Source: an uncultured delta proteobacterium
GTDB lineage: Bacteria > Desulfobacterota > Desulfobacteria > Desulfobacterales > JAFDCJ01
Reading direction: 5' to 3'
DNA: 64,000 bases
Assembly (NCBI GenBank): GCA_963769935.1
Contig: CAVYNY010000022.1
Location: 96,001-160,000, forward strand
Positions within the stretch are counted from its first letter, which is position 1. Every line of letters starts with the position of its first letter. The notes under the pieces were generated by a model. The model worked only from the letters and a program-made list of their open reading frames with translations, made no database searches and was not told the origin of the DNA. The translations under genes and the position numbers were made by a program. Positions 1 to 64,000 of this stretch are shown in pieces.

Positions 1-1
1 C

Positions 2-613
2 GGCGCTCCTTTTGAGAATGTGTTTACCGGCTACTATTGGACGGCGACGACCTGCAGCCGGCTAAGGGATCAGGCCTGGTACATCCACTTGGGAGGCGGA
101 CGCATCCAGCGGGGGATGAAACACGGATCTTACATGGTCTGGCCGGTGCGCTGCTGTTCAAATAATCATGACCCGGCCTCGGCTGACAGCCGCTATGCAA
201 TCGATAAGGGTACGGTTTATGACCGGCGCACCGGGCTTGGATGGGCAACAGTGGAACCGCCGTCATTGGGGCCCTTAAGCTGGACGGACGCCTTGGATAT
301 TGTCGACAGCATGAATGCCGGGGTTGCGTATGGTTACCACGACTGGCGATTGCCGAATATTCGCGAGCTTGAAAGCCTCATCGATATCCGGCGGCATACG
401 CCGGCTCTTTCCGAGGGTCATCCCTTCAACCAGGTGCCGGAGGGGTGCTGGTCTTCCACCACCAGCGTTTATGAGCCGCACTATGCCTGGGTCGTTTACA
501 TGCAGGACGGCGCCGTCGGCGTCGGCTATAAAAAGAATCCGGAATTTCATGCATGGGCGGTGCGAGGAGGAGTTCGACTCCAGACTAAAGCGGCCAGCCT
601 TCCGGACATGTGA
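2..613 (+). CDS. DUF1566 (Lcl C-terminal) domain protein, 5'-truncated by window edge
   Basis: TVYDRRTGLGW, WRLPNIRELESL, WSSTT and AWAVRG motifs; frame is open back to position 2. Confidence 0.8.
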   Translation, partial: GAPFENVFTGYYWTATTCSRLRDQAWYIHLGGGRIQRGMKHGSYMVWPVRCCSNNHDPASADSRYAIDKGTVYDRRTGLGWATVEPPSLGPLSWTDALDIVDSMNAGVAYGYHDWRLPNIRELESLIDIRRHTPALSEGHPFNQVPEGCWSSTTSVYEPHYAWVVYMQDGAVGVGYKKNPEFHAWAVRGGVRLQTKAASLPDM

Positions 614-701
614 AATAGTAAACGCCAAATTTCAAGCACCAAACAACAAATAAATCCCAAATCACGTTATTTTGAATTGTGCCAGGACTAAGAGTTGATC
701 C

Positions 702-1478
702 ATGATGCAATCTGATCGGAAAGAAGTTCGGTTCGTTTTGCGGGCTATGACCTACAACATTCACAGCTGTATCGGCACGGATAAGGAAGTGAATCCGGAA
801 AGAATCGCCGGGGTTATCGCCGATTCGGCGGCGGACATCGTTGCGCTGCAGGAGGTCGATAAGGGAATTCCGCGCACCCATCATCAGGATCAGGCCAAAT
901 TACTGGCTGAAATGCTGAATATGGAAGCCGCCTTTTTTCCGGTGGTGAGCTCAGGCGAACAAAAATACGGACTTGCGGTCTTGAGCCGCTTCGAATTTAG
1001 GGAGGTTCATTACGACTGGCTGCCGGTATTGTTTCCGAAATTGAAACTGGACCTGCAGAAGCGGGGATGCCTTCGAACGACGCTTCAAACACCGGCCGGC
1101 CCCGTTCAATTTTTCAACACGCACCTGAGCCTGTATCGGCTGGAACGCCGCAGACAGTTGCAGGCCCTGCTGGGAAATGAATGGTTGGCGGCATGGCCGC
1201 CGCAGACGGCAATCATCTTTTGCGGCGATATGAATGCCGGTCCGTTTTCCCCCGTATACCTGCGTCTATCCAACCTTTTATCCGATGTTCAAAAAAAAGG
1301 GTTGAAGAATCCCGGCAGACCCAAAGCGACCTTTCCTGCCCACCGACCCCTGCTTCGCATCGACCACATGTTTGTCTCTCATAACTTCAGGATCCTTAAT
1401 GTTCAGGTGCCGCGAACAACCGCTGCCCGGCTGGTATCCGACCATCTGCCCATTGTGGCCGAACTCGAACTTAATTAA
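702..1478 (+). CDS. Endonuclease/exonuclease/phosphatase family protein
   Basis: MTYNIH, DIVALQEV, NTHL, GDMN, RIDH, SDHLP motifs. Confidence 0.9.
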   Translation: MMQSDRKEVRFVLRAMTYNIHSCIGTDKEVNPERIAGVIADSAADIVALQEVDKGIPRTHHQDQAKLLAEMLNMEAAFFPVVSSGEQKYGLAVLSRFEFREVHYDWLPVLFPKLKLDLQKRGCLRTTLQTPAGPVQFFNTHLSLYRLERRRQLQALLGNEWLAAWPPQTAIIFCGDMNAGPFSPVYLRLSNLLSDVQKKGLKNPGRPKATFPAHRPLLRIDHMFVSHNFRILNVQVPRTTAARLVSDHLPIVAELELN

Positions 1479-1533
1479 TCCGCCGATAAAGCGGCCGATC
1501 CAGATATGGAGAATTAGAGGGAATTATGCAGCG

Positions 1534-2307
1534 TTAGGTTTTATCCTGAATTCCTCGTCTCTTCTCTTCCCAGTAGCCGTGCCGGCCATAATGCTCATGC
1601 AGCGCGCATTCATATTTGCGGTCGATCGTCCCCAGCGTGTCGTATTCCGGGCTGTCTTTCACGCTGTCGGTCGAAAGATCGACCTGCAATTTTTTTTCCG
1701 CCCAATTTACCGCCGTGATCCACTGGGGAGATAACAGCACCTTGCGGCCCGGCAGCCAATTGCGCGTATTGACGACGACATAACGCAGGGCCCACTTTTC
1801 GTCATCGACCATAAAATCTTCAACATGACCGATCCCGCTGTCGGTTGCCTGAATATGGTAACCGGTCACCTCTTTGATCGACCGCAGGTGTTTTTCTTCG
1901 AGATCTTCAAATTCGGTGGCCAATTGCTCCTCTTCCGCCCGCAGCATGGAGGGCGTAGGTTGGGTTTGCAACTCACTCGCTCCGGCCCAGTAAGGGGAGG
2001 TGCGGTAATACTCGCTGAAAATTATTTCGTATTGGCGCGAAACAGGCGCGTCTTCATCCAGCGGCGGGCTGGCCTTGATCTGGCGGCGCTTCAACTTCAC
2101 CTGAAAAAGATTGGTGCACCAGTCAGGTTCCCCCAACGATGCCGGTGAAATGAGCACTTTGCGGCCCGGCAGCCATTTGCGGGTGTCGGCCACCATGTAC
2201 CGAATCGTCCATTTTTCATCGTCGTACAGAAAATCCTTGCAGCGTCCGATTTCGCCGTCTTCGGCCAATAGAACATAATTTAAGATTTCATTTACGTTGC
2301 GTAACAT
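1534..2307 (-). CDS. Tandem PRC-barrel domain protein
   Basis: Two repeats of DGxIGxVxDFxxDDEKWxxRYxVxxTRxWLPGRKVL. Confidence 0.85.
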   Translation of the reverse strand: MLRNVNEILNYVLLAEDGEIGRCKDFLYDDEKWTIRYMVADTRKWLPGRKVLISPASLGEPDWCTNLFQVKLKRRQIKASPPLDEDAPVSRQYEIIFSEYYRTSPYWAGASELQTQPTPSMLRAEEEQLATEFEDLEEKHLRSIKEVTGYHIQATDSGIGHVEDFMVDDEKWALRYVVVNTRNWLPGRKVLLSPQWITAVNWAEKKLQVDLSTDSVKDSPEYDTLGTIDRKYECALHEHYGRHGYWEEKRRGIQDKT

Positions 2308-2594
2308 GATGAAAGCTCCTTTCCCCTACCTCACATTTAAAAAATATCAGCGGCGTTTAAACGGATAAATGGGGTGAGGCCGGTATTTTATACCGATATT
2401 TACAGTATATTTCACCACTGCATCCGCTCCAACTGTTCAAATAGGGCCGTTTCAATCCCGGAATACAGGATTGACGGTATTTGAATTTTGCTAAGGGTAG
2501 ATTAGATTGATTGAAACCAGCCTGAATGGGGCGCAATCAAATTGCCGCTTGGGTGATTCAGCAGCAGTAACAAGGAAAGTGAGATCAACCAACT

Positions 2595-3056
2595 ATGCTG
2601 CCTTTAAAAAAGATCGTTTGGCCCACTGATTTCAGCAACCCGGCCGATGAGGGTCTGAAAATCGCCACCGAATTGGCTGCCCAATTTTCGGCCGAGTTGC
2701 TGCTGGTGCATGTAATAGCCCCCCTGCCGACCATGCAGTGCGGCGCTGCGCCGACCGGCTTTCAGATTTCCTCCGTCCTGAAAGAAATTCAAGATTCGGC
2801 GAAAAAATCTCTGGAAGAAATCCGGCGTGAAAGGATACCGGCCGGTATCCAAGCCCGTACGTTTGTGATCAATGGCAGACCGGCCCACGAGATTGTGAAG
2901 TTGGCCGAGGATGAAAGGGCCGACATCATCGTCATATCGAGTCAAGGCGAGTCCGCCTGGCATCGGTTTGTGTTCGGCTCAGTGGCTGAAAAGGTCGTCA
3001 GACATGCGGATTGCCCGGTTTTAACGGTTCGGGCACCGGATCGGCAGAAGGAATAG
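2595..3056 (+). CDS. Universal stress protein
   Basis: KKIVWPTDFS ... ADIIVISSQG ... FGSVAEKVVRHADCPVL. Confidence 0.92.
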   Translation: MLPLKKIVWPTDFSNPADEGLKIATELAAQFSAELLLVHVIAPLPTMQCGAAPTGFQISSVLKEIQDSAKKSLEEIRRERIPAGIQARTFVINGRPAHEIVKLAEDERADIIVISSQGESAWHRFVFGSVAEKVVRHADCPVLTVRAPDRQKE

Positions 3057-3194
3057 GTACGACATACCCTTCAGATACGGTTTTTTGCGATATCGCATAC
3101 TAGATTTATCCTATTTTCTCCGCAAAGGTATAATATCATGTTACGGCTGAATGACTAGTTTTAAATAAACACATGACCTCCGGGCAGGAACCGG

Positions 3195-4892
3195 ATGACA
3201 AGCGATAAAACATCAAATCCACGTATTTTAATTGTGACGCCGGAGGTGACCTACCTGCCGCACGGCATGGGAAACATTGCCGATTTCCTGGCAGCCAAAG
3301 CCGGCGGCCTGGCGGATGTTTCGGCAACCCTGATCAGCGCTTTATTTGATCAGGGAGCAGATGTACATGTCGCCATCCCGGATTATCGGGCGTTGTATAA
3401 TACACGGCTGCCGCGGCTGCTTAAGCGCGGGATTCAATCATTCAAAAACAGACTGCCGGAGGGGAGGGTCCATCTGGCGCAGGATCGCTCCTTTTTTTAT
3501 CTCAACCACGTCTATACCCATTTCGACTGGGAAAACACCAAAATTGCAATTGCCTTCCAGCGCGAAGTGATCAACAACATTATCCCGGCGGTGCAACCCG
3601 ATTTGATCCACTGCAATGATTGGATGACCGGTCTGATTCCGGGTATCGCACGACAGGCGGGCATCCCCTGTCTGTTTACGATTCACAACATTTACACGGT
3701 CAAATGCGCCCTGAGCGCCATAGAAGATCGGGGAATCGATGCGGCCGAATTCTGGCAGGACCTGTATTTCGAATGGATGCCCACCTATTATGAAGAAATA
3801 AGGGATACCAACGCTGTGGATTTTCTGGCCAGCGGCATATTTGCCGCCCACTTCGTCAATACTGTCAGTCCGACATTTTTGCTGGAGGTGGCCCAGGGGA
3901 GGCACGATTTTGTGCCGCAGCACGTTCAGCAGGAACTGGCCAATAAAGTACAGGCTGGATGTGCCGTGGGGATTTTGAACGCGCCGGATTCCGCTTTCAA
4001 CCCGCTGCAGGATCCGCATATCGAATACAATTTCGGGCCCGATGACCATGAGGGCGGGAAAAAACTGAACAAGCGTTTGCTGCAGCAACGACTCGGCTTG
4101 TTGGAGGATGACGGGGCGCCGCTGTTGTTCTGGCCGTCGCGGCTGGATCACGTCCAAAAAGGCTGCCAACTGCTGGCAGAGATTCTCTACGAGGTTGTAT
4201 CCAGATACTGGAAACAAAACCTGGAAATTGTTTTCGTGGCCGACGGTGATTTCAAATCGCATTTCAAGAACATTGTTCAGTTTCATGGCCTTGATGAACG
4301 GGTGGCGGTATGGGATTACAACGAAAAAATGGCGCATCTGGCCTATGCGGCTTCAGATTTCATCATGATGCCGTCTCTGTTTGAACCCTGCGGACTGCCG
4401 CAGATGATCGGCGCCCTTTACGGTGCGCTGCCCATCGGGCACGATACCGGCGGAATTCACGATACTGTTCGCCATCTGGATGTCGCGCACAATAAGGGCA
4501 ATGGGTTTTTATTCCAGGTCCATGATTCCAACGGTCTGGCATGGGCGATCGATCAGGCCATGAATTTCTACAATCTTCCGGCATCGGTCAGAAAGCAAAA
4601 TATCGGGCGCGTGATGCGGCAGAGTGCAGCCAGGTTTAATCCTGCCGCAACGGCTCGCCGCTACATGGACATTTATGAAAAGATGCTGCAGCGCCCTTTG
4701 GTTCACCGGCAATCTGCGAAATTTCAGAGCCTCTACCAAGATACAATTCGAAAATCCGGGTTTTCTGGTTTGGCGGGCATTCGGCGTCACCAGGCTAAAT
4801 TTATGCGCGATGCCGTATCCAGGTTTATAAATTCTGCGCATAAACACACCCGAAAAAGAAAGGGGGAGGGGGATGAGGGCCGCAACGGATGA
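3195..4892 (+). CDS. glgA: Glycogen/starch synthase (GT5)
   Basis: KAGGLADV, IHCNDW, FTIHN, NTVSP, PSLFEPCGL, TGG motifs; about 70-aa C-terminal extension. Confidence 0.85.
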   Translation: MTSDKTSNPRILIVTPEVTYLPHGMGNIADFLAAKAGGLADVSATLISALFDQGADVHVAIPDYRALYNTRLPRLLKRGIQSFKNRLPEGRVHLAQDRSFFYLNHVYTHFDWENTKIAIAFQREVINNIIPAVQPDLIHCNDWMTGLIPGIARQAGIPCLFTIHNIYTVKCALSAIEDRGIDAAEFWQDLYFEWMPTYYEEIRDTNAVDFLASGIFAAHFVNTVSPTFLLEVAQGRHDFVPQHVQQELANKVQAGCAVGILNAPDSAFNPLQDPHIEYNFGPDDHEGGKKLNKRLLQQRLGLLEDDGAPLLFWPSRLDHVQKGCQLLAEILYEVVSRYWKQNLEIVFVADGDFKSHFKNIVQFHGLDERVAVWDYNEKMAHLAYAASDFIMMPSLFEPCGLPQMIGALYGALPIGHDTGGIHDTVRHLDVAHNKGNGFLFQVHDSNGLAWAIDQAMNFYNLPASVRKQNIGRVMRQSAARFNPAATARRYMDIYEKMLQRPLVHRQSAKFQSLYQDTIRKSGFSGLAGIRRHQAKFMRDAVSRFINSAHKHTRKRKGEGDEGRNG

Positions 4893-5220
4893 AGGAGTCC
4901 AGGAACGAGAGGATAAAAGGCGGGATAAGCGCTTAATGTCGCACGCCCCGCTTATTTTTTCAATCTTCGGCAGCAACTTCCAGCGCGAAAGTGCGTCGAT
5001 GACGTTTAATCACAGCCGAGGCGGGCTTTGTTTCGAAGCGGCCGAGCCAATAAAACCTGGAACCACGCTTTGCATCCGCAGAGGGAAAGCGCCCGCCGAT
5101 GAAAGTCACGACGCTCGATGGGAACACCTGCCGACATCCTCACTGGGAGAGGTCAGATGGTGCCGCGAATTGGCCGATAAGTTCGGTACCTACTATTGCA
5201 TTGGTGTTAAATATTACTGA
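4873..5220 (+). CDS. PilZ domain protein
   Basis: RRDKR (RxxxR) and NHSRGG (D/NxSxxG) motifs, GEVRW, IGVKY. Confidence 0.75.
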   Translation: MRAATDEGVQEREDKRRDKRLMSHAPLIFSIFGSNFQRESASMTFNHSRGGLCFEAAEPIKPGTTLCIRRGKAPADESHDARWEHLPTSSLGEVRWCRELADKFGTYYCIGVKYY

Positions 5221-5232
5221 GGGTATATTCTC

Positions 5233-5631
5233 TCAAAATTTGATGAACACTTTGGATTCTTTGTATTCATCGGTGTTCTGCGCATTTTCGTTGGCGCGGA
5301 CGTCCGGGTCCAAACCGTATATATTGATTCCAGGGGCAAAGATCCCGGGGAGGCTATAGGTGATGGATTCGGGAAATTCGCCGGCTGAAGTATGAATCTG
5401 CGTCACGATCGCTTTGCCCGGAATATGGTGAAACTCAACAATATCTTCCAGGTAGACGGCGACCATTCTTCTAAACGTGTCATGCGTCTTCTTCATCGAA
5501 TGGATGAGTTCCTTAAATTCAGCGGTGGCGCGTTCAATATTATCCGTGTCCACCACGGTGGTAAAATAGCCGTGGCGGATCTCCTGCTCCGTGCCGATCT
5601 CATCAAAAGAAAAATGACCGATATAAAGCAT
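5233..5631 (-). CDS. Hypothetical protein
   Basis: 132-aa ORF with GGAGG RBS upstream; no family recognised. Confidence 0.6.
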   Translation of the reverse strand: MLYIGHFSFDEIGTEQEIRHGYFTTVVDTDNIERATAEFKELIHSMKKTHDTFRRMVAVYLEDIVEFHHIPGKAIVTQIHTSAGEFPESITYSLPGIFAPGINIYGLDPDVRANENAQNTDEYKESKVFIKF

Positions 5632-5923
5632 CCTTCCTCCTGATAACTTTTGATTGTTTCTGTAAGCTAAGTTTATAAATTATTCAGTTCCAATTGCTGG
5701 CGGCAAATTAGCAGGACTCAACGTGGCTTTCGAGACCCTGAGCCGCTCGACCACAGTAAAAAATTAATCATTGGGACCGCTAAACTGAATAGAGTCAAGC
5801 ATGTATATCCAATCTAAAGTTATAGTATTTGAAGGAGTTTTTTTAACAGGCAAAGCGGCAAAAATACCAATAGTTACTGTCTGCGCGTCTTAATCTGGAC
5901 AAAACGCAATGTTGAGGTTGTTC

Positions 5924-6760
5924 TCAGTCTTTTTTACTTTTTCTGGCAATAAGCCTTTCTTCTTCAGGAATAGGAGGCGGAACAGGCTCGCCGGAAATCT
6001 TATCCACCGCGCCGAAGCGAGGAGGGCAGGCTTCAAAGCAGGTTCCGCATTTTATGCATTTGTCCTGGTCAATGACATGAATCCGGTTCTTGCCGCCTGT
6101 AATCGCCTCCACGGGACATCTCCTGGCGCAAATCATACAGGCCTGGCACTTCTCCGGGTCAATATGGTACGAGACGACGTCACGAAACAACTCGTCTATC
6201 TCGTCGCTGGTGTAAAATCCGTCATATTCTTCTTTGTTTCCAAGGCGCGACTCCAGCTTCTTCCTTTTTGCTATCTTAATGTAGGGAATCAGCTTTCTAA
6301 CTTCTTCAAGTTTGGACTTTAAATTATCCCGGTCTATTTCTTCGCCCTTGCCAAGTGGTCCTAACTCCTTGACCTTCTTACAAAAATCATCAACAGCTTC
6401 GGTAAAAAGGATTCCTTCACCGGAAGACATAAATTCGATGCTCAATCTTTCCGGATTTAGTCCTATGTGCGCCATTATTTTTCTGCAGAGAAGCACCATG
6501 TTCAGGGCATGGTAATTTCCATGGGTAATATAGTTGCATTCATTGAGGCGGCAAGCGCCGATAAACACCCCATCCATTCCATTTGAAAAGGCTCGGAGTA
6601 TAAATTCCAGGTCGACTCTACCGGAACACATGACGCGAATAAGCCTGATTTCAGTTGAATATTGCAGTCTGGAAACTCCAGCCAGGTCAGCAGCGCCGTA
6701 TGCTCACCAATGGCATACAAAACCTAATATTCTTGGTTTAAAATTAAGTCCTGTACTCAT
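5924..6760 (-). CDS. bamF: MvhD/FlpD-like selenoprotein with C-terminal 2[4Fe-4S] domain (BamF-like)
   Basis: ATG at 6760 with AAGGAG RBS gives MSTGLNFKPRILGFVCHW-TGA(6704-6706)-AYGAADLAG, in frame with the 5924..6631 ORF (MCSGRV..., GACRLNECNY). Confidence 0.88.
6669..6706 (-). promoter_or_regulatory. Putative bacterial SECIS for bamF UGA
   Basis: TGA followed about 22 nt later by the hairpin CTGGA-GTT-TCCAG (6669-6681) with apical G. Confidence 0.6.
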
Positions 6761-6789
6761 TCCTTCTCAACTCCTTTCGGTCCGTCAGT

Positions 6790-6900
6790 CGGTTGGCCGG
6801 TTTGCCGGTTACAGTTGTAACCCGTTAGTTGCCGTCGAGAAGGCCTCAGGCTTAACGGGCCGACGGGCAAGCTGGTCAACGGGCCAACCGGCTAAACTGA
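6790..6900. repeat. Degenerate 8-mer repeats in inverted arrangement between bamE and bamF
   Basis: gttggccg/gtttgccg on the left; aacgggcc/gacgggca/aacgggcc/aaccggct on the right. Confidence 0.55.
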
Positions 6901-6913
6901 TTCAAAATGCCTT

Positions 6914-9900
6914 CTACACAACGCCAAGCGCCGCATCAATCTGGCTCAAGAGGTCTTCATCGGTAAAGTGCTTGAGAAAAATAGCTCCTGTCGGACACTT
7001 TGGGTTGCAGAGGCCGTCTCCTTTACAAAGTACCGGATTAACCACCGCCTTTTGACCCTGGCGGGTATCGCGAAACTCTATGGCCTTGTACGTACAGGCT
7101 GAGATGCATGCCCCGCAGCCGATACACTTGGGCTCTGCCACCTCGCAAACAGAACCGGAGACGGTGACGGTATCGTGTGACAGAAGGGTTAGAGTGCGAC
7201 TGGCAGCTCCATAGGCCTGGTTAATCGCTTCCGGTATATGCTTGGGATAGTGGGCCAAGCCACAAAGATAAACGCCGTCCGTACCAAACTCAACCGGTCT
7301 TAATTTGACATGGGCTTCTTTGAAAAAACCATCCGGTCCCAATGAAATCTTGAACAATTGAGATAATTCCCTGTTTCCCGCGGCGGGAACTACGGCCGCC
7401 GCCAACGCAAGGTAGTCGGCATCTATCGCCAGCTTCTGACCCAAAATATAATCCGGCAAGGTCACCCTTAAAACAGGCCGGCCTTCCTCCTCAACAGCTT
7501 CCACCCGGGGTTTATCATTCGGCTCATAGCGGATGAACTTTACATCATTATCAGACGCTTTGCGATAATAGTCTTCGCTGAATCCATAGGTCCTGATATC
7601 CCGAAAGAGAATGTAGATATCCATCTGCGGGTTTATCTCTTTCAGTTGCAAGGCGTTCTTGATAGCATTGCTGCAACATACCCGGGCGCAGTAATCCCGG
7701 TCCTCATTTCGGCAGCCCACGCATTGGATCATCACCAGACTCCGGGAGGTTGTCAGCCTTTCTTCCCGCCGGGCGATTTGCTCGCCCAACTCCAATTGGG
7801 TCAATACCCTGTCATCTTTTCCGTAAAGATATTCGGTGGGCTTATACTCATCGGCACCGGTAGCGATGACGGCGGCGCCATGTTTTATCTCTGTGGTCCC
7901 TCGTTCAGACTTTACCCTGGTTACGAAATTGCCGACGTAGCCGGTGGCCTCTGTGATGACGGCATCCGTAAATACATGGATTGAAGGATGCTGATATACC
8001 CGGCGCACAAGATCACGCAAATAGCCCTGAACGTCCATTCCATCCAAGGTGGCATGGATTCTTCTGGCTGTTCCCCCCAGGTCTGTGTCCTTTTCCAGCA
8101 GGTATACCTCATGTCCCTGGTTGGCGATGGAAAGCGCACAAGTCATGCCGGCGATACCGCCGCCGACTACCAACGCCGATTTATTTACCGGCAGATCAAT
8201 CTCCTGCAACGGCTGCAGATGGCAGGCGCGAGCTACCGACATCCGGGTTATATCCTTGGCCTTTATGGTGGCATCTTCCTTTTCGCGCGAGTGGACCCAG
8301 GAGCAATGTTCTCTGATATTGGCCATGTCGAAGTAATATTGATTAATTCCCGCCTCCCGCAGCGTGTCCCGGAATAACGGCTCCAGGGTCCTGGGGGAGC
8401 AGGCCGCGACAACCACTCGATTGAGCCCTTTTTCCCGGATCGTTTCCGTTATTGCGCTGGCCGAATCCGTCGCGCATGCGAATAGCTGCTCCGTGGCGTA
8501 GACAACATTGGGCAGGCTTTTAACATATTCAACCGTAGAAGGAACATCGACCACTCTGCCGATGTTGGCCCCGCAATGACACACAAAGACGCCTATCCTT
8601 GGCTCCTCTTGCGAGACATCCTTTTCCGAAGGATATATCCTCGCGCGGGACAGCTTGCCGCGCCGGTAGTCCAGGAATTCGCCGCATTGGGAGCCTGCGC
8701 CGCTGGCGGAAAAAACCGACTCGGGGATATCCATCGGACCCTGGAAGGCGCCGCTGACAAATATTCCCGGGCGCGAGGTCTCAATGGGATTCATAGGATT
8801 GGTTTTGCAGAACCCGTGCGAATTGAGCTCGATGCCATACATATCAGCCAGTTTTTCCACTTCGGCCGGCGGATTCAATCCAATGGATAGCACCACCAGA
8901 TCGAACTCCTCTTCCTTAACACCGTCTTGGGTCGTAGAGTACCTGATGGTAACATTCCTGCTTTCCGGGATTTCTCTTCCGATGGATACGTAGCTTCTGA
9001 TAAATCGGACCCCGGGAAGGCTCTCGGCTCTTTGGTAGAATCGTTCGAAATCTTTGCTGTAGGAGCGAATATCGTTATGGAATATCGTACATTCGGCCGC
9101 GGTGTCATGATCTTTTGTCAATATCACCTGCTTCTGGGTATAGGTGCAGCATACGGCCGAACAATAGCTGTTGCCGCCCGGGATAACCTGTCTGGAACCG
9201 ACGCATTGAATCCAGGCTATTTTATGGGGATGCTTCTTGTCGGAAGGCCGCAATATCTCGCCTTCGTGCGGTCCGGTGGCGCATAACAGCCGTTCAAAGT
9301 CAAGGCTGGTGACCACGTTTTGCATCTTTCCGTAGCCATAGTCGCCCCTCAATTTGGGATTAAATGCCTCATAGCCCGGCGACAGGACAATCGCCCCGAC
9401 TTTTATTTTTACCTCCTCTTCCGTTTGATGAAGATCAATGGCCTCATTTTGACACACGCCTTCGCAAATAGCGCATTTCTTCTCTTTAAGGTAAAGGCAG
9501 TTTTCATGGATATACGTGACCAGGGGCACGGCCTGGGAAAAATATATATGGATGGCTTTATTCGCCGATAAATCCTGATTGTATGGATCAGGGACCTTGA
9601 CCGGACAGTATTCGACACAGGTCGCACAACCCGTGCATTTGTCCTCTATAACGTATCTGGGTTTTTTATTCAGGGTGACTTTGAAGTCTCCTGCTTCCCC
9701 TGCGACACCTTCAACTTCCGTATAAGTCAGGACCTCTATATTTGGATGCCGGCCGACCTCGACCAGTTTGGGTGAGAGGATTCACATGGAACAGTCATTG
9801 GTGGGATAGGTTTTGTCAAGCTGGGCCATATGGCCGCCAATGGCCGGTGATTTCTCAACCAGATAAACCTTATAGCCCGAATCGGCCAGATCGAGCGAGG

Positions 9901-9997
9901 CCTGAATACCGCTGATTCCACCACCGACAACCATAACATCGCCGAAATTGCCGTCGGCGATACTTTTACTAAGCTGTTCAATTTGTTCTTGTTCCAT
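6914..9997 (-). CDS. bamE: HdrA-like iron-sulfur flavoprotein with selenocysteine (BamE-like), 1027 aa
   Basis: ORF 9782..9997 (GGGISG...[11 protein letters not shown]) reads through TGA 9782-9784 into [15 protein letters not shown] and is in frame with 6914..9529; two FAD-binding units and HdrA Cys motifs. Confidence 0.9.
9749..9784 (-). promoter_or_regulatory. Putative bacterial SECIS for bamE UGA
   Basis: Hairpin CTGGTCG-AGGT-CGGCCGG (9749-9766) starting 15 nt after the TGA. Confidence 0.65.
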
Positions 9998-10029
9998 TTA
10001 TATCCGCCTTTATCAGATTTGATGATTCT

Positions 10030-11181
10030 CTAAATCACTTCCTGAAGAATCTCCGTGATGTCCTTAATCTCCAGGGCTTGGCTATCCTCAAGGGTCAGCC
10101 GGCTTTCCTCAAAATGGGTGATGCAATAGGGGCAGGAAGTCGCCAGGACCTGGGCCCCGACTTCAACGGCCTGTTTTATTCTGAGGTCGGAGAATCGTTC
10201 ACCCTTTGGGGTTTCCATCCAAATCCTGCCTCCTCCGCCGCCGCAGCAAAGGCTGTTTTCCAGCGAATCGGGCATCTCAAACAGTTCTAACCCGGGTATC
10301 TGCTTTAAAATTCCCCGGGGTTCGTGATAGATACCATTATGCCGGCCCAGGTAGCAGGGGTCATGATACGTCACTTTCTTCGCGTACTCCTTGGTGGGCT
10401 GAAGCTTTCCCTGCTGGATAAGCTCGAATAAATATTGGGAGATATGGACCACTTCAAAGTTGACCTTGAATTCAGGATATTCGTTTTTGAAGGTGTGGTA
10501 GCAATGCGGGGAAGAAACAAGGATTTTCTTCACCCCATTATCGATGAAGGTTTTGATGTTTTCCCTGGCCAGGCGTTTGAATAATTCCTCATCGCCCGTC
10601 TTGCGGATGCTTTCGCCGCAGCAATTTTCCTTGGGACCCAATATTCCGAAATCTATCCCGGCCCTGTTGAGGATATTGGCCGTGGCGCGGGCGACCTTTT
10701 TTAATCTGGGATCATAGGACAGGTAACAGCCGGGGAAATAGAGGATTTCCATCCCCTCGGCGAACGGTTTCACAGACAGGCCCTGAGCCCAATCCGACCT
10801 CTTTTCCCGGTCTTCACCAAAGGGGTTGCCTTTGCCGAGAAGGCTTGCGCTGATGCCGCGGACCGGACGGACAGCAGTGGGAAAAACTCCGTATTCCGTG
10901 GCAATTCTGCGCAGGGCTACGCCGGATTCTATTATTTTCACGCCCCGGGGGCACTGCCGGGGGCAGTTGCCGCAGGTCGTACAACGCCACATCTCTTCAG
11001 TTTCGATATCGGTCAAGCCGAAGGTCGCCTCCCGGATTATCTTGCGCATGCTAAAGGCTCTGACCCGATTCCACGGACAGACCGTATCGCATAATCCGCA
11101 TTGGTAGCAATATTTGAAGCCATCGCCGCCGGACTCTTTTATGACATCGATGATCTCTTTTAAGGGAGCTACAGTTTCCAC
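10030..11181 (-). CDS. bamD: HdrC/HdrB-like (HdrD-type) Fe-S oxidoreductase, BamD-like
   Basis: CYQCGLC and CTTCGNC ferredoxin motifs plus two CCG domains; operon position. Confidence 0.85.
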   Translation of the reverse strand: METVAPLKEIIDVIKESGGDGFKYCYQCGLCDTVCPWNRVRAFSMRKIIREATFGLTDIETEEMWRCTTCGNCPRQCPRGVKIIESGVALRRIATEYGVFPTAVRPVRGISASLLGKGNPFGEDREKRSDWAQGLSVKPFAEGMEILYFPGCYLSYDPRLKKVARATANILNRAGIDFGILGPKENCCGESIRKTGDEELFKRLARENIKTFIDNGVKKILVSSPHCYHTFKNEYPEFKVNFEVVHISQYLFELIQQGKLQPTKEYAKKVTYHDPCYLGRHNGIYHEPRGILKQIPGLELFEMPDSLENSLCCGGGGGRIWMETPKGERFSDLRIKQAVEVGAQVLATSCPYCITHFEESRLTLEDSQALEIKDITEILQEVI

Positions 11182-11199
11182 TGTCTTTATTATCCTTTG

Positions 11200-11736
11200 T
11201 TAGTCTTTCTTTGACATTCGGGCAACGGCATCCATTATCTTCTGCAATCCATGCTTTTTTGCCAACGATTCCAATCCAGTCTCCAATTCCTCCTGATCTT
11301 CCTCTTCTTCGACTTCCTCCTCCTTTTCTTCTAAAATCAGGGCATCATTTAAGCACCACTTGACACACAAAGGCTCTTCTTCGCCTTCACACATATCGCA
11401 TTTTAGGGGGAGGCCGGAATCGGGTTCTTTGAACTCTTCTCTTGAAGGGCAGGAAGCTCGGCAGAAGGCGCACTCGTCGTATTCCTTGCCGTCGATCGTG
11501 TATTTGTCCCGGCCGGCACATTCGGCGGGAGTATAATCACCTGCGTATACCGGAACATATATGTCTTTAAGCGGTTCACTAATCACGCGAATACGGGCCC
11601 TTGCCGGATTATTGCTGCTGTATTTCGGCGCCGCGTGAAATGCCGAGCAGACCAACTCACATGCCCGGCAGCCATTGCATTTATCAACATCAATTCTAAT
11701 TGTTTTGACTATTCTCTTTTTTTTCTCACCCTTCAT
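11200..11736 (-). CDS. bamC: Benzoyl-CoA reductase class II Fe-S subunit
   Basis: CNGCRACELVC, CAFCRASCP, CDMC motifs; directly downstream of bamB. Confidence 0.88.
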   Translation of the reverse strand: MKGEKKKRIVKTIRIDVDKCNGCRACELVCSAFHAAPKYSSNNPARARIRVISEPLKDIYVPVYAGDYTPAECAGRDKYTIDGKEYDECAFCRASCPSREEFKEPDSGLPLKCDMCEGEEEPLCVKWCLNDALILEEKEEEVEEEEDQEELETGLESLAKKHGLQKIMDAVARMSKKD

Positions 11737-11754
11737 GATACGACTCCCTTCGTT

Positions 11755-13761
11755 TTATTCCTGCGCTTTTTCCGCTGAGTTCTGTTTGGGAGGAACAGCA
11801 TCACCATCTGTCAAGATGCCTCTTTGGATGAAGTCCTTACTCACGTAATCCAAATCCAAATCATGCAAGGATTGCTTCGTCGGAATACCCTCGCTATTCC
11901 ATCCTTTGAATTTGTAATACGTATCTAAGAGTTCCTCTTCAAGTTCAGGGAATCTTTTTTTCCAATGGTTCTCCGGCGGCTTGTCATCTTTTCTGCGCAG
12001 GCCTCTTCTTATATTAATGGCCCTTACTAAAGTTCGGTACCGTTTGGCTGCTTGCGACAGTTTATGCTCATCCATATCGATTCCGGCACCTGATGAGATA
12101 AATTTCGGGTAATTGTGTATATGATAGGGAGGCTTCAGGGGAAATGATGACAAACCGGCACACATTCCGAGGGCGTCATCTATGTAGTGCATTTTCTCTT
12201 GCCAGTCCACGATATCACAAGACATCTGAACAGTCGGATAGTATGGATTTGAGTTTTCACCGCGCGGTTCCCAGTCCAAAAAATATTGTTTGAACTTTTC
12301 ATCAGGAACCTGGAACCAGTCCTTTACAAACGCTTCTCTGTGTTCTCTCTTGGGGTAAGGCGCCTGGGGGAACTGTCCTTCAATCTGGGTAATGTTGATC
12401 TTCTCGCCGGTTGCATACATCAGGAAATAAACCGGATTCAGCATTGACAGCTTGAGAGGCAGCTGTTCATGTTTCTTAATATTGTTATGCGCATATGCCT
12501 CGGCGCCGTTGCCAATTTCTTTGGCTGCCCAATACGTACCATTGGCCAAAACATCGCCGATTCCCTCCCGCCGGACAATTCTGTCAAGTAACCAGTAAAA
12601 TCTCCCCTCGCTATCAGAGGGCATTTCCGGAAAATCTTTATCGCTTAAAATGCCGTTTTCGTATAGTTCAAGGGCGAAAGCCATAACTTGCGGGGTGGAG
12701 AATCCGTCCACGCCATATTCCGTAGCCTGCTGGGCGATTTTTAAACCAAAATTCAGGTCTGACATAGCCGCCATGGTATAGGTAAGCTTCGAGAAACATT
12801 TCATCATGTAGGTTGGTTGTCCGGGGGGGGAAATTGTCGCCGCGCATTTCATGGGACAGTTATAGCAACTTATCAGCCGTGTCCGCATATTCTCCATCGT
12901 CTGGGTCCACGCCTTTTTGACCTCATCGGTCCAAAAATCTCTTCTGCGCACGCGGGAGTTTCCCCACATGAAATTCTCGGTGTGCCACTTCTCATCATGG
13001 GTTGCCATCTCTTGGGGCGACCCAAGCCCTTGTAAGATGGTCATGACCCCGGGAATTGGATTTTGATTTCGAAACTTTATATATTCCAGCACTTCGTTGC
13101 AAAGCCCCAGGAATTCATCGGGACGGGCAATATTGATGTCCCTGGTTCCGCGAACAACGATCGCCTTTACGCCTTTGTCGCCCATAACGGCGCCTAGACC
13201 CTGCCGGCTGGCACTGGACCGGCCCTGCTCAATGGAAGCGAAATAGACCCGATTTTCTCCGGCCAGGCCGATGGCAGCCACCTGGGCTTTGGGCTGCTTT
13301 AACTCCTGTCGAATAAGTTGTGCCGTTTCCGTAGCGCCTTTACCCCGCAAATGAGAGGCGTCACGTATTTCCACCTTGTCATTGTTTATCCACAAATAAA
13401 CCAGATCGGGGGACTTGCCGCGCAATATCACTTTGTCATAACCGGCATACTTCAATTCCGGCGCCCAAAACCCGCCCATCATTGAAAATGCCATTAACCG
13501 GGTCTGAGGAGAAATGGTAGAAACGATGGTACGGTTGCAACCGGTAGCCGGTGTGCCGCATAAAAGACCGGCGCTGAATATCAGCAGGTTTTCGGGAGAA
13601 AAGGGTTCAACTTCAGGGGGAACCCTGTCCCATAATATTTTGGCGTTGGTACCCAGACCCCCCAGATAAAGCTCGGTGTCTTTTGGGTCCGTGTGCACCC
13701 TCTCGATGTTTCCTCGGGTTAGATCAACTTCTAAATTGATCCCTGTCTCGGCGTACCTCAT
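11755..13761 (-). CDS. bamB: Class II benzoyl-CoA reductase tungstopterin active-site subunit (AOR family)
   Basis: MRYAETG start, LGSPQEM..HDEKWHTENF, MKCFSKLTY, ITQIEGQFPQ, SSFPLKPPYH: closely matches the Geobacter BamB sequence as I recall it. Confidence 0.92.
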   Translation of the reverse strand: MRYAETGINLEVDLTRGNIERVHTDPKDTELYLGGLGTNAKILWDRVPPEVEPFSPENLLIFSAGLLCGTPATGCNRTIVSTISPQTRLMAFSMMGGFWAPELKYAGYDKVILRGKSPDLVYLWINNDKVEIRDASHLRGKGATETAQLIRQELKQPKAQVAAIGLAGENRVYFASIEQGRSSASRQGLGAVMGDKGVKAIVVRGTRDINIARPDEFLGLCNEVLEYIKFRNQNPIPGVMTILQGLGSPQEMATHDEKWHTENFMWGNSRVRRRDFWTDEVKKAWTQTMENMRTRLISCYNCPMKCAATISPPGQPTYMMKCFSKLTYTMAAMSDLNFGLKIAQQATEYGVDGFSTPQVMAFALELYENGILSDKDFPEMPSDSEGRFYWLLDRIVRREGIGDVLANGTYWAAKEIGNGAEAYAHNNIKKHEQLPLKLSMLNPVYFLMYATGEKINITQIEGQFPQAPYPKREHREAFVKDWFQVPDEKFKQYFLDWEPRGENSNPYYPTVQMSCDIVDWQEKMHYIDDALGMCAGLSSFPLKPPYHIHNYPKFISSGAGIDMDEHKLSQAAKRYRTLVRAINIRRGLRRKDDKPPENHWKKRFPELEEELLDTYYKFKGWNSEGIPTKQSLHDLDLDYVSKDFIQRGILTDGDAVPPKQNSAEKAQE

Positions 13762-13828
13762 TTTTTTTCTCCTGCTAGATTTCCTGAATCCGTAATTTGA
13801 TGGATTGCAAGGCCATCCATTTTTTTCA

Positions 13829-14029
13829 TCAATCGACGCGGATGATTTTCACGTGCTTGCCCACCCAATCCGGTGGCAGGTAGACCCGCCCGGTGTTTCC
13901 GCTGGGTTTGACTTCTTTTTCGATCATCTCTTCCCCGAAGACCCTGAACTTGGCCTTGGGGGTCCGGCCGGGATTTTCCGGTTTCCTGTCGATCTTTTTC
14001 ATGTCCATTTCTCTTTTCCGGGCAACCAT
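13829..14029 (-). CDS. Small DUF2080-family protein (66 aa)
   Basis: EKEVKPSGNTGRVYLPPDWVGKHVKIIR motif; ATG 14029 preceded by GGTGAG. Confidence 0.75.
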   Translation of the reverse strand: MVARKREMDMKKIDRKPENPGRTPKAKFRVFGEEMIEKEVKPSGNTGRVYLPPDWVGKHVKIIRVD

Positions 14030-14205
14030 ATTCTCACCGCAGTTGGCGGAACAAGGTGATTTCATTTCGGCCCGCATCAAACCGGTGTTCATGGTCGGCA
14101 CCGATCGCATTTGCGACGACGAACGGATGGCTCTGTAAGCGATTGAATTTGTTTATGATGTCAGTTAAAATTCACACCGGCCCGCAGGTCGGTGCGTCAT
14201 AATTC

Positions 14206-14269
14206 TAGCTATAAATTAACTATATATTAGCTATAAAGTAGTTATAAAAGCTTCCCTGGTTCTTGTCAA
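14206..14269 (-). promoter_or_regulatory. Sigma70-type promoter of the DUF2080-bam operon overlaid by four 11-bp-phased direct repeats
   Basis: Minus strand TTGACA(14269-14264)-N17-TATAAC(14246-14241); plus strand TAGCTATAAA-like units at 14206, 14217, 14228, 14239. Confidence 0.7.
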
Positions 14270-14319
14270 GAAAAAAATCATCGGGCAGGTGGTGTGACGC
14301 GGCTGAAGCGAATTCTTTT

Positions 14320-15034
14320 TGTCCTTCGTACGCGAAGTCAAGGCTCAGGGTGTGCCTGCCGGGAGTCAACCCGTCGGCGCCGGCAATGCGGATGCCCGCA
14401 TCGGGCTGCTCCGAGCGTTTGAAGACCCAGACCGGTTTGCCGTCGAGCATCAGCAACCCCCATCCGGCAAACCGTCCTTCCGGGGTAACGATGACGCCCT
14501 GGCCGCCATTCTACGGTATGACTATTTGGGCGGTGATTGTATCGGAGGCATTTTTCACGACCGCTGCGGTTCCCTCGGGAATTCGAACCGTACCCTGACG
14601 ATAGACAAAGTGGCTGCGTCCCCGCGCCAGGCTCGGCCTCTCGAACGTCGCAGCAAGCGTCGCCTGGAGGCTGAAGTTCAATGGCAGGACGTTGTTGCGG
14701 CCGGCTTCCGTCCACCACAGTTTCTGCAGCGCATTCAGCTTCGCGGGATGGGTCTTCGCCAGATCGTTTCCCGGGCTGAAATCCTGGTCGAGAATGTAAA
14801 GCTCCCAGTTGAAGCTCTCCGGCGTCAGCCCTTTTTGTTCGGGCTCCCATGCGAAGATTAGCGGCGTCGTTGAAGCCATCCAGCCGCTTTTATAAATGGC
14901 GCGGTTGCCGAACATTTCGAAGGTCTGCTTGGTGCGGCGATCTTTCGCATCGAGGTGGTCCCAGGTGTAGGCCATGGAAATCCCGTCGATGGCATCGGCT
15001 TAATGCCGTTGATCATGTCCGGCGCTTGCACGCC
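14320..15034 (-). pseudogene. Arylsulfatase C-terminal fragment
   Basis: DGISMAYTW, FEMFGNRAIY..GWMA, WELY...DFS..NDLA; frameshift near 14992, in-frame TAG at 14511-14513, no N-terminal catalytic domain. Confidence 0.75.
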
Positions 15035-15289
15035 TATCTTCTGGCTTCGGCGGCGGTCTTCGATTCCTTACCTGGGGTGGATAACGAAACGCCGCGCGGC
15101 GGCGTGAACGTCTCACCCGCATTTGAATCCCCATGGGTTATTGTCTGATTGGATCAAAGTCCAATCGTTCAATTCTTGCATTTTAACGTCGATACCATTC
15201 CATAACTCATCGACTCGAAAAGTGCTTTTTCAGACCAAGTATATTGATGTATTCAGCCAGGCAGCAATGCTTCACTTAAACGGCCGGCA

Positions 15290-16000
15290 TTATATGTCAT
15301 ATCCCAGGTTTCTTGATAATTCCTCAGCCCCTTTGCGAATGATGCCCGCCAGTTCATCCTGTTTGCCGAAACTCATGCGAGTAATGGGGACTGAGAAGCT
15401 CATTGCCGCGACCATCTCACGCCTGCCGTCATAGACCGGGGCCGCCACGCAACGGACATCGATGTTCGATTCGCAGTCATCGTAGGCTAAGGGCTCACTC
15501 AAAAATAACTTCACATTTTATACGCCGCTGCATCCCGCCTGGCTGCGTTGCGAAAGCTCGGAATATCCAGATATTCCTGCGTTTTCGCGCCTTGCCAGAC
15601 GGGCCCCGCAACGCCTAAAATTGTGAACTTATTTTTTCGTGAACCCTAAGCCACGTCGGCGAATCATATCCAGCTCTTGAAGCAGTTTCGAAACGGAAGT
15701 GATACTGTTTGCCGCCAAGCCCTTCGCCGCCCGACGCCCTGCTGAGATCAGGTCGACATTGGCCGCGTAAACGCTGCCTATCTCGAAAAGCTTGAATCCA
15801 AGAGAGACCCGGTTGGGTTGCCCTTCCACCGCCGTCAGATATCCACACGCCAAGAGGGTATTGACGATTTCATACGCCGTTGTCCGCGGAAAATTCAATT
15901 GCGCCACGATCGCCGGAACGGAAAGTTCACGGGTTCCTTTCAGAAAAAGTTCAAGGACATCAAAAGCGCGTTTGATTGAGGGAATTTTTCTCGGCACCAC
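15290..16000 (-). pseudogene. IclR-family regulator, internally deleted and interrupted by a MITE
   Basis: SIKRAFDVLE HTH; RRRGL|AYDDCES...RCVAAPV rejoined after removing the insert; middle of the effector domain missing. Confidence 0.85.
15491..15646. mobile_element. 156-bp MITE with about 30-bp imperfect TIRs and TAA target duplication
   Basis: Left GGGCTCACTCAAAAATAACTTCACATTTTA vs right reverse complement GGGTTCACGAAAAAATAAGTTCACAATTTTA; TAA at 15488-15490 and 15647-15649. Confidence 0.88.
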
Positions 16001-16073
16001 AACCTCCCAAAATTTGTTCAATTGACCTGGTACCACACATTAGGCAGCCGAGGTCTGCTTGTAAAGAATGAAA

Positions 16074-16284
16074 CGTACGTATTTACCGACACTATCCAGT
16101 ATATCGGACAATAAAACCCAATAATGGCGACAGACAAAGAATCTCATCATTAATTATAGACTGCAACATAAACGCTAAAAAAAAATGTTGTCAATCATAA
16201 AAAAATTCTTGACTGGGTGGAATCTATCTGTTAGTTGGTTTTTCCAATGTACGAAATACCGTATTATGTCTGATATTTCGAACA
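16074..16284. promoter_or_regulatory. Divergent promoter region with four GTNCG-N6-CGNAC-like boxes (candidate IclR operators)
   Basis: 18-mers at 16074, 16093, 16248, 16267; minus strand TTGACA-N18-TATGTT at 16194-16165. Confidence 0.6.
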
Positions 16285-16311
16285 TTTATTAACCAGAGAC
16301 GGGAGTTGCTC

Positions 16312-16659
16312 ATGGTTAAGGAGAAGAATTCGGCGGCTAATTCAGTAAAGGCTGGTGAAGTCAAACCTTTCGATACAACCCCTGTCCTACGGTTAACCCC
16401 TGAACGCATTACTGGAACGCATAAGGTGTTCGTAGCAGCCCGTAAAGGTATGCAGGCCGCCTTGGTCCGTGAACCGGATGCTGATGTCATAGCCCCAACC
16501 GAGGTTGCTGTCCCTACCGAAATTAGGATAATCATTCGACCCACAACAAAGCGCCATGTGTTTTTGACAAGGCGGTGCTGGGGATGTTTGAGCATCAGAG
16601 AGGTGTTTAGATGCAAGGAATACGAATCGACGGCCGGGGCGGTCAGGGCGCGGTTTTAG
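16312..16659 (+). CDS. Hypothetical protein or gene fragment
   Basis: GGGAG RBS then ATG 16312; 3' end overlaps the next gene by 49 nt; no family recognised. Confidence 0.3.
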   Translation: MVKEKNSAANSVKAGEVKPFDTTPVLRLTPERITGTHKVFVAARKGMQAALVREPDADVIAPTEVAVPTEIRIIIRPTTKRHVFLTRRCWGCLSIREVFRCKEYESTAGAVRARF

Positions 16660-17168
16660 CGTCCAAGATCTTGGCCCAGGCCTTTTACCGCCAGGGTTTC
16701 TCGGTGCAGGCTTTTCCAGCCTTTGGGATGGAAAGGCGCGGTGCCCCGGTATCGGCTTACGTCCGGGTTGATGATCAGCCGATACTCCGCAGGGGCCGGA
16801 TCGAAATGGCCCAAACCGTTATCGTGCTTGATCCGGCCTTGCTGGAGATGATCGATGTTAACCAAGGACTAGCCGACGGCGGATTGCTCTTGCTTAATCA
16901 TCCCCAAGCTCCCAATGAACTGAGTCTGGTTGGCGAATTCCGCCTAGCGACGGTGGATGCAACCAGGTTGGCTTTAACCCAAGAATTAGGCTCAAGTTCC
17001 TCACCCATTGTAAACACCGTCGTGCTAGGCGCCTTTGCCCGCCTTGATGAAGACCTGGAGTTGGACAACGTCCTGAGCGCCATTGCGCAATACACTCCGG
17101 TGAAAATAGAAGCCAATATTGAGGCGGCGCGGCTGGCGTACAGCGCTGTCATTAGAGGGGAGGCCTGA
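16611..17168 (+). CDS. 2-oxoacid:ferredoxin oxidoreductase gamma subunit
   Basis: GRGGQGAV, FGMERRGAPV, IVNTVVLGA. Confidence 0.9.
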   Translation: MQGIRIDGRGGQGAVLASKILAQAFYRQGFSVQAFPAFGMERRGAPVSAYVRVDDQPILRRGRIEMAQTVIVLDPALLEMIDVNQGLADGGLLLLNHPQAPNELSLVGEFRLATVDATRLALTQELGSSSSPIVNTVVLGAFARLDEDLELDNVLSAIAQYTPVKIEANIEAARLAYSAVIRGEA

Positions 17169-17196
17169 GTTGAGAGCAAAACCGGAGATAACAAGA

Positions 17197-18366
17197 ATGG
17201 CTGAGCTCCCCAAGGTGCCTATAACAATTGGGGATATGACTTATAACCGTACCGGCCTATGGCGCTACCTGATGCCTGTGATACATGACCGGGTTGCACC
17301 CTGCCAGATCGCTTGTCCCTTAGGCATGCCTTCACCGGATTTCATCAATGATCTAATCCGCCGGGACGCCGCCCGGGCTCTAAACCGGATTATGGAGCTT
17401 AACCCGCTACCTGGAATAACCGGGCGGCTGTGTTATCACCCTTGCCAATCCAAATGTCTTCGCCGGGGGTTAGACAGCAACGTGCAGATCCAAATGCTGG
17501 AAAGGTATCTGGCGGACACGGCGCCGGAACCTGCAACCTCAGCGCCCAAAAGTCTTAAAGCACAAGTGGCGGTTCTCGGTGCCGGACCATTGGGGCTCAG
17601 TACGGCCTACTTCCTGGGCCGGATGGGTATTTCGGTGACGGTCTGCGATCCTTTGGATCAGCCCGGTGGCTTTCTCGCTTCGGTGGACAATGACAAGTTG
17701 CCCAAGGAAATACTCGGCCGCGAAACTAACCGGCTCATCAGCTTGGCGAATATAGAGCTTAAGTTGGGCGATGAGTATTCCACATTGGATTCAGGCAGCC
17801 TGAAGCAAGACTGGCGTTTGATCATCCATGATCAAACCGCTCATGCCAAAGACAGCGGGCCGGCTAAAAGCCTGACCATGTTGTCAAGCCAGTTATCCTC
17901 GGGGCGTCTGCTGCTGGATACTACCGGTGTCTGCCTTCGGGATATTTACAAAGCCAATCAAATTGCCATGGCGGTAGCTGCCGGGCGTGAATTAGCTGCG
18001 CAAGCTTTAAGCAGCCTGGGGTTTAGTCAACAAAGTGATGAACTGAAGGGGTTGATCAATAGCGGTCAGACGGAAAGCTCCATCAGCACAAAAGATATCC
18101 GTTATGAGCTGTTTGACGAGCCAGACTCCGTGGGCGCCGACTCTAAAGGCCAGACCTTATCCGATGAGCAGGCCTTGGCCGAGGCGAAGCGCTGTCTGTC
18201 CTGCGGCCACTGCAATCTGTGCGGGCGCTGTTTGGTGTTTTGCCCTGATGTGTCACTTAGCGTAAACAAGCAAGGGACAAAACTCGAAGTTGACGAAATG
18301 CACTGCAAGGGCTGCGGTATCTGCGCCTACGAATGCCCCCGGCGGGCCATAACAATGGAGAGATAA
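17197..18366 (+). CDS. 2-oxoacid oxidoreductase delta-like subunit fused to GltD-type Fe-S and Rossmann segments
   Basis: TGLWRYLMP, APCQIACP, GRLCYHPCQSKC, GAGPLG, EAKRCLSCGHCNLC, CKGCGICAYECP; GGAG RBS before ATG 17197. Confidence 0.8.
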   Translation: MAELPKVPITIGDMTYNRTGLWRYLMPVIHDRVAPCQIACPLGMPSPDFINDLIRRDAARALNRIMELNPLPGITGRLCYHPCQSKCLRRGLDSNVQIQMLERYLADTAPEPATSAPKSLKAQVAVLGAGPLGLSTAYFLGRMGISVTVCDPLDQPGGFLASVDNDKLPKEILGRETNRLISLANIELKLGDEYSTLDSGSLKQDWRLIIHDQTAHAKDSGPAKSLTMLSSQLSSGRLLLDTTGVCLRDIYKANQIAMAVAAGRELAAQALSSLGFSQQSDELKGLINSGQTESSISTKDIRYELFDEPDSVGADSKGQTLSDEQALAEAKRCLSCGHCNLCGRCLVFCPDVSLSVNKQGTKLEVDEMHCKGCGICAYECPRRAITMER

Positions 18367-18368
18367 AC

Positions 18369-19532
18369 GTGGAAAAGGTACTTACCGGGACCGAAACCGC
18401 TGCCGCGGCCGCCCTCTTGGCTAGAGTAGAGGTGGTTTCCGCCTATCCCATCACCCCCCAAACCGTAATCGTTGAGACCTTGGCTGAAATGATAGGGCGG
18501 GGCGACCTGGATGCAAGTTATATCAATGTGGAATCCGAGCATTCAGCCATGGCCAGTTGCATTGGTGCGGCTGCCGCCGGCGCCCGGACTTTCACGGCAA
18601 CATCGTCGCAGGGCCTGGCCCTGATGCATGAAGTGCTGCACTACGCAGCAAACGGGCGCTTGCCTATCGTCATGGTCAACGCCAACCGTTCCCTGGCCCC
18701 GCCCTGGAACCTGTACTGTGACCAATCCGATTCATTGGCTCAGCGGGATACCGGCTGGATTCAATACTACTGTGCGGATTGCCAGGATGTGCTGGACTCG
18801 ATCATCGTGGCTTACAAGGTAGCCGAGAAGGTGTCCCTGCCTGTGATGATTAACATGGACGCCTTCTACCTGACCCACACCTCAGAAGCAGTGCAACTGC
18901 CTGATCAGAAGGCAGTGGACGCCTTCATACCCAAAAGAATCAAGCCGGTGCTGAACTCGGACCAACCGGTGACCTTTGGCAATGTGTGCGGTGCAGACCT
19001 CTATACCTCTCTCCGCTACATCAGGCATCATGATACCAATGCCGCGCTGGAAGTCTGGCAGAACGCTTCCGACGACTATGCCAAGACCTTTGCGCGCTCT
19101 TGCCCACCCCTGCAAACTTACAAAACTGAGGATGCGGACACCATCCTGGTAGTGGCTGGTTCAGCCGCGGGCACTCTAAGGCTCACTGTGGATCAGCTGC
19201 GCGAGCAGGGTCATGCTGCCGGGGTCATGCGTTTGGCAATAATTCGCCCATTCCCTGCCGGACTAATCGCGCAAACAGTTTCTACTGCCAAGCGGGTGAT
19301 CGTGGTGGAAAGGGGGGTTTCCAATGGGATGGGCGGCATTATTGGCCAGGAACTCAAAGCGGGATTGTTTGGCAGCCGAAACGGACTTGAAGTTTGGAGC
19401 CTGTTCGCGGGACTCGGCGGCAAGGACATTGTGCCGGAAGAGATCGCTGCCGAGGTGAAATCCGTTGTGGCCGGTGAAAAAACAAACGAAGCGCTGAACG
19501 ATAACTCCATATGGACGGGGCTATTATCATGA
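18369..19532 (+). CDS. 2-oxoacid:ferredoxin oxidoreductase alpha subunit (VOR/POR group)
   Basis: AYPITPQT, ESEHSA, TATSSQGL, NRSLAPPW..DQSDS..QRDTGW. Confidence 0.9.
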   Translation: MEKVLTGTETAAAAALLARVEVVSAYPITPQTVIVETLAEMIGRGDLDASYINVESEHSAMASCIGAAAAGARTFTATSSQGLALMHEVLHYAANGRLPIVMVNANRSLAPPWNLYCDQSDSLAQRDTGWIQYYCADCQDVLDSIIVAYKVAEKVSLPVMINMDAFYLTHTSEAVQLPDQKAVDAFIPKRIKPVLNSDQPVTFGNVCGADLYTSLRYIRHHDTNAALEVWQNASDDYAKTFARSCPPLQTYKTEDADTILVVAGSAAGTLRLTVDQLREQGHAAGVMRLAIIRPFPAGLIAQTVSTAKRVIVVERGVSNGMGGIIGQELKAGLFGSRNGLEVWSLFAGLGGKDIVPEEIAAEVKSVVAGEKTNEALNDNSIWTGLLS

Positions 19533-20449
19533 CAAATATGGTGCTTAAAGAAAAAATCATGGGCCCCGGCCATTTGGCCTGCGCCGGTTGCGGTGCCGCC
19601 ATCGCCATGCGCCACGCTTTGGAGGCTCTTGGGCCAAAGACCTATGTAGTGATGCCTGCGGGCTGCTGGTCCACCTTTATCGGCATATATCCCTATTCCT
19701 GCCTTAGTGTGCCGGTGATGTCCGTAGCATTTGCCACCACGGCCGCCACCGCATCGGGTTTGAAAGCAGGCCTGGACCGGACGGGACGCCGGGAAGAGAC
19801 CGTCTTGGCTTGGGCCGGAGACGGCGGCACATTTGACATAGGTATTCAAGCTTTGTCCGGAGCGGCTGAACGCAACGAGGATATCATCTTTGTCTGCTAT
19901 GACAACGAAGCCTACATGAACACCGGCATTCAGCGGTCTTCGGCCACCCCCATCGGCACTGTGACCACCACCTCCCCGGCTTCGGCACCCAAACCCCAGA
20001 AGAAAAAAGACATCGTGGCCATAATGGCGGCCCATGGTGTGCCTTATACGGCCACGGCCTCAATAGCCTACCCGAGTGATCTTATTGCCAAGCTGACCAA
20101 AGCCAAATCCATCAGAGGCACCAAGTTTCTGCATTTATACGCTTCCTGCCCCACCGGATGGCGGCATGCCCCGGAACTTTCGGTGGAGGTAGCCCGCATG
20201 GCGGTTAGAAGCCGGGTGTTTCCCCTTTATGAGGTTACCGACGGTGAGAATTGGCAGTTGAGCCCCATGCCGGAAAAAGAGCCCATAGATGCATATCTGA
20301 AAATTCAAGGCCGGTTCAAGGTCATGGGACCCAAGGCTGCGGCGGAGTTCCAAAACAATGTTGATAGAAGCTGGCAAAGTCTGATCCGTAAATGCCGTGA
20401 TGTCCCATACCCAAAAAAAGAGAAGTCTGGTGGTCATCCATCAGTCTGA
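19529..20449 (+). CDS. 2-oxoacid:ferredoxin oxidoreductase beta subunit (TPP binding)
   Basis: ACAGCG, AGDGGT..IG, DNEAYMNTGIQRS, CPTGW; ATGA overlap with the alpha gene. Confidence 0.9.
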   Translation: MTNMVLKEKIMGPGHLACAGCGAAIAMRHALEALGPKTYVVMPAGCWSTFIGIYPYSCLSVPVMSVAFATTAATASGLKAGLDRTGRREETVLAWAGDGGTFDIGIQALSGAAERNEDIIFVCYDNEAYMNTGIQRSSATPIGTVTTTSPASAPKPQKKKDIVAIMAAHGVPYTATASIAYPSDLIAKLTKAKSIRGTKFLHLYASCPTGWRHAPELSVEVARMAVRSRVFPLYEVTDGENWQLSPMPEKEPIDAYLKIQGRFKVMGPKAAAEFQNNVDRSWQSLIRKCRDVPYPKKEKSGGHPSV

Positions 20450-20533
20450 AAAGCTTCTTACCCATAAGTTAACCAAAGGCAAAAAACCACAATAGTGTGA
20501 CATTAACCAGCAAAGGGAAAGGAGACGATTAAA

Positions 20534-21604
20534 ATGGCATTTAAAAAGATGATTCAGATCTTGGGCATTTTGGGATTGGCGGTCACCGCCGTTTTGATAA
20601 TCGGCATGCAGCCGGCAATTGCCGCCGATAAGGTCGTGAAAATGACCCTGGCCCACGCCGATGTGGCCGACCCCACCATGTATGTGCATGCGGGTGCGGT
20701 CGCTTTCAAAGCGTATGTTGAAAAGGAATCCAACGGAAAAATCCAGGTGAATATCAGCCCCGCTGCTGCCTTGGGAAATACCGCCTCTCTGCAGGAAATG
20801 ACCATGACAGGCGAGATCGAGGCCTCGACCTCCCATACCGAGGGCACCATCGCCATCGTGTATCCCAATATTCAGTGTCTCTCAATACCTTACCTCTTTC
20901 AGAACGTGGATCAGGCCCTGGAAGTCTTTCGCGGTGATTTTGGGAACAGACTATGGGAGGACATGCGCAAGCAGACCGGCCTTCGTGTGATCGGTATTTG
21001 GGATAATGGCGGCTTCCGCAACTTCACCAATAACAAGCGTGAGGTTCGTAATCCCAACGATATGAAAGGCCTCAGCATCCGCACTATGGACAACCCGGCC
21101 CACATGGAGATCGTGCGTTCTTTGGGTGCCAAGCCCACGCCCATCTCCTGGGCGGAGACATACACCGCCTTGCAAACCGGCGTGGTGGATGGCGAGGAAA
21201 ACTCCATTCCCACCTTCCTCCTGGGTTCCCTTCAAGAAGTGCAGAAGTACATGACTATGGACGGTCACGTTTACAGCCAGCTCCACTTGTTCGTCAACGA
21301 TAAATGGTTCAACGGTTTGCCCAAGGAGTACCAGGAGATCATCCTGCGCGGCGGCGAGGAGGCTGGGTATGCCGGCCAGCGCGCCTGCCGGGTGTATCGT
21401 GACATCGGTAGGGGTATCTGCGTCAAAGCGGGAGTGAAATTCTACGATCCCACCCCGGATGAACTCAATCAGTTCAAGGCGTTGGCCCAGCCTCCGGTTC
21501 TCAAGTTCATCCGCGAAAAGGGCGTTAAGGATCCCAAATGGGTGGATGAGATCATCGCGGAAGCTGACAAGGCTCTCTACACGTTAGGATACAAAAAGAA
21601 GTAA
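20534..21604 (+). CDS. dctP: TRAP transporter solute-binding protein
   Basis: Signal peptide, GFRNF, GLSIRTM, YTALQTGVVDGEEN. Confidence 0.9.
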   Translation: MAFKKMIQILGILGLAVTAVLIIGMQPAIAADKVVKMTLAHADVADPTMYVHAGAVAFKAYVEKESNGKIQVNISPAAALGNTASLQEMTMTGEIEASTSHTEGTIAIVYPNIQCLSIPYLFQNVDQALEVFRGDFGNRLWEDMRKQTGLRVIGIWDNGGFRNFTNNKREVRNPNDMKGLSIRTMDNPAHMEIVRSLGAKPTPISWAETYTALQTGVVDGEENSIPTFLLGSLQEVQKYMTMDGHVYSQLHLFVNDKWFNGLPKEYQEIILRGGEEAGYAGQRACRVYRDIGRGICVKAGVKFYDPTPDELNQFKALAQPPVLKFIREKGVKDPKWVDEIIAEADKALYTLGYKKK

Positions 21605-21620
21605 CTCAGTCCATTTCATT

Positions 21621-21659
21621 GGCTTGCCCGGCCTCTCACCTCGAGAGGCCGGGCAAGCC
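21621..21659 (+). other. Perfect 17-bp stem hairpin between dctP and dctQ (mRNA stabiliser or partial terminator)
   Basis: GGCTTGCCCGGCCTCTC-ACCTC-GAGAGGCCGGGCAAGCC, no U-tract. Confidence 0.7.
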
Positions 21660-21759
21660 GTATGAATCACCGGTGCATAACACGGAATTTGATTAGGTTC
21701 GGTACCTCTGATATTTACGCTTTAATCGGTTAAGGCACTATTGAACATTGGGGGGTAGT

Positions 21760-22299
21760 ATGAATTTTCTCCGTACTGTCGAAAGGATGAGTGCGGTGGT
21801 GGATAAAATCGCCACGAATGCGGCCGTCGTCCTTTTTACCATCATGACTTTGATAGTCTGGGTCCAGATATTCTTCCGTTTCATTTTGGGTGGCGGTATT
21901 GCCTGGTCCGAGGAAATAGCAAAATACCTGATGGTCTGGATGGCTCTGCTGGGATCATCGGTGCTTCTTCGTGAAGGCGGGCACATTGCCATCAATTATT
22001 TCATTTCGAAATTTTCTTGTCTCCGTTACATTCTAATGTTTCACGCCATACTGTCCGCTGCTCTATTTGTTCTGCTGATCTACTATGGCATCGACTATGC
22101 TGCATTTGGATTTAAATCCATATCCCCCGCAAGCGGAATTAGTAAGTTTTGGCCATATCTGTCCATTCCGGTCGGTGCCGGTTTTTTGTTGATCCAAGCG
22201 TTTACCCGCTTTATTCATCTGCTTTTTATTGATGACAAGACAATCCGGGCAGAAGAGGAAGCTCGTGCCCGGCATGAATTACTCACGGTAGCAGAATGA
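21760..22299 (+). CDS. dctQ: TRAP transporter small permease
   Basis: WSEEIAKYLMVW..LLG, HIAI; four hydrophobic segments. Confidence 0.88.
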   Translation: MNFLRTVERMSAVVDKIATNAAVVLFTIMTLIVWVQIFFRFILGGGIAWSEEIAKYLMVWMALLGSSVLLREGGHIAINYFISKFSCLRYILMFHAILSAALFVLLIYYGIDYAAFGFKSISPASGISKFWPYLSIPVGAGFLLIQAFTRFIHLLFIDDKTIRAEEEARARHELLTVAE

Positions 22300-22328
22300 T
22301 ATGCCCCTTTGGAGAGGAGTTTGTTTAA

Positions 22329-23612
22329 ATGCTTACCGTTAGTATGTTTGCTTTAATGATTTTCCTGCTATTGGCTGGATTGCCGGTGGCCATCGTGCTG
22401 GGGGTTGTTTCAACTGCCTGGGTGATGCTGGCCGGTAATTCCATCCAGATGATCGCCTCGCGCATGTATGCCGGTATAGACCTCTTTGTGCTCATGGCGA
22501 TTCCCTTTTTCATTCTGGCCGGTGAGATCATGAACCACTGCGGCATTACCGACCGCTTGATCAAGTTCGTGGATTTCGTCATCGGCCGGGTACGGGGAGG
22601 CTTGGCTCAGGCCTGCATATACGCCAGCATATTGTTCGCAGGTATCACCGGTGCGGCGGTCGCCGATGTGGCGGCATTGGGTTCGATTTTCATACCGGCC
22701 ATGGAAAAGCAGGGTTACACACGCAAGTTTTCAGCCATGGTCGTCGCTGCCAGTTCCATTATCGGGCCAATCATACCGCCCAGCATCATCGTGGTGATTT
22801 ATGGGTCGGTCACCGGGCTTTCGATAGGGACCCTCTTTGCGGCTTGCGTGATACCCGGTGTAATGGTGGGCTTGGGCATGAGCGCATATGTTGCGCTCGT
22901 TGCGAAAAGAAAAAATTTCCCCAAATCAGATGAGCCCTTTGAGGTGAAGGCTTTTTTGCTGTGTTTTAAAGACTCCATACTGGCCATCCTTATGCCTCTA
23001 ATCATCGTTGGCGGAATCTTCTCCGGATTATTCACCCCTACCGAGGCAGCAGCAGCTTCAGCGTTTTACGCCTTTTTTGTCGGAGTGGTTATTTACCGCA
23101 CCGTCACTCCCGGCATCATACTGAAATCAGTCGTCAACTCCGTGCGCACTTCGGCCATGCTCTTTTTCATCATCGGGTTTGCCAACATACTGGGCTGGAT
23201 CATCGCGAGAGAGCAAATACCTGAGACAATTGCCAATTTCCTGCTTTCTCTGAGCAGCAATCCCACGATCCTGCTGCTTCTGGTGGTGGTTTTTTTGCTC
23301 TTTCTGGGCACCTGGATGGAAATTACTGCCAGTTGTATCATCATCGCCCCAATCCTGTCACCTGTCATGGCGAAGGTGGGTCTTAATCCGGTGCACTTTG
23401 CGGTTGTCATGCTCGTGGTGCTCAACGTCGGGCTCATTACTCCGCCATTGGGCGTGGCGCTTTTCGCCGCAGTGGGAGTGGGAAAGGTGGGCTTTGAGGA
23501 GGTGTGCAGCGAGCTATGGCCTTTTTTGATTGTGGATGTATTGGTGATATCGCTGTTGGCCTTCATCCCGGAGCTTTCGCTTGCGATCCCCAGGGCGATT
23601 GGGTTCATTTAA
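22329..23612 (+). CDS. dctM: TRAP transporter large permease
   Basis: AIPFFILAGEIM, IIPPSI, TPTEAAA, ITPPLG. Confidence 0.92.
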   Translation: MLTVSMFALMIFLLLAGLPVAIVLGVVSTAWVMLAGNSIQMIASRMYAGIDLFVLMAIPFFILAGEIMNHCGITDRLIKFVDFVIGRVRGGLAQACIYASILFAGITGAAVADVAALGSIFIPAMEKQGYTRKFSAMVVAASSIIGPIIPPSIIVVIYGSVTGLSIGTLFAACVIPGVMVGLGMSAYVALVAKRKNFPKSDEPFEVKAFLLCFKDSILAILMPLIIVGGIFSGLFTPTEAAAASAFYAFFVGVVIYRTVTPGIILKSVVNSVRTSAMLFFIIGFANILGWIIAREQIPETIANFLLSLSSNPTILLLLVVVFLLFLGTWMEITASCIIIAPILSPVMAKVGLNPVHFAVVMLVVLNVGLITPPLGVALFAAVGVGKVGFEEVCSELWPFLIVDVLVISLLAFIPELSLAIPRAIGFI

Positions 23613-23769
23613 CCCCGTAGAAGATCGTTCTAACATGCTTTTAAAGGGGCGGGCGGCGAGTCCCAAAATGCTGCCGAGGACAATTGGTACAGGCAAATAG
23701 GTTTCCTTAGAGATGGTGTAACCGATCAATTGATCGTTTGGAAGTTCAAACTGAAAGGAGTTTCAAGCC

Positions 23770-24648
23770 ATGTTTTACCCAGTAGAAATACCCAAACCCA
23801 GTCCGGATAAAAAGCAGGCTACCGCGTTGGTGATACTGAATCCTGCCCAATCCCGCCGCCTGGTGGCGAAAGGCGCAGTGGCCAGCCCCATCTTTCAAAA
23901 CGCTTATAAGAATGGAATGATTATCATTGCCCGGGGAATCACTAACGCCTATGTGTGTGAGGAACTTTTTAATATCTCCATCGACAATAAGGCCAACCAG
24001 ACCGTGGGACTGGTCGCCCAGGGGGTAACCAATATTGCCAGCACTCCTCCTCCATGCACTTGGCACGTTGTCAATAGAGGTAAAGTCGTGGAGGGTGCTG
24101 ACTCCAATGTGGAGATTGGTAAATTCTTCAGGGGTGATGTTGTTGTTAAAGGGGCCAATGCCATAGACCATACAGGCCTGACCGGTACGTATGCCTCTTC
24201 ACTAAAGTGCGGCACCATGGGCGCGACCTGGCCTTACGTAACGACAAGAGGATGTGAATACATCGTTCCTGTGAGTTTGGAGAAGATGGTGCCTTGCGTG
24301 ATGACTGCTGCCCGGCACAGTGGGGTATATTATTTTGATAAATCCATGGGACTGCCCGCCAAGATTGTGCCTCTGGTGGAAGCCAAGGCCATAACAGAGA
24401 TAGAGGCACTTGCTATTTTGTGTGGTGTGAAAGCCTACCAGATAGGGGCCGGCGGAGTGGCCGGTTCTGAAGGGTCAGTACACCTGGCTATAGAAGGTGA
24501 TGAAGACAAGGTAAACCGAGCCTTCGATTTGTGCATATCTTTGAAAGATGAGCCTCCGGTGCGAATGCCTGATGCCTCGGTGATAAGTGATCCGGCCGCT
24601 TATCAATTTGACGCCCGAACTCAACTTGATAAGTTGGGTGGAATTTAA
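23770..24648 (+). CDS. Conserved hypothetical protein
   Basis: AAGGAG RBS; SRRLVAK, GITNAYV.EEL, KGANAID, GGVAGSEGSV motifs resemble an uncharacterised family of anaerobes. Confidence 0.7.
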   Translation: MFYPVEIPKPSPDKKQATALVILNPAQSRRLVAKGAVASPIFQNAYKNGMIIIARGITNAYVCEELFNISIDNKANQTVGLVAQGVTNIASTPPPCTWHVVNRGKVVEGADSNVEIGKFFRGDVVVKGANAIDHTGLTGTYASSLKCGTMGATWPYVTTRGCEYIVPVSLEKMVPCVMTAARHSGVYYFDKSMGLPAKIVPLVEAKAITEIEALAILCGVKAYQIGAGGVAGSEGSVHLAIEGDEDKVNRAFDLCISLKDEPPVRMPDASVISDPAAYQFDARTQLDKLGGI

Positions 24649-24649
24649 T

Positions 24650-24810
24650 TTACACCAACTGAGACACCTTGCCGCATCGATCCTCAAGGACAAAGCTGAT
24701 TTGAGCCTCGCTAAACTGCAGAGGTTCTTGCGGCACGAACACCGGAGAACCTCCGATATATGCGCGGGATACATTGAGACGGGGACAAAGAAACAGGCCG
24801 ATTACCTGAC
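24650..24810 (+). pseudogene. Tyrosine recombinase/integrase C-terminal remnant
   Basis: LHQLRHLAASIL...LQRFLRH...TSDIC = HxLRH box II with the catalytic Tyr position read as Cys. Confidence 0.7.
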
Positions 24811-24839
24811 GATAAATGTAATAAATTGCAGTTATCTTT

Positions 24840-26237
24840 TCATAGGCCCGATTGAGGCTTGCCTTGTTTATTGCACATCATCGACGATGGCCAGCCGTGG
24901 TCGAAACAATAATAAAATTTTTGGAGTGGCAGGCGGAAATCCTCAACATCCTTGCGAACTGAATCGGGTTCCTCTCCGTCAATTAAAATTCTTTCAAAAA
25001 AGCTTGCGATCGTATCCATGTCGGTTTCCATCAACCCTAACCGGGTGATCTCGATGGTGCCAATCCGCAAACCGCCGGGGTGGTCCCAGTTTTCGGGTAA
25101 ATCGTCAGGGATGAGGTTTTTGTTGGTGATGATGCTCGCCTGAGCCAGCTTTTCTGCAACGGGCAAGCCTCCGCCGAACGTTCTGACGTCTGCGATAACT
25201 TGGTGGGTTTGGGTGTAGCCGCGTTTAGCGCCAAGAACTGGAAGCCCTCTCTGGTCCAAGGCCTTGGCGAGCGCCTTAGAATTTTTTACGATTTGAGCCA
25301 TATAGACATCCCCAAACTCCAGCATTTCAGCGGCTGATACGGCTAACGCGGCAACTCGATTGACCTGATGGGTTGCTACCAAAACAGGAAAAATCGCGTC
25401 CGTCAGAGGTTGGGTCAACTCCGGGTCATTCCACAGGATCATGCCGCTCTGCGGGCCGCTGAATGTTTTCCCAGCCGAGCCGGTTAGGACGGCAGCGCCT
25501 TCGTTGAGCGGATCTTGAAATTGTCTCCCGGCAATCAAACCCGCCTGATGCGCCCCGTCAAAGAAAAACCGCCCCCCCCATTCGGAAATAAGCTCGCTCA
25601 TTTCCCGCACCGGCAGCGGAAACAGCGTCATTGACATGCCCATCGCCACCAGCTTTGGCTTCTCACGACGCGCAATTTGGGCAAACGATGCAAGATCGAC
25701 ATCCAATTCGACCGGATCAAATGGAACATCCACAATTCTCAGGCCACGCATCCCGGCGGGACCATCAAGACGGTTGCTGGAATGCCCGCCAAAAGGCTGC
25801 GGAGCCGCTAATATAGTATCCCCCGGTTTGGTCAGAGCATGATAAACGGCCATGTTGCCTATCATGCTGCCCATTAAGCGGTGATCCGCATACCGACACC
25901 TAAAAGCACGCTTTAACAGTTCCACACACAGAGACTCGACTTCATCGATGTATTGAGTTCCCGCAAACCAGCGGTTTACCCGGCCGATGTGCCCCTCAGC
26001 CGCCCGGGTGCCGATTTCAGCCGAAAGCAGCTTCCGCACTGTTGGGCTTGTGGGAGCCTCGGGGGCCAGCAGGTTGATACACCGTTTTCCCCGCCAATCC
26101 TCGTTGCGTTGAACCGCCTTCAAAACTGCATCCGCCATTTTTTGCGGGGACGATTCTTTATTCAGGATAGATTGTGCCGTCTTTAAGATTTCGTAGTCAT
26201 GAACCTCAAAAACCTTACCATCGGATTCTGCAATCAT
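24840..26237 (-). CDS. Divergent serine hydroxymethyltransferase-like PLP enzyme
   Basis: AEG, GGH, DGAHQAGLIAG, GKTFSGPQSG, NKNLIP, GLRIGT. Confidence 0.8.
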   Translation of the reverse strand: MIAESDGKVFEVHDYEILKTAQSILNKESSPQKMADAVLKAVQRNEDWRGKRCINLLAPEAPTSPTVRKLLSAEIGTRAAEGHIGRVNRWFAGTQYIDEVESLCVELLKRAFRCRYADHRLMGSMIGNMAVYHALTKPGDTILAAPQPFGGHSSNRLDGPAGMRGLRIVDVPFDPVELDVDLASFAQIARREKPKLVAMGMSMTLFPLPVREMSELISEWGGRFFFDGAHQAGLIAGRQFQDPLNEGAAVLTGSAGKTFSGPQSGMILWNDPELTQPLTDAIFPVLVATHQVNRVAALAVSAAEMLEFGDVYMAQIVKNSKALAKALDQRGLPVLGAKRGYTQTHQVIADVRTFGGGLPVAEKLAQASIITNKNLIPDDLPENWDHPGGLRIGTIEITRLGLMETDMDTIASFFERILIDGEEPDSVRKDVEDFRLPLQKFYYCFDHGWPSSMMCNKQGKPQSGL

Positions 26238-26926
26238 GATTTCACCTCATTTATGGCCTGGTTGTGATTACCTGAAAGAAAAGCTACTAAATGGCTGGAT
26301 GCCCGAGTCAGATGCTGCTGAAGGATCTTGACCGCACGATCTACATCTCTTTTTTGACAGGCTTGAAGTAGCTTTTTGTGCTCAGCCTGTGATGCGTCCC
26401 TGGCAGACAACCCCCCCAGGTAGATCAGCAGATATCGCGCAACGTTATTGTGCAGCACCTCTATCGCGCCCAGAAGCCGTGGCAATTGGGCTGCCTGATA
26501 CAGGGTAGCATGGAACTCCCAATTAAGCTCACTCCATTGAGAGCTATCATCTTCGACCTCGCTGATGTCCAAGACACTCGCAGCCCGAATCATATCTGCG
26601 CTCCGCAGCTTGGGTATAGCCCTTTCAAGCGCTTTGGTCTCCAAGGCCATACGCATTATATAAATTTCCTCGACCTCGGCCGGTGACAATTCGGAAACAA
26701 CAAAACCGCGATTGGGAACAAATACAATCAGGCCCTCGGCCCTGAGTTGCACCATGGCCTCGCGCACAGGAATCTTGCTGACGCCAAACTGTTCAGCAAT
26801 CTGATCTTGCCGCAAGGGCTGGTTGGATTTTAAACGGCCCTGCAAAATGGCACTGCGCATGGCAGAGGCTATTAGCTCCGGGGTGTTGCCGGGGTTTTTG
26901 ATCAGGATGGAAAGCGATTTTGACAT
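26234..26926 (-). CDS. GntR/FadR-family (FCD) transcriptional regulator
   Basis: IAEQFGVSKIPVREA HTH; NWEFH and EH..LL FCD motifs; likely start ATG 26926 rather than 27121. Confidence 0.88.
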   Translation of the reverse strand: MSKSLSILIKNPGNTPELIASAMRSAILQGRLKSNQPLRQDQIAEQFGVSKIPVREAMVQLRAEGLIVFVPNRGFVVSELSPAEVEEIYIMRMALETKALERAIPKLRSADMIRAASVLDISEVEDDSSQWSELNWEFHATLYQAAQLPRLLGAIEVLHNNVARYLLIYLGGLSARDASQAEHKKLLQACQKRDVDRAVKILQQHLTRASSHLVAFLSGNHNQAINEVKS

Positions 26927-26932
26927 AGGGAT

Positions 26933-26961
26933 AATGTATAATCGTATACGATTTATGTCAA
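26933..26961 (-). promoter_or_regulatory. Leaderless promoter with palindromic operator in the spacer
   Basis: TTGACA-N17-TACATT-N6-ATG; perfect palindrome AATCGTATACGATT at 26940-26953. Confidence 0.75.
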
Positions 26962-27090
26962 TATTTTTTTGGGAGAATCGAAGGCAAACTTGGGTTAATT
27001 TGGTTCCGCGCCTGAAATCAGAAAAATACCAGACTGTCGGTCTGAATACATTTGTAGTTAGAAAATTATCAGATCGATGGAGGTGTACCA

Positions 27091-27360
27091 ATGCGTCCGA
27101 TTGCTTCAGAACAGGACCCAATAAAATACCCGCTGAATGAGCTTGTTGGCACGCGAGCCCATGTAAGACTGCTCAGAGTTATGGCCAATGAGGTCGAAGG
27201 CCCTCTTACGGCCGCGGATGTTGCCAAACGTGCAGGGCTGACGGTACCCGGGGCTCAAAAAGCGCTCGGAAAGCTCCTGAGATCAGGATTTGTTACACGG
27301 GTGGGCGGCGGTCGAAAACAACAGTTTGAAATCCGAGTGGGAAAATGGGGACGCCCATAA
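27091..27360 (+). pseudogene. Winged-HTH protein, probably 3'-truncated
   Basis: GGAGG RBS; LTAADVAKRAGLTVPGAQKALGKL HTH; ends abruptly at a transposase remnant. Confidence 0.5.
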
Positions 27361-27388
27361 AATTGTAAGTTTCCAAATCAAGGGTTCT

Positions 27389-27632
27389 ATGATAAAAGGG
27401 AAAGCTCGCATCGATGCCCCTGGGGGTTTGCATCATATTATTGTTCGCGGAATCGAGCGCCGGCGGATATTCTCAGATGATCAGGACCGGGAAAATTTTA
27501 TTGAACGTCTGGGCGATATTCTCACTGAGTCGCAAACCGTATGTTTAGCTTGGGCGCTGATTCCCAATCACCCATATTTTAGTGCGGGCCGGTCAAACGC
27601 CCCTGGCCACGGTTATGAGGCGTCTGCTCACC
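27389..27632 (+). pseudogene. REP-associated tyrosine transposase (Y1/RAYT-like) fragment
   Basis: ARIDAPGGLHHIIVRGIERRRIF, AWALIPNH, frameshift, then PLATVMRRLLT. Confidence 0.8.
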
Positions 27633-27644
27633 CGAGGAACTATA

Positions 27645-29834
27645 ATGCCAATTTTAAATGAATTAAAACATACCCTTCCCAACGTAAAAGCATATAGGCT
27701 AATGCTACAATTATTCAAAGAAAATACGGGCCTTACCGATATCATCGATACTTCAAAAACCATTCGCCAGGCAAAAAAAAGATTAAAGATCTGGGCCTTA
27801 GAGATCCTTTCCGAAAACAAACAGGTCAATGCTTACTATCTCCAGGAAAAAATCGGCAAAAGCCAGCTCGATAAGCTGAGACCCAAAGATTATGCTGCCA
27901 TTCGTATCCTGGATTATATCAAGCATTCCGGCAGGCAATTCAAGGATCTTAATCACAAGGGCGAAATTGTGGAAAACGATCCCTTTGCCATTCTAATGCA
28001 ATGTGCCCGCAAAGGGACTGGCGGAGCCACCCCTGCTTTTTTTTATGACATGATTCACCTGTTCAGACAGTTTTCAGGGCATATAGATCCTGCACCAAAT
28101 AAATTGAAAATTTCATCATGGATGGACAGATATTCTTCAGGTCTTGATCCGGATATCATCCGGCAGCGGGAAAAAAACAAACTTCGGATACTGAAAACCA
28201 TCATTAAAACAATTGATGAAAAAAGAACAAAAAGCAAGCGGTTTAGATTTGAAAAAGGGATGTCACAGAAGGAAAAAATGGCCCTTGCCAAAAAATGGTG
28301 GAACGATCATCAATTTCATCTCAAATTTGCAGTCAGAACCCCTGAAGACCTAAATGAAATGCTTGAGTTCTCCCTTGACAAGGAGACGATGGACAACCTG
28401 AAACAAGCTCAAAAAGTTGGTATTCCCTTCTTTGTCAACCCCTATTACCTGTCGCTTATGGACACCCATGCCTCTCCTGTTTCCCTGGGTGCGGATCTTG
28501 CCATCAGGCAATATATGATCTATTCAAAGGAACTGATCAATGAATTCGGCACTATTCATGCCTGGGAAAAAGAAGATATTGTGGAGCCCGGAAAACCCAA
28601 TGTTGCAGGCTGGATCATTCCAGATGACTGTATCCACAGGCGATATCCCAACGTCGCCATATTAATTCCAAAAAGCATGGGCCGTGCCTGTGGCGGACTG
28701 TGTTCAATCTGCCAGAGAATGTATGGCTTTCAACAAGGTGATTTGAATTTTGACCTTGAAAAATTAAAAGTCAAGAGCTCATTTGGCGAACGCTTGGAAG
28801 CCTCTATCAATTATTTTGAAAATGACTCCCAGTTAAGGGACATCCTCATCACTGGCGGTGATGCTCTGATGAGCACCAATAAAACCCTTCGAAAAGTTTT
28901 TCAAAGCATTTACAATATGGCCAAAAGAAAACGCAGGGCCAATAGGAAAAGAAAAGATGGAGAAAAATACGCACAGATCTTAAGGGTAAGACTGGGCACC
29001 AGGCTTCCGGTTTATCTCCCCATGAGAATCCAGGCTGGTCTTGTAAACATACTTGCCGAGTTCAAAGAAAAAGCTTCAAAAATAGGCATTCAGCAATTTG
29101 TTTTCCAGACCCATTTTGAATCTCCAATGGAGATAACCCCTGAAACAAGATTCTGTGTAGATCAGCTGAATAAAGCCGGGTGGATGGTAACCAACCAGCT
29201 GGTTTTCACATCGGCTGCGTCAAGAAGGGGGCATACGGCTAAACTCCGAAAAGTACTCAACGATATCGGGATTCTTCCCTATTATTCATTTACCGTTAAA
29301 GGATATATGGAAAATAGCCATCTTTTTTCACCCAATGCACGGCTGGTTCAAGAAGGCATGGAAGAAAAGAGTATCGGACTTCTGCCGGATACATTTTTTC
29401 CAGGCCTAAGACAACTGCCTTTAAATGTTGAAAATATAGTTGATAACATCGCCCGGTTGAGAACAGATGCTGACATCCCGTTCCTATCCTCTGACAGGAA
29501 TGTCCTCAATCTTCCGGGGGTCGGCAAGAGTCTTACCTTCAGGACCATCGGCCTTACCAATGACGGCAGAAGAATCCTTGAATTTGATCATGATGCCACA
29601 AGGGAGCATAGCCCAATGATAGAAAAGATAGGAAAAGTCACTATCATTGAATCTAAAAGTATCCATGATTATCTCCAACAGCTTGACAATATGGGCGAAG
29701 ATGTGAGCGAGTATGAATCAATTTATGGATATTCCTTAAGTGAAACAGAACCCAGGAACCCAATCTTTGAATATCCGGCCTATGACTATGATGTAACAAA
29801 AGAAATGACGAATCTGGATCTTCAGTTAGATTAA
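27645..29834 (+). CDS. Long KamA-family radical SAM protein (aminomutase-like), 729 aa
   Basis: HRRYP, CGGLCSIC-QR, DILITGGDAL, RLGTRLPV, THFE, NQLV, GVGK; GAGGA RBS before ATG 27645. Confidence 0.85.
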   Translation: MPILNELKHTLPNVKAYRLMLQLFKENTGLTDIIDTSKTIRQAKKRLKIWALEILSENKQVNAYYLQEKIGKSQLDKLRPKDYAAIRILDYIKHSGRQFKDLNHKGEIVENDPFAILMQCARKGTGGATPAFFYDMIHLFRQFSGHIDPAPNKLKISSWMDRYSSGLDPDIIRQREKNKLRILKTIIKTIDEKRTKSKRFRFEKGMSQKEKMALAKKWWNDHQFHLKFAVRTPEDLNEMLEFSLDKETMDNLKQAQKVGIPFFVNPYYLSLMDTHASPVSLGADLAIRQYMIYSKELINEFGTIHAWEKEDIVEPGKPNVAGWIIPDDCIHRRYPNVAILIPKSMGRACGGLCSICQRMYGFQQGDLNFDLEKLKVKSSFGERLEASINYFENDSQLRDILITGGDALMSTNKTLRKVFQSIYNMAKRKRRANRKRKDGEKYAQILRVRLGTRLPVYLPMRIQAGLVNILAEFKEKASKIGIQQFVFQTHFESPMEITPETRFCVDQLNKAGWMVTNQLVFTSAASRRGHTAKLRKVLNDIGILPYYSFTVKGYMENSHLFSPNARLVQEGMEEKSIGLLPDTFFPGLRQLPLNVENIVDNIARLRTDADIPFLSSDRNVLNLPGVGKSLTFRTIGLTNDGRRILEFDHDATREHSPMIEKIGKVTIIESKSIHDYLQQLDNMGEDVSEYESIYGYSLSETEPRNPIFEYPAYDYDVTKEMTNLDLQLD

Positions 29835-29866
29835 AAGAGGCACCGTCATGGTCTCATTTGCATCTG

Positions 29867-30370
29867 TCAGCCATGAAAAGGGAACCAAGATTCTTTTGCC
29901 ATTTCTAGAAAATTTATCGCCTCTGGCCTTGATGATTTCGAATTCATCTTCGGATCAAAATTATCAGCAGCATCACATGCATAGCCTTCAATCATTTTCA
30001 TAAATGTTTTTTCAAGGACGTCAGGTCTACTGAAACAGTCCATACCAGCCACTTTACCGTTGATTACAAAAAGAGTTCCGATCTGGGAGTCCACTCTCGC
30101 AAAATGTTCCGAATAGTCCCGTGACGATTTAGCGTGTTCCCGGCTTCGGATTCGATTGATTTTACGGGGTGATCGTTTCTTTTTGATAAAGCTTTCCGGG
30201 ATTATGACCGTCTCTTTGGCAGGGATCAATATAGTGTTGCCAATATTCCGCTGGTGTCTTGCTTTGGCAGGCTTTTCACCATCATAAATCAAAATTATCT
30301 GGTCAGATTTATTGGTGACCTTGTGTATTAGCGCCGATCCGTTTTGCTGAACTTCCATCACCTCTATATT
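29867..30370 (-). pseudogene. Degenerate, 5'-truncated DUF6569/ARPP-1-like fragment
   Basis: KVTNKSDQIILIYDGE...NTILIPAK..VIIP and QIGTLFVINGKVAGMDCF resemble that family. Confidence 0.5.
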
Positions 30371-30563
30371 TTTCGACAAAATCTCAGATGCGCTTGCAGA
30401 CGGTGATCGGGTTGAAATACGTGGGCTGTGCTCTTTTTTTGTTAAAGAATATAAATCCTATCAGGGACGGAATCCTAAAACCGGGGAAAGGGTTCCGGTC
30501 GCTCCCAAAAGATTGCCGTTTTTTAAAGTCGGGATGGAATTGAAGGAGCGGGTGGATTATTGA
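30366..30563 (+). pseudogene. 5'-truncated IHF/HU-family gene (absent from the ORF track)
   Basis: IFFDKISDALADGDRVEIRGLCSFFVKEYKSYQGRNPKTGERVPVAPKRLPFFKVGMELKERVDY*; no start codon. Confidence 0.85.
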
Positions 30564-30591
30564 TTATATGAACCTTTGGTCTTGTCCGATC

Positions 30592-30816
30592 CTATGGAAT
30601 TTTAAGGCTCCCCTCCGAACCGTTTTGAAAATTTTGACATTCTGACAAATCATCTTTTTCCTTAATAACCTTGATCAGCATTTTCACCTCCGCCGGTTGA
30701 TCTTTTATGATCAGAGCATTCGTTGGCGCATAAGCTGCAATTTTGCCCAGTTGTGAAAGAAAAGGAGCCAGAACATTTGCCAGTTGTTCAGCATCTGCAT
30801 GTTCAAGCGAAACCAT
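30592..30816 (-). pseudogene. Secretin N-domain-like fragment
   Basis: LEHADAEQLANVLAPFLS..GKIAAYAPTNALIIKD. Confidence 0.55.
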
Positions 30817-31180
30817 AAGGAATTGTTTGTCGATAGATCACAGATTCAGGGTCTATCCATTGATATAGCAGCGGGCATCCGGTGTTCATCGCTCAGCATG
30901 CAACTGCCTCCTGTTGCCGGGGTGTATTTCAAAATGGCACAGAATCGAGAAGGGTAGGGCGCTGAATGCGGAGGAGATCAATTTTCTAGTGGTTATTGAT
31001 AATGGGGTAGATAGAGCAGCAACTAACTGAGAGATCTCAAATCAAACCCTGTTCACTAAGATAATCAACGATCAATTTGATCCGGTCCAAATCCCTATCT
31101 TAGGATATGTTTAAAATACGCAGCAGGCTGCGATTTTTTATAATTTTTTTTACATTGATTTACTCTGATTTAAACGCTTG

Positions 31181-31466
<286 letters not shown>

Positions 31467-31807
31467 TTTAATTCATTCTGAAAGCTCAACTTTGTGCTGC
31501 CCAGCTGGAATCACAGATTTGGCTTAGCGGTATAATAAATAATTTCAAACTATAAAATCAGGCAAGCTTCTAGGCGGCAAAATTCTTAAAAATTTTGACT
31601 ATTTTTTCTTAAACCGGCCTTATTGTTATTAAAATTATTACGTTAAGCCCAAAACACGGGACAATTTATAGCACAGATCCCTGACTGTCAAACGTTCAGC
31701 GTGGTCCGACCCCAACTCCCCAAACTCCCCCCTTTATGCTGGCTCCCTAAATTCACAAAAACCTGTTTCCGCTGTTTCCGATCAGAAACTTGATGCGAAC
31801 CGACCCT

Positions 31808-32854
31808 TCACCCTAACAGCCGCCGCATAGCCTTTTGACCTCCATCTACTCTTTTCCGCCAACCGGGGCCTTTGTTGCGGGCCTTTTCGAAAGCATCTGT
31901 CAAACTCTCCGGGTCAATTTTTTCAAGCATCTTTTGAAGGTCGAACGATTGCTCGAGGTCCTTTTGGGTCTTCAAAGCGAATCGCCGGTCCCGCTCCTGG
32001 GAAACAATCAACTTGTGTACGGCATACCGTGCCGGCTGTGGGACCCGCACCAGTACCGGGCGGCGGCCTAAAGCTAACGCTGGGATAGGTTCCTCGATCA
32101 GATAATCCAGAAACCGTAACGGGATTGCAGGGATACCCAACTGCCGGATTTCTGATCGTTTGCCCGCAGACGGATTGCGGCCCGTCAGGGGGGTAAGGAA
32201 TTCCACCTTGAATTCTCCTTCACGGGCTTTGAAGCGCGATCCATAAAGGGCCGGATCGGTCTCCATCATAGGCGAAAACCCCATCTCTAAACGCTCAAGA
32301 GCTGTTTGCGGGCAAACCACTTCCGGGATGATGGCGACCGGAACCGTTTTCACTGCAATATCGACATCCGCAGTTACTGCACTTGCGGAAGGAAGCTTAA
32401 TGCCCAGCAAATTGACGATGCACCTGTATGCAATCGTGCCAACCAAGACACCCCCTACGCGAAAGATCCCATCCTGAGCGAGGGCGTTTACCACCCTCCA
32501 CTCGATGGGGTCCAACCTCAGCAGCCCGGCCGCAAGCAACGCCTTCGCTGTCATTTCGATGGCGTTTTTCTCGCCGGCCGCTTCCGCCCTCGCCCTGCTG
32601 AAACGCTCCAGAAGCACTTTCCCGGCATCATCGTAGGGAGCGATATAAACTTGCCGGGTGGTACCGTCCGCCACACGGCCCTGGGCATAAACGTACTTGC
32701 CCGCCCCCACGCGTTTCACTATCAGGCTGCAAGAACTCAGCGACGCCGTGACGTGGTTTGCCTCAAAATCCTGAAGCCTGTCGAGAAGGTCCGCATAAGT
32801 TGTCCGAATTTGCAGAGGGAAAAGACGCGCCTGGTTGTTATCATGCGATTTCAT
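31808..32854 (-). CDS. GSU2403-type nucleotidyltransferase-fold protein
   Basis: GVLVGTIAY, TADVDIA, VEFLTP, LRFLDYL, VPQPARYAVHKLIVS, KDLEQ. Confidence 0.75.
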   Translation of the reverse strand: MKSHDNNQARLFPLQIRTTYADLLDRLQDFEANHVTASLSSCSLIVKRVGAGKYVYAQGRVADGTTRQVYIAPYDDAGKVLLERFSRARAEAAGEKNAIEMTAKALLAAGLLRLDPIEWRVVNALAQDGIFRVGGVLVGTIAYRCIVNLLGIKLPSASAVTADVDIAVKTVPVAIIPEVVCPQTALERLEMGFSPMMETDPALYGSRFKAREGEFKVEFLTPLTGRNPSAGKRSEIRQLGIPAIPLRFLDYLIEEPIPALALGRRPVLVRVPQPARYAVHKLIVSQERDRRFALKTQKDLEQSFDLQKMLEKIDPESLTDAFEKARNKGPGWRKRVDGGQKAMRRLLG

Positions 32855-32855
32855 G

Positions 32856-32925
32856 TTTGTATGGTAACTGAACCAGAAAAAATAATCAAGGCCAATACCA
32901 TACAAAATTAATTTCGTATGGTATT
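32856..32925 (-). promoter_or_regulatory. Leaderless promoter plus near-perfect 32-bp palindrome
   Basis: TTGATT-N17-TACCAT-N6-ATG; AATACCATAC-AAAATTAATTTC-GTATGGTATT at 32894-32925. Confidence 0.65.
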
Positions 32926-33006
32926 CGAATTAAAGGTTCCGAGAATTCATTAAAAAAAATGAAGTTGTTGACAGGGTTGACACAATTAATTCGGGGTGGT
33001 TAAAAC

Positions 33007-33154
33007 TGGTCGGAGCGAGATTTACCCGCCGGTTTTGTGGCGGGGGATTTGAATGCGCCGGAGGCGCACAAGTACGCCGGAGGCGCATAAACCTCCAGTG
33101 GGGATTGCTTTTTAATCGCCTATGGCGAGTATCCGCCTTTAGCGGGCTCCGACT
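33007..33154 (-). repeat. Degenerate tRNA-Pro 3' copy broken by mini-hairpin insertions
   Basis: TGGTCGGAGCGAGA + insert + GGATTTGAA + insert + CCTCC; inserts have CGCC-n-GGCG cores. Confidence 0.7.
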
Positions 33155-33190
33155 CGAGTTCGTTGAGCCATTTACGCCCTTGGCCTGATT

Positions 33191-33460
33191 TCAGAAATGC
33201 TTTGAAGCAAAGGCCCGCCCTGAATGACTTTTTAAGTATTTTTCAAATGCTGCCGCTTTTTTCCGAGAGTGAAAGGCGATGGCCGTTTCAATTTGCCAAG
33301 GACGATATCTGGATGTATGGGGGTTGTTTCCTTGGTTGTGAGATTTCAGGCGAGCCTCCAAATCATCAGTCATTCCAATGTATCGATGGGTTGCATCTTT
33401 CTCACTCAATAAAACATAAACATAAGTGAAATCCTTCAATTTTTTCTTCTGGCTTGCCAA
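33191..33460 (-). CDS. Small GIY-YIG nuclease
   Basis: YVYVL..YIGMT.DL..RL..HN.G...HT..YRPW, FEKYLKS.SGR. Confidence 0.88.
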   Translation of the reverse strand: MASQKKKLKDFTYVYVLLSEKDATHRYIGMTDDLEARLKSHNQGNNPHTSRYRPWQIETAIAFHSRKKAAAFEKYLKSHSGRAFASKHF

Positions 33461-33564
33461 GGCGTAGTTCGAAACGGTGATTATGCGGTTAATGAGATTT
33501 GCCCGGCTTCGCTTTCAGCTACGCCGTGGCAGTCTTCGTTCTCAACTGCGTTTCGAACGAAGAC

Positions 33565-33641
<77 letters not shown>

Positions 33642-33949
33642 ATCTTGAAATGACTAAATTAGAAAAATGGAGATCAGAATTTCGATTCGAGGGGAATAAT
33701 TACCACGCTTCGTTTTTTGGTGCAAGACCATTCATTGATTGCCTTAAAGCTCCATCACACATGCAAGTGAGTGACTGATTTTACAGAATTTTCCTTGCAA
33801 ATCAGAGATTAAAATCAAGATAGATTCCGATTTTTAAACCCAATATTCCATTATTCCAGTTCCTCGTTCCATCGTTCCATAGGGTGTCACAAGGTTAACT
33901 CCTCCCCGCTGGGGTGAAATCAAAGCCGAGTCCTCCGGGCTCGGATTCT

Positions 33950-34699
33950 TTAGTGCTCCTTTTCAAAATATTCGTCTATTCCCTGCCTGATGGCCAAAGC
34001 AAGATCAGTCAAAAATCGTTGATCATGCAAATTTTTCTCGTCGGCAGGATTGGTTAAGTAACCGATTTCAATTAGGATAGCCGGCATGTTGGCACCCTCC
34101 AGCACCACCAGGGGAGCGCCGGCAACCCTGCTTTCCTTGACGACGCCGGAAGCGGTGAGACGGGCATTGACCAAGCCGGCCAGAATTTGACTTTTTTTTA
34201 TATAGCGATTTTGAATCTGATCCCATAAGATCGGTGCATTTGCATTATCCGCCGTACTCGAGAGGCCTGCCGTCGGCCTCCGGGCTTCTTCTGAAAAAGG
34301 CTGATAATGGTATATAATGGTGCCCGAGGTGCTGTGGACCAAACTGCCGCCGGTATGGATGCTGACAAAAAGATCAGCTTTCAGATTATTGGCCGTAGCC
34401 GTGCGATTTTCCAGGCTCAGCCGGTTGTCAGTGGTGCGGGTCAGCACCACCCTGTAATTTCCCTGCAGTTCGGAGGCCAGAATGCGGGCCAGGTTCAGCG
34501 TCACCGTTTTTTCCAGACCGCCTTCCGGCCCCCGGGCGCCAATTTCATCACCGCCGTGACCCGGATCCAATACGATAAGTTTTTTATAGGCTTCGAACAA
34601 CGGCAGTTTAGCAGCGGCGGCGGGTGCGTTGCCGCTAAGAATAAACACCGCAATCAACACCAATACGGCATGTTGATAAGGCTTTGAAGATGCAATCAC
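33950..34699 (-). CDS. N-acetylmuramoyl-L-alanine amidase (Amidase_3)
   Basis: VLDPGHGG, EK..L, FVSIH, AILIEIGYLTN; signal peptide. Confidence 0.9.
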   Translation of the reverse strand: MIASSKPYQHAVLVLIAVFILSGNAPAAAAKLPLFEAYKKLIVLDPGHGGDEIGARGPEGGLEKTVTLNLARILASELQGNYRVVLTRTTDNRLSLENRTATANNLKADLFVSIHTGGSLVHSTSGTIIYHYQPFSEEARRPTAGLSSTADNANAPILWDQIQNRYIKKSQILAGLVNARLTASGVVKESRVAGAPLVVLEGANMPAILIEIGYLTNPADEKNLHDQRFLTDLALAIRQGIDEYFEKEH

Positions 34700-34750
34700 A
34701 ATATCGACCTAAGGTACAGGCTTAACATTTATGCTTGACAGCTATTCGGA

Positions 34751-34779
34751 TTGACATTATTTGATTTGTTCCTTATACT
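34751..34779 (+). promoter_or_regulatory. Sigma70-type promoter upstream of tRNA-Leu/tig
   Basis: TTGACA-N17-TATACT. Confidence 0.55.
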
Positions 34780-35017
34780 GGTATCTATCGAAAATGGGTA
34801 TAAAGTCAAGAGGGTAGGTTCGCCTGATGGATTAAATTCCGATCATAGATTCCGTTCGATTTCAATGCCGCAACCCCGCCCGGTTTAAACTTAAGAATCT
34901 TGGTCCGAAATATGAGGCTTTGATTGGCGCCAGAGGGGTATATTTTCGGCCGTAAGTCAACCAATTGCGGAACTGATCGAATTCCAAGGGCCGGATTTTG
35001 GGTCTTGGAACGAAAAT

Positions 35018-35104
35018 GCGAGAGTGGCGGAATTGGTAGACGCACTGGACTTAGGATCCAGCTCTGGCGACAGAGTGGGAGTTCAAGTCTCCCCTCTCGC
35101 ACCA
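35018..35104 (+). tRNA. tRNA-Leu(TAG)
   Basis: GCGAGAGTGGCGGAATTGGTAGACGC, anticodon arm CTGGA-CTTAGGA-TCCAG, long variable arm, CCA. Confidence 0.96.
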
Positions 35105-35168
35105 TTTTGCAACTACAATCAAGTGCCTGGAGGCAGACGGAGGTCAGGCACTCTGTTATCTAGAAAGG

Positions 35169-36521
35169 ATGAAGATGCAAGTTTCCGTAGAAGATATCAA
35201 CAGTGTAAAGAAGACGCTTCATATCGAGATACCTGAAGCAGATGTTGTCCGCGAACTGGACCAGGCCTACAATGAACTCAAAAAAAGGGCGAAAGTCAAA
35301 GGCTTTCGGCCCGGTAAAGTCCCCCGCTCAGTAGTGGTGCGGTTATTTAAGAAAGATGTGCATGCCGATGTGACTTCCAAACTGATCCAAAGCTCCTTTG
35401 TGGACGCTCTCAAAGAGACGGATCTTAAAGTGGTGGGAACCCCTCAGCTCGATCCGCCTGAATTGCAGGACTCGGGTCCTTACAGGTATGACGCCACAGT
35501 GGAAGTTTCACCCGATATTGGGGACATTGATTACAGCGGCATGTCCCTTAAAAGGACAAACTACAAGGTCTCTGAAGAGGAGATCGAGTCTCAGCTCAAG
35601 CTGCTCCAGAAAAACCTGGCCAAGCATGAGAAAATAGAAGAATCCCGTCCGGCCCGGGAAGGTGATTTTGCAATCATCGATTTTGAAGGATTGCATGACG
35701 GCCAACCCTTTGCGGAAACAGCCAAAACAGAAAATTTTACCCTGCAGATCGGCAAAGGGCCGATTATCAAAGAATTTGACGATCAGCTGATCGGCATGCA
35801 ACCGGGCGATACGAAGGAGTTCACCGTAAACTTTCCCTCCGATTACTTTAATGATAAACTGGCGAATCATGAAATTTCGTTCCAGGTGACGCTGCATGAA
35901 ATCCGTGAGGAGGTGCTGCCGGCCATCGACGATGTGCTCGCCAAGAAAGCCGGCCAATACGAGAGCCTGGATGACCTGAAAAAAGTCATTACGGAAAATC
36001 TGGAGCAGGGCTATGCCAAACGGGTGGATCAGGAAATGCATGAGCAAATTTTCAGTGAATTGATTGCAAGATCCGATTTCGAGGTACCCGATACCATGGT
36101 CGGCATGGAACTGGAAGGCATCATCAATGAAGCCGAGCGCTCTTTTTCCTATCGGAACATGACTTTTGAGGATGTGGGCTTATCCAGGGAATCCATCGCC
36201 GATAAATATCGTGACACCGCCCTCAAACAGGTAAAACGGCACCTTATCCTGGACCGAATCGGTGAACAGGAGCATCTCACCATCGCCGATGACGAGTTGG
36301 AAGAAGCCTTAACCGAAATGGCGGCCAATTTCAATCAGCCGGTTGAGGAAATCAAGAAATATTACGATCAGAACAAGGATAAGCTTGAGTTTTTTAAACA
36401 GACGCTACTTGAAAAGAAGGCTATAAATCTTATCATTGAGGGTAGCCGCATAGAAGACGTGGAACCCGAGAAAGAGGCAGCTATAGCCGATGACAGCCAA
36501 CCGGCAACCTCGGACGTCTGA
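35169..36521 (+). CDS. tig: Trigger factor
   Basis: GFRPGKVP motif, FKBP domain, synteny. Confidence 0.96.
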   Translation: MKMQVSVEDINSVKKTLHIEIPEADVVRELDQAYNELKKRAKVKGFRPGKVPRSVVVRLFKKDVHADVTSKLIQSSFVDALKETDLKVVGTPQLDPPELQDSGPYRYDATVEVSPDIGDIDYSGMSLKRTNYKVSEEEIESQLKLLQKNLAKHEKIEESRPAREGDFAIIDFEGLHDGQPFAETAKTENFTLQIGKGPIIKEFDDQLIGMQPGDTKEFTVNFPSDYFNDKLANHEISFQVTLHEIREEVLPAIDDVLAKKAGQYESLDDLKKVITENLEQGYAKRVDQEMHEQIFSELIARSDFEVPDTMVGMELEGIINEAERSFSYRNMTFEDVGLSRESIADKYRDTALKQVKRHLILDRIGEQEHLTIADDELEEALTEMAANFNQPVEEIKKYYDQNKDKLEFFKQTLLEKKAINLIIEGSRIEDVEPEKEAAIADDSQPATSDV

Positions 36522-36578
36522 TTCAGCAATAAATAATTCGAGCACTCAACGTCAAAACGCAACTAAAGGAGAAATTCT

Positions 36579-37193
36579 GTGCCACTGATACCCATGGTTA
36601 TCGAGCAAAGCAGCCGGGGGGAGCGAGCCTATGACATCTATTCCAGGCTGCTCAAAGACAGGATCATTTTTCTGGGAACGGCAATGAACGATGAGGTTGC
36701 CAATCTCTTGATCGCCCAGCTGCTTTTTCTGGAGTCCGAAGATCCTGACAAGGATATCAACTTTTATATCAACTCTCCGGGCGGTCTGGTGACCGCTGGA
36801 ATGGCTGTGTATGACACCATGCAATACATCAAGCCCGACATAACCACGGTGTGTATCGGCCAGGCGGCCAGCATGGGCGCTTTGCTGCTTACGGCGGGAA
36901 GCAACGGCAAAAGGTACTCGCTGCCCAACTCGAGAATTCTCATCCACCAGCCGATGGGCGGATTTCAGGGACAGGCCTCTGATATCGCCATTCAGGCCAA
37001 AGAAATTCTTCGCATGAAAGACACATTGAATCAAATCCTGGTTAAGCACACCGGCAAGGATCTGGAACAGATACAAAGAGATACGGACCGCGATTTTTTT
37101 ATGACCGGTGAAGAGGCGAAAGCTTACGGAATCATCGATCATGTGATCACAACTCGGGACGATCTTGATAAAATAGATATGGCGGAGGCTTAA
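36579..37193 (+). CDS. clpP: Clp protease proteolytic subunit
   Basis: [22 protein letters not shown]. Confidence 0.97.
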
Positions 37194-37194
37194 T

Positions 37195-38439
37195 ATGCCC
37201 AAGAAAAAAGACGAAAATGACAACCTGTTTTGTTCATTTTGCGGCAAAAACCAATCCGAAGTCCGCAAGCTGATTGCCGGCCCGGCGGTATACATCTGTG
37301 ACGAATGCATCCAGCTTTGCAGTGAAATCATTGAGGAGGAAAGTGAAAAGGATGCCACCGACACCGAACATGTGATGGTGCCCAAAGAAATCAAGGGCAA
37401 GCTGGACAATTACGTCATCGAACAAGAGGCGGCCAAAAAAGTACTCTCGGTGGCGGTTTACAATCATTACAAGCGCTTGGACACCACCTTCAACAGCGGG
37501 GAAGTCGAAATCCAGAAGAGCAACATTCTTTTGATCGGTCCCACCGGCTGCGGGAAAACCTTGCTGGCCCAGACCCTGGCGCGGTTTTTAAACGTACCGT
37601 TCACCATTGCCGATGCCACGAGTCTGACCGAGGCCGGTTATGTAGGGGAGGATGTTGAAAACATCATTTTATCTCTGCTGCAAAATGCCGACTATGACGT
37701 GGAAAAAGCCAAACGCGGCATCGTTTACATTGATGAAATTGATAAGATTGCCAGCAAAACGGACAATCCCTCCATTACACGCGATGTGTCCGGAGAGGGT
37801 GTGCAGCAGGCCTTGCTGAAAATAATCGAGGGAACCACCGCCAGCGTACCGCCCAAAGGCGGCCGCAAACATCCCCAGCAGGATTTTGTTAAAGTCGACA
37901 CCTCGAATATACTGTTTGTTTGCGGCGGAACCTTCACGGGCTTGGAAAAAATTATCCAGCGTCGACTCGGTTCCAAAATGATGGGGTTCGGCGCCAAGAT
38001 CGTGCAGGAAAAGGAGCGCAGCATCGGAGAAATATTAAAACTGGTTCAGCCGGAGGACCTGATCAAATTCGGATTGATCCCTGAATTCCTGGGCCGCCTG
38101 CCGGTGATTGCCACGCTGGACGAGCTCAACGAAGAGGCCTTGATCCGGATCCTCAAAGAACCGAAAAATGCGCTGCTCAAACAATTTCAGAAGCTTTTTG
38201 AAATGGAAGGCGTAAACCTGAGGTTGACCGACAGTGCGCTTTCGGCCATTGCCAAAGAGGCCATGAAACGCAAATCAGGGGCCCGGGGACTGCGTGCGAT
38301 CCTGGAAGCCTGCATGCTTGATATCATGTATGAACTTCCGTCTGCTGAAAATGTCAAAGAATGTGTTATCGGCGAAGACGTCGTCATGCACAAAGAGGAT
38401 CCAATTCTGCTGTACGAGCAGACCAAAAAGCAGGCCTGA
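37195..38439 (+). CDS. clpX: Clp protease ATP-binding subunit
   Basis: CSFCGK zinc finger, [22 protein letters not shown]. Confidence 0.97.
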
Positions 38440-38558
38440 TCGGACGTATCCGACGGTTGAGCTGTGTGTCAGCGAGTGACTGTGCAGCGGGTCTTAGCGT
38501 TGATTCTGCAACTTTAAACCTTAAACTTTTTAATTAAAATAATCGAGATTTTGTAATT

Positions 38559-40994
38559 ATGGTTAATATTCCGAAATTTTTCAAGGAAGAAGATGTTCAA
38601 TCATCAAAAAATATACTGCCGCTTTTACCTTTAAGGGATATCGTCATCTTTCCCCACATGGTGGCTCCGCTTTTCGTGGGGCGGGAGAAATCGGTGAATG
38701 CACTGACCGATGCCATGAACAAAGAAAAGAATGTATTTCTGGCAACGCAAACCAAGGCCGGTATCGACAACCCCGGTGAGAACGACATTAGCTATGTCGG
38801 GACTATTGGAAAAGTGCTGCAACTTTTGCGATTACCGGACGGTACGGTAAAAGCGCTGGTAGAAGGCAAGGCCAGAGCCAGGATTGTGCGCTTTATCCAT
38901 AACGAGGATTTTTTTCAGGTAGAGCTCAAAAAAATTGCTGCCTCCGATCTGCCGCGTGCCGAAGCAGAGGCGTTAATGCGCTCAATCCAGGAAGTCTTCG
39001 AAGATTATGCCAAATTGAATAAGAACATTTCCAAAGAGCTGGTGAGCAATGTCGCCGCCATTTTAGATCCGTCCCAGATGGCCGATACGGTGGCTTCTCA
39101 TTTTTCGTTTAAGATCGAGGACAAGCAGCGCTTGTTGGAAAGTATTGACTTGTCCGAGAGAATGTCATTGCTTTTGAGTCTCATAAAAATGGAGATCGAA
39201 GTCTTTCGGATGGACCAGCGCATCAAATCCCGGGTCAAGGAACAGATGGAAAAGACCCAAAAGAATTACTATCTGAATGAACAGATGCGTGCCATAAAAA
39301 AAGAGATGGGGGCCGAAGATGACGGCAGTGATGAAATCAAAGAACTCGAAGAAAAGATAAAAAATAAAAAGATGTCCAAAGAGGCCACCGAGAAGGTTGA
39401 GGCTGAACTCAAAAAATTGAAGCTGATGACACCCATGTCGGCCGAGGCCACGGTGGTTCGCAACTATATTGATTGGATCATCAGTCTGCCCTGGTATAAA
39501 ACGACCGAAGTCCAGGAGGATCTTGACGCGGCTGAAAAAATACTCGAAGAAGATCACTACGGACTCGAGAAACCCAAAGAACGCATCCTTGAGTATCTGG
39601 CGGTACAGGCACTCGTCAAAAAGATAAGGGGCCCCATTCTTTGTTTTGTCGGACCCCCGGGAGTCGGCAAGACCTCCCTGGCCAAATCCATTGCGCGCGC
39701 CACCGGCAGGGAGTATGTGCGCCTGTCATTGGGAGGGGTGCGGGATGAAGCTGAAATTCGGGGACACCGCCGAACCTATATCGGGGCGCTTCCCGGTAAG
39801 ATTCTGCAGTCCTTGAAAAAAGTCGGCGTCAATAATCCGGTTTTTTGCCTGGATGAAGTCGATAAAATGAGCATGGATTTCAGGGGTGATCCTTCGGCGG
39901 CGCTGCTGGAAGTTCTCGATCCCGAGCAGAACTTTGCCTTCAACGACCATTACCTGGATCTTGACTACGATCTGTCGGACATTTTGTTTATTACGACCGC
40001 CAACACCCTGCCGGACATTCCGCTGCCGCTGCAGGATCGCATGGAAATTATTCGGCTGCCCGGGTATACCGAGTACGAAAAATACCATATTGGCGAGGGC
40101 TTTCTGGTACCCAAGCAGATTAAGAACAACGGACTTGAAAGCCGGGATGTTGAGTTCTCAAGGAATGCGATTCTAACCATCATACGTCGCTATACCCGCG
40201 AAGCCGGCGTCCGGAACCTGGAGCGTGAACTCGCATCGATTTGCCGCAAACTGGCCAAAGAAGCCGTCAAAGACAAATCAAAGATGGAATTCAGGGTAAA
40301 TGAAAAGTCCATTGCCAAATACCTGGGACCCTTCCGGTTCCGGCAGGAGCAGGTGGAGGAAACGGACCAGATCGGTATGGTGACCGGATTAGCCTGGACC
40401 CCGGTGGGCGGTGAGCTGCTTTTTATCGAGACGCTGATTATGCCCGGCAGGGGCAAACTGACTGTAACCGGCAAACTGGGCGAAGTCATGCAGGAGTCCG
40501 CCCAGGCCGCCGTGAGTTATGTTCGATCCCGGGCAGCCAACCTGATGATTGACGACAAGTTCTACAAAAAGTACGACATTCACATTCACATTCCGGAGGG
40601 AGCCATTCCCAAAGACGGGCCATCAGCCGGAATATCCATGTGCACCTCACTGGTGTCGGCCTTGGCGAAGATACCGGTCCATCGCAATATCGCCATGACG
40701 GGTGAAATTACGCTGCGGGGCCGCATCCTGCCGATCGGCGGCCTGAAGGAAAAGATCATTGCGGCCCACCGCGGCGGGATCAAAAAAGTTTTGATCCCTA
40801 AAGAAAATGAAAAAGATCTCAAAGACGTTCCCAAGAGCATCTCAAAACAGCTGGAGATCGTGCCGGTCGAACACATGGATGAAGTCCTCACCCTCGCGAT
40901 GGTCATGGATCACGGCGATACCCTGTTCCGCAAAGTGGATATTCCCTTTGAAATAACGGCTGAAAAACCGGAGAAGCCGCGCCAGCTGGTATAA
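38559..40994 (+). CDS. lon: Lon protease
   Basis: [24 protein letters not shown]. Confidence 0.97.
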
Positions 40995-41025
40995 CTGATT
41001 ATTACTTGAATATTATAAAATACTT

Positions 41026-41060
41026 AAAAAGCCTGTCATTGTTGATGACAGGCTTTTTTT
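41026..41060 (+). terminator. Rho-independent terminator after lon (likely bidirectional)
   Basis: AAAAAGCCTGTCAT-TGTTG-ATGACAGGCTTTTTTT. Confidence 0.88.
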
Positions 41061-41168
41061 ATGGCAGCGCTAATAAAACAATTTGAGTTCGAATCTTTCA
41101 GATAAGTCGCCGGTAGTGCCGATACAAATCATATCTTGCCAAGATAAAAGCCTGGATAGGCCGGAAAC

Positions 41169-41200
41169 AAAAAAGGGGTCGGTAAACAACCCGACCCCTT
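41169..41200 (-). terminator. Terminator after tRNA-Val/tRNA-Asp
   Basis: Minus strand AAGGGGTCGG...CCGACCCCTTTTTT. Confidence 0.85.
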
Positions 41201-41207
41201 CTCGAAA

Positions 41208-41284
<77 letters not shown>

Positions 41285-41324
41285 GAAATTGTTTTGTGAT
41301 TTTGCACCCACCACCCAATTGAAG

Positions 41325-41400
41325 TGGTGGGCGGAACAGGGCTTGAACCTGTGACCTACGGCTTGTAAGGCCGCCGCTCTCCCGACTGAGCTACCCGCCC
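41325..41400 (-). tRNA. tRNA-Val(TAC)
   Basis: GGGCGGGTAGCTCAG...CTTACAA...GTTCAAGC...CCA. Confidence 0.96.
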
Positions 41401-41488
41401 TAATTCGATGGAATTCTCAATGATTGAGAGCTGCCATTTCTAACAGCTAAATATTTTAATGTCAAGATAAAATTGGGGGTTAATTACA

Positions 41489-42499
41489 TCAGTCAATGCG
41501 GCCCTTGCCATGAAATGCGCGGGAGGGCAAGTACCCATGCCAGATGAGGTCGCGGTCTTCCAAATGCCGGCAGTCGGCTGCAGCGGAAGGGCGGTAAACC
41601 AATCTGAACCGCTCGGACCAGTCCAGGGTACCGATTTCTACGGGGGGTGCATTTTCCGTCCGGACGAACCATCTCTCATCGGAGAAATCAATTTCGAAGA
41701 TTTTTTCCTCCTGGGGTTGCAAAACAAGCACATCGCTGTCGACCGGCTGAAATGACTTACAGGAGGTGTTGACCGGAACCCACGCTTTTTGAGCTGACTG
41801 GGCCGTCTCCAGCGATAATGAACAGTCGTCGGGCAGGACGATAAGCGCCAGCGGCGCATCTGAGGCATTGGCCAGCGTCAACGCGACCTTGGCACTGGCC
41901 GGTCCCGGTTGTGTTTGAAGATTTGCCGGAGCGCTTCGCAATATTTCAAGACCCACACCGATGGGGCTCCAACGGTGGCCTTTGATGACGGCCTTGCCGT
42001 TGCGCCCCACCGCAATTTGCATTTCCAGTGGAACCTGGATCTGATTCCGGCTGCCCAGGCGCTTTTCGATCCCACGGCCCCGGCCTTGCTGCACGAAATA
42101 AGCTTCGATGCCGTAGTTTAACTTCAGCGGATAGCCGAACCGACCGTAGCGATATTCGTAGGGACTGCGGCCCACAAGAAAAACCCCGGCGTCGGTCTCT
42201 TCCTTACTGACAGACTCGAGTTCGTACAGGCCATTTGCGGTTTCCTGCAAGTTGACATAGACTTTTTGGCCTTTGATCATCGTGGCCGTATCGCCCCCCG
42301 GCAGATTGGCCGCCGGAATGCTTGATATTTCGTAGTTCAGGCGCACATAGTCGCCCCGGAAGAGGTCGCGCGGATCGATCGGCGCGGTTCGCAGATAGAT
42401 GATTTTGCCGTTTCGCAGGATATATTCGCGCTCTCCGGCCATATAGAGCAGAACCACAATTTGCATCAATACCGCCAGAACGATAAATGTCTTTCTCAT
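41489..42499 (-). CDS. GDYXXLXY domain protein
   Basis: APIDPRDLFRGDYVRLNY, YGIEAYFV; start ATG 42499 overlaps the upstream stop. Confidence 0.85.
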   Translation of the reverse strand: MRKTFIVLAVLMQIVVLLYMAGEREYILRNGKIIYLRTAPIDPRDLFRGDYVRLNYEISSIPAANLPGGDTATMIKGQKVYVNLQETANGLYELESVSKEETDAGVFLVGRSPYEYRYGRFGYPLKLNYGIEAYFVQQGRGRGIEKRLGSRNQIQVPLEMQIAVGRNGKAVIKGHRWSPIGVGLEILRSAPANLQTQPGPASAKVALTLANASDAPLALIVLPDDCSLSLETAQSAQKAWVPVNTSCKSFQPVDSDVLVLQPQEEKIFEIDFSDERWFVRTENAPPVEIGTLDWSERFRLVYRPSAAADCRHLEDRDLIWHGYLPSRAFHGKGRID

Positions 42500-43803
42500 A
42501 TTGCTTTTTCCTGCAGCCGTTTTTTGGTTCGCGAATAATATATTCCGACCGCAAACAGAGCGGCTCCCATTATTAAAAAGACCGATGATCTTGCCAGCAG
42601 GCTGACAAATAGATCGGTGTAGCGGGCCAGCGAAATAGAGGCCAGCAGCAGGCATCCGGCGGTGGTGAATCTCAGGTCGGATTCTTGGCAGCCCGCTGCG
42701 ATCAGCATGATACTGTGAAACAGAAAAAGCAGGTTAAAAGCAGCCGCACCCGCCCAACCTTTTAATCCCAGAACTCCCATCGTATTCAGCACAACTATGA
42801 GCAGGGTGAGCATCACCCCGCAGGCGTCGATGCGAAAATCTGCCGCAGCCGTTTTTTTTTGTTGAACAGCAACCCAAAATGACCAGATCAATAAGCCAAG
42901 GGCGGCCGCGGAAAAAGTGAAAAAATAAGCAGCGGCCTGGAGGTCTTCGAAGTGCACCGTGAACAGGTCCCTGCCTCGATGAAAAAAGCTCAATGCGAAT
43001 AATGCGGCCAGGTAGACCAGATAACCGATAAAGGAAAATACAGGCCCGCTGCCGGGAAAGCCGCCCTTGCAGCGCACGATCGAGCCGGCGGCAATCAGGA
43101 TGCACGCACTGAGGAAAACCAACAAAAACGCCAAATCACCACCAACTGAGGCGACGGAAAAAGCGAGCATCAGCATAAAAGCGCCGATGGCGGCCGCCAG
43201 CAGCACCCGCGATCGATAAATCCAGGCCAGTGGCATTAGACCTGCCAGAATGATAGACGGCGACAAAAGATGCGGGTTTTTAAAATCGAAAGCTTCAAAA
43301 CCGTTCCACAGCAACAAAAGCATGCCGGCAACCAGGGCATGGGAAATGGAGGGCAGGGCCCAGGCTAGAGCCAGCGCCCCGCAGCTCCAGATAAAAAAAG
43401 CGTTGGGATAGTGTTCGTCGATGTGATAAATCTGGGCCACCAGCCAGATGCCGGCGCCGAAAAACATCGTACCGGCCAAATGCAGCCCTTCACCGGCGGT
43501 GCGGCTGCGGCCGGCCGGCCGCCGCAGCCAGAAACCCGTGCCGTGGGCCGCCAGCAAGGCCAGAATAATGGCGGTCAGTTTGGCAAACTTGGGCATTCTT
43601 TCCCAGTTGTAGGCAAAAAGCAGAATGACACCCAAGCCGAAGAGAATCGCACCCATGCTGATAAAGATTGTGCGGCCCCAGGCCGATCCCTGTTCCGGTG
43701 CCGGATATCGGCATTTTATGATGTCGGCCTGCTCGGCCGCGATAAGGCCCTCATTCAGCCACTGATCGATTTCAGCCAGAAGCCATTTGATGTTTTTTTT
43801 CAT
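42496..43803 (-). CDS. DUF2157 membrane protein
   Basis: W..EGLI, GLGVILLFAYNW, GAGIWLVAQIYHI; usual partner of GDYXXLXY genes. Confidence 0.85.
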   Translation of the reverse strand: MKKNIKWLLAEIDQWLNEGLIAAEQADIIKCRYPAPEQGSAWGRTIFISMGAILFGLGVILLFAYNWERMPKFAKLTAIILALLAAHGTGFWLRRPAGRSRTAGEGLHLAGTMFFGAGIWLVAQIYHIDEHYPNAFFIWSCGALALAWALPSISHALVAGMLLLLWNGFEAFDFKNPHLLSPSIILAGLMPLAWIYRSRVLLAAAIGAFMLMLAFSVASVGGDLAFLLVFLSACILIAAGSIVRCKGGFPGSGPVFSFIGYLVYLAALFALSFFHRGRDLFTVHFEDLQAAAYFFTFSAAALGLLIWSFWVAVQQKKTAAADFRIDACGVMLTLLIVVLNTMGVLGLKGWAGAAAFNLLFLFHSIMLIAAGCQESDLRFTTAGCLLLASISLARYTDLFVSLLARSSVFLIMGAALFAVGIYYSRTKKRLQEKAI

Positions 43804-43991
43804 GATATTTTTTTATCGGTATAACTGGTATAATTCTTTAATTGTCTGGTTGATCCGGCGTAAAAAATTAGGCCGGTCATTGAAATTTCGGGCTTTTTGA
43901 TTATATTTAAGAATCTAAACTTAAAAGGCTGAAACAAATTGCCGCAAAATCACCGGAACCTTTAACGAAACCTTTGGTTATAGACAGCATC

Positions 43992-45053
43992 ATGTTTAAT
44001 TCGATTATTACCAGAACCGGAAGCTATATCCCGACCGTTAAGGTCCCCAACCGGCAATTCCTCGGCAATGAATTCTATGGCCCGGATGGAACCCGACTTG
44101 CCAAGTCAAATGAGGACATTGTCAACAAACTGCAGGAAATTACCTGTATCCGTGAGCGGCGATACGTCGAAGATGATTTGACTACGTCGGATATTGCTTA
44201 TCTGGCAGCCAGCAATGCGCTGGACGGTGCGGATAAGGAAAGTCTGGATTTCATTATCGTTGCTCAAAATCTGGGTGATCTCAAGGCCGACAACGTTAAA
44301 TCCGACATGATTCCCACTATTGCCGCCAGGGTGAAACACAAGCTGAGAATTAAAAATCCCTACGCCGTCGCCTACGATATTCCCTTCGGCTGCCCGGGAT
44401 GGCTGCATGGAATGATCACGGCCGACTATTATATAAAGTCCGGGGATGCCAAGAAAGTTATGGTTATCGGTGCGGAGACCCTATCGCGGGTATCCGACCC
44501 TCATGATATCGATGGAATGATATATGCCGACGGTGCCGGGGCTACCCTGGTCGAAGCTACGACCAACGATGCCGGAATTCTGTCGCATGTCACCCGGTCG
44601 GATACCTACCATAATGCCTTCCTGATGGGGCTCGGCAAATCATATAATCCGGACCATGCGGGCGCTGAGCTGTTCATAAAAATGCGCGGACACGATATCT
44701 ATAAATATGCCGTCAGGACAGTTCCGGAAGTCGTGAAACAGAGCCTGGATAAGGCCGGATATAGCTTATCCGATGTGAAAAAAATCCTGATCCACCAGGC
44801 CAATCAGAAGATGGATGAGGCCATTTTGGCCAGGCTGTTCAAGCTTTATAAAATTAAGCATATTCCCGAGGATATCATGCCGATGACCATCTCCTGGCTC
44901 GGCAACAGTTCCGTGGCGACCCTGCCGACCATGCTGGACCTCATGCAACGGGGTAGACTCGATAATCACAAACTGCATTCGGGAGAAATCGTTGTATTTG
45001 CATCGGTGGGAGCGGGTATGAACGTCAATTCCATGGTATATAAGATGCAGTGA
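43992..45053 (+). CDS. fabH: 3-oxoacyl-ACP synthase III family protein
   Basis: GCPGW, ADGAGA, HQAN, GNSSVAT. Confidence 0.85.
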   Translation: MFNSIITRTGSYIPTVKVPNRQFLGNEFYGPDGTRLAKSNEDIVNKLQEITCIRERRYVEDDLTTSDIAYLAASNALDGADKESLDFIIVAQNLGDLKADNVKSDMIPTIAARVKHKLRIKNPYAVAYDIPFGCPGWLHGMITADYYIKSGDAKKVMVIGAETLSRVSDPHDIDGMIYADGAGATLVEATTNDAGILSHVTRSDTYHNAFLMGLGKSYNPDHAGAELFIKMRGHDIYKYAVRTVPEVVKQSLDKAGYSLSDVKKILIHQANQKMDEAILARLFKLYKIKHIPEDIMPMTISWLGNSSVATLPTMLDLMQRGRLDNHKLHSGEIVVFASVGAGMNVNSMVYKMQ

Positions 45054-45183
45054 TATAAATAAGGTTCGGGGGTTAAGGGTTCAGGCGTTCAGAGGTTCAG
45101 CCCGGCCGCTGGCCGTGGGGCGGCGATGCTCCTACAAAAATTTTCCTGATTTATGGTTATTTGTAGGCTTAAGTTAATGTCTG

Positions 45184-45288
45184 GTGGGAGTGGTTTTTAA
45201 CCACGATTTCAGATGGAGGCCCGACCGAGTTGATCGCGGTTGCCTCCAGCCCGTAGGGCTTACGCCCCGGGGGGAAAACCGCTCCCAC
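45184..45288. repeat. REP-like inverted doublet with a nested second repeat
   Basis: GTGGGAGTGGTTTTTAACCACGAT ... ATCGCGGTT[insert]GAAAACCGCTCCCAC. Confidence 0.7.
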
Positions 45289-45535
45289 AACATCAAAAAC
45301 TGTTCTAAGGTTCCAAAAAAATTCCATTATAGACCGGATAAATGCCGGAAGCCTGCTAAGATGCTTAAATTTTAGACATTATGTAATTTTTTGAGCATTT
45401 CTTTAATTGGCCTCTGGCATTTTTTACACAAAACTGTCCAAATTTTTTCATAAATTCACAAATTTCGATTCGGCCGTGCATCTATAATTTTCGCTATTAT
45501 ACTGATATTATAACATTTTAAATTTGTTAAATTGT

Positions 45536-45551
45536 TGGCACGAGAGTTGCT
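45536..45551 (+). promoter_or_regulatory. Sigma-54 promoter (-24/-12)
   Basis: TGGCACG-AGAG-TTGCT matches TGGCACG-N4-TTGCW. Confidence 0.8.
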
Positions 45552-45737
45552 GCGCCTAGTAGTCGGCACATCCGATTTCGTAATAAATGAAGTTTTTTTC
45601 TTAGTTTATTATTCGGACAACCGCCGCTCCTTTTAATCTCAAAGGGCATAATGGGTTTGATTCCTTACAGCATTCTGCATAATTTTACTGCCAATAACCC
45701 TCAAAACCAGGAGCGTGTTTTTACAGGGGGTAAATAA

Positions 45738-45926
45738 ATGAAAAAGTACGAATATAGATGCAATCGATGTCTGATAATAGAAGAAAAGTGGTATTCCAAA
45801 TCTTATGATCCCTCCATCGACATTCCGTGTCAGAAGTGCGGTGGATTAGCAATAAGAATACCCTGGTCAAAAACTCACGAATTTACGATTGAGAATTCTG
45901 GAAAAAATTTAGATACCTATAATTGA
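45738..45926 (+). CDS. FmdB-like zinc-ribbon small protein
   Basis: YEYRCNRC ... CQKCGG; AGGGGG RBS. Confidence 0.7.
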   Translation: MKKYEYRCNRCLIIEEKWYSKSYDPSIDIPCQKCGGLAIRIPWSKTHEFTIENSGKNLDTYN

Positions 45927-46091
45927 TTGAGAGGCCGGGGTTTTTTGGGGTTATGTTCGCAAGGCCCGTTCCAGTAAAGGCGGGGAGCGGACATCCATGC
46001 AACCCGGTGCCGAATTTTCTGGATTCCTGTCTGCGCAGGAATGACGGTCCGTATGGCAATAGTCTCCCCGTCTGCTCAATATTTAGGTCTG

Positions 46092-46334
46092 TCATACAGA
46101 AAATTGAATTGAGATTTCTTGCACCAATTTAGCGGCCGGCAACGGATGCAATATTGGTGAGGATCCTTTTCCCGCCTTCCGTTCTAATTTGCAGAAAGCT
46201 CCGGCAGTTTCGATGGCTTTCTGATACTTTTCTGCCGTACTTGCATTCACGCCGTTTTTTAATGAAATTGGCCGGCCTGAGAAAATACGTTCAATTCCCT
46301 TTTCGTATTTCCGATGGCTGACTGCTTTCTTCAT
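46092..46334 (-). CDS. Hypothetical protein or fragment
   Basis: IERIFSGRPISLK....TAEKYQKAIETAGA looks like an isolated small domain; context is repeat-rich. Confidence 0.35.
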   Translation of the reverse strand: MKKAVSHRKYEKGIERIFSGRPISLKNGVNASTAEKYQKAIETAGAFCKLERKAGKGSSPILHPLPAAKLVQEISIQFSV

Positions 46335-46397
46335 GGGTATAGATAGTACCTGACTGAGTCTTCTACCGGAAGCCAGGTGATTTGGGCATCATGAACA

Positions 46398-47324
46398 TCA
46401 GGCGGTCGCCCGCTGATCTTTTTTGAGTTTTTCCAGCATGGGTTTCATAATTTTTTCGATTCTGACCTTGGTATTGCGGAATTTAAACCGCTCGGCATCC
46501 GATAGCGGCTGCTTGGGCGGCCCCATGATGAATCCTCGCATTTCCATGGCCAGCTTAAAGCCCAGGGGGAAGGGCAGGGCAAACATGGTCCGCAGGATGA
46601 GCAGGATGGACTCCTGTAAAACTTTGGCTTCCGCATAGCGGCCATTTTGCCAGGCGGTATAAATGTCAACCATGATTTCCGGCAGGATGCCCGAGGTGGC
46701 CGTCATACAGCCTTTGCCGCCGACCATCAAACAGGGAAACAGGGTCTCTTCCCGGCCGGTCAGGACGTTGATATCTTCTCCGGCGATTTTAATCTTATCA
46801 ATAAAATGCATGAAATCGACCATGCTGCCGCTGCTGTCTTTCATGCCGACGACGTTGGGGTGCCGCGCCAGGCGTTTGACGACATCATAGGAAAGCGGCT
46901 GGGTGAAAAGCGGGATGTTGTAGATAATGTTGGGTATATCCACGGCGTCGGCGATGGTTTCGAAATAAGTCTCGATATTTTCCTGGGACAGCGGATAAAA
47001 ATAGGGCGGCGCAACCACCACCCCGTCGCAGCCGAGTTCCCTGGCTTTTTTAGCCAGAATTATGGATTCGGCCGGCAGGCTGCTGCCGACGCCCGGGACG
47101 ATCTTAACGCGGCCGGCGTTCTGGTCGACCATGATTTCCATGATCCGGATCTTTTCCTCCCGGCTCATATGGATGAACTCGCCCACCGAGCTGATGGGAA
47201 ACAGACCGTTCACGCCGCCTTCGATCTGAAAATCAACAATGCGCCGTAATTCCCCCTCATTCACCGACCCATCCTCTTTAAACGGGGTCAGCATTGCGAC
47301 ATAAACACCTTCGGGTTTGAACAT
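46398..47324 (-). CDS. DapA/NAL-family class I aldolase
   Basis: AMLTPF, SSVGE in place of GTTGE, IIYNIP, GMKDSSG. Confidence 0.85.
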   Translation of the reverse strand: MFKPEGVYVAMLTPFKEDGSVNEGELRRIVDFQIEGGVNGLFPISSVGEFIHMSREEKIRIMEIMVDQNAGRVKIVPGVGSSLPAESIILAKKARELGCDGVVVAPPYFYPLSQENIETYFETIADAVDIPNIIYNIPLFTQPLSYDVVKRLARHPNVVGMKDSSGSMVDFMHFIDKIKIAGEDINVLTGREETLFPCLMVGGKGCMTATSGILPEIMVDIYTAWQNGRYAEAKVLQESILLILRTMFALPFPLGFKLAMEMRGFIMGPPKQPLSDAERFKFRNTKVRIEKIMKPMLEKLKKDQRATA

Positions 47325-47402
47325 ATTTAAGTCTCCTATGTATACAGCTCTGCGTAGCGTTTAATTACAACCAACAACATACCACTTACAACTTACAGTA
47401 TT

Positions 47403-49217
47403 TTAAAGTCCAAGCTCTGTCAACTTCTCCGCCATGGGTACACCGTCTTCATCCCAGCCGCGGACAAAGTAGTATTCTGTTCGCATCTGCTCCAGTTCTA
47501 CCACGCGACCCCGGTGGGGGCCCTCCTTGAGGGGTTCTTTGAAGAAGCGTTGGGGCAGTGTATCCAGTTCCTTGGTAAGCCCCTCGCGAATATTGAAAAG
47601 ACGGGCCAGGTTGTTGACCCTTTCCCCGATCTTCATCACCTCATCGGAGGAAGCAAAAACTTCCATGCCGGTGGCGGCATGCAGGAAGGGCGTGATCTGT
47701 TTTAAACTCACGGCAAAGGTTGCAAACAGACACATGCCGCTGCAATTGATCATGCCGAAAAGATCCTGTTGGGTTTTGACCAGCTCGGCTTTGAATTCCC
47801 GGGAATGTAAATCCATGCGGCCTTCGGTCGCCAGCAGTTCGTCGCCGATCGGCCAGGATCGAAGGTGGCAGCCGCCCCGGTCACTGGTGGCATAGGCCAG
47901 GGCCATACCCGCCGAGCCCCGCGGATCATAAGCAGGCAGCTCCAGGCCTTTGACATGCATGGCCAGATCTCGGGCCCCCTCGATTTCTTCGGCCATTCTC
48001 TTCACGCCCAGACCCCACAATTTGCCGGGCCCCTGCTGCCGGCCGATCTGGTGAATGGCGTTGATAATGGATTCGTCATTGCCGAAGGCCATGGGGAATC
48101 CGATGTCGGCCTCGGTCAGTAGGCCTTTTTCGACACACTCCATCAAAAAGCCGATGACATTACCGGTAGTGATGCCGTCCAGGCCGTAGTAGTCACACAG
48201 ATACTCCGCCTGAATAATGGCGCCGATATCGGTGTTTTCGCAGTTGGCACCAAAGGACCAGACGTTCTCATATTCAGGCCCCTCGGTATAGCAGCCTGTA
48301 TATTTGCCGTCTTTGACCTCGGCAATTTTGCTGCAGTAGATCGGACATCCGAAACAGGCTTTGTTTCTGACATAAAATTTTTCGATGTTATTTTCATTGA
48401 CCTGCGAGGCCCCGTCAAATTTGCCCTTCTGAAAATTTCGCACCGGGTGAATGCCGGCTTCATCCATCAACGATAAAATGATATTGGTTCCGTATTTTGG
48501 CCGGCCGCCGCCCGTATCCGGACTGTTGGCCAGCTCATTGTAGGCTTCACGGCAGATTTTCATGAAATTATCCGGATCATGGAGCGAGATGCTGCCGGTG
48601 CCCCTGACGGCGATAGCTTTCAGGTTTTTGGATCCCATGACCGCACCGGCTCCGCCCCTGCCCAGGGCCCGGTACTCGGAGATGATCCCGGCAAAACGCA
48701 CGCCTTTTTCGCCGGCCTCCCCGATGCAGGCGACCTTAAAATCCCGGCCGAATGTCTCTTTAATTTTGCGGTGGGTTGTCAGGGTGTCCGTTCCCCAGAG
48801 ATCGCCGGCGGGTTGCAACTGGAATTTATCATCGTCTATGACAAGCACCACGGGGGATGCGGCCATGCCCCTGATGATCACCATGTCATAACCGGCAAAC
48901 TTTAATTCAGGCCCGAAAAATCCACCGCAATTCGAATCCAGCCACAAGCCGGTTGCCGGGCTTTTGGTGCAGACCTCGAAGCGGCCGCTGGAAGGCGCCA
49001 GGGTGCCTGTCAGCGGTCCGGTCGCAAAAACCAGGATGTTTTCCGGGGAAAGCGGATCACAACCGGCCGGTAGCTGATCGTAAAGAATCCTGGCACCAAA
49101 GCCCTTGCCGCCCATGTAATCCTGCGCCAAGGCCCGATCCAGTTCGGCGGTTGACATGCCGGCCGATGTCAGGTCCACGTCTAGAATTTTTCCGCGGTAT
49201 CCGTACCAATCTTTCAT
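47403..49217 (-). CDS. aor: Aldehyde:ferredoxin oxidoreductase (tungsten AOR family)
   Basis: GGKGFG, KSPATG, GRGGAGAVMGSKNLKA, CFGCPIYC, EYE, YDPR, RGGCH. Confidence 0.9.
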   Translation of the reverse strand: MKDWYGYRGKILDVDLTSAGMSTAELDRALAQDYMGGKGFGARILYDQLPAGCDPLSPENILVFATGPLTGTLAPSSGRFEVCTKSPATGLWLDSNCGGFFGPELKFAGYDMVIIRGMAASPVVLVIDDDKFQLQPAGDLWGTDTLTTHRKIKETFGRDFKVACIGEAGEKGVRFAGIISEYRALGRGGAGAVMGSKNLKAIAVRGTGSISLHDPDNFMKICREAYNELANSPDTGGGRPKYGTNIILSLMDEAGIHPVRNFQKGKFDGASQVNENNIEKFYVRNKACFGCPIYCSKIAEVKDGKYTGCYTEGPEYENVWSFGANCENTDIGAIIQAEYLCDYYGLDGITTGNVIGFLMECVEKGLLTEADIGFPMAFGNDESIINAIHQIGRQQGPGKLWGLGVKRMAEEIEGARDLAMHVKGLELPAYDPRGSAGMALAYATSDRGGCHLRSWPIGDELLATEGRMDLHSREFKAELVKTQQDLFGMINCSGMCLFATFAVSLKQITPFLHAATGMEVFASSDEVMKIGERVNNLARLFNIREGLTKELDTLPQRFFKEPLKEGPHRGRVVELEQMRTEYYFVRGWDEDGVPMAEKLTELGL

Positions 49218-49223
49218 GTGTTT

Positions 49224-49610
49224 TTATTCCTTCTTTTGCACGGCCATAGTGGGACACCATTGAACACATTGAAATTCGCCTTCGCACGTATCGCAGATCA
49301 GCGGCAGGTCGGTTTGTGGATCCATCCGGATGCCGTTAACCGGGCAGGCGTCCACACAGACGGCACAGCCATCACAGCTGCCTTTATCAAGCCGGACCCA
49401 GTTTTCCCAGCTCAGCGCATCGTGGGGGCAGGCTGCGACGCACTCGTGGTCTTTACAAGCCAGGCAAACGCTGATGGTTGGAACTTTGGGCCAATCTGCG
49501 TCGACATAGATTCGTGAACGTTTGGTGGTGCTTTCCCCAAAATGGCTCCAGGAGCAGATGGCCATGCAGATTTGACATTCCGTGCAAAGCGAGCGTTTTA
49601 ATTTCAGCAT
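49224..49610 (-). CDS. 4Fe-4S dicluster protein (AOR small subunit)
   Basis: CTECQIC, CLAC...CVAACP, CDGCAVCVDACP, CDTC. Confidence 0.88.
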   Translation of the reverse strand: MLKLKRSLCTECQICMAICSWSHFGESTTKRSRIYVDADWPKVPTISVCLACKDHECVAACPHDALSWENWVRLDKGSCDGCAVCVDACPVNGIRMDPQTDLPLICDTCEGEFQCVQWCPTMAVQKKE

Positions 49611-49827
49611 TTTTGATCCCTTTTCCAACCGGGTTTTCTACTTTTTCACATTATCAGAATTAAATAAGGTATAGTAATAATTTCACCATCCGTCAAAGCA
49701 AAAATTGAGGCTTGAATATTCGATGGACAAAAGTTATAGCTTCATATATTTCAACCGTAGCCAACAACCAGTTTAGCGGCGGCGCGCATATTATCATTGT
49801 GAATACCACAAATTGAAAGAAGAGACC

Positions 49828-50799
49828 ATGGCGCAATACAAAGTCGTTATTATAAATCCCGGATACGAAACTTACGATATCGAACGGAAGATACTGGAGC
49901 CTGTCGGTGCCGAAGTCATCGTTGCCGAAAAAGATTGCGATACAGAGGATTTAATCATCGACACAGCGCGGGATGCCGACGGCATCCTGGTGCGTGAAGG
50001 CCCTGTAACCGGGCGGGTTATAGGGTCTCTCAAAAAGTTGAAGATTATTGCCCGCTACGGGGTCGGGGTCGACAATGTCGACTTGGAGACCGCGCGCCGC
50101 CGCAACATATATGTCAGCATCGTTCCCAACTACGGCAATGAAGATGTTTCCGACCATGCCATGGCGCTGATGCTGGCCTGTATCCGAACCTTGCCGATCC
50201 GTGACAGAAATGTCCGCTGCGGCATTTTTGAAACCGACATCGTATCCGAAATTCATCGCATCACGGGGCGAAATTTAGGCATCATCGGCTACGGCAAAAT
50301 CGCCCGGGTGTTTCATCGCAAATGGCAGGGGTTTCTGCCGGCCCGCGTTCTGGTCTATGACCCGTTTGTGGATGAGGAAACCATCGCGGAAACCGGCGCT
50401 GAAAAAGTCGACCTTAACCTGCTGCTGGAGGAGGCGGACTATATTTCCATCCACGCGCCGCTCACACCGGATACCCGGCACATCATCAATGAATCGGCGC
50501 TAAAAACCATGAAGTCGACTGCCGTTATCGTCAATACCTCCCGCGGGGCGATAATCGACACGGCGGCCCTGGCCAAGGCCCTTGGAAAAGGTGAAATTTT
50601 TGCCGCCGGCATCGATGTATTCGAAAAAGAGCCGCTGCCGGTGGATCATCCGTTGGCGTCTCTGCCGAATGTGATCCTGACGCCGCACCTGGCATGGTAT
50701 TCAAAGGAATCCACCCGCGACCTGCAGGGCGGGGCGGCCGGGGAAATTCAGCGGGTGTTGTCCGGACAAAGGCCGCACAACTGGGCCAATCCATGGTAA
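49828..50799 (+). CDS. D-isomer-specific 2-hydroxyacid dehydrogenase (CtBP-like)
   Basis: RYGVGVDNVD, GYGKIA, NTSRG, DVFEKEP, TPHLAWYS. Confidence 0.9.
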   Translation: MAQYKVVIINPGYETYDIERKILEPVGAEVIVAEKDCDTEDLIIDTARDADGILVREGPVTGRVIGSLKKLKIIARYGVGVDNVDLETARRRNIYVSIVPNYGNEDVSDHAMALMLACIRTLPIRDRNVRCGIFETDIVSEIHRITGRNLGIIGYGKIARVFHRKWQGFLPARVLVYDPFVDEETIAETGAEKVDLNLLLEEADYISIHAPLTPDTRHIINESALKTMKSTAVIVNTSRGAIIDTAALAKALGKGEIFAAGIDVFEKEPLPVDHPLASLPNVILTPHLAWYSKESTRDLQGGAAGEIQRVLSGQRPHNWANPW

Positions 50800-50893
50800 T
50801 TAATCCGCCCTGAAAAATAGTTCCTGCAGGGTTGTCATTTGATCTTTGACAACTGCAGAAAGTTGTTGAATCCACGGTCCGGCGGATTAATTA
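50797..50893. repeat. About 97-bp palindromic element with 13-bp terminal inverted repeats
   Basis: TAATTAATCCGCC ... GGCGGATTAATTA, inner CTGCAG..TTGTCA/TGACAA CTGCAG stem; same left end at 1472-1484. Confidence 0.55.
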
Positions 50894-50941
50894 ATAAATA
50901 TTTGTACCCCCAGAACCTTAAAAATAAGGATCAAATCTAAG

Positions 50942-51961
50942 ATGAAAGCCCTACGCTATTTAAAGCCCCACGTTGTTAAAACCGAAGAAATCGACTCGCC
51001 GGTGTGCGGTGCCGGCGAAGCCCTGGTGCGGGTGCATTCGGCCGGTATCTGCGGCTCCGACATGGGCATTTTTGTCGGCAAACATCCCCGGGCTCGGGCG
51101 CCGCTGGTGATGGGCCATGAATTTGCCGGTGAAATTGTGGAAATTCAGCCGGGAGGCGTGGAGACTCAACTGACCGTGGGGGACAAGGTAACGGCCTATC
51201 CGCTGCTGGTTTGCGGGAACTGCTGGGCCTGCCGCAACGGCTTTGCGCATGTCTGCCGCGATTTAAAGCTCATCGGCATCGATCGGGACGGGGCTTTTGC
51301 CGAGTATGTCAGCGTACCTTTGGATTTGCTGGTTAAATTTCCCGCAGCCTTGCCCTATGATCAGGCCGCCTTGATCGAACCGCTGGCAGTGGGGGTTCAT
51401 GCTCTTGAAATGGCCGGGCCCACGACCTGGCAGACCGCGGTAGTGGTCGGCTGCGGTCCCATCGGCCTGCTGGTGGGGCTGTGCCTGCAGCATGCCGGTA
51501 TCGGAAATATCCTGATGTGCGATATCAACCCCCACCGCGTCAAACGCGCCGGGCGGTTGAATTTTGACGCCATCGACAGCAGCGCCGAAAACCTGTCGGA
51601 TCGGGTCTTTGAGATTACTAAAGGTGAAGGGGCGGACATTGTTTTTGAATGCGCCGGCTCCCCCGCGGCGGCCTTTCAGATGTGCAACCTGGTGCGGCCC
51701 CGCGGAACCGTCCTTATGGTCAGCGTGCACAAGGAGCCGCACCCGGTGGATCTGCAGGCCGTTTCCTTCAAGGAATTGACGATGGTCGGCACCCGGGTTT
51801 ATACCCGCGACAATTATCGCCAAGCGCTGGAAATGATATCGGACCTGCCATATCAGGATCTAATCTCCCACCGGGTCGAGCTGGGACGCGGCGCCGAAGG
51901 CTTCGATATCATGGGGCAGGCCGCAGACGCCTGCAAGGTGATTATCAAAACCGATTACTAA
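50942..51961 (+). CDS. Zn-dependent alcohol/polyol dehydrogenase (MDR)
   Basis: GICGSD, GHEFAG, CGNCWAC..C, GCGPIG. Confidence 0.9.
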   Translation: MKALRYLKPHVVKTEEIDSPVCGAGEALVRVHSAGICGSDMGIFVGKHPRARAPLVMGHEFAGEIVEIQPGGVETQLTVGDKVTAYPLLVCGNCWACRNGFAHVCRDLKLIGIDRDGAFAEYVSVPLDLLVKFPAALPYDQAALIEPLAVGVHALEMAGPTTWQTAVVVGCGPIGLLVGLCLQHAGIGNILMCDINPHRVKRAGRLNFDAIDSSAENLSDRVFEITKGEGADIVFECAGSPAAAFQMCNLVRPRGTVLMVSVHKEPHPVDLQAVSFKELTMVGTRVYTRDNYRQALEMISDLPYQDLISHRVELGRGAEGFDIMGQAADACKVIIKTDY

Positions 51962-52048
51962 TGCGGCAATAATTATTTAGAAAATGAATGGATTCGTTTT
52001 TAATTCATATTCTCATGGACAGGATCTTCAGGATTTGTTTACCACAAT

Positions 52049-52085
52049 TGGGACTTGTCGACCGGATCGTGGTCGATAAGTCCCA
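52049..52085. terminator. Hairpin between convergent genes
   Basis: TGGGACTTGTCGACC-N7-GGTCGATAAGTCCCA. Confidence 0.6.
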
Positions 52086-52098
52086 TCATGCAAGAGAA

Positions 52099-52731
52099 TT
52101 AATTGACCGCCTGATATAAGGTCGCTGGTGTGTTGCAGACCGGGCAGGCTGCAAAAGAAGGTTTTCCTTCCAAGGTATAGCCGCAGATAGGGCATACATA
52201 AAAATCAGTTTTCGGTGCCTTCCACTTGGCAAGGTCGGTTAGAGCAGTTTTATATAGCTTGGCATGTTCAGCCTCCGCCGCGCGGGCGTAAGTAAAGGTT
52301 CGGACTGCATCCGGAATATGGTCTTTTTCCGCCTGACTGATAAACTCCGGATACATGGTGGATCGTTCATAAGATTCACCTTTTACCGCATCTTCCAGAT
52401 TCTCCTTGGTGGAATTGACGGCGGGAATCTTGATATCTGCCTTGGGGGTTCCGCCCAGGCCTTCAATCACCCGGGCATGGTTGATGAGGTGGATTTTTTC
52501 GGCGCTGGCAGCTGCACGGAACAGACTGGCGACTTTGGCGTAGCCTTCTTCATCGGCTTTTTCGGCATATGCCAGGTATTTGGCGTTCGCATTGCTTTCA
52601 CCGTTGTATGCCGTTAAAAGATTTTCGAGGGTTTTGTTTTGGGCGGAATCCGCCAGGGTCGGAATCGCAATGGACACACTTAACATCACCAATAAAGCTG
52701 AAACGAAACAGACAGGCTTGATGCTTTTCAT
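52099..52731 (-). CDS. Rubrerythrin with N-terminal signal peptide
   Basis: AGGAGG RBS, ATG 52731; GESNA, EKIH, GESYE, EAEH, CPICG..CPVC. Confidence 0.88.
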   Translation of the reverse strand: MKSIKPVCFVSALLVMLSVSIAIPTLADSAQNKTLENLLTAYNGESNANAKYLAYAEKADEEGYAKVASLFRAAASAEKIHLINHARVIEGLGGTPKADIKIPAVNSTKENLEDAVKGESYERSTMYPEFISQAEKDHIPDAVRTFTYARAAEAEHAKLYKTALTDLAKWKAPKTDFYVCPICGYTLEGKPSFAACPVCNTPATLYQAVN

Positions 52732-52853
52732 TTTGTACCTCCTTGTCTTGGCTGAAAATTTTTGGGTCTTGTTTCCCACGACGTGCTTGACGCGTCAGAT
52801 AGAGTTTGACATCGATAAAAAACTACAACCGGCTTCTGTTGATTTAAAAAAGC

Positions 52854-53288
52854 TCAGGTTCGCTCCTGAAGCCCTTTGAATTGGCCTCTTTCGTGCTGGA
52901 TAATGTCCATTACCTCTGCACTAAAGTAAGTGCCTCCCTCAAGTACACATTCTACCGATTTCAAAATATTCTCACGCCCTTCATCTTTGAGGCAATATCC
53001 TTCAATTCCGGCTTTTGAGGCTACTCTGCAGAATTCTGCTGTATTGTGGATACTCAGAACCAATATTTTCAATTTCGGGAACTCTTTCTTAAGTGTGCCT
53101 ATCACCTGAAAACCGTATGTCTTGGGCATCGAAAGATCGAGAATAAGAAGATCGGGTTTCTTCAATCTGACAAGTTCAATGGCTGCTTCACCGTCTTCAG
53201 CCTCACCTACAATTTCATGATGTGAGAGGGTTGTTTTTAGAGTATCTCTATAGAGTTTATTGTCTTCAGCGATAATAATTCTTTTCAT
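52854..53288 (-). CDS. Response regulator, receiver domain only (NarL-like REC)
   Basis: IAED, DLSMP, LSIH, GYCLK; no output HTH. Confidence 0.8.
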   Translation of the reverse strand: MKRIIIAEDNKLYRDTLKTTLSHHEIVGEAEDGEAAIELVRLKKPDLLILDLSMPKTYGFQVIGTLKKEFPKLKILVLSIHNTAEFCRVASKAGIEGYCLKDEGRENILKSVECVLEGGTYFSAEVMDIIQHERGQFKGLQERT

Positions 53289-53769
53289 ATCCTGCCTCCT
53301 CTTGTCTATGTATCAGGGGGGTGTCCGCTGAAGAATCTGTCCAAAAATATTTTCTTGTCAAAACCAAACCATCTTTGGCTATTGATGTGTAAGGCGGTGC
53401 TACCATAAGTCGGGCTATTCCGTTTGCTTCATTCAAAAAGCGAATAATACCTTAACTTTTTAGAGAGAAAGCCTTTGAAAGGATATCTATGTATATGTTC
53501 ATGGGGATAAATTCTTGCTCGAAAGGAACCGCCAATTGGATTTGCCAAGGCCTTTCGAATCTATAACGAATCTGAGGGCAAAAGGTTACAGAATTTTTTC
53601 GATCCTGAGCAGCCCACCCTGAATCTCCTCCGAAAGTCTTTTTAGGACAGGATATTTCCAACATTTTCTATCCCTTTTTTTTGTGCTTTACCAAGCTTCA
53701 CAAAACCTGGTTGAACCGGCATCAATGAGAGGAATAATGAAGAAATGTTATATAACAACGAGATAATTG

Positions 53770-54010
53770 ATGTCTGGATGCAGCGAGGTTGCGGCCGATT
53801 CGCATTTCATGCGCTCACCGAGGGATAGTTTGTGCACCTGTTTGGTGAGCAGCGGCTGCAGGTCGAGAAGATCACTGAGCTCCGCCAGATTACTGCGAAA
53901 TTCGCCGACGGGAATGTCGTAGATAGCCTGATTGACATTAAAGCTTTCGATGGCCGGAAGATCCAAGTTGAGATGGTTTTGCTGGCCCACTATCAAGGCG
54001 AACTGTGATG
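53770..54010 (-). pseudogene. ABC transporter ATPase internal fragment
   Basis: GQ..HL.LDLPAIESF, KLSLGERMKCE signature; no Walker A or B. Confidence 0.7.
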
Positions 54011-54115
54011 CTTCACTTGAAAATAATTGGAAGCCCGAGTCATTTCCGGCTTGCGGAATTTGATTTTTTGTGTTTGATGTTTGGTATGAACACTGCCGCG
54101 TATGTGAATTCCGCC

Positions 54116-54469
54116 ATGAATTTATGTCGTTGCGGCTTCTTCTGGGCAGTCATCCTCGCGCTTTTTTGGAGCTGTTCCGAAGGGGAACCGCCTGCATCCG
54201 TCAGCGGGGGGCAGGGCAGGAATCTGCGGTTGGTCATCAGATGGCCGGGGGATGACCTGGCATCGAAACAGGATCTTGAATTAAGGGATAAGATCGAACA
54301 GCGCCTTGTGGAGAAAAAAGTCGGTAATATTGTGCGGACCGGCACGGGTATGGGCTGGATGGATATCGTCCTTGAAGTCAAAGACCCGGACCGGGCACGC
54401 ACCGAAATTGAGGCCATCGTGAGAGCAGCCGCGCCGGATGCGAAGTTTGCCATTCAGGCTGAAAAATAA
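54116..54469 (+). CDS. Putative lipoprotein
   Basis: Hydrophobic N-terminus ending LFWS-C; GTGMGWMDI. Confidence 0.55.
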   Translation: MNLCRCGFFWAVILALFWSCSEGEPPASVSGGQGRNLRLVIRWPGDDLASKQDLELRDKIEQRLVEKKVGNIVRTGTGMGWMDIVLEVKDPDRARTEIEAIVRAAAPDAKFAIQAEK

Positions 54470-54681
54470 ATTTAATTTAATCTGTGCAATTTCCATGCAC
54501 GGACAGCCAGGCGGGCGTGAAGCCCGGCCCTGCATATGCTGCTTAACCTGTTGAGTAGGGGCGCGGTCTATCCTCGTCCTCGCAGAACGGGTCATTATTC
54601 AAATCTTCGAAATGGAATCGCTCAACTTAGGTATGCTATACATTATAAAAAATATTAAACAATATTTTATAAGACAAACCT

Positions 54682-55075
54682 TCAAGCGCCCAACCGGTAA
54701 AGTATCTCCCCGGCATGATCGACAAACAGGATGCCTTCATCCTCTTTGTTCCGGTATTCCGACAAATCTATTGCAGCCGGATCCATTTAGCCCAGATTGA
54801 TCTTTTCACAGGTAGCACGCGGTATGGCGGTGGCCAGGACCAGCTCCATCCGCGGCTTTTCAATGCCGTCCTGAAAGCTGCCGGTGCCGCGGACATGGGT
54901 TGAATGGGCCAGCACGCCCCGGGGAATATCCTCGAATTTGTCCATCTGCGCCAGAAAATAATCCCGCACATGATAGCCGATTTTTTCGATCCGAAAATCC
55001 AACCACCTCATGCGGAAACACCGGACCCAGAATAAGGATCAGGTCGTATTCGAAAATCTTTTTATTGATCTCAAA
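54682..55075 (-). pseudogene. Lactate racemase (LarA)-like remnant
   Basis: GPVFPHEVVGFS joined by a deletion to GYHVRDYF..AHSTHVRG; internal TAA at 54787-54789. Confidence 0.7.
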
Positions 55076-55079
55076 TGGA

Positions 55080-55991
55080 TTACAGCCCTTTTTGATGGAG
55101 AAATATCTCCAGCTGATGGAATTCTTCGGCAAGCTTTTCGACCAATTCACAAATTTCTTCTGTTTTTTTGCTTTCAGCTGCTTTTTCCAGGTCGGAGGCA
55201 ACCCGGGATAGCCTGCCGGCCCTGAGATTGGCCGCTCCGCCCTTGAGGCGATGGGCCTCTGATGCAACAAACCCGTAATCGGACCGGCAGCCGGCCCGGC
55301 GGAGGCCATTAATTTGTTGCCCGGCCTGGAGCAAAAATTGACCCAAAACGTCATACAGAATTTTCTTTTTACCCATGAATTCGTCGATCGCCCGGTCGAG
55401 ATCAAGCGGAAGATTCGTCGCATCCGGATTTTTGACCGGAGCGCGAATTTCGTCTATTGGTTCTTTATCCAAAGCAAAGCTTGAACCGCAATCAATCCAC
55501 CTGTCCATCACGGACAGTAGATGATCCCGCTGCAACGGTTTGCTGACGCAGTCATCCATTCCCGGATAACGCTTCGCAGCGAAGCTGGTCATTGAAGCGT
55601 CTCCGGTCATGGCGATAATGGGAACCCTCTTGAAGTCGGAATGCGGATTGCGGATTTCCGAATTTGAACTGGAATTCTTTCCAATTTTATTCTGCATTCC
55701 GTCTTCCCAACTCCGAATTCTTTTCGTTGCTTCGTACCCGTCCATGACAGGCATCTGCATATCCATCAGGATCAAATCATAGTGATTTGTTTCATAAGCC
55801 TCCACGGCCTGCTGCCCGTTTAAGACAGCATCGACCCGGTAGCCGGCTTTTCGAAGAATCAGCTGCGCGATCTTCTGATTGACCTCATAGTCCTCCGCAA
55901 CAAGAATACGGCGACATATCCGGGCACTTGATTCGGTAGTATAATTTTCCATCGGCAAATTGATCCTTTCAATACCAACCCGGTATTCCAT
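55080..55991 (-). CDS. Response regulator with REC and Hpt domains
   Basis: LVAED..VNQ, DMQMPVMDG, IIAMT, SKP; AHRLKGGAANL. Confidence 0.85.
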   Translation of the reverse strand: MEYRVGIERINLPMENYTTESSARICRRILVAEDYEVNQKIAQLILRKAGYRVDAVLNGQQAVEAYETNHYDLILMDMQMPVMDGYEATKRIRSWEDGMQNKIGKNSSSNSEIRNPHSDFKRVPIIAMTGDASMTSFAAKRYPGMDDCVSKPLQRDHLLSVMDRWIDCGSSFALDKEPIDEIRAPVKNPDATNLPLDLDRAIDEFMGKKKILYDVLGQFLLQAGQQINGLRRAGCRSDYGFVASEAHRLKGGAANLRAGRLSRVASDLEKAAESKKTEEICELVEKLAEEFHQLEIFLHQKGL

Positions 55992-56375
55992 TTTCCTATG
56001 GGTTCTCTGGCGGCAAATACCACCCCTCTCTCCGAGCTATAGGCTCTACCCTCCGGACTGTAGGCCTACGGGCAGGAAGCTGGGACGGGATTCGTTGCTT
56101 ATTCCAATTGGCGATTATAGGTAATATCGGTCCGTATGTTTAAAAGTTAAGCCGCCGCCTGTCCCCATATCAAAAAATGGATTCTCTTTGGGTGGCGTAA
56201 GACATAATTTGCCGCTGGTGGAGGACATCAACAGGCAAAAGGAATTTTGAATTGCCGGAGGAGTGGCGTTGCTATCCGCGAAATCTTGCCTTGACCCTCG
56301 CTAAAAGACGCATTAGAGTCTGATCAGATTCACGGCAGATTTGCATAAACAAGATGGCAAAGAATAGCTAATGGT

Positions 56376-56416
56376 CCGCAACGCCTGAGATTGTGAACTT
56401 ATTTTTTCGTGGACCC
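56376..56416. mobile_element. Orphan right end of the 15491-15646 MITE family
   Basis: CCGCAACGCCTGAGATTGTGAACTTATTTTTTCGTGGACCC followed by TAA. Confidence 0.8.
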
Positions 56417-56430
56417 TAAGGAGCGCGGCA

Positions 56431-57630
56431 ATGCAGGAAATAATCAAACAGCTGGTACAAAAAAACGACAAAAAAATAGTACTGCTGGTAATGGATGGTG
56501 TCGGTGGACTTCCCAAGGAGAAGGGCGGTAAGACCGAGCTTGAAACAGCTCGAACCCCGAATTTGGACCGTCTGGCATCCGAGTCTGAGTGCGGTCTGCA
56601 TCTACCGGTTGACTACGGTATTACTCCCGGTTCAGCGCCCGGTCATTTAGCGTTGTTCGGGTACCGCCCCACGGATTACAACATCGGCCGGGGGGTGGTG
56701 GCCGCCATGGGCATTGGATTTCCTATGCAGGCGGGCGATGTGGCCGCGCGGGTGAACTTTGCCAGCCGGGATGACCGAGGAAATGTTACCGATCGTCGGG
56801 CGGGCAGAATACCGACGGCGCGTTGCACCGAACTCTGCAACCTGCTGGCTTCAATCCAGGTTCCCGGGGTAGAAATTTTTATGAGGCCGGTGATGGATTA
56901 TCGGGCGGTGGTCGTATTTCGGGGGGAAGGCTTAAGCGACCATGTAGCCGACACCGATCCCCAGAAAGTGGGTGTCAAATCCCTCGATCCTCAGCCTACT
57001 TCCGAGAAAGGCCGGAAAACAGCCGGGATTGCAGCCGCGTTCATTAAGCAGGCCCTGGAGCTTTTGAAGGATCAGCATCCGGCCAATTGTTTGCTGACAC
57101 GCGGCTTTGCCGAATTGCCCCATATCCCGAACATGCAGGAACTTTTCGGACTGCACCCGCTGGCCCTGGCGGTGTATCCGGACTACAAAGGGGTTAGCCG
57201 ACTGGTCGGGATGGATGTGGTCGAAGGCTTAAAAGATCTGGACCACCAGCTGCAAGCGCTGAAAGAAAACTGGGATCAATATGATTATTTTTTTATCCAC
57301 CATAAGTACACCGATTCCCGGGGAGAGGACGGAAATTTTGATGCTAAAGTGGCGGAGATTGAGAAAGTCGACGGCTTTTTGCCTCGCCTCATCGAGCATA
57401 AGCCGGACGTGCTGATCGTCACGGGCGACCATTCCACCCCGGCGGTAATGAAATCCCACTCCCACCACCCGATACCGTTTCTGATCAATGCCGCCAACTC
57501 CCGTCCGGATGGCGTGCAGGAATTCGGGGAACGTGCCTGTGCCGCCGGCCTGTGGGGTATTATCCCCGGCCCGGTGCTGACCCGTCTGGCCTTGGCGTAT
57601 GCGGGAAAGCTGGCCAAGTACGGGGCGTGA
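56431..57630 (+). CDS. apgM: 2,3-bisphosphoglycerate-independent phosphoglycerate mutase (ApgM type)
   Basis: MDGVG, TPGS..GHLALFGY, DRRAGRI, TGDHSTP, HSHHP. Confidence 0.88.
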   Translation: MQEIIKQLVQKNDKKIVLLVMDGVGGLPKEKGGKTELETARTPNLDRLASESECGLHLPVDYGITPGSAPGHLALFGYRPTDYNIGRGVVAAMGIGFPMQAGDVAARVNFASRDDRGNVTDRRAGRIPTARCTELCNLLASIQVPGVEIFMRPVMDYRAVVVFRGEGLSDHVADTDPQKVGVKSLDPQPTSEKGRKTAGIAAAFIKQALELLKDQHPANCLLTRGFAELPHIPNMQELFGLHPLALAVYPDYKGVSRLVGMDVVEGLKDLDHQLQALKENWDQYDYFFIHHKYTDSRGEDGNFDAKVAEIEKVDGFLPRLIEHKPDVLIVTGDHSTPAVMKSHSHHPIPFLINAANSRPDGVQEFGERACAAGLWGIIPGPVLTRLALAYAGKLAKYGA

Positions 57631-58040
57631 TTCGATTGCGGAATGCGGATTTCAGATTGCGGATTGACTTGGCATGGAGCAGAGGGCAGAGGATGAAAGG
57701 ATAAGAAGATCAGAAGATTAGAAGATCAGAGGATGGGAAGCGAGGAGAAGTTATTAGTTATTGTTTATTAGAAGAGAGGACAGAAGATAGAAGCTGGGAA
57801 GCATCTTCGTTTTTCAGCCTCAAGCCTCCCAGCTTTTTGCTATCAACCGGCACCTCAACGCCATAGCCTTTAACCTTATACCGTACACCTTAATCCCTAT
57901 ACCCTCTCCCTTCTTCCCTTTCCCTTTTGCCCTGCCCCGTGCGCCTAATGCCTTGCGCCAGTTAATGCATCCAGTATCGAGTATCCAGAATCCAGTATCG
58001 AGCATCCGGCCGCCGGGCTGACACCTGAAACTTTCATCTC
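57631..58040. repeat. Mosaic of different degenerate 7/8-mer tandem repeats
   Basis: GATTGCG, AGAAGATY, TTATTAG, ACCTTAW, TCCAGTA blocks. Confidence 0.75.
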
Positions 58041-61000
58041 TTATCTTTTATAATAGTCCTGCAAACACTTATAGTGGATGGGTTCACTGTTCTTCGCTTT
58101 CAGGCCCCGCACAATGGCTTCGGCCGCCGACAGGGTGGTAATGAACGGCACCCGGTTTTTAATCGCCGTCCAGCCGATGGTATATTCGTCTACCCGGGAT
58201 CGCAGACCCAGCGGCGTGTTGATAATCAGATGGATATGGCCGTTTTTAATTTCATCCACCACATTCGGCCGGCCCTCCCTGACTTTCAATACCGATTCGA
58301 CCGGAATTCCGCGGGCGGCAATATAGTCGGCCGTACCCTGGGTGGCCACCAGCTTGTAGCCGAATTTTCGCAATCCCTCGGCGATGGGCAGGGCCCGGGC
58401 TTTATCGTTGTCGTTGACGCTGATGAACACGGTTCCCGAGCGCGGTATGGTGACGCCGGCCGCCTGGAATGCCTTGAAAACAGCCTCGCCGAATTTGGGT
58501 GCAATTCCCATGACTTCTCCGGTCGAGCGCATTTCCGGACGCAGGAAAATATCGGTTTTGCTGAACCGGTCAAATGGGAAGACCGATTCTTTAACGGCCA
58601 CATAGGGAAGCTGATCTCTGAACCTGTATCCGATTTCATCGAGTTTCCTGCCGGCCATGACTTCAACCGCGAGTTTGGCAATCGGAATTCCGGTGGCTTT
58701 GCTGACAAACGGCACGGTGCGGGAGGCGCGTGGATTGACCTCCAGCACATACAGGGTATCAAACATGATGGCAAACTGAATGTTGATCAGGCCTTTGACC
58801 TTGAGGGCTCTGGCCAACTGGCCGGTATATTCCCGGATGTCATCATGTTGCTCACGGCTTAACAGAAACGGCGGCAGCACCGCCATGCTGTCGCCTGAAT
58901 GAACGCCGGCCTCTTCAATGTGCTGCATTACCCCGCAGATTTCGGTTCTCTCCCCGTCGCATATCGCGTCCACGTCAAATTCATAGGCGTCTTCCAGAAA
59001 ACGGTCCAGCAGCACCCGGTGTTCTTCGGAGGCCGTGACGGCATTCTGCATGTAGTGTTTCAGCGAATCGATATCATAGACAATTTCCATGGCCCGTCCG
59101 CCTAGAACATAGGAAGGCCTTACAACCAGCGGGAAGCCGATGCGTTTGCCGACCTCCAGCGCCTCATCGATGGAGGTTGCCGTACCGTACTGGGGGTGGG
59201 CGATGTCGAGGGAATCCAGCAGGGCGCCGAAACGATCCCGATCCTCGGCCAGGTCAATTGAATCCGGCGTGGTGCCCCATACCGGCACACCGGCCTTTTC
59301 AAGGGCCAGGGCCAGTTTCAGCGGGGTCTGGCCGCCGAATTGAATAATGACGCCGTCCGGCTTTTCCAGTTCGGTCACGTTCAAAACATCTTCATAGGTC
59401 AACGGTTCGAAATAGAGCTTATCGGCCACATCATAATCGGTGCTGACGGTCTCGGGATTGCAGTTGATCATAATGGCTTCGATACCGAGCGATTTCAAGG
59501 CCAGAATGCCGTGGACACAGCAGTAGTCAAACTCGATGCCCTGACCGATTCGATTGGGGCCCCCGCCCAGAATGACAACCTTCTTTTTGTCAGAAGATGT
59601 TGATTCGTTTTCATGGTCGTAGGTGGAGTAGTAATAGGGGGTAAACGATTCAAATTCGGCCGCGCAGGTGTCGACGATCTTATAGGAAGGCCGCACGCCG
59701 TTGGCCTTCCTGAAACTTCTGATTTCTCCCTCGCTTTTGCCGGTCAGCAGCGCCAGCTGCCGGTCGGAAAATCCCATGCGTTTGGCCCGGATTAGGGTTT
59801 GCTGGGCGAGGGTATTGCGTTTTTTATATTCGGCCGTGATTTCGTTTTCAAATTCAGTGAGTTGATGCAGATTTTCAAGAAACCAGATGTCGATTCCCGA
59901 AACCTGTGATATTTCATCCCGTGCAATACCCGACTTTAACGCCTGCCATATTTTCAGGATTCGATCCGGTGTGCCGTGTCGCAGATCATCCAGCAACGCA
60001 TCCCGGGACAACCCGGCATAGGCATTCGTATCAACGGCGTGAAATCCGGACCAGCCGTTTTCCAGCGATCGCAGGGTTTTGTTCAAAGCCTCCTTGAATG
60101 TCCGGCCGATGCCCATGGCTTCGCCGATGGATTTCATCTGGGAGGTGAGGCGGCGATCTTCATCCGGAAATTTTTCAAAGTCCCAGCGCGGAATTTTAAC
60201 AACGACATAATCAATGGCCGGTTCAAATGAGGCCGGCGTTTTGCGCGTGATATCGTTTGGGATTTCATGCAGGCGGTACCCCACCGCCAGTTTGGCGGCA
60301 ATTTTGGCGATAGGAAAGCCGGTGGCCTTCGACGCCAGGGCGGAGCTGCGGGAAACCCGCGGGTTCATCTCGATGACCACCATCTCACCGGTCTTCGGAT
60401 TCAACGCGAATTGAATGTTGGCCCCGCCGGTTTCGACTCCCACCTTGGCGACGATTTTTTTGGCGGCGTCGCGCATGTTCTGGTATTCAACGTCGGTCAG
60501 GGTCTGGGCGGGGGCGACCGTAATGCTGTCACCGGTGTGAATGCCCATGGGGTCGAAATTTTCAATGGAGCAGACGATCACAAAATTGTCGGCGCCGTCC
60601 CGCATGACTTCAAGCTCGTATTCTTTCCAGCCCAGCACCGACTGTTCGATTAATATCTCGCTGGCCGGGCTGGCCTTCAGACCCCATTGAGCGGCCTCGC
60701 TGAACTCTTCCCTGTTGTAGACGACGCTGCCTCCGATACCGCCCAGGGTAAAGGCGGGCCGGATGATCAGGGGAAAGCCGATCTCGCGGCACAGGGCTTC
60801 GGCCTCTTCCACGGTATGGACGCAGCCGCCTTCGGGCACATTCAAACCGATCTCCCGCATGGCGTTGCGGAAAAGCTCACGGTCTTCGGCCAACCGGATG
60901 GTTTCCAGGCCGGCCCCGATCAATTCAACCCCGTATTCTTCCAGGGTGCCGTTTTGGGCCAGCTCAACCGCCAGGTTCAGACTGGTCTGGCCGCCCAGGG

Positions 61001-61265
61001 TGGGCAGCAGCGCATCCGGACGCTCAATTTCTATGATGCGGGCCACCGCCTCGGCATTGAGCGGCTCGAGGTAGGTACGGTCCGAAAATTCGGGGTCCGT
61101 CATGATGGTTGCCGGATTGCTGTTAATCAGGATAACGATGAAGCCTTCTTCCTTGAGGGCTTTGCAGGCCTGGGTTCCCGAATAATCGAATTCGCAGGCC
61201 TGGCCGATGACAATCGGTCCGGACCCGATCACCAGGATTCTTTTGATGTCTTTTCGTTTAGGCAT
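58041..61265 (-). CDS. carB: Carbamoyl-phosphate synthase large subunit
   Basis: [21 protein letters not shown], two ATP-grasp halves, MGS domain. Confidence 0.98.
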
Positions 61266-62364
61266 TGAACTCCTTCATGTCATTGACAAAATTTTCAAAA
61301 AGATAGCGGCTGTCGCGGGGACCGGGGGCGGACTCCGGATGATACTGAACCGAAAATGCCGGCAGGTTTTTGTGTCGGAACCCTTCAAGGGTCTGGTCGT
61401 TCAGGTTTATATGGGTGATTTCGACCTCGTTGGCGGGCAGGCTGTCGGCATCGACGATAAAGCCGTGGTTTTGGGAAGTGATTTCCACGGCGCCGGTGGG
61501 CAGGTACTTGACCGGATGATTGGCGCCGTGATGACCGAATTTCAGTTTGGTCGTTTTGGCCCCCAGGGCCAGGCCCAGGATTTGATGTCCCAGGCAGATG
61601 CCGAAGATGGGTTTCTTCCCCAGCAGGTTTCGTACCGTATTGACGGCATATGTCACCGGCTCCGGGTCGCCGGGACCGTTGGAAAGAAAGATGCCGTCGG
61701 GATTCCAGGCCAGTACGTCCGCGGCGGAGGCGTGAGCCGGAAATACCCGCAGCTTACAGCCGTGCTGATACAAGGCGCGCAGAATGGAAAATTTCACACC
61801 GAAATCATAGACCGCGACCCTGAAATTGAGCCGCTGATCACGCCTGGTTTCTTCGTCCATGGGCCACTCATAATTTTCTTCGGTGGTGACTTCCCGGGCG
61901 ATATCGCGCCCCACCAGCTGTTGGCCGGTTTTAAGTCTTTGCAGCAAAACTTCGAACGGCTCATCGGCGGTGGTTATCGTCCCCATCTGGGCCCCATGGT
62001 CGCGCAGATGGCGGGTCAGCTGCCGGGTGTCGATGTCGCTGATTCCGACTATGCCGTAATATTTTAAATATTCATCCAGCGACTTGGTCGCCTGCCAGTG
62101 GCTGACCACCGGGCTGTATTCGCGAATAATCAAGCCGGCCGCATATATGCGCCGGGATTCGAAATCTTTCGGGTTGACCCCATAGTTGCCGATCTGGGGA
62201 TACGTCATGGTCACCAGCTGGAAATGATAGGACGGGTCCGTGATAATTTCCTGGTAGCCCATCATGGCGGTGTTAAACACCACCTCGCCAACGCTGGTGC
62301 CCATAGCGCCCAGGGAAAGCCCTTCAAAGTGCGTGCCGTCGGACAGGATAAATCTTGCTTTCAT
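61258..62364 (-). CDS. carA: Carbamoyl-phosphate synthase small subunit
   Basis: GEVVFNT, SNGPGDP, GICLGHQ, QYHPE. Confidence 0.98.
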
Positions 62365-62385
62365 CTTTTATGTGCCTATAACTGT

Positions 62386-62602
62386 TTGAATTGAATATTG
62401 AAATTGAAGATTGAATATTTGAGGTATTCTATCTTTTTAAGTATCGCCCTTAACATCTTTTCTCCTGCTCCTTGCGCCTTTAACCTTTTACCTTTATCCT
62501 TCCTTTTACGCTATGCGCTATGCGCTATGCTCCATGCGCTATGCACCTATCGCGCGCAACCCGCAACTCGTACCCGCACCTCGTAACCCGTGCCTCGCAA
62601 AC
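62386..62602. repeat. Mosaic of degenerate heptamer repeats between argG and carA
   Basis: ATTGAA(T/G), CCTTTA, CGCTATG and CCCGCAA-like blocks. Confidence 0.75.
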
Positions 62603-62606
62603 CGAT

Positions 62607-63872
62607 TTAGTCTCTTTTAAACTTGCTGTAATCCGGCTTGCGATAGCGACTTTCGCCGCCGCCGTCAATAGCTAAAAGGGATTCAACCTTCAGCGGCAGG
62701 CCGAACAGCTGGATGAATCCCTGGGCATCCTGCTGGTTGTACACATCTTCTTCGCCGAAGGAGGCATAGTCTTCGCGATACAGGCTGTAGGGGCTTCTGC
62801 GTCCGGCGATAATAATGTTGCCCTTGTAGAGCTTCAGACGCACGGTGCCGCTGACCGTTCGCTGGGTGACTTTGACGAACGCGTCCAGGGCTTCGTGCAA
62901 TTGCATAAACCACATGCCGTTGTAGACCAGTTCCGCGTATTTAACCGCCACAAAATCCTTATAGTGCATGGTGTGCTTGTCCAGGCAAATACTCTCAAGG
63001 GCCTGGTGAGCACGGAAAATTATCGTACCGGCCGGTGTTTCATAAACTCCCCGGCTTTTCATGCCCACCAGTCGGTTTTCAACAATATCCACGCGCCCGA
63101 TACCGTGGGCGCCGGCGATTTTATTTAAGCGGGTGAACATGTCCACCGCCGACAGTGTCTCACCGTTCAAACTGACCGGATTGCCTTTCTCAAAGCCGAT
63201 TTCGACATACTCGGGCTTATCCGGTGCATCTTCGGGGCTGACCGATAGCTTAAACATTGGAGCTTCCGGTTCATTCCAGGGGTCTTCCAGCATCCCGCCT
63301 TCATGGGACATGTGCATGATGTTGCGGTCACGGCTGTAAATATCCTTTTCGGTCTGGGTCAGCGGGATGTTGTATTTGTTGGCATATTTGATGGCATCTT
63401 CCCGGCTGCGGATCTCCCACTCACGCCAGGGAGCAATGACTCTGAGCTTCGGGTTGAGCGCCATCACGGTGAGCTCGAATCGGACCTGATCGTTGCCCTT
63501 TCCGGTGCAGCCATGGGCAACGGCATCCGCCCCTTCCTCTTCCGCGATTTCAACCATTTTTTTGGCGATCAGGGGGCGGGCAATGGAGGTGCCCAACAGG
63601 TATTCCCGTTCATACACCGCCCCGGCCTGCATGGTGGGAAACACATAGTCGGTTAAAAATTCCTCCCGCAGGTCGGCTACGATCAGCTTGGCGGCGCCGG
63701 ATGCCAGGGCCTTGTCCTCCAGGCCTTCCAGTTCTTCCTGCTGGCCCACATCGGCCGTAAAACAGATCACATCACAGTTATCGTAGTTGTTTTTCAGCCA
63801 GGGAACGATCACGGAGGTATCCAACCCGCCGCTGTAAGCCAGCACCACTTTTTTAACCTTGCCTTTGACCAT
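62607..63872 (-). CDS. argG: Argininosuccinate synthase
   Basis: [41 protein letters not shown] before ATG 63872. Confidence 0.97.
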
Positions 63873-63888
63873 CTTTTGCTCCTTTCCC

Positions 63889-64000
63889 AAAAAGAAAAAC
63901 CCCGGCAGGTGCCGGGGTTTTTTGTTTTCCATTCTGGTATTAACAGGTTCATATCCGATACAAAAAACACCCGGCCCTTGATCGGCTGCGACGGCGGCAA
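63889..64000 (-). promoter_or_regulatory. Putative arginine-sensing transcription attenuator (leader peptide 3' part, antiterminator, terminator)
   Basis: Leader ...[16 protein letters not shown] (63999-63949); terminator CCCCGGC-ACCT-GCCGGGG-TTTTTCTTTTT; alternative pairing of 63975-63960 with 63925-63911. Confidence 0.75.

Follow-up and report, generated by a model that had tools for sequence, protein, structure and literature searches.

A conserved arginine-codon leader upstream of argG-carA-carB in Desulfobacterales, most likely a transcription attenuator tuned to Arg-tRNA

The argG-carA-carB locus and its leader

The window, that is, the whole stretch of 64,000 nucleotides of contig C22 (96001-160000) of an uncultured Desulfobacterales genome that we analysed, carries at its end 3 genes of the minus strand, all above the NCBIfam cut-off. 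These are argG (62607..63872), which encodes an argininosuccinate synthase of 421 amino acids and has a ribosome binding site at 63885-63879, carA (61258..62364), the only copy found in the genome, and carB (58041..61265), which overlaps the end of carA. From the gene spacing we infer that argG-carAB are co-transcribed. The argG-carA gap is of only 2-5 nt in three loci, and a consensus scan of this gap in the source genome found neither promoter nor terminator. The intergenic stretches 62365-62606 and 57631-58040 hold purine- or pyrimidine-rich short repeats of a type seen at several sites of the genome.

An earlier note on this DNA had proposed a classical Arg-codon attenuator in front of these genes, based on a minus-strand frame whose beginning lies outside the window. 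The in-window part (63949..64000), read to its stop, contains 6 Arg in its 16 visible codons and uses five different Arg codons, exactly as had been described. Extension along the contig supplied the missing start: after an upstream stop, the frame opens at an ATG at C22 160038, 38 nt past the window end, and it is therefore not the C-terminus of a long upstream gene, a possibility that we discarded. The complete leader ORF (C22 160038-159949) has 29 codons, of which 10 encode Arg. The ribosome binding site that had been expected together with the start codon is represented only by a weak Shine-Dalgarno sequence, AGGA, ending 14 nt upstream of the ATG. A sigma-70-like promoter (TTGACA, 17 nt spacer, extended -10 CATATT) lies on the same strand beyond the window end, at C22 160100-160072 and 34 nt 5' of the leader ATG, and is joint best among 5 such sites in 2.1 kb. 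This site sits 5' of the terminator described below with no other gene in between, and the nearest upstream ORFs end more than 300 nt from the leader region. Two small ORFs of about 59 and 72 amino acids lie 5' of the promoter, beyond the window (locus L001:5383-5777, minus strand); they had no NCBIfam match at 1e-10 and look like a small toxin-antitoxin-type pair.

The Arg run spans codons 9-21 (C22 160014-159976; in-window part 63976..64000), and every Arg codon from 9 to 17 is CGU or CGC. The idea that the Arg codons are the control codons stands, and the emphasis on five different codons does not, as the conserved set is the CGU/CGC cluster further upstream, most of which is beyond the window end. 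At the 6.2% Arg content of the long ORFs of this genome, the probability of finding at least 10 Arg in 28 codons is 3.7e-6, so the richness in Arg is not due to chance. Among 186 terminator-like sites of the genome, only the argG site has in front of it a short ORF with 7 Arg among 10 codons, and one other site had 6.

The intrinsic terminator (segments 3:4 and U-tract, 63889..63917) consists of a GC stem of 7 bp with a 4-nt loop at 63917-63900 and a U-tract at 63899-63889, and it lies just before the argG ribosome binding site, where it had been placed originally. The complementarity reported between 63975-63960 and 63925-63911, with one bulge and beginning 12 nt after the last RRR, was likewise confirmed. 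We call these stretches segment 2 (63960..63975), the 5' strand of the predicted antiterminator, with a duplex energy of -19.4 kcal/mol (shuffle p 0.007), and segment 3 (63911..63925), common by complementarity to antiterminator and terminator. Folding of the source-genome RNA gave three helices, the antiterminator 2:3, the terminator 3:4 and a predicted protector 1:2, whose segment 1 corresponds to the start of the Arg run and lies beyond the window end (C22 160020-160013, minus strand).

Conservation of the leader and origin of argG

ArgG is present in 18 of 23 genomes of the genus, and 17 of these loci were fetched, 2 of them ending at a contig edge. Promoter, Arg-run ORF, segment 2 and terminator were found in all 15 genus loci with enough upstream DNA, and no such leader was found in 13 loci from other families of the order, where ArgG is 54-58% identical and argG is mostly placed behind argF, argB or argD. 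The genus peptides have in common an RIRxRRR motif and a G-C/F-x-x-W-T-like tail, and R-x-R is the most invariant part of the leader. Within the source genome, nhmmer with the genus alignment found no other full-length significant locus, and inspection found no such leader upstream of argJ, two argC-like genes, argD-argH or argS.

To avoid circularity, the order was searched with a pattern made of segment 2 and terminator only, which names neither Arg codons nor argG. It gave 34 matches in 401 Desulfobacterales genomes, distributed over 12 genera, against 0 for the reversed control. All 30 loci returned have the Arg run (29 with ATG and 1 cut), and argG is the next gene in 29 of them, the remaining one being cut. 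We then assembled a set of 32 loci comprising 29 of these 30 plus 3 more, which includes the source genome and 6 congeners. A frame rule blind to Arg selects exactly one frame in each of the 32, and in these frames Arg makes up 26.9% of 905 leader residues, with 189 of 243 Arg codons being CGU or CGC. A separate count over 31 leaders, a set partly chosen by Arg content, gave 25.7% Arg for the leader frame and 5.6% for the two remaining frames, and the leaders contain 4-12 Arg. In one genus the ORF passes through the antiterminator in a shifted frame without losing the in-frame Arg run, which argues for selection on the Arg codons and not on the peptide tail. In metagenomes, a pattern that does name Arg codons recovered 26 loci, with argG next in 24 and 2 cut. 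All these conserved sequences are kin and not independent samples.

The earlier note had looked to relatives for conserved Arg runs and covarying stems. Arg run, antiterminator and terminator are indeed conserved, but the antiterminator does not covary: within Desulfobacterales, 0 of 11 pairs showed double changes, its core is invariant, and the 85% of paired cells is no better than shuffles. One A-U/G-C pair of the terminator stem covaries in 7 of 23 sequences, and RNAalifold on these 23 leaders returned the terminator only. The protector helix 1:2 is paired in 76.6% of cells, not beyond shuffles. When each leader was tested with its own arms, the duplex was stronger than in dinucleotide shuffles (p<0.05) for 10 of 12 Desulfobacterales leaders and for 7 of 19 Chloroflexota leaders, the latter picked by eye.

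In a FastTree phylogeny of 120 proteins, the ArgG of the leader locus falls within a clade of Anaerolineae proteins and is well separated from the ArgG of the other families. In an IQ-TREE analysis of 23 rows, holding Desulfobacterales ArgG together was rejected (p-AU 7e-5), as was holding Chloroflexota ArgG together without the leader-type Desulfobacterales proteins (p-AU 6e-5), with constrained groups that were named after the first tree was seen. By eye, an Arg-run ORF plus terminator precedes argG in 11 of 18 Chloroflexota loci and in 9 of the best 30 Anaerolineae loci; in several of the remaining ones argG stands close behind another gene. The Anaerolineae leaders use different complementary sequences for their segments, and their peptides have only the Arg run in common. 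Because the leaders of the two phyla are unaligned, their homology is deduced from the ArgG gene tree. On the basis of these phylogenies, argG is likely an Anaerolineae-type xenolog that moved together with its leader from Anaerolineae into Desulfobacterales, and the leader seems to have accompanied argG in this move as a regulator complete in itself. The source genome keeps argD-argH without argF and argG (C3 95143-97932), genes that many relatives keep together. Four Anaerolineae argG leaders (L127, L132, L137 and L140) have 3-5 Arg and a terminator with no clear antiterminator by the duplex test, and they possibly have a different geometry.

Folding model, proposed mechanism and alternatives

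Next, we folded the leader with a footprint model in which the ribosome holds the positions from -15 to +12 around the A-site unpaired and the RNA is ended at the 3' arm of the terminator. For the source genome, the terminator probability was 1.00 in naked RNA, fell to 0.01-0.07 with the A-site at codons 7-14, rose to 0.65-0.89 at R15-R16 and was about 1.0 from R17 to the stop. In this model, stalls at R9-R13 would lead to antitermination and stalls at R21 and R28 would not, and the antitermination window reaches R19 if pairing behind the ribosome is ignored. Across the 32 loci, equilibrium folding brought the terminator below 0.5 at an Arg codon in 19 and not in 13, so a kinetic trap would be needed in these 13. 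The terminator was also low with the ribosome at the stop in 5 of the 32 loci, and in naked RNA in 4.

These results are consistent with a trp/his-type transcription attenuator of argG-carA-carB that senses charged tRNA-Arg, a reading to which we assign a probability of about 0.85 on the strength of sequence and folding. When Arg-tRNA is short, the ribosome would stall in the CGU/CGC cluster, at codons 9-13 or perhaps as far as 17, and would cover segment 1; segment 2, thus freed, would pair with segment 3 ahead of terminator formation, and transcription would proceed into argG-carAB. When Arg is plentiful, the ribosome would pass segment 2 to the stop, the 1:2 helix would re-form behind it and the terminator would form. 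The switch originally proposed, with a stall freeing the antiterminator and reading to the TGA allowing termination, is thus supported by folding, to which we add the protector 1:2 helix; with it, untranslated leader RNA is predicted to terminate as well. Among metatranscriptome contigs from 4 runs of a single study, one with 4 differences extends across the terminator into argG; as DNA carry-over is possible and transcript ends cannot be read from contigs, we do not count it as evidence.

The principal rival, which we regard as quite improbable, is that the leader is a nascent-peptide arrest leader of the SpeFL, TnaC or fungal AAP kind, binding free Arg or ornithine in the ribosomal tunnel, and that this stall sets the terminator. 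The motif and tail common to the genus peptides speak for it, and fungal AAP controls carA-like genes. However, the tail is explained by the antiterminator sequence, being read in a different frame in one genus, the N-terminus has no synonymous bias (p 0.51), and a peptide conserved up to the stall site, as would mark an arrest leader, was not found, with nothing but the Arg run common to the Anaerolineae peptides. Moreover, a stall in the run turns the genes on, which fits Arg-tRNA shortage and not Arg excess. Arg-codon leaders with other mechanisms do exist, and the closest in kind, orf34/SpeFL of Salmonella speF, is likewise an upstream ORF whose Arg codons sense arginine supply; it differs in having two Arg codons, in acting through Rho, occlusion of the ribosome binding site and RNase G, in controlling ornithine decarboxylase and in its conserved peptide, as far as the portion of that report used here goes (PMC6386406).

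The invariance of R-x-R could instead mean that what the leader detects is not Arg supply but a general slowing of ribosomes, or stalling of the macrolide type at +X+ motifs (R-I-R), and Arg-Leu-Arg motifs are described for antibiotic-sensing leaders in the part of PMC8632094 that we cite. Against this reading, to which we give less credence still, argG is downstream in 29 of 30 loci with no resistance or ribosome-rescue gene there, and the leaders hold the 4-12 Arg noted above. Least credible of all is that the terminator merely damps or insulates argG, the Arg-rich frame having arisen incidentally from a GC-rich hairpin or having come along as a relic with the transferred gene. The Arg codons are part of the 1:2 hairpin, the antiterminator lacks covariation and the sequences are related by descent, which speaks for it; yet an in-frame ATG and a stop are kept across the returned genera while the flanking residues diverge, Arg is enriched in the leader frame over the other two (in the partly Arg-chosen set of 31), and the promoter is upstream of the terminator with no gene between.

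A further element concerns the leader stop, which an ATG overlaps to open a possible second short ORF that runs through the terminator (63890..63952 as the part up to the U-tract, minus strand). The overlap is seen in 22 of the 23 leaders aligned and, among metagenome loci, in 22 of 26, versus 1 of 19 Chloroflexota leaders and a background of 19%. In 28 distinct genus-type sequences, a count restricted to loci that have the ATGA overlap, with the more distant families and two loci whose frame closes after 3 codons set aside, 42% of changes in the second frame are synonymous versus 21% in column shuffles (p 0.0006), in a test chosen after the pattern was seen, and no stop occurs in the first 8 codons (p 0.008). 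The per-position parsimony counts are only 30/23/35, and of the three frames of a non-coding control one reached p 0.02. As a general feature the second ORF was rejected, 9 of 20 order loci having no ATG version and most of these having carA downstream, and so was -1 frameshifting into it, as the slippery run of the source genome is not kept in other leaders. We therefore treat it as a lead only. On this lead one may build a two-input attenuator, which we consider unlikely: having moved from Anaerolineae with argG and controlling the sole carbamoyl-phosphate synthase, the device would in this genus use the second mini-ORF, translationally coupled at the leader stop, to carry a ribosome onto the terminator, so that carAB would be read when Arg is plentiful and pyrimidines are short. 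If true, this would be a tandem-ORF attenuator that integrates two pathways.

Arginine control, pyrimidine supply and known systems

No ArgR-family repressor, which the earlier note had wanted checked, was found in the source genome (96.7% complete) or in its 22 congeners (0/23), in a search for the ArgR family alone; none was found in 5 leader-bearing genomes, and the family is present in 1 of 61 Anaerolineae and in none of the other 60. In the cited part of PMC5343134, ArgR is reported to be lacking from all proteobacterial groups studied other than Gammaproteobacteria, and deltaproteobacteria are among these groups, which leaves the control of Arg synthesis there open.

Carbamoyl-phosphate synthase complicates the picture. 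One carA is present in 18 of 23 genus genomes, just behind argG in 17 of these and with argH between in one, and the only carbamoyl-phosphate synthase thus appears, judging from gene order, to be under Arg control. A single carA behind an Arg leader conflicts with pyrimidine synthesis, which also requires this enzyme. The need could be covered by a basal level of readthrough, by a promoter that escaped the scan or by a gene on C11 that resembles carbamate kinase. The only ornithine carbamoyltransferase found belongs to a catabolic-looking cluster (C11 542346-548799) with amidinotransferase-like and carbamate kinase-like genes, the latter an ORF of 259 amino acids that, identified by inspection, looks shortened. 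In four relatives (L213, L223, L224 and L226), a divergent aspartate carbamoyltransferase seems, by N-terminal likeness, to follow argG behind the Arg leader; that of the source genome (C22 189431-190513) is just over the NCBIfam cut-off and divergent from argS and an argB-like gene. Genes named by inspection as lysX-, argC-, argB- and argD-like lie at C32 149273-153929 (minus strand) and suggest a LysW-type pathway beside the ArgJ route. In the source genome, a gene resembling DAHP synthase is also preceded by a short ORF rich in Phe and a terminator (C8 about 29116-29330, plus strand); this is a probable second classical attenuator and suggests that the device is in use in this organism.

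The argG leader resembles trpL, hisL, leuL, thrL and pheL in its short ORF with a run of cognate codons, its 1:2, 2:3 and 3:4 helices, its intrinsic terminator and the biosynthetic operon downstream, and differs from them in that the amino acid sensed would be Arg. Rfam gave 40 weak matches up to E 10 and none at the gathering score (Leu_leader 25.3 of 50, Phe 23.6 of 55, His 20.2 of 49, Thr 16.5 of 55). T-boxes bind uncharged tRNA directly and have no ORF, and none was among these 40 matches. Arg T-boxes, which share with the leader a premature termination before arg genes, are mentioned in PMC1262725, whose cited part also reports that no RNA element turned up for the arg genes of Actinobacteria.

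Other systems share single traits, each compared here on the portion of the report cited. The E. coli arg genes are described as under a repressor and not an attenuator (PMC6345581). In S. aureus, the leader peptide rbfL also senses Arg-tRNA charging, but through rare AGA/AGG codons, and it blocks translation initiation, so that starvation turns a biofilm regulator off, with no terminator mentioned in that portion (PMC13009471). E. coli argL, too, is a small ORF that lies at the start of a gene for arginine synthesis and influences the expression of that gene; it differs in overlapping argF and dampening argF translation, and the portion cited mentions neither arginine sensing nor a terminator (bioRxiv 10.1101/511675). 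Premature termination before carAB is known from the Pseudomonas leader, whose stem-loop is instead pyrimidine-responsive, Arg acting there through ArgR (PMC4997734). Upstream ORFs for other amino acids are described in PMC8632094 and PMC11109978, and PMC2965389, in whose text, as far as used here, arginine is absent, lists in its supplement two unannotated argG terminators of other taxa. In agreement with the earlier note, which knew of no characterised bacterial Arg attenuator of this type, we found none for arginine biosynthesis in full-text searches, an earlier prediction in subscription papers being possible.

Taken together, the Arg-codon attenuator first proposed is supported, as both a start codon and conservation were found, and at the level of sequence the leader has every testable feature of classical attenuators except covariation. 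The element is real and conserved and is most likely an attenuator of the classical type, responding to Arg-tRNA. As a mechanism this is well known; the new part is arginine, for which none was found described. Such a leader would be a compact Arg-tRNA sensor for reporters and, for a pathway that is the textbook case of control by a repressor, it offers a concrete answer to how Arg may be controlled in two phyla.
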